DNA of 64,000 nucleotides from a bacterium (GTDB lineage Bacteria; Planctomycetota; Planctomycetia; Planctomycetales; Planctomycetaceae), in the NCBI GenBank assembly GCA_016125225.1, contig WGME01000019.1, forward strand, positions 60,162-124,161, read 5' to 3'. Position numbers and translations under genes: made by a program. The notes beneath the pieces were generated by a model, which made no database searches, was not told where the DNA came from, and saw nothing but the letters and a program-made list of their open reading frames with translations. Below, one piece after another: positions 1 through 64,000 of this stretch (position 1 is its first letter; every line of letters starts with the position of its first letter).

Positions 1-1652
1 TGCAAGGCCGCTGCGGCTCGTGCATGCAGATCCATGATGTAGGGATTGTTGCCGCCCGATTTGCCCGCGGCGATTGCCAGACCGGCACCGCGCGACAGCC
101 AGTCGGGCAGGTTGCCGCCATCTCGTTTCAAGAAGGCTCCGGTCACCTGCTCGATCACATTCAATTGCAGATTGGGGGTTGTGCTGGTGGCTTCATCGCC
201 TGTGTCCTGCATGGCAGCAAAGGCCTGCGACTGAGCGGTTGTCACCTGGCTATGCCCCGTGACTTCCCGAGGGACTTGCCGACGATGCACCGTATTATTG
301 AACTCTTCATAGCCGAAGCGTTCCTTGAAGACAAAGATCGCCAGTTTGCCTTTGAACAGGGGCTGATCTTTCACGTTGAACATGGTCCGCAATGCGGTGG
401 CCTGTTCTTCGGCCCATTGCCCGACTTCTTCCAGTCGACGCGGTGCGACATCGCCCATCACCAGGAAGTTATCAGTCTGATGGGTCACCGCTTCGTCACC
501 TTGCGGAAAGGTTCTCTGCCACAACTCCTGCGAGTCGGTCAGACGTTTCTCAATCCATTGATCGGGTGTCAGCTTGGCGAGTTTTTCGGCTTCCATCTGT
601 TCCGGTGTGGGGATCAACTCAGCTAACGGACGCTTGGCGTCGCTGCCATCGAACTTGGCTCCTTCGGTGATCCACGTCCGCAGGTCGGCATGCCACTTCC
701 GGGTGATGCGTGCCATATTGCCTTGAGGCATCACCGGTTCGTCGTCGGCATTCACCAAACGCCACAGGCGGCTTTCCTCGGGCTTACCGGGGACAATGAC
801 CTTGCCACTTTCCCCCCCTGCCATCACCCGTTCAAACGTGGCCAGAGAGAAACCGCCGCGGGGATTAGGCCCGGCATTGTGACAACCACCGCAGGTGTTC
901 ACGAAAGTCGGGGCAATGTCGCGGACAAACGAGACGGTTTCGTTGCCCGTCGCTTTGGCGATTTCGATTTTTTCGGTGGCCGCCATGGGGTTCGCCTTCA
1001 ACAGCGACAAGGCCACATCTTTCTCAGTCCCGTCGAAAGCCGCCCCGTTGGCAATCCACAGGGCGATCTTGCGAATCTCATCCTGAGACAGCGGCTCCGC
1101 ATTGCGCGGCATGCGCTGCATGGGATTGGGCGAGGCGAGGCGAGCCATCAGCAGGCTGTTATTGGGATTGCCAGCCACCAGCAATGGGCCCGATCGACCA
1201 CCCCGCTCCATGGCGGCAAAGTTCTCCAGGCAGAGTCCGCCGGATGCCCGCTGCGCATCGTGACAGTTGCCACATTTGTCGACAAGGATCGGGGCGATGT
1301 CTTTGGCGAAACTCACCGCCGGGGCCGCTCCCCCCTTCCCTCCGGTGGCTTTGGCCAAGGCTGCCGTCTGCAAGTCGATCTGCTTCCTCAGGGCCGCGAC
1401 CTGACGATCATTCTCGGGAAACTCTGCGGCTCCCAAAAGTGCTTCGAGTTGCTTCTCGACGTCAGTGATCGCGGCTTGAGCTTCGTCGGTCTTTTTCCGA
1501 CTGATGAGCGCGGGAACCTTGCGGATCTCCGAGGTGAGGGCTCCCAATTCCTTCCGCTGGGCCGGGGTCGGCGGGGCGGCAAACACCATCCACGATGCAC
1601 ACACCACAACCACAACAGTACAGGCTTTCGCCAGAAGCGGAGTTCGCCGCAT
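1..1652 (-). CDS. Planctomycete cytochrome c (PSCyt1) domain protein; N-terminus lies in the window and the gene runs off the left edge (partial)
   Basis: Manual minus-strand translation from ATG (cat at 1650-1652) gives MRRTPLLAKACTVVVVVCASWMVFA (signal peptide). Two haem-type motifs follow: FAKDIAPILVDKCGNCHD and FVRDIAPTFVNTCGGCHN. The frame stays open to position 1. It is missing from the ORF track only because it is edge-truncated. Confidence 0.8.
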   Translation of the reverse strand, partial: MRRTPLLAKACTVVVVVCASWMVFAAPPTPAQRKELGALTSEIRKVPALISRKKTDEAQAAITDVEKQLEALLGAAEFPENDRQVAALRKQIDLQTAALAKATGGKGGAAPAVSFAKDIAPILVDKCGNCHDAQRASGGLCLENFAAMERGGRSGPLLVAGNPNNSLLMARLASPNPMQRMPRNAEPLSQDEIRKIALWIANGAAFDGTEKDVALSLLKANPMAATEKIEIAKATGNETVSFVRDIAPTFVNTCGGCHNAGPNPRGGFSLATFERVMAGGESGKVIVPGKPEESRLWRLVNADDEPVMPQGNMARITRKWHADLRTWITEGAKFDGSDAKRPLAELIPTPEQMEAEKLAKLTPDQWIEKRLTDSQELWQRTFPQGDEAVTHQTDNFLVMGDVAPRRLEEVGQWAEEQATALRTMFNVKDQPLFKGKLAIFVFKERFGYEEFNNTVHRRQVPREVTGHSQVTTAQSQAFAAMQDTGDEATSTTPNLQLNVIEQVTGAFLKRDGGNLPDWLSRGAGLAIAAGKSGGNNPYIMDLHARAAAAL

Positions 1653-1856
1653 GGCCATTCCATCCTCTTTCGATGGTTGACAGAACCGATTTGTCCGCCG
1701 ATTTCTCGGACAGCTCGCGATAGTCTTGGCAGACTTTCGCTACTATAACAGAGTATCGCCTCAGGCTGGCTCTGTCGATTGGAGTGATCGTTCCGACAGC
1801 CGGACGATCGACGGAATCCCGCAGTTTTCACCTGTTTTTCAGCCTGAACCTGCGCC

Positions 1857-2747
1857 GTGAAACCCGCACTTCCCCGAGATTTTCCTGAAATGACCACGTG
1901 CCAAACGAGCCTGCTGGATCTTGAATCGCGGTTGCTGAACGTCTTGGGCAGCTACGGTGCCGCTGCCGTGGCGTTATCGGCCGGTGTCGACAGTACCCTG
2001 GTCGCTGCGGCCGCTTTTCGTGCCCTGGGGGATCGCGCCGTCGCCTTCACCGCCGTCAGTCCCAGCCTGCCGCGTGGCGAACGGGAAGCCGCGATCGAAC
2101 TGGCCAGGCACATCGGCATTCGGCATCAGCTCGTCGAGACCCGTGAGCTCGACAACGCCAGTTATGCCGCCAACCCGGTCAACCGCTGCTACTTCTGCAA
2201 GTCGACGTTGTATGCGGCCCTGCTGGAGATCGCACCGACACTGGGAGTCACGCTCCTCGTGAATGGAGCGAATCTCGATGATACGGGGGACTATCGCCCC
2301 GGTATGCAGGCGGCTCGCGAGTTCGAAGTCCACAGCCCCCTCATTGAAGCCGGATTCCACAAGGCCGATGTCCGGCAGCTCGCGGAACACTGGGGCTTGC
2401 CGAACTGGAACAAACCCGCCGGGCCCTGCCTGTCGAGCCGCATTGCCTATGGTGTCGCGGTGACTCCCGAACGGTTGGAACGGATCGATGCCGCCGAGCG
2501 TTGGTTGAAGCAACACCTCGGCATCGATGAACTGCGGGTCCGACTCGAAGAACACGAACTCGCCCGCATCGAAGTCCCGCCCCCTGCCCTGCTCCGGCTG
2601 GTCACTTCGCCCTTGCGTGATGATGCTCTCGCCGAGTTCCACCGCTTAGGTTTCCGAGCCGTAACAATCGACCTCGCTGGCTTCCGCAGCGGCAGCCTGA
2701 ATGCCCTTGTGCCATTGGTAGTCCAGCAACAAACGATGCAGCAGTGA
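1857..2747 (+). CDS. larE: LarE-family PP-loop ATP-dependent sulfur transferase (adenine nucleotide alpha-hydrolase fold)
   Basis: PP-loop LSAGVDST; PAGPCLSSRIAYG cysteine motif; C-terminal ELRVRLEEHELARIEV. The start may be the ATG at 1890 (MTTCQ) rather than the GTG at 1857. Confidence 0.75.
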   Translation: MKPALPRDFPEMTTCQTSLLDLESRLLNVLGSYGAAAVALSAGVDSTLVAAAAFRALGDRAVAFTAVSPSLPRGEREAAIELARHIGIRHQLVETRELDNASYAANPVNRCYFCKSTLYAALLEIAPTLGVTLLVNGANLDDTGDYRPGMQAAREFEVHSPLIEAGFHKADVRQLAEHWGLPNWNKPAGPCLSSRIAYGVAVTPERLERIDAAERWLKQHLGIDELRVRLEEHELARIEVPPPALLRLVTSPLRDDALAEFHRLGFRAVTIDLAGFRSGSLNALVPLVVQQQTMQQ

Positions 2748-2833
2748 GTCGCTTGGTGAAGAAGAGATATTCCGGGGCATCCGTTGATTGCCCCGACCAC
2801 CCTCCGGGCGGAATCGTCGGTCGGCTCGGAATC

Positions 2834-4621
2834 TCAGATCGTTGGCAGAAGTTGCGATGGGCAGTCGTCGGCGGGTTGATTGGCGACGAAAATGGCTGGG
2901 GCCCGTAACCGCCACCACTGAGTGGCTCGTTCCTGCGTCCATTTGCCGGAGATGTGACAGCGCGATAAGGCTTCGCGCAATTGACGTACACCGGGATAGC
3001 GGCGGCTCGGGTGCTTTTCGAGGCAACGCAGAATGACGGCTTCCAGGTCTTCCGGGATTCCGGGTTCCCACCGCGAAGGGGGCACCACTGGATCGCGGGC
3101 ATGAGCCAGCATTAGCCGCATCGGAGTGCGGCCTTCAAATGGGGGATGGCCTGTCAGCAGGAAGTAACCGGTGGCCCCGAGGGAATAGAGGTCGCTCCGT
3201 GGATCGGGGGGCAAGTCGCCACTGGCCTGCTCCGGGGCCATGTACAACGGAGAACCGGCAAAGGGACCCACCTGCTTGGGGTCGGCTTCCAGCAACATAT
3301 CGGGGCGGGCGTCGTCACAGACTAGCCCAAAGTCGAGTAGCTTGGTGACATCGTAAGCCCCGCCGCGCTGGGCGGCAAAAATGTTGGCGGGTTTCAAGTC
3401 GCGATGAATCAATCCACGGGAATGAGCTTCTTCGAGCGCATCACAGGTCTGCATCAAAAAGTGAATGACGCGCTCCGGGCAAAGTGGTCCGAAGCGGCGA
3501 ACGAGTTCCGAGAGGTTCAATCCCGGCAGGTATTCCATCACATAGTAGAACGTTCCATCATCGGTATGTCCGTAGTCATAGATTTCAACGGTGTTCCAAT
3601 GCGAGAGCTGAGCGGTCGAACGGACTTCCTTTTCGAACCGAATCAGTGAATCGGGATCGTTCACCTGGCTGGCGCGAACCAGTTTCACCGCACACGGACG
3701 TTTGAGAAGACGATGTTCGGCCAGATAAACTTCGCCCATGCCACCATGGCCGATTCGTTGTCTCAGGCGGTATTGGCCGAAGCGTAACGCCCGGCGATAG
3801 TCTTGCCGCAAGGTGGCGATGGACCAGGTGCCAAAGACCGCGACCGACCAGCAGCCCACCATAATGGCGGCGAGTTCTCCCAGGCGTTCCGGAGCGATGG
3901 TGTCATAAGCGAACGGACTCCAGGCCCGTACAAACAGCAGCGTCCCCACAGGTGCCAAGGCGGGCGGAATCAGCATGGCGGCCGTGCGTCGCCATCCGTT
4001 CGGCATGTACATGCTGTAGCACATCATGAGGACAGCGAAGACGATGCGTCCACCTGTTGCCGCCCAGATTAACTCCGTGCCACTGCGTTGTTGAATGGCC
4101 AGGTTCAGCCATCCCAGTTGTGTGCTGACCATCTGCACGCCGACCACACCAAACAGTGCGAGTTCCATCAAACGCAGATGGGTGGAATCCAAAGGCCGCT
4201 TACCTGTCAGCAGCACGGCGGAACCAATGGTGACGGTGAGAACGCCAGCTTCGATGCCACCAGGGGCGAGCCGATATGTGGCGAACTGGTAGACGAAGAA
4301 AAATCCCAGGCCAATCAGCAGAACCCAGGCTGCGGAAGTCAGCCGCGATCGCAACAGGGCATGAGGATTGTTCTGTGCATCAGGCCGGTCGACATCGACC
4401 ATGCGGACTGGCATGGCCTGGCTGCGGGAGTTCGAGCCGGAATCAGACAGCGGTTGAGAGGACTCGTTTGCTAAGGGGTCCGTCGGGCACGCCAAGCCCA
4501 CTAAGCGCGCGTACTCCCCTTCTGGAACGATCCATGTCGGTTCCAGCCAGGCAGAATCGCAGACATTGCGATCCGCGGCATCGAAGATGTCGTCTTGGAG
4601 TGCAGTCACGGGCTGTCCCAC
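2834..4621 (-). CDS. Membrane-anchored Ser/Thr protein kinase (polytopic N-terminal domain, C-terminal Hanks kinase)
   Basis: GHGGMGEVYLA...AVK, HRDLKPANIF, DFGL and SPLYMAPE motifs; several hydrophobic segments lie N-terminal of the kinase domain. Confidence 0.9.
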   Translation of the reverse strand: MGQPVTALQDDIFDAADRNVCDSAWLEPTWIVPEGEYARLVGLACPTDPLANESSQPLSDSGSNSRSQAMPVRMVDVDRPDAQNNPHALLRSRLTSAAWVLLIGLGFFFVYQFATYRLAPGGIEAGVLTVTIGSAVLLTGKRPLDSTHLRLMELALFGVVGVQMVSTQLGWLNLAIQQRSGTELIWAATGGRIVFAVLMMCYSMYMPNGWRRTAAMLIPPALAPVGTLLFVRAWSPFAYDTIAPERLGELAAIMVGCWSVAVFGTWSIATLRQDYRRALRFGQYRLRQRIGHGGMGEVYLAEHRLLKRPCAVKLVRASQVNDPDSLIRFEKEVRSTAQLSHWNTVEIYDYGHTDDGTFYYVMEYLPGLNLSELVRRFGPLCPERVIHFLMQTCDALEEAHSRGLIHRDLKPANIFAAQRGGAYDVTKLLDFGLVCDDARPDMLLEADPKQVGPFAGSPLYMAPEQASGDLPPDPRSDLYSLGATGYFLLTGHPPFEGRTPMRLMLAHARDPVVPPSRWEPGIPEDLEAVILRCLEKHPSRRYPGVRQLREALSRCHISGKWTQERATQWWRLRAPAIFVANQPADDCPSQLLPTI

Positions 4622-4936
4622 GACGCACGACGTTGAGGATTGCTCACCGGCGTTTTGCAGTCATTACTAACGCAAAGCACGCAGGCGACAGAGGGGCCTT
4701 GTTCTGGACACCAGCGCAGGCCCGCAAACTGTTGTGTCGGCGTCTAGGACATCTTTAGCTCAGGTTCGAGAGGTCCCCCGTGACGCAAATTCTCACCAAA
4801 TCGAGATTCTGAAACTCGACATCCTGCATCATTGGTTAGTCTGCGGAACTCACCCCGTTGTTATGTTTGTTACAGACGGTTAGGCGTTAAAGGCGGCAAA
4901 CCCGTCTCGCCAAGTCGAAAGAACGGCGACCAATTC

Positions 4937-6178
4937 TCAGCCAATGCCCGGCACGGGATAATTCTGGCAGAATTCCTGAATCGCCTTGCGTGTCCGCTCG
5001 ATGACCGAAGCATCTTCAGCATGCCGCAGTACGGTCAGAATCCATTCACCGACAGACCGCATTTCGGCTTCTTTCATCCCGCGGGTGGTCAACGCCGCCG
5101 TTCCGAGGCGGACACCACTGGGATCGAGCGGCTTCCGCTGATCGTAGGGAATCATGTTCTTATTGGCGGTGATTCCGGCCCGATCGAGTGCTTGTTCAGC
5201 AATTTTGCCGGTGAGACCGATCGTCGTCACATCGCACAGCATCAGGTGTGTATCGGTTCCGCCACTGGCCAGTCGAATGCCCCCGGCGACCAAGGTCTCA
5301 GCCAAGGTTTTGGCGTTCTTCACAACCTGCTCGGCGTAGGTCTTGAAGCTCGGCTGCATGGCTTCGTGGAAACAGACGGCCTTTCCGGCAATCACGTGTT
5401 CCAGCGGTCCCCCTTGCAGGCCCGGGAAGACCGTTTTATCGACCGCTTTTGCGTGGGCTTCTTTGCAAAGCACAAACCCGGAACGCGGGCCACGCAGTGT
5501 CTTATGCGACGTGGATGTCACGAAATCGGCGACGGGGACGGGGCTGTTGTAGATCCCCGCGGCAACCAACCCGGAATAGTGGGCCATATCGACCATCAGC
5601 AAGGCACCGACTTCGCGGGCAATCTCAGCGAACTTGCCGTGATCAATCTCGCGGGGATACGCGCTGCCGCCGGCCACGATCATCTTGGGTTTATGTTCGC
5701 GGGCGAGTTTGGCCACTTGATCGAAGTCAATTCGATGGTCGGACTCGCGGACCCCGTAATGGACCGGCTTGTAAAGCTGGCCGGAAAAGTTGAGGTTCAT
5801 GCCGTGTGTTAAGTGGCCGCCATGAGCCAGATCCATTGCCAGGAAAGTGTCACCCGGTTGCAGCATGGCCATGTAAACGGACATGTTGGCCTGGGAACCC
5901 GCATGGGGTTGCACATTGGCGTGGTCCGCGCCGAACAACGCGCAAGCCCGGCTGCGGGCGAGACTTTCGACGGTGTCGACGTGTTCGCAGCCGCCGTAAT
6001 AACGACGACCGGGATAACCTTCCGCGTACTTGTTCGTGAGGACCGAACCAACCGCTTCCAGAACGGCAGCGCTCGTGTAATTCTCGGAAGCGATCAATTC
6101 CAAACCATCGCGCTGACGTGTCCGTTCGTGTTCAATCGCTTCCCAGACCGCGGCATCGGTTTCCCGCAAGGCAGACAT
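4937..6178 (-). CDS. glyA: Serine hydroxymethyltransferase
   Basis: [36 protein letters not shown]; [17 protein letters not shown]-lysine motif. The start is placed at the internal ATG (cat 6176-6178); the 112-codon upstream extension of ORF 4937..6514 does not look like protein. Confidence 0.93.
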
Positions 6179-6367
6179 CAGTATTCCCTCAGACGTTTTC
6201 AGGCTTTTTGTGACCACCGCCTGCCAGACCGGACTTCGCTCGACAGACTTCGATCGGAACGCGGGTGGCCAGACTTCGGACTCTCTGTGGCTTTGCTTAT
6301 AATCCCCAGCACGGTGATTTACTACTCTCGCGTCACCAACGGGCCTCACATCAACATTGAGTATTGT

Positions 6368-7588
6368 ATGACCGACGAATTGTCTGACTGGCCGGTCTCC
6401 TCCCCCCTGCCCCTCAGTGGCGAGACGGTGGCGTTTACGGGCACCCTGGCCTCCATGACTCATCGCGCGGCGGCGGAACTCGTTGAGCAGCAGGGCGGGC
6501 ACTTTGTTCAGCATGTCTCTCAGTTAACGACCTTGCTGGTGGTGGGAGAAGAAGGTTGGCCGTTGGAAGCCGATGGGCAACCTTCCGTGAAACTGCTGCA
6601 GGCTCAGGCGTTGCAGGAAAAAGGGTCGCCGCTCCGCGTCTTGAGTGAGTCGGAATGGCTGGCGGCCGTGGGACTCGAGAACCGCAGTCAACCACAGCAG
6701 CTTTACACCCCGGCGATGCTCAGCCAGTTGTTAAACGTCTCCGTGCACGACATTCGTCGCTGGGAACGTCTGCAACTCATTCATCCGGTCCGACGGGTGA
6801 TGCGGCTCCCGTATTTCGATCTCGATGAAGTGACGGCGGCCCGCAAATTAGCCGAGTTGCTCGCGACCGGGGTCTCGGTGGAACGAGTGTCGGAATCACT
6901 GTCTCGTTTGCAACGGGTCATGCCGAAGCTGCTGCAACCGCTGGCACAGTTGCCGATTCTGGTTCAAGGCAAAGCGGTGCTCTATCGCGATGCCGCCGGT
7001 TGGCTCGATTCTCGGACCGGACAACGACGGCTACCCTTTCTGGAATCGGAAACGGAAGCGGCATCGCCGTCAGATGAGGCCGAGGCGGCCGTGATTCCCT
7101 TTCCCACAGCCGCAACGAAGCCTTTTCAACAATTGACAGCCGACGACTGGTTTGAACGGGGCTGTCATTATGCGGAAGAGGGCGAACTCGGTTACGCCGT
7201 CGAGGCTCTCCGCTCGGCTCTCGTCGAATGTCCGGGAAATGCCGACTTCCATTTCCATCTGGCCGACGTTCTCTATCGTCAAGGGAAACGAGAAGCCGCC
7301 ATCGAGCGCTATTATGCGGCGGTAGAGCACGATCACGATTTCATCGAAGCCTGGACGCAGCTCGGATGCGTGTTATACGAATCGGCGGAGTATCCCGCGG
7401 CGAAAGAAGCCTTCCAGATCGCGCTCGATCGGCATCCTGATTTCCCGGATGCCCACTTCCATCTCGCCCAGCTACTGGAAAGGCTGGGCGACAAGACCGC
7501 AGCCCGTGCCCACTGGGAAACCTATCTGAGCTTTGATCGACAAGGCCCATGGGCCGAGATCGCACGCCAGCATCTGGATGCGGAGTGA
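6368..7588 (+). CDS. BRCT domain - MerR-type HTH - TPR repeat fusion protein
   Basis: N-terminal [46 protein letters not shown] (BRCT-like). Central [28 protein letters not shown] (MerR HTH). C-terminal repeated A..Y......P.F..A TPR units. The start is the ATG at 6368 inside the longer ORF 5813..7588. Confidence 0.7.
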
Positions 7589-7614
7589 CACATCGCTGAT
7601 GGGCTCATCGACAA

Positions 7615-7896
7615 TCAATGACCGGCGGCGTGACCGTCGTTCTGATACAGAATCGCAAACGGATCATCGTTGATATTCTGGTGTTTTGCGGTCCAGATGG
7701 TTGCGGAAACCATCAGAAACAGCAGCACGCAGAACAGGAATGCCAACAGTTGACCGATGGCCCGACCGGCCTGGGTGTCGTCAGCCACAAACGACTCCAA
7801 CTCCTGCTTTTCAAAGCGGAGTTCCCCGGGAGCCGGTGCGGCATGTGGATCGGTGGCGACAGCCGTCGCCCCATGTTCTGCTCCGTGGTCGCTCAT
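7615..7896 (-). CDS. Small single-pass membrane protein, hypothetical
   Basis: 93-aa ORF with one clear TM helix (IGQLLAFLFCVLLFLMVSATIW). No recognisable family. Confidence 0.5.
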   Translation of the reverse strand: MSDHGAEHGATAVATDPHAAPAPGELRFEKQELESFVADDTQAGRAIGQLLAFLFCVLLFLMVSATIWTAKHQNINDDPFAILYQNDGHAAGH

Positions 7897-8049
7897 CGTC
7901 TCACGATCCCTGATAACTGCTGAACCTCACTACGGTTGCGTATCTTGCTGAATCGGCACGCGGCTGTCGAGTCTGACTGATCCCTCCGAATGATGTTTCT
8001 CAGGATCGGCAAAGAGTTCCTGCGTTCAGGCCGCGTGGATTTCAGCGAC

Positions 8050-8814
8050 TCAGGCTTCTGCCAACCCGAGCAATTGTCCCAGCAGGTTGCCATGAGGGTA
8101 CGGATGTCCTGTGTGCTGGCGGAACGCCTCGCCGTAGGCCACGCCAATTTCCTGGCCGCGCTGGGCACTCCAGCGGCGACAGCCATCAAGGTATTCGTCC
8201 AGGCCATGCTGCCGACGCAGCCATTCTCGCTGACTGGCGTGGCAGGCCAGCATTTTGAGTTTCGGCTCGATGGTTGTGGAGATGTCGACAATGAATCCCG
8301 GTTCCAAGGGGCGGCCGAAGTAGTCGATGCCTTCGATGGCATCCACGTAGTAGAGATGCGGAATGTGAGCCGTCGGCGGCGCCGGATCCCATTGCTGCGT
8401 CAGGAAATGCGGCACGGACGCGGCGAAGCAGGCATCGCGCACCAACCGGCTCGTCATCTCATGATCGCTCATGTAATCGACTGGCGGAGCGGTGATGACG
8501 ATCTCGGCTTGTGACTTGCGGATCGCCTCGGTTACCCGGCGACGGCCATCGTTATCGATCAGGATCGAAAGATCGCGAAATTCCAGACACATGTAGTTGG
8601 CGCCGAGCAGGTCGGCGGCCTGCTTGGCCTCGGCCCGTCGAACGGCCGCAATCTCGTCGGGAGGGAGTTCGGCACTTCCCAGGTCGCCCGGTGTCATCGT
8701 GGCAATCGTGATCGGACAGCCAAGTTCCTTGAGTCGCCACAACGTCCCCGCGCATTGAAGTTCGACATCATCGGGGTGGGCGTGAATCGCCAGAACATGG
8801 GGCAGTTTGGACAT
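8050..8814 (-). CDS. PIG-L/LmbE-family N-acetylglucosaminyl deacetylase
   Basis: [18 protein letters not shown] zinc-binding motif. The start is ambiguous: 8814 (MSKLPH), 8832 or 8859. Confidence 0.8.
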
Positions 8815-9035
8815 CAACAAGGCTCCAGCCATCAAATTTCCATCGCGCTTTGCGACCAAGTATAAGACTTCGGGGAATTCAGGTCGAACGCACGCATCGC
8901 TGGATGCAGATTCCGCTTGCCATGTTTTTCCATTCGACCTACAACACGGCGGCAGACATTGCCGATGTTCGCGCAGTCGGAGTGCTTTCCGTTGCTCGGC
9001 CGTGTCGCGATGCTCTCAGGGACGGGGGAGTCCAC

Positions 9036-10421
9036 ATGTTCGGTTCAGGGAAGAAGACGCGGCTGGCCTGGTTGTGTGTCGGTGGTTCACTGATCGGTTG
9101 TGGCCAATCGGCCGGGCCGGAAACCGCTGAGACCTCACCGCCCCTGCAACCTGCGGGAGCACTCATTTCCCCAGCGAACACGGGTGATGCTGCCCCCGTG
9201 CAGATCGCTTCCACGGAAACCCCGGCGATCATTGTCCCCACCGATGAGGTGGCCCCGGTTGAGGGGAGCCCGGCGTGGATTCTCCAGGAAATCGTGCGTA
9301 TCCGGTTGCTCCCACTCCCCGCTTTGGATTTTCCAGAAGAGGGTGCTGAGCCCGCCGATGGCGTGCAGAGCGTTTCGGCCGAAGTGCCGGCTCAGCCATC
9401 GATGAAAGAACGGCTCGCCCAGACGCGCGAAATCCGCAAACAACGCAATCAGGAAATCGTGGGTCTGGCGATGAACTGCATCGCCAAAACGGCCAAAGAT
9501 CCGGCTCAGGAAACGGCCTTCCTCACGGCAGTCCACAATCTGCTCGATGCTCAACTGCAGCTGGCACTGCAGGGTGATGAAGAGAGCACCGCCGCCTTGT
9601 ATGAAGCCGCAGAAGCTTTCTACGCGAAAAAGCCCGACTCACCAGCCGCGGCCGAAGCCCAGTTGACACTGGTTAACCTCGCCCACGCCAATGCTTTGCG
9701 GTACGGCAAAACGGAGCCCCGCTGGATTCAGGAATTTGCCCGACATTCCCAACTGCTGGCAACACGCTTTCCGAGTGAACAGACTCATGCCCTACCCCTC
9801 CTGTTAGCGGCCGGACGGAGCTGCGAGCTGAACGGTTTGTCAGAGGAAGCCAGGAGCTGCTTCAATTTGATTTCGACGAAATACCCGGAATCGACGCAGG
9901 CGTCGCAAGTCTCGGGCATTCTGCGTCGCATGAACATGATCGGTAAGCCGCTCGAATTTGAAGGGCCGACGATTGAAGGCAACTATCTGAACGTGAAGGA
10001 CTTCCAAGGCACAACAGTCGTGGCCATCTTCTGGGCGACCCATGCGGCCCCGTTTGTTGAACAATACCCGCAGTTGCAGAAGGTCACTGAAACCTACCGT
10101 AAGTACATCAAGGTGCTGAGTGTCAGCCTGGACAGTGAAGAAGGGCCCATCGACAGCTTTATTGAGCAGAACCGCTTGAACTGGCCCGTCATTTTTCACG
10201 TCGAACAAGACAAGCGCGGCTGGAACGCTCCGCTGGCCTCTTACTACGGTGTGACGACGTTGCCGACCATTTGGGTGATTGATCCCAATGGGAAGGTTGC
10301 AGCGACCGATATAACAGCTGAGACCCTGGAAGCAACGCTCCGGGAAGTCATTCTGAAGCATCGGAATGCTGCATCAGCTACCAGTGTCGACGGAAATTCA
10401 GGTGATAACGCAAACAGGTAA
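9036..10421 (+). CDS. Lipoprotein with C-terminal TlpA/thioredoxin-like fold that lacks the CXXC motif
   Basis: MFGSGKKTRLAWLCVGGSLIGCGQS lipobox. The C-terminus reads FQGTTVVAIFWATHAAPFVEQYPQL...LPTIWVIDPNGKV, which aligns to the redoxin WATWCGPC region but with both cysteines replaced. Confidence 0.7.
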   Translation: MFGSGKKTRLAWLCVGGSLIGCGQSAGPETAETSPPLQPAGALISPANTGDAAPVQIASTETPAIIVPTDEVAPVEGSPAWILQEIVRIRLLPLPALDFPEEGAEPADGVQSVSAEVPAQPSMKERLAQTREIRKQRNQEIVGLAMNCIAKTAKDPAQETAFLTAVHNLLDAQLQLALQGDEESTAALYEAAEAFYAKKPDSPAAAEAQLTLVNLAHANALRYGKTEPRWIQEFARHSQLLATRFPSEQTHALPLLLAAGRSCELNGLSEEARSCFNLISTKYPESTQASQVSGILRRMNMIGKPLEFEGPTIEGNYLNVKDFQGTTVVAIFWATHAAPFVEQYPQLQKVTETYRKYIKVLSVSLDSEEGPIDSFIEQNRLNWPVIFHVEQDKRGWNAPLASYYGVTTLPTIWVIDPNGKVAATDITAETLEATLREVILKHRNAASATSVDGNSGDNANR

Positions 10422-10463
10422 GGAAAATACTAGCGATTGCTAGTTTTACCTCCATCTTATCTG

Positions 10464-10500
10464 AACGGTGGCGTCCTAAATGACGCCGCCGTTTCTGTTT
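10464..10500 (+). terminator. Intrinsic terminator after the TlpA-like gene
   Basis: AACGGTGGCGTC-CTAAAT-GACGCCGCCGTT (one mismatch) followed by TCTGTTT. Confidence 0.6.
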
Positions 10501-10511
10501 ACATACAGAAA
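10492..10511. promoter_or_regulatory. 20-bp perfect palindrome TTTCTGT-N6-ACAGAAA upstream of lexA (candidate operator)
   Basis: Read directly from the sequence. It shares the TTCTGT/ACAGAA half-sites with the inverted repeat at 10563..10590. Confidence 0.35.
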
Positions 10512-10562
10512 TGTGCAGAGTAGGCCTCTTTTCTTGCGGTCTGATTTTCTGCGAAATGCAAC

Positions 10563-10590
10563 ATTCTGTCTGTAACTTCATGAACAGAAT
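10563..10590. promoter_or_regulatory. Inverted repeat ATTCTGT-N14-ACAGAAT upstream of lexA (candidate operator)
   Basis: Read directly from the sequence. It lies about 195 nt upstream of the lexA ATG in an AT-enriched intergenic region. Confidence 0.3.
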
Positions 10591-10782
10591 CTCAACAGAC
10601 CACTTGTCGTCTAGACGGGTGTGAATTAGCATTTCCATGTAGTACCCAGCTCGAAAGAATGGAGCGTGCCGGGATCACGCTTAGGCTCGAGCGGACTTAA
10701 CAGGCTGGTTGTCAACGATCAGCCCATCGTCACGGAAGCGAGTGTCGCGGACTTTGATCCCGCGCGAAGTTCGGAGAAGTTC

Positions 10783-11379
10783 ATGTCGAAACCTGCCTTA
10801 ACTCAGCGTCAAAAAGAGATTTACGAATTCCTGCGCGACAAGATTGTGAATCGTGGCTACGGGCCGACCGTTCGCGAGATCGGTCTGCAATTCGGCATCC
10901 GTTCCCCGAACGGTGTGATGTGCCACCTGAAGGCCCTGGAGAAAAAGGGGCTGATCAGTCGTGAGTCGCACATGTCGCGAGCCATCCAACTGTCCAACCC
11001 CCCGCAACCCCGCTCCAGCTTGCCGTTGGCGGGCATCATCGCGGCCGGTCACCCTCTGCTCGCCATGCAGCAGGATGAACGGATCGACTTCAGCGGCCTG
11101 TTCAACTCGGAAGACCACGTTTGCCTGCGGGTGAAGGGGGACTCGATGATCGAGGACCACATCGCCGAGGGTGACTATGTGGTGGTCCGCAAGGGAGCCG
11201 AAGCCCGCGATGGCGACATTGTGGTCGCACGTGTTGATGGAGATGAAGCGACCCTCAAACGCTACTACCGCGAAACTCACCGCATCCGCCTCGAACCAGC
11301 CAACCAGGGGATGAAACCTATCTTCTCGACGAATGTCGATGTGGAAGGCGTGGTGGTCGGCGTGATCCGCCAGTACTGA
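10783..11379 (+). CDS. lexA: LexA repressor
   Basis: MSKPALTQRQKEIYEFLRDKIVNRGYGPTVREIG winged HTH; A-G cleavage region IIAAGHP; VKGDSMIEDHI (Ser nucleophile); ATLKRYY (Lys). The start is the ATG at 10783 within ORF 10666..11379. Confidence 0.92.
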   Translation: MSKPALTQRQKEIYEFLRDKIVNRGYGPTVREIGLQFGIRSPNGVMCHLKALEKKGLISRESHMSRAIQLSNPPQPRSSLPLAGIIAAGHPLLAMQQDERIDFSGLFNSEDHVCLRVKGDSMIEDHIAEGDYVVVRKGAEARDGDIVVARVDGDEATLKRYYRETHRIRLEPANQGMKPIFSTNVDVEGVVVGVIRQY

Positions 11380-11420
11380 GAGATCCGCTGACCCGTCGAT
11401 TTCGGACAGCGAATGAAAAC

Positions 11421-11454
11421 CAGAGGCCCGGCATCTTGCGATGCCGGGCCTCTG
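11421..11454. terminator. Bidirectional terminator hairpin between convergent lexA and the response regulator gene
   Basis: Perfect 15-bp stem CAGAGGCCCGGCATC-TTGC-GATGCCGGGCCTCTG. It is flanked by TCATTT on the plus strand and GTTTTCATT on the minus strand. Confidence 0.7.
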
Positions 11455-11491
11455 TCATTTGATCCGCAGTTCTGACCGCGACTGCTCTGAA

Positions 11492-12886
11492 TTATCCGGC
11501 TTTTTGCATGTCGGCATTCAGCTTGTTGTAGAGCGTTTTCAGGGCGATCCCCAACTCTGCCGCCGCCTTGGGTTTGTCACCTTTGTGCTTATCGAGCACC
11601 TGGTAGATGACATCCATTTCAATTTCGCGGAGCGTGCGGGCACTCGCAGGCAGGGCCACACCGGCGGGGGCATCTTTCTGAGCCATCGCCATCACTTTAC
11701 GGGTCACGCTGTTGGGCAGGTGTTCCGGCTGGATGATGCCCCCGTCCGCCAGGATGACCGCGTGTTCCAACGCGTTCGCCATTTCACGAACATTGCCCGA
11801 CCACTCGTATTCCTGCAGAACCTGAATGGTTTCCTGCGAGAAGGGTTCGCTGTTGGTATCGCGGTGTTTGCGATGTCGTGCCACCAGGGAGCGGGCGAGT
11901 TCCGGAATATCGGCTTTTCGCTCCCGCAACGCAGGGAGATGAATTTCAAAGGTGTTGATGCGGAAGAACAAATCTTCGCGGAACGTGCCCTCACGCACCA
12001 TCTGCTGCAAATCGCGATTGGTCGCACAGACCACGCGAACATCGACGTGAAAGGCTTCGCTTTCACCCACGCGGCGGACTTCGCCCGATTCCAGGAACCG
12101 CAGCAGCTTCACTTGCATTGACTTGTCGAGTTCACCGAGTTCGTCCAGAAACAGCGTGCCACCGTTCGCGACTTCGATGAGACCTTTGCGTGGTGTATCG
12201 GCACCCGTAAAAGCCCCTTTGCGATGGCCGAACAGTTCGCTTTCGACGAGGTTTTCAGGCAATGCGCCACAGTTGACCGCGACGAAGGCCATCTTTGATC
12301 GATGGCTCAAATCATGAATCCGTCGGGCGACCAATTCTTTTCCGGTCCCGGTTTCGCCGAGAATCAGCACACTGGAATCAGTCGGGGCGATCTTATCGAC
12401 CAGCGACTTCACCTTCAGCATTTCCGGTGTCCGACCAATCAGGTCGGGTGAACCTTCGACGGCTTTCAGGCGCGTTTCCAAGGCGATGGTTTTGTTGGTC
12501 AGGGTTCGCTTATCGGCAATCCGTTTCAGGACCGCAGCAATTTCGAAGAGCTTGCACGGCTTGGGGAGAAAGTCGTAAGCGCCGCGGCGGACCGCTTGAA
12601 TCGCCGCATCCATATCACCATGACCGGTGCTGATGACGACTTCCGTTTCCGGAGAGACTTTTTTGATATGGTCGATGACATCCCAGCCACTGGGACCGGG
12701 CATCCGCAGGTCCACAATTGCTGCATCGAAAGTTTGGGTTTCGAGCGTGCGTAAGGCCGCATGACCATCTTCGCAGATCGTCACATCATGCCCCATCCGC
12801 GGAAGTTCGATTTTCATCACTTCGCGGATGGCCGATTCATCATCGACGAAAAGCACGCGCAGGCGGTTCGACGTGGCAGCAGTCAA
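11492..12886 (-). CDS. Sigma-54-dependent response regulator (NtrC family: receiver + AAA+ + Fis-type HTH)
   Basis: Receiver domain VLFVDDE...[11 protein letters not shown]; [15 protein letters not shown]; [15 protein letters not shown]; C-terminal [16 protein letters not shown]. Confidence 0.9.
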
Positions 12887-13017
12887 CGGGCAACCTCCTG
12901 GCCCCGGCTGAAGGCATCATGCCTCAGCAATCCATTTGGATATGCAGGGAATTTGATCATGCAAGGATTGGAAGGCGGGTCATATCAGATGGCAAAAATT
13001 GCCGCAATCCCGATTCA

Positions 13018-14574
13018 TCAGGCCGCAGATGACATGGCGGCCCTCCGTGGCAAATGAACTTCAAACGTGCTTCCCAGACCGGCCCCAGCGCTGCGTGGCA
13101 CAATGCGTCCTCCATGATCGGTGACGATGCGATGTACGATGGACAAACCCAGCCCCGTGCCGCGTCCTGAAGGTTTCGCGGTGAAGAAGGGTTCGAACAG
13201 ATTTTCCAGCACATGCGGCGTCATGCCGCAGCCGTTATCAGTAAAGGTCAGCACCACTTCATCGGCGAATTCGGCGACTCGGATTTCAAGCCGACCTGTC
13301 TCCGTCATCGATTCCAGGGCGTTCGCGACCAGGTTCAACACCACCTGCTTGATCTCGGACCCATTGACGGTGGCATAGATCGGCGTGTTCCGGTCGAACA
13401 CGATTTCATAGCCACGGAAGCGGCTCATATGGCTGACCATGTCAAGCACTTCACCAACGATCCGGGTCAAGTCCTGTGAGGTTTTGGGGGCGTCGTGTCC
13501 GCGCGAGAAATCGAGCAGACGCTGTGTGATCTGCTGGCAGCGGAAAGACTCGCGTTGAATCATGCTGAGGTACTGAGCCAGAACCCCGAGATCATCCGAC
13601 TGAATCCCCCCCTGCCCTTGTGCCTCTTGAATGCGGTACTCCAGCGACTCCGCCGCCATGGCGATCGCAGAAAGTGGGTTGTTGATTTCGTGGGCCACGC
13701 CGGCGGAAAGGAAGCCGACTCCCGCAAGCCGCTCGGAACGCAACGCCTGCTTGGTGCGCTCCCGAACTTCTTTATCGAGCTGGTCCCGAATCTCTTCGAA
13801 TCGGGCGGTCATCTGGTTGAACTTGTCTGCCAGTTGGGCCATTTCGTCGTCGCCACGAATCTGCATGCGATACGTGAAATCGCCCTGCGCCACGCGTGAA
13901 GCCCCCTGATGCAGTTCGCGAATGGGAGCAAAAATCCAACGATAACCGCAATTCACCACGCTGATGAACAAGGCCAATGCGGCGGCGGTCGACAAGACGA
14001 TCCACCAGAATCGCGATTTGTATATGGCTCGGGCTTCATCGAGCCGTGATTCCAGTCCCTGTCGCGAGCGCGGCAATTTGATGATCGTGTTCTGAATTTT
14101 GGCCAATTCCCCCTGCAACTGGCTGGTGGCTTGAAGCGAGGTGCCAGGATCACCGAGACGGGGCAGCACATCGTGCTGAATTTTTGTCAGGCTTTCGTTG
14201 ACCTGGAATAATAACGTATCGAGCAGCAACCGGCGGTCAGGCGGCAATGTTTCCCCGCTGATACGGAGCTGATACTGCCCGACGATCGCTTGCAGATCTT
14301 GAATCCGCTTTTGCGTTTCCAGTTGGCGGAACTGACGGGCTTGCGAAGTGTCGATTTCCTGCCAGCCCAGAGGCTCTTGAGCCGAACTGATGGCAAAGAG
14401 AACATCGTGCAGCCGTGGCGTTTGTGAAAACTCGTGATCAAGATCGCGAATGACGCTGCGGTAGGAAACGAGCCCGGAGAGGCCGCCAAACGCCTGCAAC
14501 CCGAGCATGGCCATCACTAAGGCCCCACTCCAGAAGAGCTTGCGGCGAATCGAGCGCAGGCGAAACACGTCCAC
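13018..14574 (-). CDS. Sensor histidine kinase with HAMP domain (partner of the NtrC-type regulator)
   Basis: Two TM segments, a HAMP region, the H-box AGVAHEINNPLSAI, and the ATPase motifs NLVANALES, DNGCGM and GTGLGLSIV. Confidence 0.9.
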   Translation of the reverse strand: MDVFRLRSIRRKLFWSGALVMAMLGLQAFGGLSGLVSYRSVIRDLDHEFSQTPRLHDVLFAISSAQEPLGWQEIDTSQARQFRQLETQKRIQDLQAIVGQYQLRISGETLPPDRRLLLDTLLFQVNESLTKIQHDVLPRLGDPGTSLQATSQLQGELAKIQNTIIKLPRSRQGLESRLDEARAIYKSRFWWIVLSTAAALALFISVVNCGYRWIFAPIRELHQGASRVAQGDFTYRMQIRGDDEMAQLADKFNQMTARFEEIRDQLDKEVRERTKQALRSERLAGVGFLSAGVAHEINNPLSAIAMAAESLEYRIQEAQGQGGIQSDDLGVLAQYLSMIQRESFRCQQITQRLLDFSRGHDAPKTSQDLTRIVGEVLDMVSHMSRFRGYEIVFDRNTPIYATVNGSEIKQVVLNLVANALESMTETGRLEIRVAEFADEVVLTFTDNGCGMTPHVLENLFEPFFTAKPSGRGTGLGLSIVHRIVTDHGGRIVPRSAGAGLGSTFEVHLPRRAAMSSAA

Positions 14575-14871
14575 GTCCTTGTGGTTGAAGAGTGCAATCC
14601 TTTGCCTGATCTTCAGAGATTATGGGTTGTAACTTTTACAGCGCGATGTGTCAAATGCGATTTTTGCGGCGAAATTTGCTCCGAGCTCGATTTGCTGGAC
14701 CAATTCAACTCCGCAGACTGAACGATTGTCGCTGCGGATCTCGTCGATACTCTGGCGAATCGCACCCAATTTCGGTATCCCTACCGTGCGGAAGCAGCTT
14801 TGGACTCCCATCGTCGTGGTGTCCGTCGGTGGTTCCCCCTCGTTTGTCCGCCTGCACTCAGAAAGTCTGGT

Positions 14872-15243
14872 ATGTCTGTTCGTGGAATTCGCGGTGCCAC
14901 CAGCGTCGTGGAAGATCGTGCGGAATTGATTCTGGCAGCGACACGCGAACTGCTGCAGGAACTGTTGCGGTTGAACGCGATTCTCGAATTTGAAGAAGTC
15001 GTCTCCGCGATCTTTACCACCACGACCGATCTGACTTCCACGTTCCCGGCAGAGGCGGCTCGGGGATTAGGAATGACGCAGGTGCCGCTCCTGTGCGCCT
15101 CGGAAATTGCCGTGCCGAACAGCCTGCCCCGGTGCATTCGGGTGCTGTTGCATGTGAATACGACCAAATCACAGTCGGAAATGGTGCATGTGTATCTGCA
15201 CGATGCCAAGCGGCTGCGCCCTGATGTGCAGAGCGCCCAGTAG
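14872..15243 (+). CDS. aroH: Chorismate mutase, AroH class
   Basis: [32 protein letters not shown]...[15 protein letters not shown] is the typical AroH signature. The start is the ATG at 14872. Confidence 0.85.
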
Positions 15244-15269
15244 CCAACCGCTCTGCTGAACCGCCTGGT

Positions 15270-16070
15270 CTAATACCCGACGATGGCGTCGCTGGTGTTC
15301 CATTCGAGTTGCTCATCGCTGCCGCTGGGCCCTCCCTCGACAAACGGCACGCCGAGTTCATCGAGAGGGATGCCAAGATCCGCAAACGGGTCGAGCAGGA
15401 ATTCCGCGGGCATCACTTCTTTGAGCCATTTCGCGTGGCGTTGGACAAATTTGATATTGGATTCCGGGATTTCCAGAAAGCGGCGTGAACGTTCAATGCG
15501 ATGCAGCCAGATGGCGTCGTCCAGAATGCGGTATTGATCTTCCAGGGACAGCGAAGCAAACAGGCGATGATCGTGTTCGAGTTGCTGAGCCACGCGGTTA
15601 CCCCGCTCCCGGTTGCGTTGAAAGAGGCCTTCATCAACGACATTGGCTCGCCGCATCGCCGTGCCGATCGTGAAGATCAATCCATGAAACTGGTCTTCCG
15701 TCAGTTGTTCGCGGCGCAGTAACCGCGAGAGCTGATGCAGCGAAGAAAGATCGAGGTGTTGTTGCTTGGTATCCCAGGCGGCTTCGATCCGTCGACGTTC
15801 TTCTGCCGCCAGTTCATTAACCGGCAGAGTACGGGCGAGTTGCCAATTGGGTAACGGGGGAAAAAACGAGGGCAATTCCCGCAGTTTTGGTTCGGGCAGG
15901 TCGTTGACAATGCGCTCGAACTTTTCCCAATCACTACGGTAGAGGGGTTCTTCGGGCCGTTTGATTTCGAGCGAAACGACTTCTTCTTCCAGGCAACCAC
16001 TGAGCATGCAGAGGGATGCCAGTGCCACGACCCTGCAGAGATGGCAGTGGATACGGATTGTAACGATCAT
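15270..16070 (-). CDS. Hypothetical lipoprotein
   Basis: Signal peptide with lipobox ...LASLCMLSGC. No recognisable domain. Confidence 0.55.
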   Translation of the reverse strand: MIVTIRIHCHLCRVVALASLCMLSGCLEEEVVSLEIKRPEEPLYRSDWEKFERIVNDLPEPKLRELPSFFPPLPNWQLARTLPVNELAAEERRRIEAAWDTKQQHLDLSSLHQLSRLLRREQLTEDQFHGLIFTIGTAMRRANVVDEGLFQRNRERGNRVAQQLEHDHRLFASLSLEDQYRILDDAIWLHRIERSRRFLEIPESNIKFVQRHAKWLKEVMPAEFLLDPFADLGIPLDELGVPFVEGGPSGSDEQLEWNTSDAIVGY

Positions 16071-16236
16071 AACCAGCGAATCTCAGTCCCGAACAGCACG
16101 CGACTCCGCTAAAGAATCGGACGTTTTTTCGTCGAAGTCGGCCAGGATGCGACCGACTTCGACGATTCGCGCTGATCGTCCGCTGGCTGTAACGGTCGCG
16201 ATTGCTGTAAGAGCCGCTCGCTCTCGATTCACTGGC

Positions 16237-17772
16237 TCAACTCGGCGCTGAGAGGTGAAATCCCCCGATGCGATGGATGGTGCAAGCGGCGGCTCCCATC
16301 TGCAACAGCAGCCAGAAGCACCACCAATGCCACGGGCGGAACCGGGATGAGTCCAGGTTTGCAGGTGCCCATGCCAGTCCGTGAGCGGCCAGCCAGACAA
16401 CGCCCGGCATTATTACCAGCCACAGTCGGGCAGCCTCGCCGGAATTCTTGCCGGTGATCCACAAGAGCGACCAGACACCGGCACCGATCAGCGTGGCATC
16501 ACGGAGCATGGTCCGGCCGGAACCTGCTCGCAGATTCTGAAGGCCGCCGCACACTGCCAGCAACAACAGGGGCCAGCCAACCGCACAACCAAGTTCGATC
16601 GGGTTTACCAATAACCATTTCCACCACGTGCGGGGGTACTGGGCATAAAAGCCCGCGTGGTTGTGATAGTTCCACCACCAGATGCGGGGCATCACGATGC
16701 CACTCAGCATGTACAGCACCACGCACGGAATTACGAAGCCAAGAGCCAGGCCCGAGATCCAGAGTGCGGCCTGTCGTCCGTGTGGTCTCTTGTGCAGAAA
16801 GTCCGTAGCGATCAACAGTCCCATGAACAGCAGCACAGGAAGTAACGCCAGACTGCACATCAGTCCGCACCATAAGGTCAGCCCTGCCAGTGCCGCTCTC
16901 CACCAGGATGTCTGCCGCCACGCACTCCAGCTCAACCAGACGAACAGCGTTGCCAGGCATGGGTAAACCACGTCCGACTTTGGTTGAAAGATCGCGACCG
17001 CCGGAACCAACGGCCACAGGGCGGCTCCAAACCAGGCCATCCTGCGGTCTAGTGTTCTCCGCAGCAGGCCATACAACGGAAGCACGGTTCCCACCGCGCA
17101 TATCAGTACGGATGCCGTTGCCAGCCATAAGATGAGTTCATCGGCAGGCACGGTCGGATGTATGGTGCGGCTGGTATTTTCTCGCACGATGGCGAACGCA
17201 TCGCGGAACGTCTCGGGCATGGTTGGTTGCAGTGTCTGCAACAGCCCGGGATAGCGGTCCGACAGATCGATCAGTCCGTAGAAGACCAGAAACAACCCCG
17301 GCGGATGTGTACCCACATGCAACACATCCCGTTCCGACATCAGCGTTTCATACTCGGTCAGAAATTTGCCGACCGGCTGCCCGTCGTACCGGGCTTTGTA
17401 GAAGTAGCCTGAAGAACTTGGGTAGTAGAGGACGAACGGGGCTTTGGCCCACTGCCCTGCCGTGGGGGCCGAGTCTTGCACTTGCCACAACCAGAAAGCG
17501 GCGACGGCCATGAGTCCGCACAGCCAACCCGCCAGTTCGGCACGATGAATGGTTGTCCGTGCCAACCGTCGTCCGCCGAAGAGGACAAACGCGACATAGC
17601 CCCCGCCGCAGATCCATGCCAGTTGCAGGTTTCCCAACGAGATATCATCGCGTGGCAACCGGGGCCAGGTCCATTCTCCGGGAATACCCAAGGGGAGCTC
17701 GGTGAGCCAGAAAACATAGACGGATAGAGTTGTGGCAACCAGACCGGCAGCCATCCAGGCAAGTCTGTGCAT
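16237..17772 (-). CDS. Hypothetical polytopic integral membrane protein
   Basis: 511 aa with at least 10 hydrophobic, Trp-rich segments. Family not recognised. Confidence 0.6.
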   Translation of the reverse strand: MHRLAWMAAGLVATTLSVYVFWLTELPLGIPGEWTWPRLPRDDISLGNLQLAWICGGGYVAFVLFGGRRLARTTIHRAELAGWLCGLMAVAAFWLWQVQDSAPTAGQWAKAPFVLYYPSSSGYFYKARYDGQPVGKFLTEYETLMSERDVLHVGTHPPGLFLVFYGLIDLSDRYPGLLQTLQPTMPETFRDAFAIVRENTSRTIHPTVPADELILWLATASVLICAVGTVLPLYGLLRRTLDRRMAWFGAALWPLVPAVAIFQPKSDVVYPCLATLFVWLSWSAWRQTSWWRAALAGLTLWCGLMCSLALLPVLLFMGLLIATDFLHKRPHGRQAALWISGLALGFVIPCVVLYMLSGIVMPRIWWWNYHNHAGFYAQYPRTWWKWLLVNPIELGCAVGWPLLLLAVCGGLQNLRAGSGRTMLRDATLIGAGVWSLLWITGKNSGEAARLWLVIMPGVVWLAAHGLAWAPANLDSSRFRPWHWWCFWLLLQMGAAACTIHRIGGFHLSAPS

Positions 17773-17886
17773 AGCCCTCTCACTTGTCGACCATCAGTGA
17801 CCCGCGTGCCAAGAGCTGTTCCATTCAGATCTTATCCTGCGAACCGCATGGCCATGGTCTGGCATTTCTGAACACCGGGAACGCAA

Positions 17887-17917
17887 CGAGCCGGAAGGGA
17901 CCAGGCCTTCCGGCTCG
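17887..17917 (-). terminator. Terminator-like hairpin downstream of the metalloprotease gene
   Basis: CGAGCCGGAAGG-GACCAGG-CCTTCCGGCTCG, a perfect 12-bp stem with no clear U-tract. Confidence 0.45.
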
Positions 17918-17952
17918 CAACAGTCTGGCAGATGCCCAGCAGAGAACCAACC

Positions 17953-20571
17953 TCAGTTGATGGAATTCACGGTCAACTGAGCCGACAGAACCTGATCAAT
18001 GCGCGTCTGCAGATCGGTCAGGTGAGCTCGGGAATACTCATCCAGCTTCAGGTCTTCCTTGGCGAGTGCCGCGGCAATCTTGCCCTTCAGCTGTTGGAGG
18101 TGCATCCGCGACAGTACCTCAGCATCTTTCGGAGCCCCGGAGCCGCCCAGACCCAGAATGATGAACCCACCGGATGTGCCCGGCTTGGCAACCATTCCGG
18201 CCAGTTCCTGCAAGGCGGTCCGTTGCAGATTGCGTCGGAAGCTGGCGATGAACGGCTTACGATTGGTAAATTCCGCCGCACTCGGAGCATTCAACTCACC
18301 GAAGACCCCATCGACCACCAGCCGCATGTGTTCAGCAAGAGTGTAGGCATCCTGATCGGCGGCGACTTTTAACTCGCCATCCTGAATCCGTTCCAAGGTG
18401 TCGCTGTCGAGTAGCTGCATCAGGACCTGATCCTGGAATTGGCTGATAATGCTGTGGATGGGGTAGTCAATGCGGCTGGTTAACCGCAAGCCCCATTGAT
18501 ACCACCGCGTGGATGCCAGCGAGTTCAGCAACTGCGGATCGTAATTCGGAGCGGTGAAGGCTGCCTCGGCCATCAGCTTCATCGCGGCCCGCTGTTGAGC
18601 CGGGTCGATCGACTGGAAGGGTTTACGGCCATTGGGGTCACCCTTGTGATCGCGATGCACCGAAACACCACCCGGCAACCGCGAGGCAAAGCTGACCGTC
18701 CGCCAGTATTCGCTCAGCAGAATCCCGAAGGCTTGCCGTGCCCGTTGATACCCTTCGCCGTCTTTGACAGTTCGATCCAGAATCTTCGGCATGAGTTCGG
18801 AAACGGATTTGATCTGCCGATGGGCATAAGCAATGGGGTCTTTCCCCAGATCGAAACGGTTGGACAGCGGATCGGGATCGTATGACCGAGTATCTTCGTC
18901 CGTGGCGTAATCCAAACCGGGTTCAGCCGACCGTGAGGCGATCTTGGCCAATTCCGCGTTCTCGTCGCCACTGATTTCCTTGTACCCATATTCAATTGCC
19001 CAGATGTCGTACGGACCAATAGTGTCGGTGTAATACGACGTTTGCTTGGTGCCCGAGGGGTTGAAGTTGACCGGGCTGTAATCCATGACGCTCGCGACGA
19101 TGGGTTCATGCGCGGGACGGTTCGGGTCCTGGATTTCTTCCAGCGTTTTCCACGTAGAGGCTTTGAAGTTGTGGCGTAACCCCAAGGTATGGCCCACCTC
19201 ATGCATCACCACTTCTTTCAAGGCTTGCGAGACGAATTCCGGTGGCAACTCGCCTTTGGCATCCGTCAGTCCCGCGGCTGCCATGGCGGCAGCGGCAAAT
19301 CCCATCTGATGCTGCATGCCCATCGACAACTGACAGATCGCCGCACCATCCCCCTGCTGGAAGGGCAAGGGTTGCAGACCCGGCTGTTCATAACCCGGCA
19401 CGATCAACGCGGCCACGGTCTCGGGTGAGAAGTTTTCGTATTCATGTCGCCATGACCGTAAGAAGCTGGCATCGAAGATGATGTCGGCATCGAGAATCTG
19501 GCCGGTCATTGGATTCACACGCGAAGGTCCCATGGCAAAGCCGGCTTCGGCCGTAATCCAGCGGAACGTGTTGTAATTCACATCTTCCGGGTCCCAGTCA
19601 TCGTCGTCACGTTGCTGGCGGACTTCGATCGCGTTCGCAAAACCGATCTTCTCATAGGCTTTGTTCCACTCTTCAATTCCGGCCCGTACCACCGGACGCA
19701 AACCAATCGGCACGGTCTTTTCCAGGTAGAAAATGATCGGCTCTTTAGGGGGAGACAACGGGGCCTTCGGGTCTGCCTTCTGCAGGTCCCAACGGGTGAT
19801 GTAGCGGACGAAGTTCTGATCGTCGGAAGGATCGCTGAAGTCTTTCGTGACTGCCATGAAATAGCCGACACGGTCATCGGCTTTGCGTGTGCGATACCCC
19901 GTGGAGGGCAACATACTGATGCTGTAGTGCACCTGCACCTGCATGCCGCGCGGGTCGGGAACCGTGTCGAGCGACGAGTTTGGATTGCCCTGATAGACCG
20001 CTGCGACCTGCAATTGGATGTTCCGTTCAAAGGCTTTCACTTTATCGATGGTGGATCGGTCCATGACAAAGCTCGCGCCCAAGAAGCGACCAATCTGTTC
20101 GTCGTCGCTCATGAAAATGCGGGTCATGTCAACGAGATGGCCCCCGGGCGAATCCGTGACAATCGGCAACGCATACAGCACGCTGTCAGTGTAGGCCAGC
20201 TTCACGGCATTGGCTTCGGGACTGCCCGGTCGCGCTTTGAAGCGGACGTTCTTCCGGAGCACATGGACCTTGTCGCCCACTTTGCGGAAGTTCCAGATGA
20301 CATCGTCGCCCCAGGTCATCCCGCCGATGATGTTATTGCTGCTCACGCCTTTGGCGATGGCGGTGAGAATGAGAAAGTCTTTGTTGAACTGCGACTGCTT
20401 CAGGTCGACCAGAACCTTTTGTTCCTTGTAGTAGACCGTCCACATCCCTTCCGTCTTTTTCATGTCTTTGACGGCTTCGTCAAACTTGGAAGGAGTCGAG
20501 GTTTGTGCCCATGCTGACGACACGCTGGTGGCCAACAGCAGTGCCGATGAAAGCAGCCATCGGTATGACAT
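17953..20571 (-). CDS. Secreted zinc metalloprotease (HEXXH...; DUF4953/DUF5117-like architecture)
   Basis: MSYRWLLSSALLLATSVSSAWAQ signal peptide; VMHEVGHTLGLRHNF zinc site. The start is placed at the internal ATG (cat 20569-20571). Confidence 0.8.
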   Translation of the reverse strand: MSYRWLLSSALLLATSVSSAWAQTSTPSKFDEAVKDMKKTEGMWTVYYKEQKVLVDLKQSQFNKDFLILTAIAKGVSSNNIIGGMTWGDDVIWNFRKVGDKVHVLRKNVRFKARPGSPEANAVKLAYTDSVLYALPIVTDSPGGHLVDMTRIFMSDDEQIGRFLGASFVMDRSTIDKVKAFERNIQLQVAAVYQGNPNSSLDTVPDPRGMQVQVHYSISMLPSTGYRTRKADDRVGYFMAVTKDFSDPSDDQNFVRYITRWDLQKADPKAPLSPPKEPIIFYLEKTVPIGLRPVVRAGIEEWNKAYEKIGFANAIEVRQQRDDDDWDPEDVNYNTFRWITAEAGFAMGPSRVNPMTGQILDADIIFDASFLRSWRHEYENFSPETVAALIVPGYEQPGLQPLPFQQGDGAAICQLSMGMQHQMGFAAAAMAAAGLTDAKGELPPEFVSQALKEVVMHEVGHTLGLRHNFKASTWKTLEEIQDPNRPAHEPIVASVMDYSPVNFNPSGTKQTSYYTDTIGPYDIWAIEYGYKEISGDENAELAKIASRSAEPGLDYATDEDTRSYDPDPLSNRFDLGKDPIAYAHRQIKSVSELMPKILDRTVKDGEGYQRARQAFGILLSEYWRTVSFASRLPGGVSVHRDHKGDPNGRKPFQSIDPAQQRAAMKLMAEAAFTAPNYDPQLLNSLASTRWYQWGLRLTSRIDYPIHSIISQFQDQVLMQLLDSDTLERIQDGELKVAADQDAYTLAEHMRLVVDGVFGELNAPSAAEFTNRKPFIASFRRNLQRTALQELAGMVAKPGTSGGFIILGLGGSGAPKDAEVLSRMHLQQLKGKIAAALAKEDLKLDEYSRAHLTDLQTRIDQVLSAQLTVNSIN

Positions 20572-20775
20572 AGAGAAACCTTTGATGCCGGTTTTGCGGA
20601 TTAGATCGATCGCGGCGAGCCGGAAGACTGTTACGCGGCCGAACAATCAATTATGGCATCGACTAGCCCAACTTTGCACCAGTCAGTTTAAGAAAATCAG
20701 CGAGCCTGGGGCGATTTTGTGGAGGCTGCTGATCAGGCATGGCAGGCGGGGGGAGAACCGCCGATTTGTCGTGAT

Positions 20776-21513
20776 TCAGGCTTCGACGAAAACCACCGTG
20801 GCAGTGATGTTGTCCTTGGAACCGCCATCTTCCGCGGCTTTGACGATGGCCTTGGCGATTTGTTCCGGGTCAGATCCCGTGCCTAGGAGTTGGCCCAGTT
20901 GTTCGTCACTGACGCCGCCGGTGACACCGTCAGTGCACAAAAGGTAACGATCGCCAATCTGGGGCGTGACGGCTTTCGGTTGCGTACCCGCCCCGCCCTC
21001 CTTCGAACCCAGATAGCGGTACAGCACGTTTTTGTACCGATGGTTGACCGCTTCTTCCGGGGTCAATGTTCCGGCGTCGATGAGGGCCTGTACCAGTGAG
21101 TGATCGGTGGTCAGTTGCTCAATCTTCTTGTTTTTCAGGCGATAAACGCGGCTATCCCCCACGCCACCGATGAAGAAGGTGCCGTTGGCATGGACCAGAA
21201 ACGTAATGGTCGTGCCCATGTTTTTGAGCTTGGCGTCCAGTTCTCCCAACGCCATGATCTCAAAATTGGCCTGCCCGACCGCCTCGTCGATGATGCGAAC
21301 CGTGTGATCGGTGTGGCTTTTGTTGAAGTCGAGCGACTGCAGCTTCTGGGGCACGATTTCCATGGCGAGAGCGCTGGCACGTTCTCCGGCCGATTGTCCG
21401 CCCATGCCATCGGCGACCAGAAAGAACCGCAACTGCGGGTCGTTGTAGCAATTGTCTTCGTTGTTATCGCGAAAGCGACCGGTGATGCTCAAGGAGCCGG
21501 CTCGGAGCTTCAT
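20776..21513 (-). CDS. PP2C-family Ser/Thr protein phosphatase
   Basis: GRFRDNNEDNCY, FLVADGMGGQSAGERAS, LLCTDGV and DNITATVV motifs. Confidence 0.9.
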   Translation of the reverse strand: MKLRAGSLSITGRFRDNNEDNCYNDPQLRFFLVADGMGGQSAGERASALAMEIVPQKLQSLDFNKSHTDHTVRIIDEAVGQANFEIMALGELDAKLKNMGTTITFLVHANGTFFIGGVGDSRVYRLKNKKIEQLTTDHSLVQALIDAGTLTPEEAVNHRYKNVLYRYLGSKEGGAGTQPKAVTPQIGDRYLLCTDGVTGGVSDEQLGQLLGTGSDPEQIAKAIVKAAEDGGSKDNITATVVFVEA

Positions 21514-21573
21514 GTCTTCGTACCAAGCCTTCTCGGCCTAAAAAGGGATTCACCCATCTCCGTGTTTCGACGG

Positions 21574-22305
21574 CTATGGGCACAAAGTGGCCACCACGTC
21601 CGTAATTCCCAAGGTCGTTGCGCTGATCAACAGTTCGGCTGCCTCGTAGCCAGCCGATGTTCCCAGCAGACGATTGTTCGACTCGACCAGACGAAACACA
21701 CACTCTTTGCTGGGGGGGAACTGCGTTTGATAGGCGCGGACCGCCTCTAATTTTAACGCAAGCGTGGGGGAAATATCCACGACGAACCGCCCTGCTCCGT
21801 CGGGTTGATCCAAGGTCGATAGCCCGAGGGGATACCAGAGCTGTTTTCGGATCACATGGACCGGCAGGCCCCCGAACTCGTCTTCCCACTTGCATAAGCG
21901 TGAGTAAAACACCGCAGCATCGGTGATCTGCATGGCTTGCCAGTGGTCTGGGGAAGCCATTGGAGTTTTTCCGGCAATCCCCATCACGATTTTCGGCCGA
22001 TGGACGCGAAAGCGGCGAGCCAGCATGATTCTGGCTGTGAAGGAATCGAACAGGCAGCGATTCGGCAACGGCAGGGTTTCCCGCACCTGGACGCCCAGAA
22101 TCTCAGCGGCTTTTCGGGCTTCCGCGAGCCGTTCATCGGGACCGGAGCTGCCGGGAGTCGGCTCGCCGTTGGTCAGGTCGATAATGCCCACCCGGTAACC
22201 CTGCTGCACCAATCGAGCCAGCGTGCCGCCGACCGCGATTTCGACATCATCCGGGTGTGCCCCGACGGCAATGACGTCCAGTGGTTCAGGAAGCTCCTCG
22301 GTCAT
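21574..22305 (-). CDS. PIG-L/LmbE-family deacetylase (BshB1-like)
   Basis: [22 protein letters not shown]. This is the second paralog of the family in the window. Confidence 0.8.
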
Positions 22306-23219
22306 ACTTGACTCAGCGGAAAGAATGCGGGTTCTTCATGATGATCGAACGCCAGCGGGTCGGCGATGAACTGCCGGATCAGTTTGGCCACCCGATGCGG
22401 ATGGGTCAAGCTGGGGTGCCAACCGGTAGTGTGCAGAGGTGTGCTGTGCGAATCGGAAATCTGAGAGGCGACAACGGCCTGATCTCTTTGAGTCGCAGGC
22501 CCCATGCCTTCCGTGTTGACGAAGAGGACCGGGCAAGTGACCTGTGACAATGCGGGGGGCAGATGCGTCGCATGCCAGGCTCGCGCTTGAGCCACGACCA
22601 GACTCACGGGGATTTGCCCGGTGGTTTCCTGAAACCATTCCCAGCGATCGAGATCGAGAGGCGGGAACCAGCGCCGATGATTGATCGTTTGCACGCGTGC
22701 GTGATACGGAATTTCTGCGAGTGTTTTTGATGAGTTGGCATACCACCCAGCGAGCACACGCTCCGCGAGGCTCAGGCGTCTTTGTGCCACGAGACCTTGA
22801 ACGATCACTCGCGAGATGCGTCGTGGCTGATGAGCCGCCCATAACAGCGATAGCAACCCGCCGAACTCGCCTCCATACAGATGGATCTGCTCATCGTGAT
22901 GCAGATCACCAATCGCGATGAGATCGTCGACAAAGGTTTGCGCGGTCCATCGAGATTGTGCCTGTGGTCGGTCCCAGTCAATCAGGACGCAACGAAAATC
23001 TTCTCGCAGCAACCAACTCACCAGTGAGTAAAGATGAGCACAGCCTCCGATGGGACTCAAAAAATAGACCGCCGGCCCTTCGCCCCAGGTCCAACCATGC
23101 GTCCCGAATTTCGAACCGTTCAGCGACCAGGGCGTTGCGATGCGCTCCATCGTCTCGGCGACATCACGACATCGTAGCGGAGGCGGGCAGCCTTCTCCCG
23201 GAGTTTCTGGCGGAGTCAT
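22302..23219 (-). CDS. Alpha/beta-hydrolase-fold protein
   Basis: The length and overall pattern fit the fold, and the ORF shows a 4-nt start/stop overlap with the downstream deacetylase gene. The nucleophile-elbow position reads LYGGEFGG rather than G-x-S-x-G, so activity is uncertain. Confidence 0.55.
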
Positions 23220-23287
23220 CGAACGGCCTCACGCTGTGTTCATCGATGACCCGTCGTTGCAGCACGGCAGGCCGGACATTCCACGGG

Positions 23288-24064
23288 TTATTCTGGCAGA
23301 AGCTGCTCGGTACTGGAAATCAGCTCATACGCCGCAGCACTGTCTTCAACCTGACGAAGCTGGTCGAGAAATCCTGGTTGCTGAATCAGCCGCCCCAACC
23401 GAGCCAGGACATGCAGGTGCACCCGCGAATCGCGACACAACACCAGAAAGAATAAGTCGGTCAAACCGCGATTCGGGGCACCAAACGGAATCCCTGATTC
23501 GGTGCGACCAAAAGCGATAATGGATTGCCCCATCGCTTCGGGAAGCGGGTTCCGTGGGTGGGGAATGGCGACGCCATTGTCGAAAGCGGTCGAGAGGACC
23601 GCTTCACGTTCCTGAATGGCATTCAGCAACACGGCTGGTTGCCAGATCTGCCAGGTGCGGCCGGCCACTTCGATCAGGGTTTCCAGCACCGAACGTTTGG
23701 TCCGGGCGGGCAACGGAACCTGACAGGTCTCTACGCTCAACAGGCTGGCTACCGGCGTTTGCGGATTCAGTTCGACCGAGCGATTTGTCTGTTCCACGAG
23801 CACGAGTTCCTTATCGGTGTACTCGCGCATTTCCTGTTCGAGCCAATGCGTAATTTCGGTGGGGTGGAACTGCCAATCGCCGGAAACTTTGCGACCGGGA
23901 ATGCGGCCACGGTTGGCCAGCTTCTCGATCTCGCGGCGATCTCGCCCCAAATGCTGCGCCAATTCGTCGAGGCTGAACCAATCGTGCGACATAGGTGGGC
24001 CGTTGTGTGTGGGAGTGGAAGCATTGGTAGGCAGGAGTTCGACGAAATCTCCATCAGATTCCAC
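23288..24064 (-). CDS. Excisionase-type HTH fused to a PTS EIIA(Ntr)-like (PtsN) domain
   Basis: N-terminal FSLDELAQHLGRDRREIEKLANRGRIPGRKV. The EIIA type-2 signature NGVAIPHPRNP contains the phosphorylatable His. The start may be the ATG at 23992. Confidence 0.7.
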   Translation of the reverse strand: MESDGDFVELLPTNASTPTHNGPPMSHDWFSLDELAQHLGRDRREIEKLANRGRIPGRKVSGDWQFHPTEITHWLEQEMREYTDKELVLVEQTNRSVELNPQTPVASLLSVETCQVPLPARTKRSVLETLIEVAGRTWQIWQPAVLLNAIQEREAVLSTAFDNGVAIPHPRNPLPEAMGQSIIAFGRTESGIPFGAPNRGLTDLFFLVLCRDSRVHLHVLARLGRLIQQPGFLDQLRQVEDSAAAYELISSTEQLLPE

Positions 24065-24100
24065 CAGGAATCGAACGAAAACTTAATCGACCGGCTATTG

Positions 24101-25057
24101 TTACCAACGGATTACACTTCCGCCACCCTGGCGATGTCGGTCGGCGGCATTGAAATAGATTTGGGGTCCGTGGACGAATGTTTCCTCTGACGACAGGGGC
24201 GTGGCGGCTGCCACCGCAGTCGTCGCCGGTTGAAGTTCCCAAGTGCCCCGGAAACCGGCGGCCAGCAGTTCATCCAGAAGCGACGTTGCCGGGGAGCGGT
24301 CCTCGGACCTTTGGGCATGGTCTTGGGACCACATGTTTGATGTCACAAGAGTGAGCCGTGAGATCAGCTGTTTGAGTTGCAGACAGGCAGACGGATGTTC
24401 CGACCAGCGTTCCAGGGACACCGCCAGCCCGACTCCCGGATGAGGGACCGCAGCGAGAATCTGCTGGGCCATTTCGAGCGTATTCACGCTGGTCCAGCGA
24501 TTTTGCCAGTCGCGATCGGTGGTCGTTAACAACGCGAGTTGCACGCGTTTGCGGGCTGCTAGATCAGCGAGGACCCGCAACCCATCGCAAATGACGCGTT
24601 GAGCATGACGAAAGGTGTGTCCCTGGCGAGACCCCGGGGCGATCACCAACGTCCGGGCACCGATCTGCGCGGCTTCCTCAATGGCAACCCGACCATCTTC
24701 AATGGCTTCCCGATAGGTGAACCCGGCAGAGCCAGTGAAGCCACCGGCCCAACCGAGCGAAGACACACCGAGTCGATGTTCCTGCAGGAATGCATGTAGC
24801 CGCTCTGGACCATATTGCCAGATCGACCTGCGCATCAAGCTGACATCTTGCCAACCGCTACGGGTCGCATGCAGCAAGCGTTCCGGCAAGTCAGCCGAGG
24901 GCAAGGCTTGCTCATGGATGGCGAGTCGCAGACTCATCGACATGGCTGGCGGGTCCGCGGGCGACCGCGAACTGGCTGGCGACTGTTCTCCCTGTTTCGA
25001 TGACGAATCACGACCTTTTAAGTCGTCTTCCGAGTTCGAACACGTCACAGAAGCCAT
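24101..25057 (-). CDS. Sugar phosphate isomerase/epimerase (xylose isomerase-like TIM barrel)
   Basis: The overall pattern fits the family (…ARTLVIAPG…, …LALLTT…). The start may be one of the internal ATGs near 24943, after a low-complexity N-terminus. Confidence 0.55.
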   Translation of the reverse strand: MASVTCSNSEDDLKGRDSSSKQGEQSPASSRSPADPPAMSMSLRLAIHEQALPSADLPERLLHATRSGWQDVSLMRRSIWQYGPERLHAFLQEHRLGVSSLGWAGGFTGSAGFTYREAIEDGRVAIEEAAQIGARTLVIAPGSRQGHTFRHAQRVICDGLRVLADLAARKRVQLALLTTTDRDWQNRWTSVNTLEMAQQILAAVPHPGVGLAVSLERWSEHPSACLQLKQLISRLTLVTSNMWSQDHAQRSEDRSPATSLLDELLAAGFRGTWELQPATTAVAAATPLSSEETFVHGPQIYFNAADRHRQGGGSVIRW

Positions 25058-25345
25058 TCCTTACAAAACCTGTCTGGCGTACAACCGACGGAAATCGAAG
25101 ACGCTGTCGGTGATTCACGGCATCATGGGGCGGCATTGTGCCTTGGGAAGGGCAGGCTGCCAAGGCCATTCAGGATTTTTCTGAACTCTGAATGAACTAT
25201 GGTCAGACGCAAGAGTTGAGTCATCCTCACGAAATCTTCGCAACATCAGCGCAGACATTCACCGCAGTATCTCTTTAAGAATGAGAGCAGGCCTTCTTTC
25301 GGACGTTGATCTGCTCTGAGATTCGAGATAAAGCCGAACCGGCCC

Positions 25346-26377
25346 TCAGCCCCGTGCCGTAATTTTCACGGACGGATCATCCGCGACATTCACGAAGACA
25401 TGCACGTGGGGAGCACCACGATAATGCCAAACGAACGATGGGCCTTCCAGACGCCAGATGTCCCACACCTGGTCATTGCCGATGTCACCACTCTGATAGA
25501 ACGAGATGCGGCAGGCATCGAGACCGCCTTGAGCCTTGAGGCATTTGGCCACTTCGTCTTTGTCGAACTGACGATAAGGTTCCGTCAACGCCTCCAGAAC
25601 TCTCTGCGCATGCAGCTTCTGATCCGCAGAGAGTTCTGAAATCGGCAAACCGGGCAGTTCAGAAGCAGATCCGCGGAAGTTGACGGCACTTTCCTTCGGA
25701 GCCTGTTCGATCAAGGCCACCTTCCGCTGCTTGCCATCCAGCATCTTGTACAAATCATTGGCAACCAAGGCCTGGTGCCAGAAAACATTCCCGGAGTGAT
25801 GCGGGTCTTCATTAAAGTCAGCCGCGGCATGGCCGTAGAAAATCGGGCCACCAAAAGCCGTGTGTTCGACACAGTCGCCATCGCAACGGATGGTGAGGTG
25901 GCGGCCGGTCATCACAAATTCGAACTTGCCCGTGCCGGGTTCGCCGAATAAGGCAATCGACTGTTCTTTCCCGTAGCCCCCGGCATCATCCTGCAGCTGC
26001 TTCTGGATGCGGTCTTTCCAGTCGGGAGAATAGAGTTGCCAGAAAATGGCTTCGACCATGTCCTGCTGGTCTTTGGTGAAGAAGTCGCTGCCGATCCGCT
26101 TGTCGGTAATGTGCCAGTTGTTGGCGACATGCATCCGCAGCAGACCGCGATCATCTGTGTAGTCCCACGGGAAGGCGACTTCTTCTTTCTGGGTTGGTGT
26201 CAGAGATTGGTACAGTTTCTCGATGAGGTTTTCAGGCTTCGGAGCAGCGGTCTCTTCGGCAAGTCCCAACCGCGGACTGACGAGTGCGGCTGCCGTCGCG
26301 ACTCCAGCGGTCTGCACAAACTGACGACGGCCCAATGTGAGTTGATCTGCGTTATGACAATCGGGACACGGACGCAT
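25346..26377 (-). CDS. DUF3500-family protein with a Tat-like signal
   Basis: MRPCPDCHNADQLTLGRRQFVQTAGVATAAAL; GEPGTGKFEFVMTGRHLTIRCDGD...GGPIFYGH. The start is placed at the internal ATG. Confidence 0.65.
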   Translation of the reverse strand: MRPCPDCHNADQLTLGRRQFVQTAGVATAAALVSPRLGLAEETAAPKPENLIEKLYQSLTPTQKEEVAFPWDYTDDRGLLRMHVANNWHITDKRIGSDFFTKDQQDMVEAIFWQLYSPDWKDRIQKQLQDDAGGYGKEQSIALFGEPGTGKFEFVMTGRHLTIRCDGDCVEHTAFGGPIFYGHAAADFNEDPHHSGNVFWHQALVANDLYKMLDGKQRKVALIEQAPKESAVNFRGSASELPGLPISELSADQKLHAQRVLEALTEPYRQFDKDEVAKCLKAQGGLDACRISFYQSGDIGNDQVWDIWRLEGPSFVWHYRGAPHVHVFVNVADDPSVKITARG

Positions 26378-26520
26378 GATGACCTCCGAAGTCGAACGAA
26401 AGACAGGAACAGCGAAGCCGCCAGCAGTATGCCATGATTGATACGAAAACTGCAATTGGATTCACAGATTTCTTGCTACATCTGTGATCTGAAAACCTGG
26501 TGCTTGATGAGAACAGAATC

Positions 26521-27255
26521 TTAGAGATCCAGTTCCAAGAGATCTTCAGCCAGATAGGTTTCCGGGAAGATGGCCCGCGTGCTTGCCAGGTTGATCGGGT
26601 CGTCGCTCGTCAGTTGCGGGTCGAAATGAGTGAGATACAACTGGCTCACCTTTGCGGCTGCAGCAATGTGAGCGACCTGCGAGGCATGGCTGTGACCCGT
26701 GGGTTCACACCATTGAGCCATGGAGTCGGGATAGTTGCATTCATGGATCAAGAGATCGAGCCCGGACAGAAACGGGATCGAATCGGGATTCGCCGTGGTG
26801 TCGGTGATGTAGGCCAGGCTGCGACCATCGGGCATGTCGATACGATATCCTGTCGATCCCCCGGGATGATGCAGAGGCAACCAGGTCACTCGCCCTGCGG
26901 GTGTCTCCGTCACCGGGGATAGGGGAATGAATTCAACGGCCGGGCGGATCGGAAAGATTGGTTTGCAGAAGAGATGGGCTTCCACCGCGGCAATGATGTC
27001 GGGCTGGGCGTACACCCGGCAGCGTTTGAGGGACTTTAATAACAACGGGGTCAGTAGAAACGTCAGGCCGCAAATATGATCGAGATGGGCATGACTGAGA
27101 AAGACCTGCAATTCATCGGTCTGTAAGCGGCTGGGGATACGGAACACGCTGGAACCGGCATCGAACACGACACCGTGCTCCGGCAGCCATACGCACGCGG
27201 TATGTCGCCGCTCGTTTGGGTGAAATCCGCCGGTCCCCAGAAACTGCAATTTCAT
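26521..27255 (-). CDS. MBL-fold metallo-hydrolase
   Basis: LSHAHLDHICG (HxHxDH) plus a later His/Asp pattern. Confidence 0.8.
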   Translation of the reverse strand: MKLQFLGTGGFHPNERRHTACVWLPEHGVVFDAGSSVFRIPSRLQTDELQVFLSHAHLDHICGLTFLLTPLLLKSLKRCRVYAQPDIIAAVEAHLFCKPIFPIRPAVEFIPLSPVTETPAGRVTWLPLHHPGGSTGYRIDMPDGRSLAYITDTTANPDSIPFLSGLDLLIHECNYPDSMAQWCEPTGHSHASQVAHIAAAAKVSQLYLTHFDPQLTSDDPINLASTRAIFPETYLAEDLLELDL

Positions 27256-27371
27256 AGCCGCTCACCTGCCGATTGGGTGTTTGCGTATCGTAGACGGAGT
27301 GCCGTGCAGTGGGGAGTCGGAATCTCAGAAATCTTCAAGCCTCTTTCTGGTCGGTGAACAGGACGAAGCCC

Positions 27372-29135
27372 TTATCCCTGGGTTTTGACCGGTGATTCGT
27401 GGCGCGTGGTCAACAGCGAAACCACGATCAACGTCAGGAAACCAAGCGGGATGGTGACCAGTCCCGGCTGACTGAAGGGCACCATCGCCGATTCAGCGGC
27501 AGCGGCGGCGGAGAACCCATAGACTTTCTGCATGGTTTCCTGGCTCAACAGAATCCAACCGAGTGACGAAAACAGTCCGACAAAAATGGCCGCCGTGACA
27601 CCCTGCTTTGTCGTTCCCTTCCAGAAGAGAATCATAATCAGTGCAGGCAGATTGGCCGATGCCGCCACATTGAAAGCCCAACCGACGAGGAACCCGGCAT
27701 TCATGTTCTGAAAGAGAATGCCAAGCACAATCGACAAGGCTCCGACGATCAATGCCGAGAGCTTGCCCACGCGCACTTTCTGATGATCACTCAACGAGAC
27801 GTTCATACACCCGGTGATCAAGTCGTGGACGATGGCCCCGCTCGCCGCCACGATGAGTCCGCTGACCGTGCCCAGCACCGTGGTAAACGCAATCGCGGAA
27901 ATGATGGCGAACAGCAAGTCGCCAAAACTCTTCGCCAGCAGCGGTGCGGCCATGTTGCTATCGGTGAGATCCATGGTCCCACTCGTCATGGCTCCGAAGC
28001 CGAGGAACAACGTCAGGACATAAAATGTGCCGATGGTGCCGATGCCGACCACCGTGCTTTGCCGTGCGGCGGCCTGATCTTTCACGGTGTAATAGCGAAT
28101 GAGAATGTGCGGCAGCGACGCCGTCCCCGCAAACAACGCCAGCATCAGTGAGATAAAATCGAGCTTGGCGGTCAGCGAATCACCACGCAGACCTTTGAAG
28201 ATGGGGTGCACGCCCGGCACCATGACCTCGGCTCCCATCGTCGGTTTGGGGGAATAAGTGGTGGTCTTCACGCCATCCACCGTTTCCGTTTTCTCCGTCC
28301 ATAAGACAATTTCGCTGTTCTGCAATGTCGAGAGATACGCGAGTGGTCCGAGTGGCCCGGTCGATTTCACATCGCCCGGCAGCTTGCTGATCGAACCGAC
28401 CGGCCGCAGATCGGCTTCCCCTGCTCCCAGACCTTTGGGCCAACCATTGATCAGAACTTTGCCGTCGGGCAGCGTCACAATCGTCTGTGGCTCTGTCGCC
28501 TCGGGACGATCATCGATGGTAAACCCACGCATCAGAATCAGCACGGTCAATAGACCGCTGAAGAACACGAGCAGCGAGCCCTTGATGAATTGCACGTAAG
28601 TGGTGCTGACCATGCCGGCCGTCGTCACAATCAACGTCACAACCACGCCGACAATGATCACGCCCATCCATTGCGGAAAACCGAGCAAGGGATAGATGAG
28701 CGAACCGGCGCCGACCATTTGGGGAATGAGATAAAAGATGCTGACTACCAGCGCGCTCACCCCGGCCGCGAAGGTGATGCCCCGCGATTGGAACTGGCTG
28801 TTGAGCGCGTCGGCGAAGGTGAATTTTCCCAGTCGCTTCAACGGTTCCGCAATCACAAACAAGGCCACTACCCAGCCCGCGAGAAAGCCGATGGAATACA
28901 GAAAGCCGTCGTACCCCGACCGCGAGAGCATCCCGCAGATCCCCAGAAACGATGCGGCGGACAGGTAATCGCCAGCGAACGCCACGCCGTTCACAAACCA
29001 GTGAATCTGGCCCCCGGCGGCGAAGTAAGCCGATGCCGATTTGGCTTTGGCACCAAAGTAGAAACTCAAACCCAAAGTGATCGCCACGAAGATCAGAAAG
29101 ACCACGACGGCGAGGGAAGACGGTTGCGGAATCAT
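27372..29135 (-). CDS. actP: Sodium:solute symporter family cation/acetate symporter
   Basis: About 13 TM segments in an SSF-like layout. It lies immediately downstream of a DUF485 (YjcH-like) gene, the canonical actP context. Confidence 0.8.
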   Translation of the reverse strand: MIPQPSSLAVVVFLIFVAITLGLSFYFGAKAKSASAYFAAGGQIHWFVNGVAFAGDYLSAASFLGICGMLSRSGYDGFLYSIGFLAGWVVALFVIAEPLKRLGKFTFADALNSQFQSRGITFAAGVSALVVSIFYLIPQMVGAGSLIYPLLGFPQWMGVIIVGVVVTLIVTTAGMVSTTYVQFIKGSLLVFFSGLLTVLILMRGFTIDDRPEATEPQTIVTLPDGKVLINGWPKGLGAGEADLRPVGSISKLPGDVKSTGPLGPLAYLSTLQNSEIVLWTEKTETVDGVKTTTYSPKPTMGAEVMVPGVHPIFKGLRGDSLTAKLDFISLMLALFAGTASLPHILIRYYTVKDQAAARQSTVVGIGTIGTFYVLTLFLGFGAMTSGTMDLTDSNMAAPLLAKSFGDLLFAIISAIAFTTVLGTVSGLIVAASGAIVHDLITGCMNVSLSDHQKVRVGKLSALIVGALSIVLGILFQNMNAGFLVGWAFNVAASANLPALIMILFWKGTTKQGVTAAIFVGLFSSLGWILLSQETMQKVYGFSAAAAAESAMVPFSQPGLVTIPLGFLTLIVVSLLTTRHESPVKTQG

Positions 29136-29184
29136 ATCCAGCCGATCCAGGAAGTAAGCCAGAATTGCAGAGACTGTTGCGGAA

Positions 29185-29454
29185 TCACGCAGAGGGGCGG
29201 CGGCACAGCCAGACGTAAATCATGGCCAGGACCATCGCGGTCACAATCAGCGCGAGTCCGTACCAGACGGCGAGATGAATCCCCGCGATGTTGATCGCCA
29301 TGGTCTGCGGAGCAAACGCATTCAGGCCCACAAAACCGGCATAAATCACAAAATACAGCAGGAACAACCAGCGGCCATAACGGGCATTGCGAGCCGCCAA
29401 GACCATGTCTTCGGCTTCCGCAGGGACCGCGGGACCGTGTCCAAAACCACCCAT
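29185..29454 (-). CDS. DUF485 (YjcH-like) small inner-membrane protein
   Basis: RNARYGRWLFLLYFVIYAGFVGLNAF...WYGLALIVTAMVLAMIY, two TM segments. It is paired with actP. Confidence 0.8.
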   Translation of the reverse strand: MGGFGHGPAVPAEAEDMVLAARNARYGRWLFLLYFVIYAGFVGLNAFAPQTMAINIAGIHLAVWYGLALIVTAMVLAMIYVWLCRRPSA

Positions 29455-29545
29455 GAGCTGCCACCTTCACGAACTGAGAATGTGATGGGATGGCTCATGA
29501 GTATTCGCGATGCGGAGCAAACGCAAGCGATACGGCAGAAAATCA

Positions 29546-30979
29546 TCAGGCCGCGCGACGGAGAGGGCGGGCTTGGCCGGGCAAATCGACCAGGGTGGCA
29601 ATGTTGCCCGTCACCGGTTGTGAGGCCGCAATCGACCCGGGAGCCCGGATGTCCATCCACAACGGACCGACCGGCGACAGCATGGTCGAAATCACTTTGG
29701 CTGTAACATCGGTCCCCGGAACGACCGAGAGTTGGAAGCGTTGCAAGATTGTCGGAATCACCGTCTTCAGAATGGCCATGGCGAGCGGAGCCCCCAGACA
29801 CATCCGCGGACCGGCCCCAAACGGAAGATAGGCATAGGGCGACGGACTGATGCCGCTCCAGCGCTCCGGCAGATAGCGTTCCGGTTGTGGATACAAATCT
29901 GGTAGATGGTGGGTCATGAACTGGCTGAAAACCACAGCCGACCCCCGGGGCAAATGGAGCGGCCCGAGTTGTGTCGGTTCGACAGTCATACGTTGAGAAT
30001 ACGCACTCGCCGGCAGAACCCGCATGCTTTCCTTGATGGCGGCTTCCATCTGTTTCAACGGTTCGACAGCATCGAGAGTGGGGAACCTGCCATCAAGATG
30101 GTATCGCAGTTCGTGTTGCACGGCGGTCAGTGTTTCCGGATGTTGTGCCAGCAGGAACAACGCCCATGTGAGGGTGTGAGCCGTCGTCAGATGTGCGGCC
30201 CCGAAAATCAATGCGGCTTGACCGACGAGTTCATCGGGACTCAGGCTGCCCTGTTCGTCGTGTCCCTGCAGAATCATCGACAACAGGTTCTGCTCCCCTG
30301 CCCCGCTCTGTCGCTGCTGGGCAATCATGCCCGCGATTTCAGTTTCCAATTCCCCCGCGAAGTGCAACAACTCCTCGTAGCGCAGTGTCATCTCAGGCGA
30401 CGAGACAAATACGCTGATGCCCAACTCGTGGTTCAGCTGCACCCATTGATCGATCATCCGGCCGATCCGATAGGCCAGTTCCGGGTTGTCCATGCCGAAC
30501 AGCAGACTGCTGGTCAGTCGCAACATGAAATCGGTCATGTCACGCGAGAGATCCCGCGTTTGGCCAATCTGCCAAGACTGCAGCATCTCTTCGGTCAGAT
30601 CTCGGATCATGGGCAGATAACCATGGATCGCCTTTTTCAGAAAGGCTTCCATCACCATCCGTCGCTGCCGTTTATGATCGGCCCCGTTGGCACTGAGCAG
30701 TCCGGAGGTTAAACGCCGTTGGGCCGATTGGCGGGGACCACGCACGGCAAAGAACCGCGAATGATAGACCGCCGTGTTCGTCAGAATCTGATGGTTGAGT
30801 TCCGGCGAAAAAACGAAGTGTAACCGCTGGCCATCCTGTTCAAGAGCAGCGATCGAGCCATGCTGCCGCTGCAAACGACGCATACAGACGATGGGATCGT
30901 CCGGAAAATCGAGCAGGCAACCAGCCGTCACTGGCAGTGGCTCGGAGTCGGCATCATGCACTGGAGCCAAGGTCAACAT
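29546..30979 (-). CDS. Cytochrome P450
   Basis: Haem-thiolate loop FGAGPRMCLGAPLA; I-helix-like AAHLTTAHT; ExxR (ESMR). Confidence 0.9.
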   Translation of the reverse strand: MLTLAPVHDADSEPLPVTAGCLLDFPDDPIVCMRRLQRQHGSIAALEQDGQRLHFVFSPELNHQILTNTAVYHSRFFAVRGPRQSAQRRLTSGLLSANGADHKRQRRMVMEAFLKKAIHGYLPMIRDLTEEMLQSWQIGQTRDLSRDMTDFMLRLTSSLLFGMDNPELAYRIGRMIDQWVQLNHELGISVFVSSPEMTLRYEELLHFAGELETEIAGMIAQQRQSGAGEQNLLSMILQGHDEQGSLSPDELVGQAALIFGAAHLTTAHTLTWALFLLAQHPETLTAVQHELRYHLDGRFPTLDAVEPLKQMEAAIKESMRVLPASAYSQRMTVEPTQLGPLHLPRGSAVVFSQFMTHHLPDLYPQPERYLPERWSGISPSPYAYLPFGAGPRMCLGAPLAMAILKTVIPTILQRFQLSVVPGTDVTAKVISTMLSPVGPLWMDIRAPGSIAASQPVTGNIATLVDLPGQARPLRRAA

Positions 30980-31204
30980 CGCGGGTCAAATCTCTCTGTC
31001 AGCCACATCACAAGCGGTCGGCATTCCCCGTTCTGGCCCATCGCAGCGGCAGAATTTGCCGATGGTGGCAGGTCTTTTATCACGGAGTCGGTTTCTCGCC
31101 AAGAGGAGATTCGTCTCCGGGGACATCCTGCTTGACCCGTTTCATGATCTCACGGAAAACACAGGACTCTTCGAATCCGGGCACAGGCAGCAGGCAGGGA
31201 TCGC

Positions 31205-32221
31205 ATGCATCGTCGGCCGATGACCATGACGTTACTTCTGTCCCTCGGTATTGTGACCAGTTGGACAGCATCGGCCCCGGCCATCGACTGGTTAACCCCC
31301 AGTTATTCGAATGAGTCGTCCTCGCACACCGATGCGGCTCCGGCCAGTTATCTGCAATACGAACCGCAGAATGTCCCGTTGCCAGATGAGACGCCGCTCA
31401 TCCCGGAAACCCTGCACGACGGGCTTTCCGGTCCCGTGTGCGAACCGGAGAAAGAACTTCCCTGGATCGCCCCTTACGGTACGCAGTTCACCGTCGGTTG
31501 GACCTCAGGCAGTGGCGATGAACTGGGCATGACCGACATCGATTTCCGGCAGACGCTCGTCTTTCCGCATCGACAAGGGTTCATGATTACGCCAGGCTTT
31601 TCGACCCATTTTCTTTCTGGCCCGGAAACCACCGACTTACCAGAAACCCTGTATGACCAGTGGATCGAGTTCCGCTGGTTAAAGAAATTCAACGATCGCT
31701 GGGCGATGGATCTGGCGATCACGCCCAGCCTGTTCACCGACTACGAGAACACCGGCAGCGATGCCGTCCGCATCACCGGCCGAGCGATCGCCATGTGGAC
31801 GATCAAGCCCACCTTCCAGCTGGCGATGGGGGTGATCTACCTCGACCGCGAAGATGTGAAGGCCTTGCCCGGCGTGGGGGCCATCTGGACACCAAGCGAC
31901 GACTATAAGGTCGAATTGCTGTTTCCACGACCGCGTGTGCTGAGGAAACTTTCGTCCGATGGTGACACCTCGCGCTGGATTTATCTGGCAGGTGAGTTCG
32001 GCGGCGGTTCGTGGGGCATCGACCGGGCCGATGGCTCCGCCGATGTCTTCACCTACAGCGCACTCCGCATGTTGCTGGGTTATGAGGTCAAGAAGCCGAA
32101 GGGCTTTGCCCCGCGCATCGAGGCCGGTTGGATCTTCAGCCGGAAGGTCGAATACAAATCGGGCGTGGGTAACTACGATCCGACCGATGCCGCCATGATT
32201 CGATTCGGCGGTTCGTTCTAG
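31205..32221 (+). CDS. Putative outer-membrane beta-barrel protein (paralog 1)
   Basis: Signal peptide, alternating beta-strand pattern, and a C-terminal ...AMIRFGGSF aromatic terminus. It aligns by eye with the next ORF. Confidence 0.6.
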   Translation: MHRRPMTMTLLLSLGIVTSWTASAPAIDWLTPSYSNESSSHTDAAPASYLQYEPQNVPLPDETPLIPETLHDGLSGPVCEPEKELPWIAPYGTQFTVGWTSGSGDELGMTDIDFRQTLVFPHRQGFMITPGFSTHFLSGPETTDLPETLYDQWIEFRWLKKFNDRWAMDLAITPSLFTDYENTGSDAVRITGRAIAMWTIKPTFQLAMGVIYLDREDVKALPGVGAIWTPSDDYKVELLFPRPRVLRKLSSDGDTSRWIYLAGEFGGGSWGIDRADGSADVFTYSALRMLLGYEVKKPKGFAPRIEAGWIFSRKVEYKSGVGNYDPTDAAMIRFGGSF

Positions 32222-32227
32222 CTTGCA

Positions 32228-33280
32228 ATGTCACGAATCGGGAGCAGAGCTTTGCGCTGGTTCGGACGATTACCGGGGTTACTGGTTGCGCCGCTGCTCA
32301 TGGCAACCGTCTTCGCCCAGGACGCCGATCTTGAGCCTTTGGTCAAAGATGATGCGGTTGCTATCGCCACGCTAGAAGAACCCGTTGCTACGGAGAGCAG
32401 CGAGACACTGCCAGACGCTCTTCCCCCGGCCCCGTCTCCGGCAGCATCTACCAACTTTGAGACATCCATTCGGATCGAAGGTCTCGAAGTCGAAGACGGT
32501 GAGAGCACAGAGTCTGCAGCGGGCACCGATCTCGCCTGGGTGGGAAGTTTTCTCGTTGGGAATGACGATCTGTTCAATCTGCGCACCATTGAGTACCGGC
32601 ATCGCCCACCAGATAACGTCGCTCGGGCCTCACGTCTCACCACGCAACCCAGCGGCAGCATCCATTGGATCGATGGTGTCCCCGCACTCGATCTTCCCGA
32701 CCGGTTGTACCAGTTCGCGATTCCGTTCCAATTTGACCTGACCTCACAAGACGAGTACTTGATCGACCTGAACATCACTCCCGCGTGGTTCACTGATGGG
32801 GTGAATCGTCGGCCGGAAATGTTTCGTCTCCAAGGGGCTGCGAATTTCTATTACCGATTGAATAATCGTGACAGTCTCACCGCCGGGTTTGTTTACCTCA
32901 ACCGCGACGACATACCGGCTCTCCCCGTGTTCGGCATGTTGATTGATGACCTGGAGAAAGGCCGCCGATTTGAACTCGTCTTTCCGCAACCACGTTTGAT
33001 GTGGCGATTGTCACCGCGAAACGGTTCGAGTATCTGGGGTGTGATCAGCGGGGAATTGGGGGGCGGGTCGTGGGCCATCAAACGGACCGATCGAACACCT
33101 GATGTTTTGACCTATCGGGATTTCCGACTCATGGGAGGCATTGAAGTCCGTGGCCATAAGGGTCCGAGGGGGATGCTGGAAGCCGGTTGGGTCTTTGGAC
33201 GCCAACTGGAATCACGCACCGGCCGTAGCGACACATCGCTGGACGATGGTTTCCTGGCCAGAGTCTGGCTGGAGTTCTGA
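32228..33280 (+). CDS. Putative outer-membrane beta-barrel protein (paralog 2)
   Basis: Blocks shared with 31205..32221: TP.[LW]FTD, Y L[DN]R[ED]D[VI].ALP, E L[LV]FP.PR, GE[FL]GGGSW[GA]I, EAGW[IV]F[SG]R. It ends in ...RVWLEF. Confidence 0.6.
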   Translation: MSRIGSRALRWFGRLPGLLVAPLLMATVFAQDADLEPLVKDDAVAIATLEEPVATESSETLPDALPPAPSPAASTNFETSIRIEGLEVEDGESTESAAGTDLAWVGSFLVGNDDLFNLRTIEYRHRPPDNVARASRLTTQPSGSIHWIDGVPALDLPDRLYQFAIPFQFDLTSQDEYLIDLNITPAWFTDGVNRRPEMFRLQGAANFYYRLNNRDSLTAGFVYLNRDDIPALPVFGMLIDDLEKGRRFELVFPQPRLMWRLSPRNGSSIWGVISGELGGGSWAIKRTDRTPDVLTYRDFRLMGGIEVRGHKGPRGMLEAGWVFGRQLESRTGRSDTSLDDGFLARVWLEF

Positions 33281-33659
33281 GACGAACCGCTGCGGTTCAG
33301 TCAACCATGCGATTGCTGGCTGTGGATGTGCTGATTTTAGCCGCCCTGCCGCTCGCGGTTTGCTTGGTTGTTCCGGACAGTGGCCGATCGGCTGATCTTG
33401 TTCAATCACCCAGCCATTGAGGGTGATGCCTCAACCGTTCGCGGGTGATTCTGACCGTGAGTACTACACACGGACAACGAACGATCGTAGCGATTGTAGC
33501 AGTAACTCTGCCTGCGTTGCTGACTGGAATTGTCATGGCTCGGCGTGTTTTCCTTCCGAAGCCGGAACTTTTGGGTAGCTCATTTGCCCCTCGCCATCGG
33601 TGACGTAGTCTTCCTCATCCCCCTGCGAGGTCTGTACACCGTTCGGGGTGATGTAAAGG

Positions 33660-34919
33660 ATGCAACCCCCGATGGTGACATTGATCCAAGGAGACGGCCG
33701 TTCGACCGCCGCGCCCGTGAAGCGCGCTGCGGAATGGTGGGTGGAGTCCGTCGGCGATCTCGCAAGCTGCGAACAGATTCGCTCCGCCTGGGACGATCTG
33801 GCCTGGCATGCCATCGAACCGAATGCTTTCTACGAGCCATGGCTGCTGTTGCCTCTATGGCAGGCTTACTTTGCAGATCAACGTGTTCAACTGATCCTGA
33901 TCTACCGCAGCGGCGCCAAACCGAATGATCCGCCGGAGTTGTGTGGCCTGGTACCGGTGTGGCAACGTAGTCATGACAAGCTGCCGATATCGGTCTGGTC
34001 GCTGTGGCAGAACGATTACATCTGTAACTGCACGCCACTACTGCGGCAAGGTGTCGCGACCGATGCCTGGCGCATCTTCTGCGATTGGCTGGCGACTCAG
34101 AAGCTGCCGTTGATGGAACTGCCATTGGTCAATGGCGATGGCCCGTTTCAGCATGCCCTGCTCGAAGTGGCCAATGAACGACAGACACCCATGCATGTGA
34201 ATGCCCAATATTCACGTGCCCTGCTCCGTCCGGCGGAAAGCGCAGAGGTCTACTGCTCGCAGTCCATGACGTGTCATAACCGCCAGGAACTACGAAGGCA
34301 GCGGAGGCGACTCGGTGAACAGGGGCAACTCGAAGTTCGTGTGACGCAGCCCGGTGATGACATCGCTTTCTGGATCGAGGAATTCCTGCGACTTGAAGCC
34401 GCGGGGTGGAAAGGTCGCGAAGGGACAGCCCTGGCGGCAGATGAAACCAACTCGCAATTCACACGCTCGGTTATCGAGCAGGGTTTTGCCCGGAACCAGG
34501 TCGCCTTGTTGGGACTGTTCCTCGATGGTCGTGCGATTGCGCTCAAGCTGAATTTTCTCTCGGGCGAAGGTGGGTTCACCTACAAAATCGCCTTTGATGA
34601 AGCCTTCAAAAAATACTCGCCCGGAGTGCAACTGGAACTCGAAAACATCGATTGGTTCCATGCCCAGCGCGGGTTGGCGTGGCTCGATTCCTGTGCCCGC
34701 CCGGAACATTTCATGATCGGACGGTTATGGAAAGACCGCCGCATCATGCAGCGGTTAACCCTGTCGAGCGGTACACGCACCGGTGACTTACTGATTGGCG
34801 GCCTTGCCTGTCTGAAAGGCATCAAAGCCGCGTTGAAACCTCGTCACTCTTCGCGATTTTCATCGCCAGAAGCTCAGGCAAAATTTCGTACTACCCAAGC
34901 TCAGGAAACGTCGGCATGA
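33660..34919 (+). CDS. CelD/BioF2-like GNAT-fold acyltransferase (Acetyltransf_6-like)
   Basis: C-terminal half reads FLRLEAAGWKGREGTALA...FLSGEGGFTYKIAFDEAFKKYSPGVQLE, the typical CelD-like GNAT signature. Confidence 0.6.
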   Translation: MQPPMVTLIQGDGRSTAAPVKRAAEWWVESVGDLASCEQIRSAWDDLAWHAIEPNAFYEPWLLLPLWQAYFADQRVQLILIYRSGAKPNDPPELCGLVPVWQRSHDKLPISVWSLWQNDYICNCTPLLRQGVATDAWRIFCDWLATQKLPLMELPLVNGDGPFQHALLEVANERQTPMHVNAQYSRALLRPAESAEVYCSQSMTCHNRQELRRQRRRLGEQGQLEVRVTQPGDDIAFWIEEFLRLEAAGWKGREGTALAADETNSQFTRSVIEQGFARNQVALLGLFLDGRAIALKLNFLSGEGGFTYKIAFDEAFKKYSPGVQLELENIDWFHAQRGLAWLDSCARPEHFMIGRLWKDRRIMQRLTLSSGTRTGDLLIGGLACLKGIKAALKPRHSSRFSSPEAQAKFRTTQAQETSA

Positions 34920-35827
34920 AGACCGCGACCTATTTCGATCTGGAACAAACACAGGTTTGCATTCCGAATCCGTCGAAGCTGCTCGAATTTGATCCCATCA
35001 AGTTTGCTGACAGTTTTGATCGCAAGCCCTTTCTGATCACGCATTGGCTCAGCGAGCATCCGCTGTTCGATCTTGATCGGCTGCTCAAACTGGCACAGTC
35101 GCTGCCGGAAAATCACATCGAGTACAACGCCGGCAATCTGCCGGTCAATCAGGATCTGAAGCTGACCCCGCGGAATGGGTTGTCGGCTGAAGAAACGATC
35201 CGTCGCATACGCGATTGTAAGTCGTGGATGGTGCTGAAGTGGGTCGAGACCGACCCGGCGTATCGGGCGCTGCTCGATCAATGTATGTCCGAGATTCGCC
35301 CGCATTCGGAACCGATTCGCCCGGGGATGAAACAGGCCCAGGGCTTCATCTTCATTACCTCGCCGAATTCCGTCACGCCGTATCATATTGATCACGAGCA
35401 CAACTTCCTGCTGCAGATCCGTGGCAACAAAAAGATCCGTTTGTTCGATGGACGTGATGAATCGATCTTGTCGCATCAGGAACTGGAACACTTCTACGGG
35501 GCACGCAGTCGGAACCTGGTGTTGAAGCCAGAGAATGCGGAACGCTGCTGGAAGTATGAACTCGAACCTGGTCTGGGTCTGCACTTCCCCGTCACCTATC
35601 CGCATTGGGTCGAAAACTGCAACGACGTTTCCATCTCCTTCAGCATCACGTTCCGGACACCCGATCTGGAACGGCGGCGTGCGGTCTACATTTTCAATCA
35701 TCATCTGCGTAAGTGGGGAGTGAGCCCGACCCCGTACGGCGGTCGCCCTTCGCGCGATGATTGGAAGTACGTTGCCTATCGCGCGGCAAACAAAGTTCGT
35801 GGGCTCTTTCGTAGGGGTGATGCCTGA
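34916..35827 (+). CDS. JmjC/cupin-type Fe(II)/2-oxoglutarate oxygenase-like protein
   Basis: TPYHIDHEHNFLLQIRGNKKIRLF (HxD/E) and a distal HFPVTYPHWVEN His. An ATGA start/stop overlap with the GNAT gene implies translational coupling. Confidence 0.6.
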   Translation: MKTATYFDLEQTQVCIPNPSKLLEFDPIKFADSFDRKPFLITHWLSEHPLFDLDRLLKLAQSLPENHIEYNAGNLPVNQDLKLTPRNGLSAEETIRRIRDCKSWMVLKWVETDPAYRALLDQCMSEIRPHSEPIRPGMKQAQGFIFITSPNSVTPYHIDHEHNFLLQIRGNKKIRLFDGRDESILSHQELEHFYGARSRNLVLKPENAERCWKYELEPGLGLHFPVTYPHWVENCNDVSISFSITFRTPDLERRRAVYIFNHHLRKWGVSPTPYGGRPSRDDWKYVAYRAANKVRGLFRRGDA

Positions 35828-35939
35828 TGGACAACTTCCATTGGCCATTTTGCAACATTCCGATTTTCTGACGAAGAGTCGCGATTGCCGATTGGCAACG
35901 GTGGGGCGACCTGGTTAAGGATAAATTGGAACGTCGCTC

Positions 35940-37166
35940 GTGCTGACTTTGCCAGAAGGTTTCGGTCTTATGTTGGATCTGCCTGTTCATCGATCCCAGA
36001 TTTCGTGGCTCCTGTTTGGTTGCGTCTTTTTTCTGGGTGGCCTGTCAACGGGTTCTGCCGCCGATCCGATCGATGAACGGCTCGGTAACCCGAAATATGG
36101 ATACTGGGATGCCGAGGTCTGGGGGCCGACGTACCAGATTGCGTTTCAGGATTCTGACGACGTCGTCTGGATTGCGAACCTTGATCCCGCTAACGGCCGC
36201 ATGATTCCGCGCGATGGCCATGGCGTGCGCGTCGGACAAAGCATTCCCGTTGTCCAACTCGGTTGGCCGATGTCGTTCAATGGTCCGGAATGGGGGATCA
36301 GTCAGACCGGACTCGCGGTCTTCTTCACCCAACTCGATGACCGCGGCATCGCCCAGATCGCCCGGCATCGTTTGTCAGACGGCATCACCCAACACATCAC
36401 GCAAGGTGGCCGCCATCACCGCATCGCTGCGTTGCCGAGTGAAAACGTCTTCGATCCAGAAACGACAATTCTGAGTGCCTATGTCGATGGTTTCAAACCG
36501 ATTCTGAGCTGGCGGCGGGAATCGGAACCGCGCACCGACCGTATTATTCCCGTGGAGAAGCCGTCCTCGAATGGTCCCCGCTGGATCGAGCATCAATATG
36601 CTGTACTGACCAATGTCCTTGATGGTCAGGGCGTCGTGCAGATCGCCAGTTACGATTTGAACACGCAGGAACTCAAGGTGCTCACCAGCGGTCCGGGAGA
36701 CAAGGTCAACCCCAGCATCTGGGATGCCCCGGAGTTCGCACCGGGACGCGGCCTGCTGACGGAGATCAATGGCGTCGGTTTAGCGATCTATCGCGAAACG
36801 ATGGAAGGCTGGGTGCTGGAGAGCATTCTGCCGCAGGAGACCGATCCTGAGTCCGGCCGTATCACGAATTACTTCGATTCCAAGATCTTTGTGTTTCAGG
36901 GGCAGTCGTACATTCTCACCGCGGTACAGCAACCCGTGCGGTTTCCGTTTCTGACCGGCTTTGGCGATATCTATGTCTACTCGCTCGATGGTCAGCAGCG
37001 GATTCGCCTGAATCACACGAAAGCACGAACCCGCAACCGCGATCCGGAGTTCCTGATCACCGACAACGATGTCTGGGTCTACTACTATTCGCTGCTCGCG
37101 GGCGAAGAACCGGCCTACCGACTGGCGCGACGGTTCATCGATCATCTCGAACCGATCGAGGATTGA
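35940..37166 (+). CDS. Secreted hypothetical protein, probable beta-propeller
   Basis: A signal/TM segment (ISWLLFGCVFFLGGLSTGSA) and a repetitive beta-rich sequence. The family is uncertain. Confidence 0.5.
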   Translation: MLTLPEGFGLMLDLPVHRSQISWLLFGCVFFLGGLSTGSAADPIDERLGNPKYGYWDAEVWGPTYQIAFQDSDDVVWIANLDPANGRMIPRDGHGVRVGQSIPVVQLGWPMSFNGPEWGISQTGLAVFFTQLDDRGIAQIARHRLSDGITQHITQGGRHHRIAALPSENVFDPETTILSAYVDGFKPILSWRRESEPRTDRIIPVEKPSSNGPRWIEHQYAVLTNVLDGQGVVQIASYDLNTQELKVLTSGPGDKVNPSIWDAPEFAPGRGLLTEINGVGLAIYRETMEGWVLESILPQETDPESGRITNYFDSKIFVFQGQSYILTAVQQPVRFPFLTGFGDIYVYSLDGQQRIRLNHTKARTRNRDPEFLITDNDVWVYYYSLLAGEEPAYRLARRFIDHLEPIED

Positions 37167-37177
37167 TTGTCTCAGGT

Positions 37178-37243
37178 GTAGGGTCCGCTGTGCGGACCAG
37201 CATCGCACTGCTCTATGATCTTGGTCCGCACAGCGGACCCTAC
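37178..37243. repeat. Composite palindrome between convergent genes: two inverted copies of a unit that is itself a hairpin
   Basis: GTAGGGTCCGCTGTGCGGACCA ...22 nt... TGGTCCGCACAGCGGACCCTAC gives perfect 22-bp arms. Each arm contains GGTCCGC-NNN-GCGGACC. Confidence 0.8.
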
Positions 37244-37247
37244 CTGA

Positions 37248-38048
37248 CTACGCGGCGGTCTTGAGTGTGGATTCTTCCGCGACCGGTGCGACTTCGCTTT
37301 CCACGGCCAGCAACGCCGCATCGAGCGACCTTTGTGCAATCCGCGTGATGTAGAAGAACACACCCGCTGTCACGAGGCCCAGCACGATGAGCGCCGTGTG
37401 CATCCACGGGCTGTTTCGCAGGCTGTGGCTTGAGGCATCGGCAAAGCTCTTCGCCGCGGCTCCCATGATGGTGTAAACGATGGTTCGCGGCAGCATCCCG
37501 ACGGCGGTCGCGGCGGCATAGTCCCGCCACCGCACGCTGGTCATGCCGAACAGGTAGCTCATCAGGTTCGACGGAAAGACCGGCGTCAACCGGGTCAAAG
37601 TGACGACCTTGAAGCCTTCACGCTCACAAGCAACTTCCACGGCCCGGAACTTTGGTTCCATGCGGGCAAAGGAACGGAACCAGCCGCGACCGAGAAAACG
37701 CGAGGTGAAGAAGCTGCAGGTGTTGCCGAGCGTGAGCCCGATGATCGCCGTCAGTGTGCCCCAGATGGGACCGAGCAGGAACCCCACCCCGGTACTGACG
37801 AACGTGTTCGGTATGAAGATGAGGCAGGCCGGGATGTAGAGCAAGGCGAGAATCACCGGTGCCCAGATGCCCATGCTGTCGATCGATTCAAACAGCGGAA
37901 TCAGGGTCGCCTTGATCTGTTCCCGGCGACGCCAGGCCACCAGTGTGAGCACGGCCAGAAAGGTAAACCCGAACCGCCGCAGCCAGACATTGTCGCGCAT
38001 GGAAAACATGAACCGTCCCCGATACCCGTGATGTGTATCGGAGAGCAT
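37248..38048 (-). CDS. TVP38/TMEM64 (DedA-related) family membrane protein
   Basis: KVVTLTRLTPVFPSNLMSYLFGMTSV signature; multiple TM segments. Confidence 0.75.
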   Translation of the reverse strand: MLSDTHHGYRGRFMFSMRDNVWLRRFGFTFLAVLTLVAWRRREQIKATLIPLFESIDSMGIWAPVILALLYIPACLIFIPNTFVSTGVGFLLGPIWGTLTAIIGLTLGNTCSFFTSRFLGRGWFRSFARMEPKFRAVEVACEREGFKVVTLTRLTPVFPSNLMSYLFGMTSVRWRDYAAATAVGMLPRTIVYTIMGAAAKSFADASSHSLRNSPWMHTALIVLGLVTAGVFFYITRIAQRSLDAALLAVESEVAPVAEESTLKTAA

Positions 38049-38058
38049 CGGCCAATCG

Positions 38059-38100
38059 ACCGGGAACCTGAACAGGAATCATGATCCGCAGGTTCCCGGT
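38059..38100 (-). terminator. Hairpin downstream of valS
   Basis: ACCGGGAACCTG-N18-CAGGTTCCCGGT, a perfect 12-bp stem with no U-tract. Confidence 0.4.
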
Positions 38101-38115
38101 GACAGGTTCGGTCGG

Positions 38116-41367
<3,252 letters not shown>

Positions 41368-41405
41368 TCAGAATGCGAAAGAAAATTCAGCAGGCAAAGC
41401 ACATG

Positions 41406-42053
41406 TCAGGGCTCATCGCGCTGAGGCAAGAGGTCGTCAACAGCCAGTGATAACGATTCTCCTTCCGGCAACTTCAATTCCGCAGTCATGCCCCGCCGAT
41501 AGACGTGGCATTGCGCATAACCTGCGTTCGGACAATTCGGTTCGGTATGAACCATCAGGGAATCGTCGACGAGATTTATGATCCAGTAGACCGGAATGCC
41601 GGATGCACCATACAAATCGGCCTTATCGTTCTGGTCGAGCGAGAGAGAGGACTGAGCGACCTCGATTATCAGGCCCACATCAGTCGCCTTAGGTAGTCCC
41701 TCAGCATAGTCTGTGGGTTGCCCATTCAAGATACAAATATCAGGTTCCGGAGCGCTGTCGTCGTTACAGATCACTGGGCCTTGCTGCTGGACATGGTAAC
41801 GTTCGGTGGAAATCAGCTGCTCCAGCAGTTGGGCCAGAAGTTTGATGGTGAGGAGATGTCGTGGTCCCTGAGTCATGGCTTTGGTCGGTTCATCTCGGCG
41901 ATCTTTATAGAGCAGAATCCCATCGATCAACTCGATCGGCATCCCCTCGCGGAGAATACCAGCTGACATCATTTTCAGGTACTGCTCGACCGTAATCGGC
42001 ACGACCACAGGAGTGCCATGCTGCACGAGATGCGACATCAACTGCAGTGACAT
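41406..42053 (-). CDS. Uma2-family (DUF820) putative endonuclease
   Basis: ITVEQYLKMMSAGIL...IELIDGIL, PEPDICIL, LIIEVAQSSLSLDQNDKADLYGASGIPVYWIINL. Confidence 0.75.
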   Translation of the reverse strand: MSLQLMSHLVQHGTPVVVPITVEQYLKMMSAGILREGMPIELIDGILLYKDRRDEPTKAMTQGPRHLLTIKLLAQLLEQLISTERYHVQQQGPVICNDDSAPEPDICILNGQPTDYAEGLPKATDVGLIIEVAQSSLSLDQNDKADLYGASGIPVYWIINLVDDSLMVHTEPNCPNAGYAQCHVYRRGMTAELKLPEGESLSLAVDDLLPQRDEP

Positions 42054-42054
42054 G

Positions 42055-43632
42055 TTATTGCTCCGAGGTTTCCGCGTCTTTGAACAGTTTGTAATCGACG
42101 CTGTCGACGAGGGCTAACCAGCTGGCTTCGATGACGTTTTCGCTGACGCCGACCGTGCTCCAGACGTCTTTGTCGTCGCGGCTTTCGATCACGACACGCA
42201 CGCGAGCGGCTGTACCTTCCGTCGAGTTGATCACCCGCACCTTGTAATCGACAAGTTGCATGTCGATCAGGGTCGGATATGCGGTGGCGAGGGCTTTTCG
42301 TAACGCTTCATCGAGGGCATTCACGGGACCGTCCCCTTCCCCGACGACGTGTTCTATCTGTCCGTTGACTCGGAGTTTGACCGTGGCCTCGGTGATGGTG
42401 GGACGGTCCTCTTCCGATTCGACATTCACGCGGTAATGCAGCCGTTCGAACTTCGGGACATACAGTCCGGCTTCCTTGCGGACCAGCAGATCAAACGACG
42501 CTTCCGCCGCCTCAAACTGGTAGCCTTCATTTTCCAGATCCTGCACACGGTTCAGAATCTGCGACATCAGGGCGTTGTCGTTACTGATGCGGTACTTGTC
42601 GGTTTTGGCGACGATGTTCGAGCGGCCGGAGAGTTCACTCACCAGCACGCGGCGGGTATTGCCGACGGTTTCCGGCACGATGTGTTCATAGCTCGATGCC
42701 AGTCGATTGACCGCGTGGACATGCATGCCTCCCTTGTGCGCGAAGGCCGACTGCCCAACGAAGGGCTGTCCCGAGCGGAAGTTCATGTTCGCGATCTCGT
42801 AGACATACCGCGACAGCTCGGTGAGATGCGTGAGCCCACTGTTATGGAGAACTTCGTAGCCGGTCTTCTTCAGGGCCAGGTTAGCGATCACGCTGATCAG
42901 GTCGACATTGCCGCAGCGTTCGCCGATCCCGTTGATGGTCCCCTGTACTTGCATGGCGCCATGATCGACGGCGGTGAGTGAGTTCGCGACCGCGAGTTCA
43001 CAGTCGTTATGACAATGAATGCCAACCGGGATGTGCAGTTCTTTGCGGGCCGCCTCTACGGCCTCAGCGATTTCTTCGGGCAACCGGCCACCGTTGGTAT
43101 CACACAAAATGATCGCGGCGGCACCGGCTTCCTCGGCGGCTTTCCAGGTCCGCAGAGCAAACTCGGGGTTCGCGCGGTAACCATCGAACGAGTGTTCGGC
43201 GTCATAGAAGACCTTCCGGCCTTCGGCGACGAGAAAGCCCACCGAATCGCGGATCATGGCGAGATTTTCGGCTTCATCGACCCGCAGGACTTCGGTCACC
43301 TGCATGTCCCAGGTTTTGCCGACGACGGTGCAGACGGGAGTGCGAGCATCGCGCAGGGCCTGCATGCCGACATCGTCTTCCGCCGCACACCCTTTGCGCC
43401 GGGTCATGCCGAAAGCGGAGACCTGGGCGTGTTGCAAAGGGAGATCGCGGACCCGTTGGAAGTACTCCGCGTCTTTGGGATTGGAGAGCGGATAGCCCCC
43501 TTCGATGTAATCAATGCCCACGGAATCGAGCTTTTGCGTAATGAGCAGTTTGTCCTGCAGCGAGAAGTTCACACCTTCGCCCTGGCTGCCGTCGCGCAAG
43601 GTCGTGTCGTAGATTTCGATCCGGCGGCTCAT
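42055..43632 (-). CDS. cimA: (R)-citramalate synthase (TIGR00977-type LeuA/CimA family)
   Basis: IYDTTLRDGSQGEG, HCHNDCELAVANS, GTINGIGERCGN, FAHKGGMHVHA, LSGRSN, GDGPVNALDEALRKAL, and VDYKVRVINSTEGTAARVRVVIESRD...WSTVGVSENVIEASW (C-terminal regulatory domain). Confidence 0.85.
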   Translation of the reverse strand: MSRRIEIYDTTLRDGSQGEGVNFSLQDKLLITQKLDSVGIDYIEGGYPLSNPKDAEYFQRVRDLPLQHAQVSAFGMTRRKGCAAEDDVGMQALRDARTPVCTVVGKTWDMQVTEVLRVDEAENLAMIRDSVGFLVAEGRKVFYDAEHSFDGYRANPEFALRTWKAAEEAGAAAIILCDTNGGRLPEEIAEAVEAARKELHIPVGIHCHNDCELAVANSLTAVDHGAMQVQGTINGIGERCGNVDLISVIANLALKKTGYEVLHNSGLTHLTELSRYVYEIANMNFRSGQPFVGQSAFAHKGGMHVHAVNRLASSYEHIVPETVGNTRRVLVSELSGRSNIVAKTDKYRISNDNALMSQILNRVQDLENEGYQFEAAEASFDLLVRKEAGLYVPKFERLHYRVNVESEEDRPTITEATVKLRVNGQIEHVVGEGDGPVNALDEALRKALATAYPTLIDMQLVDYKVRVINSTEGTAARVRVVIESRDDKDVWSTVGVSENVIEASWLALVDSVDYKLFKDAETSEQ

Positions 43633-43650
43633 GGTAAATTCAATCCGGAG

Positions 43651-43680
43651 GACGCCCAGGGAAAGCTTTCCTTGGGCTTC
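43651..43680. repeat. 30-bp palindromic repeat, copy B, in the cimA 5' leader
   Basis: GACGCCCAGGGAAAGCTTTCCTTGGGCTTC. It lies between the attenuator terminator and the cimA ATG. Confidence 0.8.
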
Positions 43681-43684
43681 TAGG

Positions 43685-43717
43685 AAACAAAAAACCCTCA
43701 GGGGCGACCTGAGGGTT
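43685..43717 (-). terminator. Canonical intrinsic terminator inside the cimA leader (candidate attenuator)
   Basis: Minus strand: AACCCUCAGG-UCGCC-CCUGAGGGUU followed by UUUUUUGUUU. It ends 52 nt upstream of the cimA start. Confidence 0.75.
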
Positions 43718-43748
43718 GGAACGTTTGTGCGTCGATCCCAAAGGCCAC

Positions 43749-43865
43749 CTATGCATCGTCTCCAATAATAATCGCCGTAATAATAGCAGATTCCACGAAC
43801 CGGTGTACCCGGCCGATGGCTGCAAATACGGTCAAAGTGGAAACGGAGTTCACAGGCAGTCTCAT
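43749..43865 (-). CDS. Candidate Ile-rich leader peptide (38 codons)
   Basis: MRLPVNSVSTLTVFAAIGRVHRFVESAIITAIIIGDDA*. Five ATT codons fall within eight positions, and the stop is 31 nt before the terminator stem. Confidence 0.5.
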   Translation of the reverse strand: MRLPVNSVSTLTVFAAIGRVHRFVESAIITAIIIGDDA

Positions 43866-43880
43866 TCGGAAAGTTTTTAA

Positions 43881-43909
43881 AGTCTACGAGGCAACCGGGG
43901 GGCTGTCAA
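43881..43909 (-). promoter_or_regulatory. Sigma-70-like promoter for the cimA leader
   Basis: Minus strand TTGACA-N17-TAGACT, directly after the stop of the upstream ORF. Confidence 0.45.
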
Positions 43910-43916
43910 ATTGGGA

Positions 43917-44294
43917 TCAGGCGGCGGTCTCATCCGACCAGAACCGCGAGAAGCCGTGTTCGGTCAAACGACACTGAATGAGCCGGTAACGTTCGCGGTC
44001 TGTCAGGCCATTCAGTACCCCATAAACAACGCACCCCATCACAATGCTGCTCACCTGCACCACACTCATGGGCAGTTGGAACGGTTTCAGGTCGGCGAAG
44101 ACCTCGCTCTGGCTGCAGTATTCGCCGAATTTCTGGCCCTCATATTGCAGTTCGACACCGCAGAAATCGGGGCTCCACTCGTAATCGAACGGGCCGTACG
44201 TTCTTCGCCGGTGCGTGACCCAGAAGCGGGTCCCTTCCAGACGAATGGCGTGGTTGGAGTTCACGGCATGGCTCGAAATACAAGTGAAAGTCAC
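43917..44294 (-). CDS. Hypothetical protein
   Basis: 125-aa ORF of plausible composition. No recognised motif. Confidence 0.45.
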   Translation of the reverse strand: MTFTCISSHAVNSNHAIRLEGTRFWVTHRRRTYGPFDYEWSPDFCGVELQYEGQKFGEYCSQSEVFADLKPFQLPMSVVQVSSIVMGCVVYGVLNGLTDRERYRLIQCRLTEHGFSRFWSDETAA

Positions 44295-44440
44295 GTGGAA
44301 GATGAGGGACGGCCCCCGGGATGGGGCTGACCCCAGCGGTGCGGAATATTGACCGTTGGGGTCGGTTTGGACAATCCCGAATCTGAGAAAACCTCAGGAC
44401 ATGCCGGGTGAAATCCCCGTAATCCCCGCGTGAAAAGCAG

Positions 44441-44881
44441 CTAAGCCACCCAGTCAAGATCGAGATCTGGTGACTTCGCATCCTGTCGAGATGTGGACGC
44501 GAGTTTAGGTGATGGTTGGGTTGAGACAACCGGCAACCGCCAGATGACAAGGAGTCCGCAGGTGGCGAGCACGGTTCCGATCGTTCGGAGCAGAAGCGAA
44601 GCCGTATCTGTCAGCCATAGGGAACAGACTACGCCCACAACCATAGTCACCGCGAGAATTTTGACGTGTCGACGCACCCCCCGATGCACTTCCCAGTCGC
44701 GCAAATAACTGCCGAACCAAGGGTGCGAGAGCAGCCAGCGGTGCGTGAGGGGATCTGAACGGACGAAACAGTAGCTGCTCAGCAGCAGAAATGGCGTTGT
44801 GGGCACGAGCGGTAGCAGTAGCCCGACCAACCCGCATAACAGGGAAAGGCTGCCCAGCAGATAAAGTCCCCAGCGAGCCAT
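44441..44881 (-). CDS. YbaN/DUF454-family inner-membrane protein
   Basis: LGSLSLLCGLVGLLLPLVPTTPFLLLSSYCFVRSDPLTHRWLLSHPWFGSYLRDW. Confidence 0.8.
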   Translation of the reverse strand: MARWGLYLLGSLSLLCGLVGLLLPLVPTTPFLLLSSYCFVRSDPLTHRWLLSHPWFGSYLRDWEVHRGVRRHVKILAVTMVVGVVCSLWLTDTASLLLRTIGTVLATCGLLVIWRLPVVSTQPSPKLASTSRQDAKSPDLDLDWVA

Positions 44882-45378
44882 CGCCGCTCAGCCACAGAGG
44901 GTCGTGAAATCCGTGCTCCGTCTCCCCAACTCTGAACATTTTATCGGTGGCAGCGGGGTTGCCTACGGCGGAAAGTTCGCGGAAGGACACCAGAAACACG
45001 ATGTCGCGGGAAACCTCTCGCCAGTTGCGGATGTGGTTTTATGCCGTTTTGGTGAGGAATCCGTCATGCCTGCCCATAGAATTTTGCCGTCGCACGGGGG
45101 CCGAGCCAAATCGGTTTCATGACTTTTTCCTGCACGATCCGATATTCGCGACGGTCCGAGTTTCAAACTCTTGATGAGAATTTGGCATCACTAAGGATCG
45201 CGTGCTTGACAAGGGCGTGCGACTCGACTATTCCATCAGCGCTTTCGTGACGAGTGTCAATGCCATCTCGAGGCGCAACAATCGCGGTGGAATTGAGACG
45301 AGGACAACCACGGAATGCGGTATGTCCGCCGGAGTGCGGAAGGTTCCCACTCGGTAACTCGGAATCCCAGTAGAATCA

Positions 45379-45705
45379 ATGAGGTTTTCCGCAATGACCA
45401 TCGTGTTACACGACGAAGTCGATGCCTTCGCCGCGTCGACGCCCTGGGCTCCCGAGTCTTGGGATGCTCTCGCCCCCGTGTTTGCCGCCGACGAAGAAGA
45501 ACTGGGCGACGAAGACGGCGACTTTGACGATTTTGGCGACGACGAAGACGATGATGAGCTCGATGAGCTCGACGATCTCGACGACGACGATCTGGATGAG
45601 TTCGACGACGAAGACTTCGACGAAGAAGAAGACTTCGACGAAGAAGATGACGACGATGATTTCGACGACGTTGACGATGAGGAAGACGACGACGAAGAAT
45701 ATTGA
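45379..45705 (+). CDS. Hyper-acidic low-complexity protein (D/E-rich tail)
   Basis: An ordinary N-terminal stretch of about 40 aa is followed by about 65 aa of D/E with periodic F/L, ending ...DDEEDDDEEY. A GAGG lies 9 nt upstream of the second ATG (45394). The opposite-strand Ser-rich ORF needs a TTG start. Confidence 0.5.
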   Translation: MRFSAMTIVLHDEVDAFAASTPWAPESWDALAPVFAADEEELGDEDGDFDDFGDDEDDDELDELDDLDDDDLDEFDDEDFDEEEDFDEEDDDDDFDDVDDEEDDDEEY

Positions 45706-45867
45706 TCCGATCGCTGAACAGCAGATGTTCCGGGGAGACGGACAAGGCTCTCCGGCGTGACACTGTTGCTCAAATTCCGTACGCTTCACAACCGGAACTT
45801 GGCTGATCTGGCCTGATTCCGGTTGTTCTGTTTCTATCGCGGTGTGAATTGAACAAGGAACAAGCCT

Positions 45868-46701
45868 GTGCAGGGCATCTGGGAACACGCTCAAGCGGCC
45901 ATCGACACAATTCGCACCCGCTGGCCGGGAACGCCCCGCGTCGGCCTGATTCTGGGAACCGGACTGGGCGGCCTGTCTGAACAGATCGAGACGGAAGCCA
46001 CCATTCCGTATCACGAGATTCCCCACTTCCCGACCTCCACGGCCCCGGGACATGCCGGACGGCTGGTGTGCGGAACTCTGCGGGGGGTACCGATTGTTGC
46101 GATGGAAGGCCGTCTGCATTACTACGAGGGCTACACGCTGCAGCAGGTGACCTTCCCGGTCCGTGTGATGCGGGCTTTGGGAGCCGAACTGCTGATCGCA
46201 ACGAATGCCGCCGGGGGCATCAACCCGCAACTCGATCTCGCCGACCTCGTGTTGATCGAAGACCATATCAACCTGATGCCCGACAATCCGTTACGGGGCG
46301 TCAACGATGATCGGCTGGGCCCACGTTGGCCCGATCTCGCCGAACCCTACACCAAATCTGTAATGGCGGTGGCCCGTAAGTCCGCGTTGGAGATGGGCAT
46401 TCATCTGCACAAGGGAGTCTTTGTCGCGGTCCCCGGACCCAACCTGGAAACTCGTGCCGAGTACCGGATGCTGAAACAATTTGGGGCAGATGTTGTCGGA
46501 ATGTCGACCGTGCCGGAAGTTCTGGTGGCTGTGCATGGCGGTATGCAGGTCTTGGCGTTTTCCGTGGTCACCGATTTGTGTCTGCCCGATCATCTGGAAC
46601 CGGTCGAAGTTCCCAAGATTCTGGCCAATGCCGACATCGGCGGCAAAAAGTTAGCCCGGTTAATTCCCGAAGTTGTGGCACGTTGGGCTGCAGAAGCCTA
46701 A
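45868..46701 (+). CDS. Purine nucleoside phosphorylase (trimeric PNP/MTAP family)
   Basis: [34 protein letters not shown] and VGMSTVPEV motifs. GTG start. Confidence 0.9.
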
Positions 46702-46718
46702 CCGCCGAAAGGTCAATC

Positions 46719-46985
46719 ATGCCGCTGTTGCGATCGGCTCAATCGCTGCTGTTGGGCTTCAGCCTGTTGTGCGCGTGCGGGTGTTCGGCCAGCAATGTCA
46801 CGCTGGAAAACTACAACAAGATTAAAGCGGGGATGACGCGGGTGGAGGTCGAAGCGATCCTGGGACCACCCCACCAGAAATACCAGGACACGATTTTCAC
46901 CTGGAAGAATGGGGAAACCCATACCATCACCGTAATCATCGATGACCGCGGCATCGTCGATCGGAAAGACATGGAAGGTCTATGA
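46719..46985 (+). CDS. Small lipoprotein (SmpA/OmlA-like fold suspected)
   Basis: MPLLRSAQSLLLGFSLLCACGCSAS lipobox; KIKAGMTRVEVEAILGPP. Confidence 0.6.
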   Translation: MPLLRSAQSLLLGFSLLCACGCSASNVTLENYNKIKAGMTRVEVEAILGPPHQKYQDTIFTWKNGETHTITVIIDDRGIVDRKDMEGL

Positions 46986-48860
46986 CTTTTCCGTCGCCTC
47001 TTCGCCGGCTGGCTGCGAGGGAGGATTCGGGTCGCTGTGAGAACTGGGCGTGCCGCTATCGGTTGTTGGTGGGGTGGGCGAGCGGCCGTTGAGCAGGCGC
47101 TCGAACAAAGCCGATGTCGGCGATCCTCCCAGGAAGTCCTGCCGAATCCGATCGCGTTCCCGATCGATTTGTTCGGCGGTCGCCCCCAGATGCCGCAAGA
47201 TGAGTTCCGTCATCCCCATCGCGATTTCGCCCTCGCCCGAAAACACGACATCGGCTCCCGAGGCCTGCAGCGGAAACACTTCGTGCAGGTACGCTGTCCG
47301 CGCCAGAATACGGATTTTCGGATTCATCTCGCGTGCCAGCCGGATAATTTCCGTTGATCCGGTCATCCCCGCCGCACCGAGCACCAAGGCCACCGCATGC
47401 GTCACACCGGCGGCTTCCAACGTGGGTCTGAGCGTGGCATCACCATACACCACGGGAATGTTGGCCTCTCGTAATTGCCGAACGGTCTCCAGGTTCAGTT
47501 CGATCACCGTGGGAACCACGGCGTTGTTGCGGAGAAGTCGCACCACGGTCCGGCCCACCGGTCCGTAACCGATCACAATCGCGGTATGTTCCACCGACGG
47601 ATTCGCGTCGTCTTTGGCCGGATGAAGTGCCAAGGTACCGCGTCGAGCAAGCACCGTGGCATTCCAGCGCTCGATCATCGGGATTTTCAGCATCAGTTTT
47701 TCCAGCCAGTCAATCCGACGATAGAGCAGCGGATTGATGCTGATGGAGACAATGGCCGCGGCCACCAGGGCACTCGTGGCCCGCTCACCCAGCAATTCCA
47801 GGCGTTCTCCGAGAGTCGCGACGATAAATGTGAATTCGCCGATCTGGGCCAAGGCCACTGCCACCATCAGCGCGATTCGCAACGGGTATTTCAATGCCAG
47901 AATGATGACAATCGCACTCAATGGCTTGCCGAGCACGACAATCCCCAAGGTTGCCAGGAACAATCCGGGGGCGGCCAGCAACATCGATGGATCGAACAGC
48001 ATGCCGATCGACACGAAAAACAACACCGCAAAGGCGTCACGCATTGGCAAGGCATCGGTGGCGGCACGCAGACTGAATTCCGATCGGCCGACGACCATGC
48101 CCGCCAGAAACGCGCCCAAAGCCATCGACGCCCCAAACAGTTCCGCCGAACCGACGGCGATGCCTAGTGCGATCACCAGAATGGCCAGCGTGAACAGCTC
48201 GCGCGAACGCGTCATGGCCACCTGCGACAGGATCCATGGCACGATGCGTTGCCCGGCGACAAAGGTAAAGACAACCAATAATCCCAGCTTGAGAATCGAC
48301 CAGAGCAGCGACAAGGCAATCGCCGTGGGATCGCTTCCCTGGTGCTCAAAAATGGCGGGCAGCATCACCAGGACGAGGACCGTGAACAGGTCTTCCACCA
48401 CGAGCCAACCGACGGCAATGTGTCCACCGGGAGTATGCAGGTCGTTGTTGTCGGCCAGCACTCGCAGCAACACAACCGTGCTGGCCACCGAAATTGCGAG
48501 GCCAAAGACCAGCCCCCCTGCCCAACCCATGCCGGAGACATAGCCAACCGCCACACCGAGAACCGTGGCGGCAGAGATTTGGCCCAAGGCCCCGGGAATC
48601 GCGATGCCCCGCACCTGAATCAGTTCTTCAAGGTGAAATTGCAGGCCGACCCCGAACATCAACAGGATCACGCCGACCTCGGCAAACTGTTCGGCGATAT
48701 GCTGATCACCCACAAAGCCCGGCGTAAATGGACCCAGTAAAAACCCCGCCAGAAGGTACCCTACGATGGGCGAAAGCCGCAGGCGAAACGCGGTGTAGCC
48801 CAGGAAGAGGGCCACGGCTAACCCGTATGTCAGCGTCAGAATCAGTTCGAGGTTATGCAT
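46980..48860 (-). CDS. CPA2-family monovalent cation:proton antiporter with C-terminal RCK/TrkA-N domain (Kef-type)
   Basis: About 12 TM segments with an N-terminus typical of KefB/YbaL, then AIVIGYGPVGRTVVRLL (Rossmann/RCK). Confidence 0.85.
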   Translation of the reverse strand: MHNLELILTLTYGLAVALFLGYTAFRLRLSPIVGYLLAGFLLGPFTPGFVGDQHIAEQFAEVGVILLMFGVGLQFHLEELIQVRGIAIPGALGQISAATVLGVAVGYVSGMGWAGGLVFGLAISVASTVVLLRVLADNNDLHTPGGHIAVGWLVVEDLFTVLVLVMLPAIFEHQGSDPTAIALSLLWSILKLGLLVVFTFVAGQRIVPWILSQVAMTRSRELFTLAILVIALGIAVGSAELFGASMALGAFLAGMVVGRSEFSLRAATDALPMRDAFAVLFFVSIGMLFDPSMLLAAPGLFLATLGIVVLGKPLSAIVIILALKYPLRIALMVAVALAQIGEFTFIVATLGERLELLGERATSALVAAAIVSISINPLLYRRIDWLEKLMLKIPMIERWNATVLARRGTLALHPAKDDANPSVEHTAIVIGYGPVGRTVVRLLRNNAVVPTVIELNLETVRQLREANIPVVYGDATLRPTLEAAGVTHAVALVLGAAGMTGSTEIIRLAREMNPKIRILARTAYLHEVFPLQASGADVVFSGEGEIAMGMTELILRHLGATAEQIDRERDRIRQDFLGGSPTSALFERLLNGRSPTPPTTDSGTPSSHSDPNPPSQPAGEEATEKS

Positions 48861-49097
48861 GGCGGCAGCGTAGCTGAGAAACCCCTTTTCTCCAACGCAA
48901 GATGCTCAATTTCCTGTTTACCAAACTGCTAGAGTACGTTCGTCAAGATGTCGATGGCCGATACGGAAGGTTCATGAAGACATCGGCAAACCGAGGCATA
49001 TGGTTCACCGGTTCATGACATCACGGTATGATGATGATCACGATGGTTTTGTGTCGGGCGATTTGCTCGTCGAGCATAGGAACTGGAGCAGACGGGT

Positions 49098-49781
49098 ATG
49101 AGGAAAGTGGCGGTGGTGGGACTGGGGCGGTTTGGGACCGCCGTCGCACGTCAATTGTCTGCAACCAAAACCCAGGTGATCGCCATCGATACCGATCAGG
49201 AACTGGTCAATGACATCAAAGATGTTGTCAGTGCCGCGATCGTGCTGGATTCGACCGACGAAATCGCTTTCCGCAGCCAGGAAATTCACAAGGTCGATGT
49301 CCTCGTCGTTGCCATTGGCGAGAATTTTGAAGCCGCTTTGCTGACCGCCGTGCTGGGCAAGAAACTCGGCATTCCGCGCGTGGTCTGCCGTGCGAGCACT
49401 TCGATTCATGCCGAGATCTTTGAGCGCATCGGTGCCGATGAGGTCATTCAGCCCGAGACGGAAACGGGTCATCAACTGGCCCGTCGATTGGCGAACCCGT
49501 TGCTGGAAGATTTCATCGATCTGGGGGAAGGGTTCACGCTGATTGAATTGCGAGCCCCTGCCAGTTTTCGTGGCCAGACGCTCCGCGATCTCAATCTGCG
49601 GGTCAAATATAATGTGAACCTGGTGGCCTTACGCCGCACACAAGTTCTCGTCGATGCCCGAGGTAAAGAGACTTCGCGTGAGACCTTAACCGTCCCCGCT
49701 GCTGATGAAGTTATTCAGCCGCACGACACGATGATTCTCATCGGGAGCAACGAAAATCTGGCTCGTGTTCCCAAGGAATAA
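49098..49781 (+). CDS. TrkA/KtrA-type RCK potassium-transport regulatory protein
   Basis: MRKVAVVGLGRFGTAVARQL Rossmann motif plus a TrkA-C-like C-terminus. Confidence 0.85.
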   Translation: MRKVAVVGLGRFGTAVARQLSATKTQVIAIDTDQELVNDIKDVVSAAIVLDSTDEIAFRSQEIHKVDVLVVAIGENFEAALLTAVLGKKLGIPRVVCRASTSIHAEIFERIGADEVIQPETETGHQLARRLANPLLEDFIDLGEGFTLIELRAPASFRGQTLRDLNLRVKYNVNLVALRRTQVLVDARGKETSRETLTVPAADEVIQPHDTMILIGSNENLARVPKE

Positions 49782-49805
49782 ACGAGCCAGGCGGTTCTTC
49801 ACGGA

Positions 49806-51041
49806 TTACAGGCCGTCCACTTCAAGGTTCGGATAGATTTCACGGAGTGCCAGCACACCGCGGGGAGTGCAGCCGGTATGCAATACGGCGATCTTCTCCA
49901 GGCTGCTGCACTTGGTGAGGAATTTCAGCCCGGCGTCATCGATCAGGCGGTTGTTACCAAAATCCAGAAACTTGACCACTTTGTTGCCATTGAATGCCGA
50001 GAGTGACTGATTCGTCAGTGCCGGATTCGACCAGAAAGAAACGACTTCCAGCTTAGGCAATGCCTTCACAATGGTTTTGAAATGCGTGTCCTGAATGTTC
50101 TGCATTTCGGCAAGGTTTAGGTAGGTGAGCTCTTTCAAGGTGATGAGGGCTTTCGCACCGCGCTCATCGAGAGGGCAACGCTGCACCGTCAATTTCTGCA
50201 AGGTGTTGAAACCCTTGCCACCCCCCGGTGGGCGGAAACCGATGCCAGTGATCGGGCAACCCGAAATGTTCAGTTCTTCCAGACCGTCCACATCAGCCAG
50301 CTGAGCTAGGCCATCGTCACTGACCTGGCAGGTTGTGACAAAGAGACGCTTCAAATTCTTCAGCTTCCCAACGGAAGCCATCGTCAAATCGTTGATGTTA
50401 GAATCGGAGATATGGAGTTCTTCGAGATCGGGGTGAGACAGCAGCAGGTCCTGCCAGCTGAATGGCTTCAGAATGGCCCGGTCGGCATGCAGCACTTTCA
50501 GTTGCGACAGCGACTTGAGAACCGCGGCCCCGGTGTCATCAATGCGGGTACCATCGAGATACAGTGACTCAAGCGACTCGGCTTTCGCGACACTCTCCAG
50601 GCTTTCCTTATCCAGCAGTGAGCCACGGATATCGAGCTTGGTGAGGTAGGTCAGCTTGTTGAGTTCACGGATCCCGTTATTGGTGACGGTTGTTCCCGCG
50701 AGATTCAATTCGGTGATCTGGTCGAGCCCCTCTTCGAGTCCACTCAGACTCAATAGCGCGTTATCGTCGATCTGAATCGGGGTTAAGCTTTTAAATTTGT
50801 CGATGATTTCCTGTGGCTGCGGCGGCGGAGGGGGCGGTGGCGGCTCCATCGTGACTTGAGGAGGGGGCACCATCTGCGGCTGCTGCACCACCGGTTGTTG
50901 TTGTGGCTGGCTGGTCCCAATCAACTCGCTCCAGGTGGGCAGTCCGCACCCGCTGGCTAACAGCATCAGCACTGCCAGAGTGGCCAGGGACTCAGCGCGC
51001 CTTGAGCCGAGATATCTCGGCAAGCGGAACACCGTATTCAT
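49806..51041 (-). CDS. Leucine-rich-repeat lipoprotein
   Basis: The signal ends ...LMLLASGCG. A P-rich linker (PPPPPPPPQPQ) is followed by repeated L..L.L....I.D.G LRR units. The start is placed at the internal ATG (cat 51039-51041). Confidence 0.75.
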   Translation of the reverse strand: MNTVFRLPRYLGSRRAESLATLAVLMLLASGCGLPTWSELIGTSQPQQQPVVQQPQMVPPPQVTMEPPPPPPPPQPQEIIDKFKSLTPIQIDDNALLSLSGLEEGLDQITELNLAGTTVTNNGIRELNKLTYLTKLDIRGSLLDKESLESVAKAESLESLYLDGTRIDDTGAAVLKSLSQLKVLHADRAILKPFSWQDLLLSHPDLEELHISDSNINDLTMASVGKLKNLKRLFVTTCQVSDDGLAQLADVDGLEELNISGCPITGIGFRPPGGGKGFNTLQKLTVQRCPLDERGAKALITLKELTYLNLAEMQNIQDTHFKTIVKALPKLEVVSFWSNPALTNQSLSAFNGNKVVKFLDFGNNRLIDDAGLKFLTKCSSLEKIAVLHTGCTPRGVLALREIYPNLEVDGL

Positions 51042-51202
51042 GGGTTTCCTTTTGACAATCAAAGGACCAAAGATAACGACCGAAATCTCGGCGCGGAAAT
51101 CGGACAAAAATAATAACAACGATATCCTAAACATCCGTCCCCTGCCTTGCAACACCTTGGGTAAGCAGACAGACGGAGTCACGCGAAAGACGCTGAACAC
51201 GA

Positions 51203-52660
51203 TTAATCGTTACAGACATTTTGTGGAAGGTCGACAGAATTCCACAAGTTTTTCGTCCCTATACCCATCACTTGTCGCCAGATCGCGAAACCCGCACAGC
51301 CTCCGGTGATCAGCAGAGGTTCCAGAATCATCCGATAGCGATAGCTCGGGGCATCGAGCACGGCGGTGATGCCACAGAACATCACCAGAGTGGTCATGCA
51401 GACGAGCCCGGCAGACCAGTGGCGTGGCGAGAGGCAAAGCCCAAGCGTGCCCATCAGCCCGAGCAAGCTACCCAGCTCCATCACCAGCAACTGATGCTCC
51501 GGGGCCATCGAAAGCCACTGAGTTCGCCTTTCGCGTTGCTGGACTTGGCCCCACATCGATTGTCCCTTGAGCGTCGTCTCCGGCGTGAATTTATCGCCAT
51601 ACAAGGCCTGTTCCCGATCATAAACGACGCGCCAGAAGTCGACGGCTTTCCAACTCATACGCAGCACCGCCCGCAACGGATCACGCCATAAGGCCTGCCA
51701 GGCCACTTTTTGCTGCAGGTCGTCGGCCTGGGCATCGGTGAGACCCGCGTCTGTCAGGGCGTGCGAAACGCTCCAGTTGTTCTCCCATTGAATCTCAAGT
51801 TGCGAGGTCGCCGTCAACTCACGGATGCGTTCCATGTCAGGCGAGTCTGGCAACGATGGTGCTATGGGCCGCCCTGGTCCGAGGATGGAGATCCAGAGTT
51901 CTCGTCCCAGAAAAATCACAGGTGTTGGTCGGCCGAAGATCAACGCATTCCGCACACACCAGGGACCGATCATCACCGCTGCAATCACGCCACCGACAGC
52001 CAGCCGTGAAGCAAGACGACGAACCGCAATCCGGCTGAATCCGGTGGACCAAGACGGTAAGGCCAAAGCCAACACCAGTACCGGCAAGAGCGCGACCGAA
52101 GACGGCCGGATCAGGAAACTCAGCGACCAGAGCCCACAAATCCCGCACCACGTTCGCCAGTTTATGACATCACGGCTGGTGGTCAGCAGGATCATGGTCA
52201 GCGTGAGCACCGGGAGATAGACCGTCTCGGTCAACAACGTCTCGGCATAACTGGCAGAACCAAGACTCAGCACGCGGATCAGTAAGGCCAGATTGACCAG
52301 CCAGACGCGCGATGTCAGCCGCCATGTCCACCACGCCGTCAAACCCGTCGTGATGAACAGGCACAGATGTTGCAGAATGCTGATCGCTCGCCAGGCCGAT
52401 GAGCCGCACAACCACTGGCACACACCGATCAGCCACGGATACCCCGGCGTGCGATAACCGATCGCGTCGGCCGTCATCCAGACATCACCACGGGCGACCT
52501 GCGTACCGAGTTGCCAGTAACCCGCGGCGTCATAAGCCACGGGGGCCGGCCCTGCCCGCTCCAGCCAGATCAGCTTGCCCCCTTCAACGAGCAGCAACAT
52601 CACCGCTACACCCCAGCCGAGGCGATTCCACCAGCACGGCGAGGAGTTCGCAGGGTTCAC
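51203..52660 (-). CDS. GT-C-type membrane glycosyltransferase-like protein (ArnT/PMT_2-like)
   Basis: Polytopic; N-terminal D..GY motif (YDAAGYWQLG). The family assignment is tentative. Confidence 0.5.
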   Translation of the reverse strand: MNPANSSPCWWNRLGWGVAVMLLLVEGGKLIWLERAGPAPVAYDAAGYWQLGTQVARGDVWMTADAIGYRTPGYPWLIGVCQWLCGSSAWRAISILQHLCLFITTGLTAWWTWRLTSRVWLVNLALLIRVLSLGSASYAETLLTETVYLPVLTLTMILLTTSRDVINWRTWCGICGLWSLSFLIRPSSVALLPVLVLALALPSWSTGFSRIAVRRLASRLAVGGVIAAVMIGPWCVRNALIFGRPTPVIFLGRELWISILGPGRPIAPSLPDSPDMERIRELTATSQLEIQWENNWSVSHALTDAGLTDAQADDLQQKVAWQALWRDPLRAVLRMSWKAVDFWRVVYDREQALYGDKFTPETTLKGQSMWGQVQQRERRTQWLSMAPEHQLLVMELGSLLGLMGTLGLCLSPRHWSAGLVCMTTLVMFCGITAVLDAPSYRYRMILEPLLITGGCAGFAIWRQVMGIGTKNLWNSVDLPQNVCND

Positions 52661-52685
52661 GGCGACTAAAGTCCGACGTTATTTA

Positions 52686-52765
52686 GCCAAGTGTTGAGTG
52701 CTAAGTGCCAAGTGAAAATCGAACCTAAGCTAATGGGCTTCTACACTTGGCACTCAACACTTGCC
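52686..52765. repeat. Long imperfect inverted repeat rich in AAGTG/CACTT units
   Basis: GCCAAGTGTTGAGTGCTAAGTG ...36 nt... CACTTGGCACTCAACACTTGCC, with 20 of 22 positions complementary. It is intergenic, downstream of the oxidoreductase gene. Confidence 0.75.
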
Positions 52766-52783
52766 ACTCGGCAACCTTTCCAG

Positions 52784-53896
52784 TTACAGCACATACTCCA
52801 CATCGACCCACTTCCCTTCGGCCGATGATTGCAGCACGGCATCGGCGACGGCCTGGGCGCTGGCTCCGTCGTCGAATCCCGGCACGGCATCGCGGCCTTC
52901 CACGATCGACGAGACGAATTCCCACACCAGATCGTATCGGAAGACGGTGCTCGGTTTGCCATCGGCCGGATTGCGGGGGCTCTCTTTTGGCTTCAGGAAT
53001 TCCTCGGGAACGGCGACTTTCTCCATCGAGCCGCCATGCTTACCGATCAGAATGTGATTCGGATCAACGAGTTGGTAGACCGCCGAACCTTCGCTGCCAT
53101 TGATTTCGGCCCATTCAAAACCGACGCCGTTGTTGTGATGACCTTTCATCAAGGTGGAACCTTCCCACACGCCAACGGCACCGCATTCAAACCGACCGAT
53201 CAATGCCGACCAGTCGTCGACATTCGACGGGTCGCAGGTCTTGCCATCGGCGGTGGTCGTCCGTGGGGCGAAGGTGGCGACAGCACCGCAGACGCTCTGA
53301 ATCGGGCCGAGCAGATCGTGCGCAAAGTCGATGCGATGGATCGTCATATCGTAGAGATCCCCTGCCCCGGCGAGATGCTGGTACTGTCGCCAGCCCCAAC
53401 TCGTTTCCGGCAGATCCAGAAAACGCTGGCTGCGGAAGTGTCGGGGAGTACCGAGGGCTCCGGTCTTGAGCAGGTGCCGCAGGTAGATCATCGACGGGGC
53501 GAACCGGTAGGTGAACGCGGTCATATGCCGGACGCCCTTATCACGGGCGGCATGGAACATCTCTTTGGCTTCGACGAAATTCAGGCCGAGCGGCTTTTCG
53601 GCCATCACATGCTTGCCACCATTCACGCAGGCGAGCGTGATCGGTTTATGAGTGAAGTTCGGCGTGGCGATGATCACGGCGTCGACATTCTGATCGGCCG
53701 CGATTTCTTCATAGCTCGTGGTGTACTTCACCGGTCCCCATTCGCGTTTCCGCTGTTCAAGCAGGGCTTCATTGGGGTCGCACACGGCGACAAGTTCCGC
53801 ACGCGGATCGATATTGATGCCAGGAACATGATGGAAATCGGAAACCAGCCCGGCTCCGATAATTGCGATACGCACTTTGTCGGCCATGGATGTCAT
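52784..53896 (-). CDS. Gfo/Idh/MocA-family NAD(P)-dependent oxidoreductase
   Basis: VRIAIIGAGLVSDFH Rossmann N-terminus; EKPL motif (MAEKPLGLN). Confidence 0.9.
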   Translation of the reverse strand: MTSMADKVRIAIIGAGLVSDFHHVPGINIDPRAELVAVCDPNEALLEQRKREWGPVKYTTSYEEIAADQNVDAVIIATPNFTHKPITLACVNGGKHVMAEKPLGLNFVEAKEMFHAARDKGVRHMTAFTYRFAPSMIYLRHLLKTGALGTPRHFRSQRFLDLPETSWGWRQYQHLAGAGDLYDMTIHRIDFAHDLLGPIQSVCGAVATFAPRTTTADGKTCDPSNVDDWSALIGRFECGAVGVWEGSTLMKGHHNNGVGFEWAEINGSEGSAVYQLVDPNHILIGKHGGSMEKVAVPEEFLKPKESPRNPADGKPSTVFRYDLVWEFVSSIVEGRDAVPGFDDGASAQAVADAVLQSSAEGKWVDVEYVL

Positions 53897-53909
53897 TCTC
53901 TCAGGTAAA

Positions 53910-53939
53910 GAAGCCCAGGGAACGCCTTCCCTGGGCTTC
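53910..53939. repeat. 30-bp palindromic repeat, copy C, intergenic downstream of the CCA-enzyme gene
   Basis: GAAGCCCAGGGAACGCCTTCCCTGGGCTTC, with perfect 13-bp arms and a 4-nt loop. Confidence 0.85.
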
Positions 53940-53957
53940 CGAATCGATGGTTATGGC

Positions 53958-55217
53958 TTAAGGTTTACCGTCCGCATCGGCCGCCTGCAACTGTTGCACC
54001 AGCGTGAGTGCGTCATCACGGCTGACGATTTCGAGATTGAGCTGGGCATCCCGCACGGTCTCCAGCCAATCCCGAAACTTCGGTCCGGGACGATGTCCCA
54101 GTGCCACGAGGTCGTCTCCGGTGATGAGCGGCGGCGGATTGATCTCTTCGGCCGGCGTTTTCAGCAGAAACTCTTCGACGAAGAGCACCGGATGCAGGTC
54201 GGCATCGGCCGCGAGCAGCCGGGCATGCGTCAACTTGAGGAGATCGTTGCAATACCGATGGGCTAATAATTGCTTTAACTGGGCGAGGGTTAACGTCGGT
54301 GCCTGCTCCAGCGCGTGCTGCTGACTCACCAGCCAGGCGATGCGGTCGGTTTCCTCGTTGGAGAGTTTCAAACGACGGCAGATGGTCCGGACATTTTTCC
54401 CGGTCAACGCGTGCAGGAGGGTCGCCATCGCGAGTTCGAAATCTGGGGAATCCAGTAACGACAGCATCTGGAACGCCCGTTCGAGATCCTCAGCGCTCAT
54501 GAGCGTTCTGGATAACGTCAGTTCCGGAACGATCACATCGAGTAGTCCCCCTTCCAGGCAGAGCTTCATCGCCCGTAAGCGGTGGCTATCGACGAGCATC
54601 TTCCGGAGTTCCTGGGCAATCCGCTCGGCACTTACCGCCGATAACTGCGGCGACATCTCCCGCACGGCCTCAAATGTGGCTTTATCCAGCTTGAAATCCA
54701 ACGTGGCAGCAAACCGTACGGCTCGCAGCATTCGCAGCTTGTCTTCCCGCATTCGTTCATGAGGATCACGGATGGCCCGCACGATTCCCGCTGCCAGATC
54801 GGCTTCGCCGCCGACGTAATCGAGCACGCGGCTGTCAAGCGGATCATAGAACATGCCGTTGATGGTAAAGTCCCGCCGCTGGGCATCTTCTTCCGGCGTG
54901 CAGAAGATCACGCCATCGGGACGGCGGCCGTCAGTGTATTCCAGATCGGTCCGGAACGTCGCGACTTCCACCTGCCCGGCCGCTTTGGGACCGAGCACGA
55001 TGATCACGCCGAAGCTTTCCCCGACGGCGAGAGTGCGACGCTGACCAAACAACTGCCGGACTTCCGCGGGCTTGGCACTGGTGGCGACGTCATAATCTTT
55101 CGCCGGACGATTCAGCAGCAGATCGCGCACGCAACCGCCGGCGAAATAGGCCAAAAATCCGGCCTCCCGCAATTTCCTGACGATTTCCGTCGCGAACTCG
55201 CGTTGAGAGTGTGTCAT
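53958..55217 (-). CDS. cca: CCA tRNA nucleotidyltransferase / poly(A) polymerase family protein
   Basis: AYFAGGCVRDLLLNRPAKDYDVAT; RRDFTINGMFYDP; RFAATL. Confidence 0.8.
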   Translation of the reverse strand: MTHSQREFATEIVRKLREAGFLAYFAGGCVRDLLLNRPAKDYDVATSAKPAEVRQLFGQRRTLAVGESFGVIIVLGPKAAGQVEVATFRTDLEYTDGRRPDGVIFCTPEEDAQRRDFTINGMFYDPLDSRVLDYVGGEADLAAGIVRAIRDPHERMREDKLRMLRAVRFAATLDFKLDKATFEAVREMSPQLSAVSAERIAQELRKMLVDSHRLRAMKLCLEGGLLDVIVPELTLSRTLMSAEDLERAFQMLSLLDSPDFELAMATLLHALTGKNVRTICRRLKLSNEETDRIAWLVSQQHALEQAPTLTLAQLKQLLAHRYCNDLLKLTHARLLAADADLHPVLFVEEFLLKTPAEEINPPPLITGDDLVALGHRPGPKFRDWLETVRDAQLNLEIVSRDDALTLVQQLQAADADGKP

Positions 55218-55303
55218 GCTGGCATCATCGCGATTTGCGCGGGCCGCGACCAGTCCGTCGGGACTGCCTTATCACATGCGGATCAATCCAAGAGAGAATC
55301 AGC

Positions 55304-56038
55304 ATGAGTAACAGGGAATTAGGCTTTCTTGTTTCAGGTATGGGGCTGGCATTGGGAATCCCCGTGGTGATGATATTGGTGGTTTTTGCACGGTTGGATC
55401 ACCATTCCCATGCATCGAATCTGCAGTCTTTGAACAACCTCAAAAACCTCGCTTTGGCCGTGAATAATTCTGCGACATTCAACGGCGGCCGACTCCCCTC
55501 CGACACCAGAGAGGCGCCATGCCGTAGCTGGCGCCTGGAGATCTTGCCCTATCTCGATCGCGCCGAGTTATACCGAGATTACAATCGAAACGTCGCGTGG
55601 GATGCCCGTGAGAACCAGGAGATAACGAAAGAGAACCTCAAGGTCTTAGATGCCCCGGAAGGAGGGGCGAACGAGAAAACTTCCAACGGTTTCGCGATCA
55701 GCGATTACGGCATGATCTCCGGGCCGGGCACGGTGCATCCCGATGACCACGTTGTAACACTCGATGAGATTTCCAAGGGCGACGGACTCGGTCAGACATT
55801 GCTGCTCGGAGAGTGCGTAGGTTTGCGGCTGGCGTGGGCGGAACCGCGTGATCCTCGGGTGGATCGGGAAATCATGGGGATTGATTTGCTGAGTCGAACG
55901 GGACAAACATCGAACAAGTTGTTATCGGCTTACAATATTGGCGGCGCGCATGTCGCCTTTGCTGATGGTTACGCCAGGTTGCTCAGTGACAAGATCGATC
56001 CCAAAATTTTGAAGGCGTTGTGCACGGTCGATGCCTAA
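55304..56038 (+). CDS. DUF1559 (H-X9-DG) domain protein with an atypical N-terminus
   Basis: LNNLKNLALAVNN matches the start of DUF1559. The C-terminal GGAHVAFADGYARLLS is the H-X9-DG motif. The N-terminal TM segment lacks the usual GFTLIELLVV prepilin motif. Confidence 0.7.
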   Translation: MSNRELGFLVSGMGLALGIPVVMILVVFARLDHHSHASNLQSLNNLKNLALAVNNSATFNGGRLPSDTREAPCRSWRLEILPYLDRAELYRDYNRNVAWDARENQEITKENLKVLDAPEGGANEKTSNGFAISDYGMISGPGTVHPDDHVVTLDEISKGDGLGQTLLLGECVGLRLAWAEPRDPRVDREIMGIDLLSRTGQTSNKLLSAYNIGGAHVAFADGYARLLSDKIDPKILKALCTVDA

Positions 56039-56123
56039 TGAGAGGATCAAAAGAGCGATTACCTGGAGTAGGACCGCCCCACACGGCGGCGGCGGCTTTG
56101 GGATCGTAACACGCACTCGGCGA

Positions 56124-57422
56124 CTATGGTTTCGTGCCGCTGACGGTGACCGAGGGCTTGGCGGGTTCGCCGCCGATGGCGAAAAGTTGAGAGAACGTGC
56201 GAATGTACAACCGGCCGCGAGCCACCGCCGGTGTGGATCGTGAGCCTTCACCCAGCGAAATCCGGCCGAGTTCCTTAAACTCCTTATCGGCGGCAAGGAC
56301 AACCACATCGCCTTCCACACTCACGGCATAAATCTTGTCGCCAATCCGCACTGGGGACCCCTGATAGTTGCCTCCCAAACGTTCGCGCCAATGGACAGTC
56401 CCCGTCGGCAGATCGACACAGGTAGCGATGCCGCCATCACTGATGAGGAACAACAGGTCGCCCTTCATCACCGAGGTGGGCACATACGGGGCCTGGGTGT
56501 TGATCTTGTAGGCCAGTTCGCCTTGCTTGCCATCGGTCCGCACTGCGGCGACGTAGTTCCCGCCGCCGCCGGAACCGGTGCTGCCGAGGATCAGATCGCC
56601 ATAGATGAGTGGCGAACTGACGGTTCGCTTGTCGAAGACCACTGTCGACCAGAGTTCCTTGCCGGTGTGCGGATCGAGGGCATACATGCCGCTGCCGGTG
56701 CTGGTGCAGACGAGTTGCTCCGGGCCATCTTTTGGTTTGAAGATCGCGGGGACGGAATAGGCCACATTGTCGGTCTGACGTTCCGTCCGCCAGCGTTCTT
56801 CACCGGTCGTACGATCAAAAGCCATGACGTAACTGGTCGGAGCGTCATCAAGCAGTTTCGGTCCGTCTTTTGGTTCCTGTGAGTTGGATAGAATTACCAG
56901 GTCTTCATAGATCACCGGGGATGTGCCAAAGCCGTGCTGGCTTTTCCAGGTGCCGAGATCTTTCTGCCAGGCGACTTCACCATCGTGATGGAGTGCCATG
57001 AGCACAAGGCTATCGGGACTGGACCAGGCGACGTAAACCAGCTTGTCATCGACAGCGGGCGTGCAGGAGGCATAGCTACTCATCTTGTGCAGCGAATGCG
57101 ATTTCGAGGCGAATTCTTTCTGCCACAACGATTTGCCGGTGTCTGCATCGTAACAGAGGACGTAACGGGTTGCAGTCTCCGGATCGGCACTCAACAGAAA
57201 GAGCCGATTGCCCCACAACACCGGCGATGAATGGCCGGCTCCGGGAAGCGTGGCCGTCCAGGCGTAATCTTTTTCGGTCCACGTGGCTGGGACGGTGGTG
57301 ATGTCGCTTTCACCGGTCCCGTTCGGGCCATGGAACCGTGTCCATTCCTGAGCGTTCACAGAGAGAACACAAAACGAGACCAGCCAGGCCCCGGTAGTTG
57401 CCAAAGTCGTGCATCGAATCAT
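56124..57422 (-). CDS. Secreted PQQ-like beta-propeller repeat protein
   Basis: Signal peptide; repeated ...G..LW....... propeller blades (GKSLWQKEF, GEVAWQKDLG, GEERWRTE, GKELWSTVV, GTVHWRERLG). Confidence 0.8.
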   Translation of the reverse strand: MIRCTTLATTGAWLVSFCVLSVNAQEWTRFHGPNGTGESDITTVPATWTEKDYAWTATLPGAGHSSPVLWGNRLFLLSADPETATRYVLCYDADTGKSLWQKEFASKSHSLHKMSSYASCTPAVDDKLVYVAWSSPDSLVLMALHHDGEVAWQKDLGTWKSQHGFGTSPVIYEDLVILSNSQEPKDGPKLLDDAPTSYVMAFDRTTGEERWRTERQTDNVAYSVPAIFKPKDGPEQLVCTSTGSGMYALDPHTGKELWSTVVFDKRTVSSPLIYGDLILGSTGSGGGGNYVAAVRTDGKQGELAYKINTQAPYVPTSVMKGDLLFLISDGGIATCVDLPTGTVHWRERLGGNYQGSPVRIGDKIYAVSVEGDVVVLAADKEFKELGRISLGEGSRSTPAVARGRLYIRTFSQLFAIGGEPAKPSVTVSGTKP

Positions 57423-57745
57423 GTGCTCACACTCCGTGCCGAAAGTCGACAGTCAGCGAACGCTCGCTTTCTCGCGCCGGTGCGGTCACCCGCACGGCGT
57501 TTCTACCCTATCATTCCCTCAGCAGGTGATATCTGACAAGAGACGACGGAAAATCGCGGCATGGGTTCATTTCCGGAGGGCCGTGCTGAGTAGTTATTTC
57601 GGCCATCTAATGACGGAGTCTCGGTTCACCCGCGAATGAAACACGCGGCCGATTGTCGCCCGAACCTCAACTCGTTAAACTCCCTCAAGTTTCAGCGGAA
57701 ACGCTGGCGACCGACACGGCTCCACAGCCGTTAAAACCCCACCCC

Positions 57746-57832
57746 GGAGAGGTGGCAGAGTGGTCGATTGCACCGGTCTTGAAAACCGGAGACGGGGTAA
57801 CTCGTCCCAGGGTTCGAATCCCTGCCTCTCCG
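57746..57832 (+). tRNA. tRNA-Ser (anticodon UGA), class II with a long variable arm
   Basis: Folded by hand. Acceptor GGAGAGG/CCTCTCC plus discriminator G; anticodon stem CCGGT/ACCGG with loop CTTGAAA; variable arm GACGGG-GTAA-CTCGTC; T-arm CAGGG-TTCGAAT-CCCTG. No CCA is encoded. Confidence 0.9.
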
Positions 57833-57846
57833 CGTTTCAAACTGGC

Positions 57847-57893
57847 CATCCGCAAGTCATTGTAGAGTAATGACTTGCGGATGCGTCGTTTTT
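57847..57893 (+). terminator. Intrinsic terminator after tRNA-Ser
   Basis: Perfect 15-bp stem CATCCGCAAGTCATT-GTAGAGT-AATGACTTGCGGATG followed by CGTCGTTTTT. Confidence 0.8.
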
Positions 57894-57927
57894 GGCACAA
57901 CCTGATTGTGCCAGAACTGTGCCAAAT

Positions 57928-58803
57928 TCAGCAGCGGTGAGTGGGGTCATGGTTCTCAATCTCTGCCGGGCTGGGGGTCTCCAACGGTGTCAAGGCACTG
58001 ACCGCAGTCGAGCGGTCCGTCACAACCGGAATCGACATTCGATTCCTCTGACGCTGTGATTCCTGGGGATCGAGGTGGTAGCACCGTCGGACCATGGCCG
58101 CATCGGCATGGCCCAACCAGGTTTTCACCACCTGCTCGGGGATCCCACGATTCGCACATTGACTGCAGAAGAAATGCCGGAAGCTATGCAGCCGGCCCTC
58201 TCGAAAACTCTTGGCTCCCGGCTCTCCGGGGAAGCGGTCGAGCAGCGGCGTCAGCACTTGCTTGACCAGGATGTTGCGGACGGTATCCGGCTTGATTTTG
58301 CCACCGAGCGGTCCGTGAAAGACGCGACCATCAGCCTGCCGTTGCAATCGTCGCAGCAGGGGCAGCAGGTCTGCATGCAGCGGCAATGTGCGGTTCCGCT
58401 TATTCTTGAGCGTGCGTGCGGGGGTGCCAACCGACCGAGAACCCTGTCGGCTTTCGTCGGCCAGCGTCAGTAGCTGCTTGTCAAAATCCAGGTCGGACCA
58501 GCGGAGCTGAGCGAGTTCCGAAATCCGGAGTCCTGTGAGTCCCAGCAGGTGACAGACATCCCCCAGCCAGCGAAGACCCTTGGTTTGGTAACAGTGCTGG
58601 ACGATGGCCTGAAATTCAGCGACAGTCCAGCATTGCCAGCAGACCCGGCGGCAATGATTCCAACTGCGCCGGCAAAGCGATCGGTTGAGGCGGTCTCTGC
58701 TCAGAATGAAAGATGGTTGGCTGGGTCCGTTGAAGTTCCTGAAATTCCCGGAGTCATTCTGGATGACTGAAGAGCCAACCGAGATAGGCCTGTTGTGGTT
58801 CAC
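57928..58803 (-). CDS. Tyrosine recombinase/phage-type integrase (catalytic domain; N-terminus possibly disrupted)
   Basis: LTGLRISELAQLRWSDLD (Arg), HSFRHFF (H-x-x-R), LGHAD, RCYHL (Tyr). It has a GTG start and sits 95 nt from the tRNA-Ser 3' end. Confidence 0.8.
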   Translation of the reverse strand: MNHNRPISVGSSVIQNDSGNFRNFNGPSQPSFILSRDRLNRSLCRRSWNHCRRVCWQCWTVAEFQAIVQHCYQTKGLRWLGDVCHLLGLTGLRISELAQLRWSDLDFDKQLLTLADESRQGSRSVGTPARTLKNKRNRTLPLHADLLPLLRRLQRQADGRVFHGPLGGKIKPDTVRNILVKQVLTPLLDRFPGEPGAKSFREGRLHSFRHFFCSQCANRGIPEQVVKTWLGHADAAMVRRCYHLDPQESQRQRNRMSIPVVTDRSTAVSALTPLETPSPAEIENHDPTHRC

Positions 58804-59290
58804 AGAGCGCGGGCACGCGTTCGGTTAAAGCCGTCATCAGGTCATCACAGCGAACACCGTCAGCAGCACAGCGAGCGAAGTAGTCAGCGACCAGAGGCTG
58901 ATTCAGATTCAAGGATGGTGTCGGACGAAGGTAAGCATCAAGAATGGGGCGCCCATCCTGAAAACCGACACAACCTGGGAGGCTATCAGCCTGCCGCGCG
59001 GCCTCTCGTTCAGGTGCCAGCAGATCAGCATCCCATCGGGATGCCCCCAGCGTCCGGACGAGGCGATCCCAGAGTTCTGTCGGCAGAACGTAAAACCACT
59101 GGCCAACGACGAGGGGATGATTTCGACAAGGCCCGGTAAGATCTGCGCTGCGGAAACTGGCTGAAACATCCACGCGATCCACGGTGGTGGCCGAAGTTTC
59201 AGAGGAACGTGCTGCCCGCTTCCTGGCCAAGGTCCTTCCCCTCTGTCCATGGCTTCCGCAGATAGGTCGGTGAGAGCTAACTCGTCTCAA
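58754..59290 (-). CDS. Hypothetical ORF overlapping the integrase 5' end by 50 nt. It could be the frameshifted N-terminal core-binding part of the integrase.
   Basis: 178-aa ORF in a different frame that ends inside the integrase ORF. The integrase ORF lacks a convincing N-terminal domain of its own. Confidence 0.3.
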   Translation of the reverse strand: MRRVSSHRPICGSHGQRGRTLARKRAARSSETSATTVDRVDVSASFRSADLTGPCRNHPLVVGQWFYVLPTELWDRLVRTLGASRWDADLLAPEREAARQADSLPGCVGFQDGRPILDAYLRPTPSLNLNQPLVADYFARCAADGVRCDDLMTALTERVPALCEPQQAYLGWLFSHPE

Positions 59291-59412
59291 GAGTATATGA
59301 CGCGAAAACGAGCCAAATATAGGTCTTTATGGGACGGCTGATGCTGGATGTCATCAGACTCCGGTGCTCCGCATCACCATTCTCTCAAAGTCATTCCACC
59401 CATTTAGATCGC

Positions 59413-59442
59413 AAAGAAAAGGACGGGCACATCGGCCCGTCC
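59413..59442 (-). terminator. Minus-strand intrinsic terminator in the AT-rich spacer upstream of the cas9 relic
   Basis: Minus strand GGACGGGC-CGAUGU-GCCCGUCC followed by UUUUCUUU. No protein-coding gene ends near it. Confidence 0.55.
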
Positions 59443-59612
59443 AACGGATTTCACCGTGCGTGTTAGAACCTGACTGTAACAGGCAAGGAACCACCACTCG
59501 GATACTCTTTTATAAGCGTACAGAAATGACATGTGGCCGCAAATCGCTTTAACCTGGTACTTATTCTTCATGATGCAAATTTTCGTTTTAGTAAAGTACG
59601 CAGGGAAACAGT

Positions 59613-59950
59613 ATGTTAAAATCTCAACCTTATATCCTGGGCATTGATCTGGGCGCTTCCTCCCTCGGATGGGCCATGCTGGATGCGAAACTGATCGCCG
59701 AAAATGGCGCCCGGTGCGGTTGATCGATGCGGGTGTGCGGATCTTTGAAGCCGGTGTGGAAGGCGACGTTGAGCAGGGAAAAGACCGTTCCCGTGGTGCC
59801 AAGCGTCGCGAAGCCCGTCAACCTCGACGACAGCAGTGGCGTCGCCAGCAACGCAAGCGGCGACTGTTCACTCTCTTGCAAAAGCATGAACTCCTTCCTC
59901 CCTCAGAAAATAACCGTTCGGAAAATCGAAATGCTAATTTAGTTCAACAG
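59613..59950 (+). pseudogene. cas9: cas9 relic (type II-C-like N-terminus: RuvC-I motif plus Arg-rich bridge helix), frameshifted and 3'-truncated
   Basis: [33 protein letters not shown] then a frame change at the C-run 59709-59711. The other frame continues [63 protein letters not shown]. Nothing Cas9-like follows. Confidence 0.75.
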
Positions 59951-59996
59951 TACGTCGCCAATTGGCAGAAGTCCTATCTCCCGATTGAAAGCATCG

Positions 59997-60350
59997 CTAT
60001 CGGATTTGCCGCCCAAAGAGTACGTAGGAATGGCCGCGGCCATCGCTACCACTTCCGAAAAGAAGTGGTCCAATTTGCACTCCAGACAGTGAGATAGTGC
60101 TCAGATTGCCTTGCCAGTTCGAGATAAACGTTTGCCCGGACTCGGTCCATTGGCCGCCTGCTGCACCAGACTGAGCGGTCAGCGTGCCATCGATGTTGAA
60201 GGTCAGAACGTCTGTGAATGTTGTCGTGAAGTTCGTATGGACTGTGACGCTGTAGGAATTCCCTTCGACAGCCGCCTCCGCAATTTTCGTGTCACCCGAG
60301 TTAGCCAATGTCCCGATGAAAACGATGCCCGCGATCAGAAACCGATACAT
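59997..60350 (-). CDS. Small secreted hypothetical protein
   Basis: [19 protein letters not shown] signal peptide followed by T/S/G-rich beta-type sequence. It lies downstream of the multihaem cytochrome gene. The start is placed at the internal ATG. Confidence 0.5.
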
Positions 60351-60537
60351 CAACGGAATCCTATCAAGTGGAATGAAGTCTTGTTTCGCGATCAATATTG
60401 CTGGAAGTAACAGAATGCGTGTGACCGTAGAATCGTGCGATGGGGCCAGTTCTTTTGAACTCCAGCCGGATCTGTGATCAGACGGCGATTGATAAAATCT
60501 TTCCTGGCGCCAGCAGAATGTTGGAAACCATAGGTTG

Positions 60538-61836
60538 TCAGTCATCCGTGCGGGAATGGAAGAACGGATCGTCGGGTCGCTTGGTGTGACAGACCGTGCA
60601 GTCGTTGATAGTTCCGGCATGGCCCTGCTGCAGGATGGCCTGGGCGTTGTCGGGCGCGGTCGCGGCTGGTCCCACGGCATGTTGCGGGCCATGGCACGCC
60701 GCGCAGAAGACACCGCCGTGACCGCGAGAATCCTTGAAGCTCTTGCCGGGCTCTTCATACTTGTATCGGGGATTCAAAGTGTTGTGGCATTGAGCACAGG
60801 TGGGTTCATCCACCCAAGGTGTGCGGGCCGGGTTGGCGACGGCATACATATCGCCATGGCAATTGATGCATGTTATGCCCAGCGGCAGGTGGACATCACG
60901 CTGACATTCGGTTTGCACACCGGGATGGCATGCATAGCAGGTGTTATTCAGAAAGGAGACCGCTCCCATGCGGCTGGCATGTGCCCCGTGCATGGCATGA
61001 GAAAACGAAGAGACGCCGGGAGCGCCAGGTGTTCCGAGAGCCGGGTCGGCATGACAACTGGCACAGAGAACGGGTTTCTGTGCTTCCAGCGTAGTGCCGT
61101 GCAGGCGATCGTGAGCCCTGAGCATGTCGGTCGCGACACTGATCCCCTCGGTGTTATGGCACAGGTTGCAGCTGATCTCCCAGGAAACGGGAACCACGGC
61201 CTCGGTACTCGCGACTACTTTCCCCCGTTTGTTTTTCACGAGAATTTGAGAAAGCTGGAAGGGATCGTTCTGAAACTGATCGGTGAGTGGTGTCGCAGGA
61301 ATCCCAGTTGCCACCCAGTCGCGATTTCCCGACGGAACCATGGTCCCGGCCAGTCCGTTGCCAGTCAGACCGACATCGACCGGCAAGTCGACACCGAACA
61401 GCAATTGCTCGTAAGACCAGAAGTCTGTCTTGGTTGTGGAAGTGGTGTTGCCAGGGATCGAGTAGGCGACCGTCAACCCGTCGCTGACGATTTTGGGTTC
61501 TTCCCCCCGGAGAATGACTTGGGCACGTAGCGTGTTGAATGGAGGCAGAATACAGATTTCCGAGAAATCCTGATTCATGCAGTGCATACCCAGGTCGTTG
61601 TAGCCCAGGACGGTGTAAGACGATTTCCGCAGACTTGGCCGTTCCCGTTCTGCTGCCACGACACTGGCAGATTCCGTCTCCGGTAAAACTCCAAACAGGC
61701 TTGTGACAACTAATGCTACCACCATGCTTGCCAGAGAAAGGATTAACCAGCGCGGAGTTCGAACGAACGTCAGATCGAAAGGTTTCACGGTGTGTCTCCA
61801 GAAGGGGTTTGCCATGATGACACTGCCCGCGGCCAA
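60538..61836 (-). CDS. Membrane-anchored multihaem (seven CXXCH) c-type cytochrome
   Basis: CNLCH, CASCH, CYACH, CINCH, CAQCH, CAACH, CTVCH; N-terminal TM segment LILSLASMVVALVVTSLFG. Confidence 0.85.
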   Translation of the reverse strand: MAAGSVIMANPFWRHTVKPFDLTFVRTPRWLILSLASMVVALVVTSLFGVLPETESASVVAAERERPSLRKSSYTVLGYNDLGMHCMNQDFSEICILPPFNTLRAQVILRGEEPKIVSDGLTVAYSIPGNTTSTTKTDFWSYEQLLFGVDLPVDVGLTGNGLAGTMVPSGNRDWVATGIPATPLTDQFQNDPFQLSQILVKNKRGKVVASTEAVVPVSWEISCNLCHNTEGISVATDMLRAHDRLHGTTLEAQKPVLCASCHADPALGTPGAPGVSSFSHAMHGAHASRMGAVSFLNNTCYACHPGVQTECQRDVHLPLGITCINCHGDMYAVANPARTPWVDEPTCAQCHNTLNPRYKYEEPGKSFKDSRGHGGVFCAACHGPQHAVGPAATAPDNAQAILQQGHAGTINDCTVCHTKRPDDPFFHSRTDD

Positions 61837-61989
61837 GTCTAACGGCCCTCCGAAGTCGGGATCTGCCGGGGAATGTTGGTATTCCGGAACGATCTTGCCG
61901 GGGTTTCCCCGCTACACGCCTGCGGAATCTGTCTGATATGATGGGTTTCTTGTCGAACTGCAGTAGTAGTTTCGCCTCCGAGAGTCGCC

Positions 61990-62898
61990 ATGAATGATCT
62001 TCCCTATTACTGCAAATTGGCGCTGCATCCACGGCAAATGACATTACTGGTTCTGTTTCTGGTCTTCGTCATTGAGGCGGCGATCATGCTGGCGCTGCCG
62101 GCACGTCTGTCAGAGACGATTGGCCCGTTGGGGGTGGCCGCGACGGATTCATTTTTGCTGACGGTGTTGCTGGTCCCCTGCTTGTGGTGGGTGATTGTGA
62201 AACCGCTGCGACGGATTGCGGATTGCCGACAGCACCTCCTGGACTGGGCCTTGTCCGGAGAAGAACGCAAGGCGAGGCAACTGGCTCGCGACCTACACGA
62301 CGGCATCGGTCAAATTGCTGCAGCGATGAATATCGGCCTCGCATCGATCGAGGCCAATTCCACCGAGCCGGGGATCATCGAACAGGCTGGGAAATTGCGC
62401 GAGGTGGGAAGGCAGCTTCACGAATCGATTCGGACGCTCGCGCGGGGACTGCGTCCCAGTGTGCTCGATGATATCGGCCTGGGCCCCGCCATCAGTCATT
62501 ACACACAGGAAACTGCAGCGGCCTTTGCAATTCCGATCACAACCAACGCCTCCGATCTTGATAAGGTTCGCTTGCCCGAAGCCATCGAAACCGCCGTTTT
62601 TCGTGTCGTTCAGGAAGCGGTGAGTAATGCCGTCCGCCATGCTCATCCGCAAAGGATCGATCTCGACATTCTTTTGACGGATCACAACATTGAATTAAGC
62701 GTCAGCGATGATGGTTGCGGGTTTGAACCTGAAGACATTCTGGATTGCCGCAGCCAGGATAAACCCTTTGGCCTGATCAGCATCCGCGAACGCGTGCATC
62801 TTCTCGGCGGAACCGCACTGCTGACATCTCGGCGAGGGCGTGGTACTCAGATTTCCGCAAGCATTCCCCTTCTTTCAAAGCCCTTGCCGCATGCCTGA
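61990..62898 (+). CDS. Membrane sensor histidine kinase, NarX/DegS-type (HisKA_3)
   Basis: LARDLHDGIGQ H-box, VQEAVSNAVRHA, DDGCGF, and two N-terminal TM segments. Confidence 0.85.
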   Translation: MNDLPYYCKLALHPRQMTLLVLFLVFVIEAAIMLALPARLSETIGPLGVAATDSFLLTVLLVPCLWWVIVKPLRRIADCRQHLLDWALSGEERKARQLARDLHDGIGQIAAAMNIGLASIEANSTEPGIIEQAGKLREVGRQLHESIRTLARGLRPSVLDDIGLGPAISHYTQETAAAFAIPITTNASDLDKVRLPEAIETAVFRVVQEAVSNAVRHAHPQRIDLDILLTDHNIELSVSDDGCGFEPEDILDCRSQDKPFGLISIRERVHLLGGTALLTSRRGRGTQISASIPLLSKPLPHA

Positions 62899-63547
62899 AA
62901 TCCGCGTCGCCATCGCCGACGATCATGCGATTCTCCGATCTGGACTCAAGCTGCTGATTGACCAGCAACCAGATATGTCGGTTGTCGGAGAAGCTCATGA
63001 TTGGGTTTCGGCTCTACAGATTCTGAATGACGTCCTGCCCGATGTAATGACCATCGATCTCACCATGCCGGGCGGCGATGCCTTTTATCGTTTACGCCAA
63101 CTTCGTCAGGTTGCTCCCACCGTGAAGTTGCTGGTCCTGACAATGCACGATGATGAAGCGTACCTCCGCGGAGCCATTTCCGCCGGTGCCGATGGCTATG
63201 TGCTGAAGGCCTCTGCTGACCGGGAGTTGATGACAGCCATTCGCGCAGTCATGGACGGGAAGCTATATACGACACTTGAGCTGCATCGTTTGAACTCTGT
63301 CGAGAAGGACGTCAAGAACCTGGCAGCGATCCCAGAGGAATTGTCCACGCTTAGCCATCGTGAAATGGAAGTCTTGCGATCAGCCGCTCGTGGATTGACG
63401 AATCGCGAAATCGCCGAGCAACTCTTCCTCAGCGTGAAAACGGTTGAATCTTACCGCGCGCGACTGATGTCGAAGTTGCGGCTGAAATCACGGGCAGATC
63501 TTGTCCAGCTCGCAATCCGTCATGGACTCCTGCAAGCAGAGTCGTGA
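62891..63547 (+). CDS. NarL/LuxR-family response regulator
   Basis: IRVAIADDHAILRSGL, DVMTIDLTMPG, and LSHREMEVLRSAARGLTNREIAEQLFLSVKTVESYR. ATGCCTGA start/stop overlap with the kinase gene. Confidence 0.9.
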   Translation: MPEIRVAIADDHAILRSGLKLLIDQQPDMSVVGEAHDWVSALQILNDVLPDVMTIDLTMPGGDAFYRLRQLRQVAPTVKLLVLTMHDDEAYLRGAISAGADGYVLKASADRELMTAIRAVMDGKLYTTLELHRLNSVEKDVKNLAAIPEELSTLSHREMEVLRSAARGLTNREIAEQLFLSVKTVESYRARLMSKLRLKSRADLVQLAIRHGLLQAES

Positions 63548-63820
63548 AACGTTGAATTCCATGACATCAAAGTCGAAAGCCATACCCGGAGACACGGCGA
63601 GCCATTCGACACTCCGCTGATGACCGGGCGATCCAGACCATTTTTGACGACGTTTAAGGGTAAAACCCGGCAGAACCTTACAGGTTTGTACGTCAGAATC
63701 CGCTTTCCCGTATCAGGTATTCTTCATACCATCCGGATTCAGATATCGGTCTACGATCGACATGCATTTTGCGATGTGAAGACAACTGCATTTTCCGTCT
63801 TCAGGCAGGGATGCTTACAC

Positions 63821-64000
63821 ATGTGTTGCCGTATTGCTTCTGTCGTGCTGGTTGCCATCGTCTGTCTATCTTCAGCGGTTGTGTCCGCGCAAGAACGGAC
63901 TCTTGCGACTACTGGTACTGGTGGCCAGGTTGATCTTGAACGCAGCCGAGTCTATGTCCTGGTCGGCAAAACGGGTCTTGGTCACGAGCATGGTGTTGTG
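63821..64000 (+). CDS. Secreted protein running off the right edge (partial); possibly YceI-like
   Basis: MCCRIASVVLVAIVCLSSAVVSAQ signal, then ...SRVYVLVGKTGLGHEHGVV. It is open to the window end and absent from the ORF track because it is edge-truncated. Confidence 0.45.
   Translation, partial: MCCRIASVVLVAIVCLSSAVVSAQERTLATTGTGGQVDLERSRVYVLVGKTGLGHEHGVV

Follow-up and report, generated by a model that had tools for sequence, protein, structure and literature searches.

The DNA upstream of cimA raises the question of whether a short open reading frame (ORF) with a run of Ile codons and the hairpin that follows it, both on the minus strand, act together as a ribosome-mediated attenuator. 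By the window we mean the whole 64-kb stretch of planctomycete DNA that was analysed. An earlier note on this DNA had read the unit as a leader that senses Ile-tRNA charging and gates cimA, whose product it took for a citramalate synthase of the TIGR00977 type. Citramalate synthase carries out the first committed step of threonine-independent isoleucine synthesis. On re-reading the sequence we found the promoter, the leader ORF, the terminator and cimA exactly where they had been placed (Table 1). The TIGR00977 assignment is borne out by a score well above the model cutoff, every LeuA model scoring the window CimA below its own.

Table 1. Features of the cimA leader region and of the genes behind it in the window
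Feature	Position	Strand	Details
Predicted sigma-70-type promoter	43881..43909	minus	TTGACA 43909-43904, 17-nt spacer, TAGACT 43886-43881
Leader ORF	43749..43865	minus	38 codons, MRLPVNSVSTLTVFAAIGRVHRFVESAIITAIIIGDDA, then TAG
Candidate regulatory codon run	43764..43784	minus	ATT ATT ACG GCG ATT ATT ATT
Predicted antiterminator, 5′ strand	43737..43749	minus	GGUGGCCUUUGGG, 13 nt; first base is the G of the leader stop UAG
Predicted antiterminator, 3′ strand	43703..43715	minus	CCCUCAGGUCGCC; most of the terminator 5′ arm plus the terminator loop
Intrinsic terminator	43685..43717	minus	AACCCUCAGG-UCGCC-CCUGAGGGUU 43717-43693, then UUUUGUUU 43692-43685
cimA, citramalate synthase	42055..43632	minus	525 aa; TIGR00977, 675.1 bits (cutoff 450)
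Uma2-family (PF05685) gene	41406..42053	minus	Between cimA and valS; begins 1 nt past the cimA stop
valS, valine-tRNA ligase	38116..41367	minus	1083 aa; NF004349, 1020 bits (cutoff 704)

The leader region in the window

The putative promoter, TTGACA-N17-TAGACT, matches the consensus at 10 of 12 positions and ranks first among three promoter-like sites in 6 kb. Its –10 hexamer is separated from the leader ATG by 15 nt; with transcription predicted to start at about 43874, the leader would have a 5′ UTR of about 8 nt, and no Shine-Dalgarno sequence was seen for the window leader. The run of ATT Ile codons reported earlier just before the leader stop is present: the leader has five Ile codons (residues 28, 29, 32, 33 and 34), all of them ATT and all within 7 positions. 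The terminator begins 31 nt past the leader stop, and 52 nt separate its end from the cimA ATG (43632). It consists of a stem-loop with 10 bp and a 5-nt loop (–16.5 kcal/mol), and the U-tract after the stem reads TTTTGTTT.

Within this window alone, neither promoter-like sites (3 found, 2.6 expected) nor terminator-like sites (8 found, 5.5 expected from shuffles) are more frequent than chance allows. The argument is therefore built on structure and on a comparison with relatives, and the significance of the Ile run and of the terminator is to be judged by their conservation among relatives, not by counts in a single window. Across the 64 kb, no unit of short ORF, terminator and downstream gene was found besides the cimA leader. 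The strongest intrinsic terminator of the window (11420-11454, minus strand, –34.7 kcal/mol) lies 37 nt past a long ORF; it is of the ordinary gene-end type, and hairpin-plus-U terminators are in use in this genome.

Conservation and coding signal of the leader

A search of 185,579 species genomes with CimA as the query yielded 80 loci of 67–89% identity, all from planctomycete genomes or metagenome-assembled genomes (MAGs); these loci are phylogenetically related, and the counts and P-values given below accordingly overstate their independence. A short ORF with an Ile/Val-rich C-terminal part precedes cimA in most of them, and of 77 orthologous cimA leaders from Planctomycetaceae, Gemmataceae and Pirellulales about 60 keep an Ile-rich ORF together with a terminator, which gives the earlier proposal the conservation it called for. 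At least 4 Ile per 8 residues in a short ORF upstream of cimA were found in 32 of 76 related loci; the same criterion selected 4 of 508 other regions of the same loci, 8 of 1520 shuffles and 6 of 76 reverse complements.

A filter for leader plus terminator was passed by 58 loci, from which we removed one (L029), where the terminator is the upstream gene's own, to leave 57. All 57 have a strong intrinsic terminator, and 55 have a promoter of the form TTGAC-N17-19-TAnnnT before the leader, as compared with 2 of 370 control windows. Leader peptides bounded by this promoter are 18–43 residues long (median 29). In 4 more loci the leader unit is placed further upstream of cimA. Carriers of the unit include the cultured strain Thalassoglobus neptunius KOR42 (L041) and, among the Gemmataceae, a Gemmata sp. 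MAG (L071) and a Limnoglobus sp. MAG (L063).

Departures from this arrangement were seen in several lineages. Three Gemmataceae loci (L044, L048 and L055) keep the leader ORF, the hairpin and the complementary segment at the stop codon, and their U-tract is degenerate; they may have weak terminators or another mode of action. The leader unit is missing in four Isosphaeraceae loci and a few others. In these Isosphaeraceae (L062, L067, L074 and L077) the cimA-valS order is kept, with neither an Ile/Val leader nor a terminator before cimA, and the attenuator has been either lost or never gained there.

Both Shine-Dalgarno-like and leaderless types of leader start occur among the relatives. The ATG lies 6–7 nt past the –10 hexamer in 13 loci (L028, L030, L031, L035–L040, L058, L060 and L069 among them), a distance that implies a leaderless transcript. 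The very short 5′ UTR, which the earlier note had listed as a caveat, thus turns out to be a conserved property of the family.

Could the hairpin and U-tract simply be the terminator of the upstream gene (43917-44294), with cimA served by a promoter further downstream and the Ile-rich ORF a product of chance? The window terminator does stand downstream of a co-directional ORF (stop 43919-43917), and in two relatives, L029 and L033, the sole terminator before cimA directly follows the upstream gene, without a leader. However, homologues of the 125-aa and DUF454 proteins encoded upstream in the window occur in none of the 80 loci, and yet leader and terminator are conserved; since the upstream genes are unrelated among loci, the terminator is not theirs. 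The conserved promoter intervenes between the upstream gene and the leader in 55 of the 57 loci. The terminator keeps a fixed spacing to the leader stop (21–50 nt, median 31) and a variable one to cimA (16 to about 330 nt), and no second promoter-like site was found in the window from the terminator to cimA. This objection, foreseen in the earlier note, fails when checked. We reject the terminator as the 3′ end of the upstream gene because the genes upstream show no conservation and a conserved promoter stands in between, and we give the reading as a whole practically no chance.

The coding content of the leaders is distinctive. Over the family, Ile makes up 21.9% of the last 16 leader residues as compared with 5.0% of CimA, a 4.4-fold enrichment, and Leu is depleted (0.34-fold). 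Leader Ile codons are ATT in 71% of cases and those of the cimA genes of the same loci in 20%, so that the codon preference is reversed. Conservation extends to the start codon, the reading frame, the Ile/Val-rich composition and a stop codon inside the antiterminator strand; clades share no conserved RNA sequence upstream of the switch, and the sequence and length of the peptide are free to vary outside the Ile/Val run. Leader peptides gave no Pfam match. The conserved start codon and frame, the reversed Ile codon preference and the types of leader start in relatives are indirect signs that the leader ORF may be translated.

The switch at the leader stop codon

The earlier note had found no convincing antiterminator by eye and had suggested folding the region in search of mutually exclusive structures. 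Such a helix does exist: it joins 43749-43737 to 43715-43703, excludes the terminator and covaries with it. Nascent RNA from 43752 to 43703 folds as the antiterminator (–20.4 kcal/mol, 56% of the ensemble, z of –3.3 relative to shuffles). With the 3′ arm present as well, the minimum free energy (MFE) structure is the terminator, at –21.5 kcal/mol, and when the RNA is masked down to 43739, which mimics a ribosome on the stop codon, only the terminator forms. In these models the terminator and the antiterminator are mutually exclusive and of near-equal energy. In the MFE structure of the full-length leader, the leader 5′ end pairs with the antiterminator strand, which hints at a protector helix like that of trp.

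The competing helix is retained across the family by way of different sequences. The terminator arm is CCCUCAGG in Planctomycetaceae, CCCCGGAGC in Gemmataceae and GCCCUGGGGCC in Pirellulales, and the sequence at the leader stop codon shifts together with it between clades. Examples are UAG-GUGGCCUUUGGG with CCCUCAGGUCGCC and ccUGAgg with CCUCAGG; further compensating pairs are GAUCUGAGG with CCUCGGAUC, UUCGGGGU with ACCCCGGA and CCGUAAGGGC with GCCCUGCGG. Duplexes between the stop-codon segment and the terminator arm plus loop have a mean energy of –16.6 kcal/mol (mean z of –2.7 relative to shuffles) as compared with –7.5 kcal/mol for upstream control segments. Permuting segments and arms across loci gave –13.8 ± 0.38 kcal/mol, and the native value was reached in none of 2000 permutations.

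Two alignments were used to follow the pairing. One was a MAFFT alignment of the 15 closest leaders, with pairing in 91% of the cells of the antiterminator and 96% of those of the terminator, as compared with 61% and 67% at best in the corresponding slid controls. A covariance model of the antiterminator recovered 41 leaders among 79 loci searched, all on the plus strand and upstream of cimA, and in the window it marked one site, the cimA leader; one extra weak match fell on the opposite strand of L006 (E-value 0.79). In the second alignment, of all 42 covariance-model matches, which is fitted to the structure under test and thereby favours it, pairing holds in 85.6% of cells, and variation on both sides is seen in 6 of 11 pairs. 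The covariation score of this fitted alignment is 0.192, as compared with 0.115 ± 0.010 for shuffles (0 of 500 reach it) and at most 0.064 with the partners slid. In one locus the model placed the leader at L061:2444-2554, about 450–550 nt upstream of cimA, with a 76-aa ORF in between that is apparently an insertion within the attenuated unit.

The position of the helix relative to the reading frame is equally constrained. Over the 57 loci, the antiterminator 5′ strand spans, in the median, –3 to +9 from the first base of the stop codon. A ribosome covers about 12 nt past its A site, and the strand therefore falls within the cover of a terminating ribosome. From the last Ile codon to the first paired base downstream of it the median distance is 17 nt, and in 81% of loci this distance is 12 nt or more. 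In constrained folds of 55 loci, the terminator arm pairs upstream in 95% when the ribosome is stalled, and the terminator forms in 100% when the ribosome is at the stop codon.

In 91% of loci the terminator is favoured over the antiterminator at equilibrium. The switch must therefore work kinetically, with the antiterminator forming first. Classical attenuators likewise depend on the antiterminator forming first. Nascent folds without any ribosome give the antiterminator in 75% of loci, the window included, and no conserved 1:2 protector helix of the trp type was found in the nascent-RNA folds across the family. An untranslated leader may, according to these folds, lead to read-through rather than to trp-like super-attenuation.

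The short ORF might instead encode a functional small hydrophobic peptide, or act on cimA translation or mRNA stability, for example by re-initiation, and not on termination. The leader peptides are indeed hydrophobic and only 18–43 residues long, and an excess of short leader genes near structural genes has been reported for planctomycetes (PMC4833913). The leader ORFs of that report are, however, a different matter: they lie 10–11 nt from their structural genes, the spacing of re-initiation, while the ORF stop of the present unit is 70–330 nt from the cimA start, which is too far. The peptide also varies outside the Ile/Val run and has no Pfam match, and none of these models has a use for the strong hairpin, its U-tract and the competitor helix that covaries with it. 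We hold this explanation to be very improbable.

We consider it highly likely, from the sequence comparisons and folding models together, that the unit is a ribosome-mediated leader-peptide transcription attenuator upstream of cimA. Transcription would start from the promoter at 43909-43881, and a ribosome would load on the 38-codon leader near the RNA 5′ end. With ample charged Ile-tRNA, it would reach the UAG at 43751-43749, where its footprint would hide the antiterminator strand GGUGGCCUUUGGG; the hairpin at 43717-43693 would then form, RNA polymerase would halt at the U-tract, and the outcome would be a transcript cut short at about 190 nt, with little mRNA for cimA. With charged Ile-tRNA scarce, the ribosome would stall on the five ATT codons at 43784-43764, that is, at a distance of 15 to 35 nt before the antiterminator strand, which would stay free. 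The free strand would pair with 43715-43703 as soon as the latter had been transcribed, the terminator would be blocked, and polymerase would read through into cimA and probably on, via the Uma2 gene, into valS. Both the stalling of the ribosome and a regulatory response to Ile/Val charging are steps that we infer from the sequence.

valS, Val codons and the place of the unit among known attenuators

The gene content behind cimA bears on what the leader may sense. In 49 loci valS lies downstream of cimA in the same direction, with a spacer of at most 200 nt in 31 of these and an overlap of the two genes in several; direct adjacency is seen, for example, in L004, L005, L007, L046, L051, L071 and L073. 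The mean number of Val codons per leader is 3.4 with valS adjacent, 2.5 with valS behind an insertion and 0.9 in loci that have no valS within at least 2.7 kb. The dependence of leader Val codons on valS presence is significant when related loci are treated as independent (Mann-Whitney test, P-value 2e-6), and leader Ile counts show no difference by valS presence. In relatives with valS behind cimA, the Val codons of the leader would thus make it respond to the charging of both Ile-tRNA and Val-tRNA, and the attenuated operon probably includes valS as its distal gene, to judge from gene order and codon content. What had been proposed earlier, an attenuator that senses Ile-tRNA and gates cimA, is supported by the sequence tests as to the attenuator; Ile alone gives way to Ile plus Val in the family. 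The regulated unit, proposed for cimA, probably also takes in valS, downstream in the 49 loci.

In the window, a Uma2-family gene for a putative restriction endonuclease lies between the two and is probably co-transcribed with cimA, judging by its position; a homologue occupies the equivalent position downstream of cimA in 12 related loci. A weak hairpin with a T-rich stretch (–12.7 kcal/mol, 41385-41424, minus strand) lies across the 3′ end of the Uma2 gene, immediately ahead of valS, and could lower read-through into valS in this genome. In another locus, the cimA-valS spacer contains on the opposite strand a match to the Rfam Acido-Lenti-1 RNA (L064:4602-4647, minus strand, 55 bits with a gathering score of 37).

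A real switch could also answer to a non-ribosomal trigger, such as a small-molecule riboswitch, a T-box-type tRNA element or an RNA-binding protein, with the ORF incidental. Terminator/antiterminator pairs are common to all such mechanisms, and the whole leader region is more stable than shuffles (z of –4.4 and –3.5). A scan of 43400-44100 with Rfam 15 at E-values up to 10, however, gave only two chance-level matches (MIR398 and chrB-a, both with E-values above 1), and nothing was found on the leaders of 18 diverse related loci at the gathering score. T-box elements and the known leaders are among the Rfam families that gave no match. Moreover, the conserved parts are the start codon, the frame, the Ile/Val richness, the reversed codon preference and the stop codon inside the antiterminator strand, and the tracking of valS by leader Val content would be left unexplained by a ligand-binding RNA. 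We regard such a trigger as unlikely, with only a small chance of being the right one. Membership in the T-box, the Leu, Thr, His and Trp leader or the ilvB-OMG families was rejected for want of a match to the Rfam covariance models.

Leader-peptide attenuation had been thought undescribed in Planctomycetota, and this agrees with the full-text literature that we searched: it holds no report of an attenuator in planctomycetes or upstream of cimA, Lopatovskaya et al. 2010 (Mol Biol 44:128), reportedly a survey of attenuators across bacteria, aside. Among the nearest comparable cases are the upstream-ORF motifs ilvB-II of Corynebacterium, ilvB-OMG and that of Leptospira ilvB, which the sections of PMC10272879 devoted to them read as attenuators on the strength of comparative genomics. 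As those sections describe them, they resemble the present unit in having upstream ORFs rich in branched-chain and Thr codons before branched-chain biosynthesis genes of non-model phyla; they differ in preceding ilvB, where the present unit precedes cimA(-valS) and matches no Rfam model. Representatives of ilvB-OMG are assigned in the same sections to “various bacterial phyla”, with the phyla unnamed, and the string ‘Planctomycet’ is absent from PMC10272879.

On balance, we favour the view that the cimA leaders are an undescribed, class-wide attenuator family, in which leader composition co-evolves with the cargo (Val codons where valS is present) and some lineages have a leaderless leader ORF. 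It would be the first ribosome-mediated transcription attenuator of Planctomycetota, and no citramalate synthase gene would have had one before; its conservation in Gemmataceae would be genetic evidence for coupled transcription and translation. Attenuation needs a ribosome close behind RNA polymerase, and conservation in Gemmataceae therefore bears on coupling there. Gottshall et al. 2014, as cited in PMC6212462, claimed that transcription and translation are physically separate in the Gemmata lineage, and the debate over nucleus-like compartmentation in Gemmata, in the passages of PMC6212462 that concern it, leaves the question of coupling open.

If the family is what we take it to be, planctomycetes, whose gene regulation is poorly known, gain a concrete and testable regulatory RNA element. 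The reach of leader-peptide attenuation would widen to a new phylum and, as a new target, to valyl-tRNA synthetase and the citramalate route to isoleucine, with leader codon content tracking operon content across lineages. Its conservation in Gemmataceae would offer a simple genetic test of transcription-translation coupling, and the cultured carrier T. neptunius KOR42 makes experiments feasible.

The proposed mode of action is that of the ilv, leu and trp attenuators of Proteobacteria. Classical leader-peptide attenuators of branched-chain synthesis are those of E. coli ilvGMEDA (ilvL) and ilvBN (ivbL). The cimA unit has, as they do, its own promoter, clustered branched-chain codons, a terminator and an antiterminator that competes with it, and its codon content predicts that Ile and Val are sensed together. 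Unlike them, it belongs to another phylum, would regulate citramalate synthase and valS, is depleted of Leu instead of using it, shows no conserved 1:2 protector helix in the nascent-RNA folds, and has no sequence or covariance-model similarity to known leader families.

The E. coli trp operon is the paradigm of an attenuator. As in trp, a ribosome at the leader stop would block the antiterminator strand and a stall a few codons upstream would free it, and the terminator follows within about 60–70 nt. The cimA leader differs from trp in that its stop codon lies inside, or directly 5′ of, the antiterminator strand, in that it shows three interacting segments only, and in that, when untranslated, it is predicted to favour the antiterminator kinetically and not to super-attenuate.

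Leaderless short-ORF attenuators are known from mycobacteria, where the ORFs are polycysteine ones; the leaderless leader transcripts implied in 13 cimA loci are similar to these, whereas the window leader has a short UTR, predicted at about 8 nt. In E. coli pheST the leader peptide is rich in the synthetase's own amino acid. valS of the cimA unit resembles pheST in that an aminoacyl-tRNA synthetase gene stands behind a leader rich in its own amino acid, and differs in that valS would be the distal gene of a biosynthetic operon and not the sole target.
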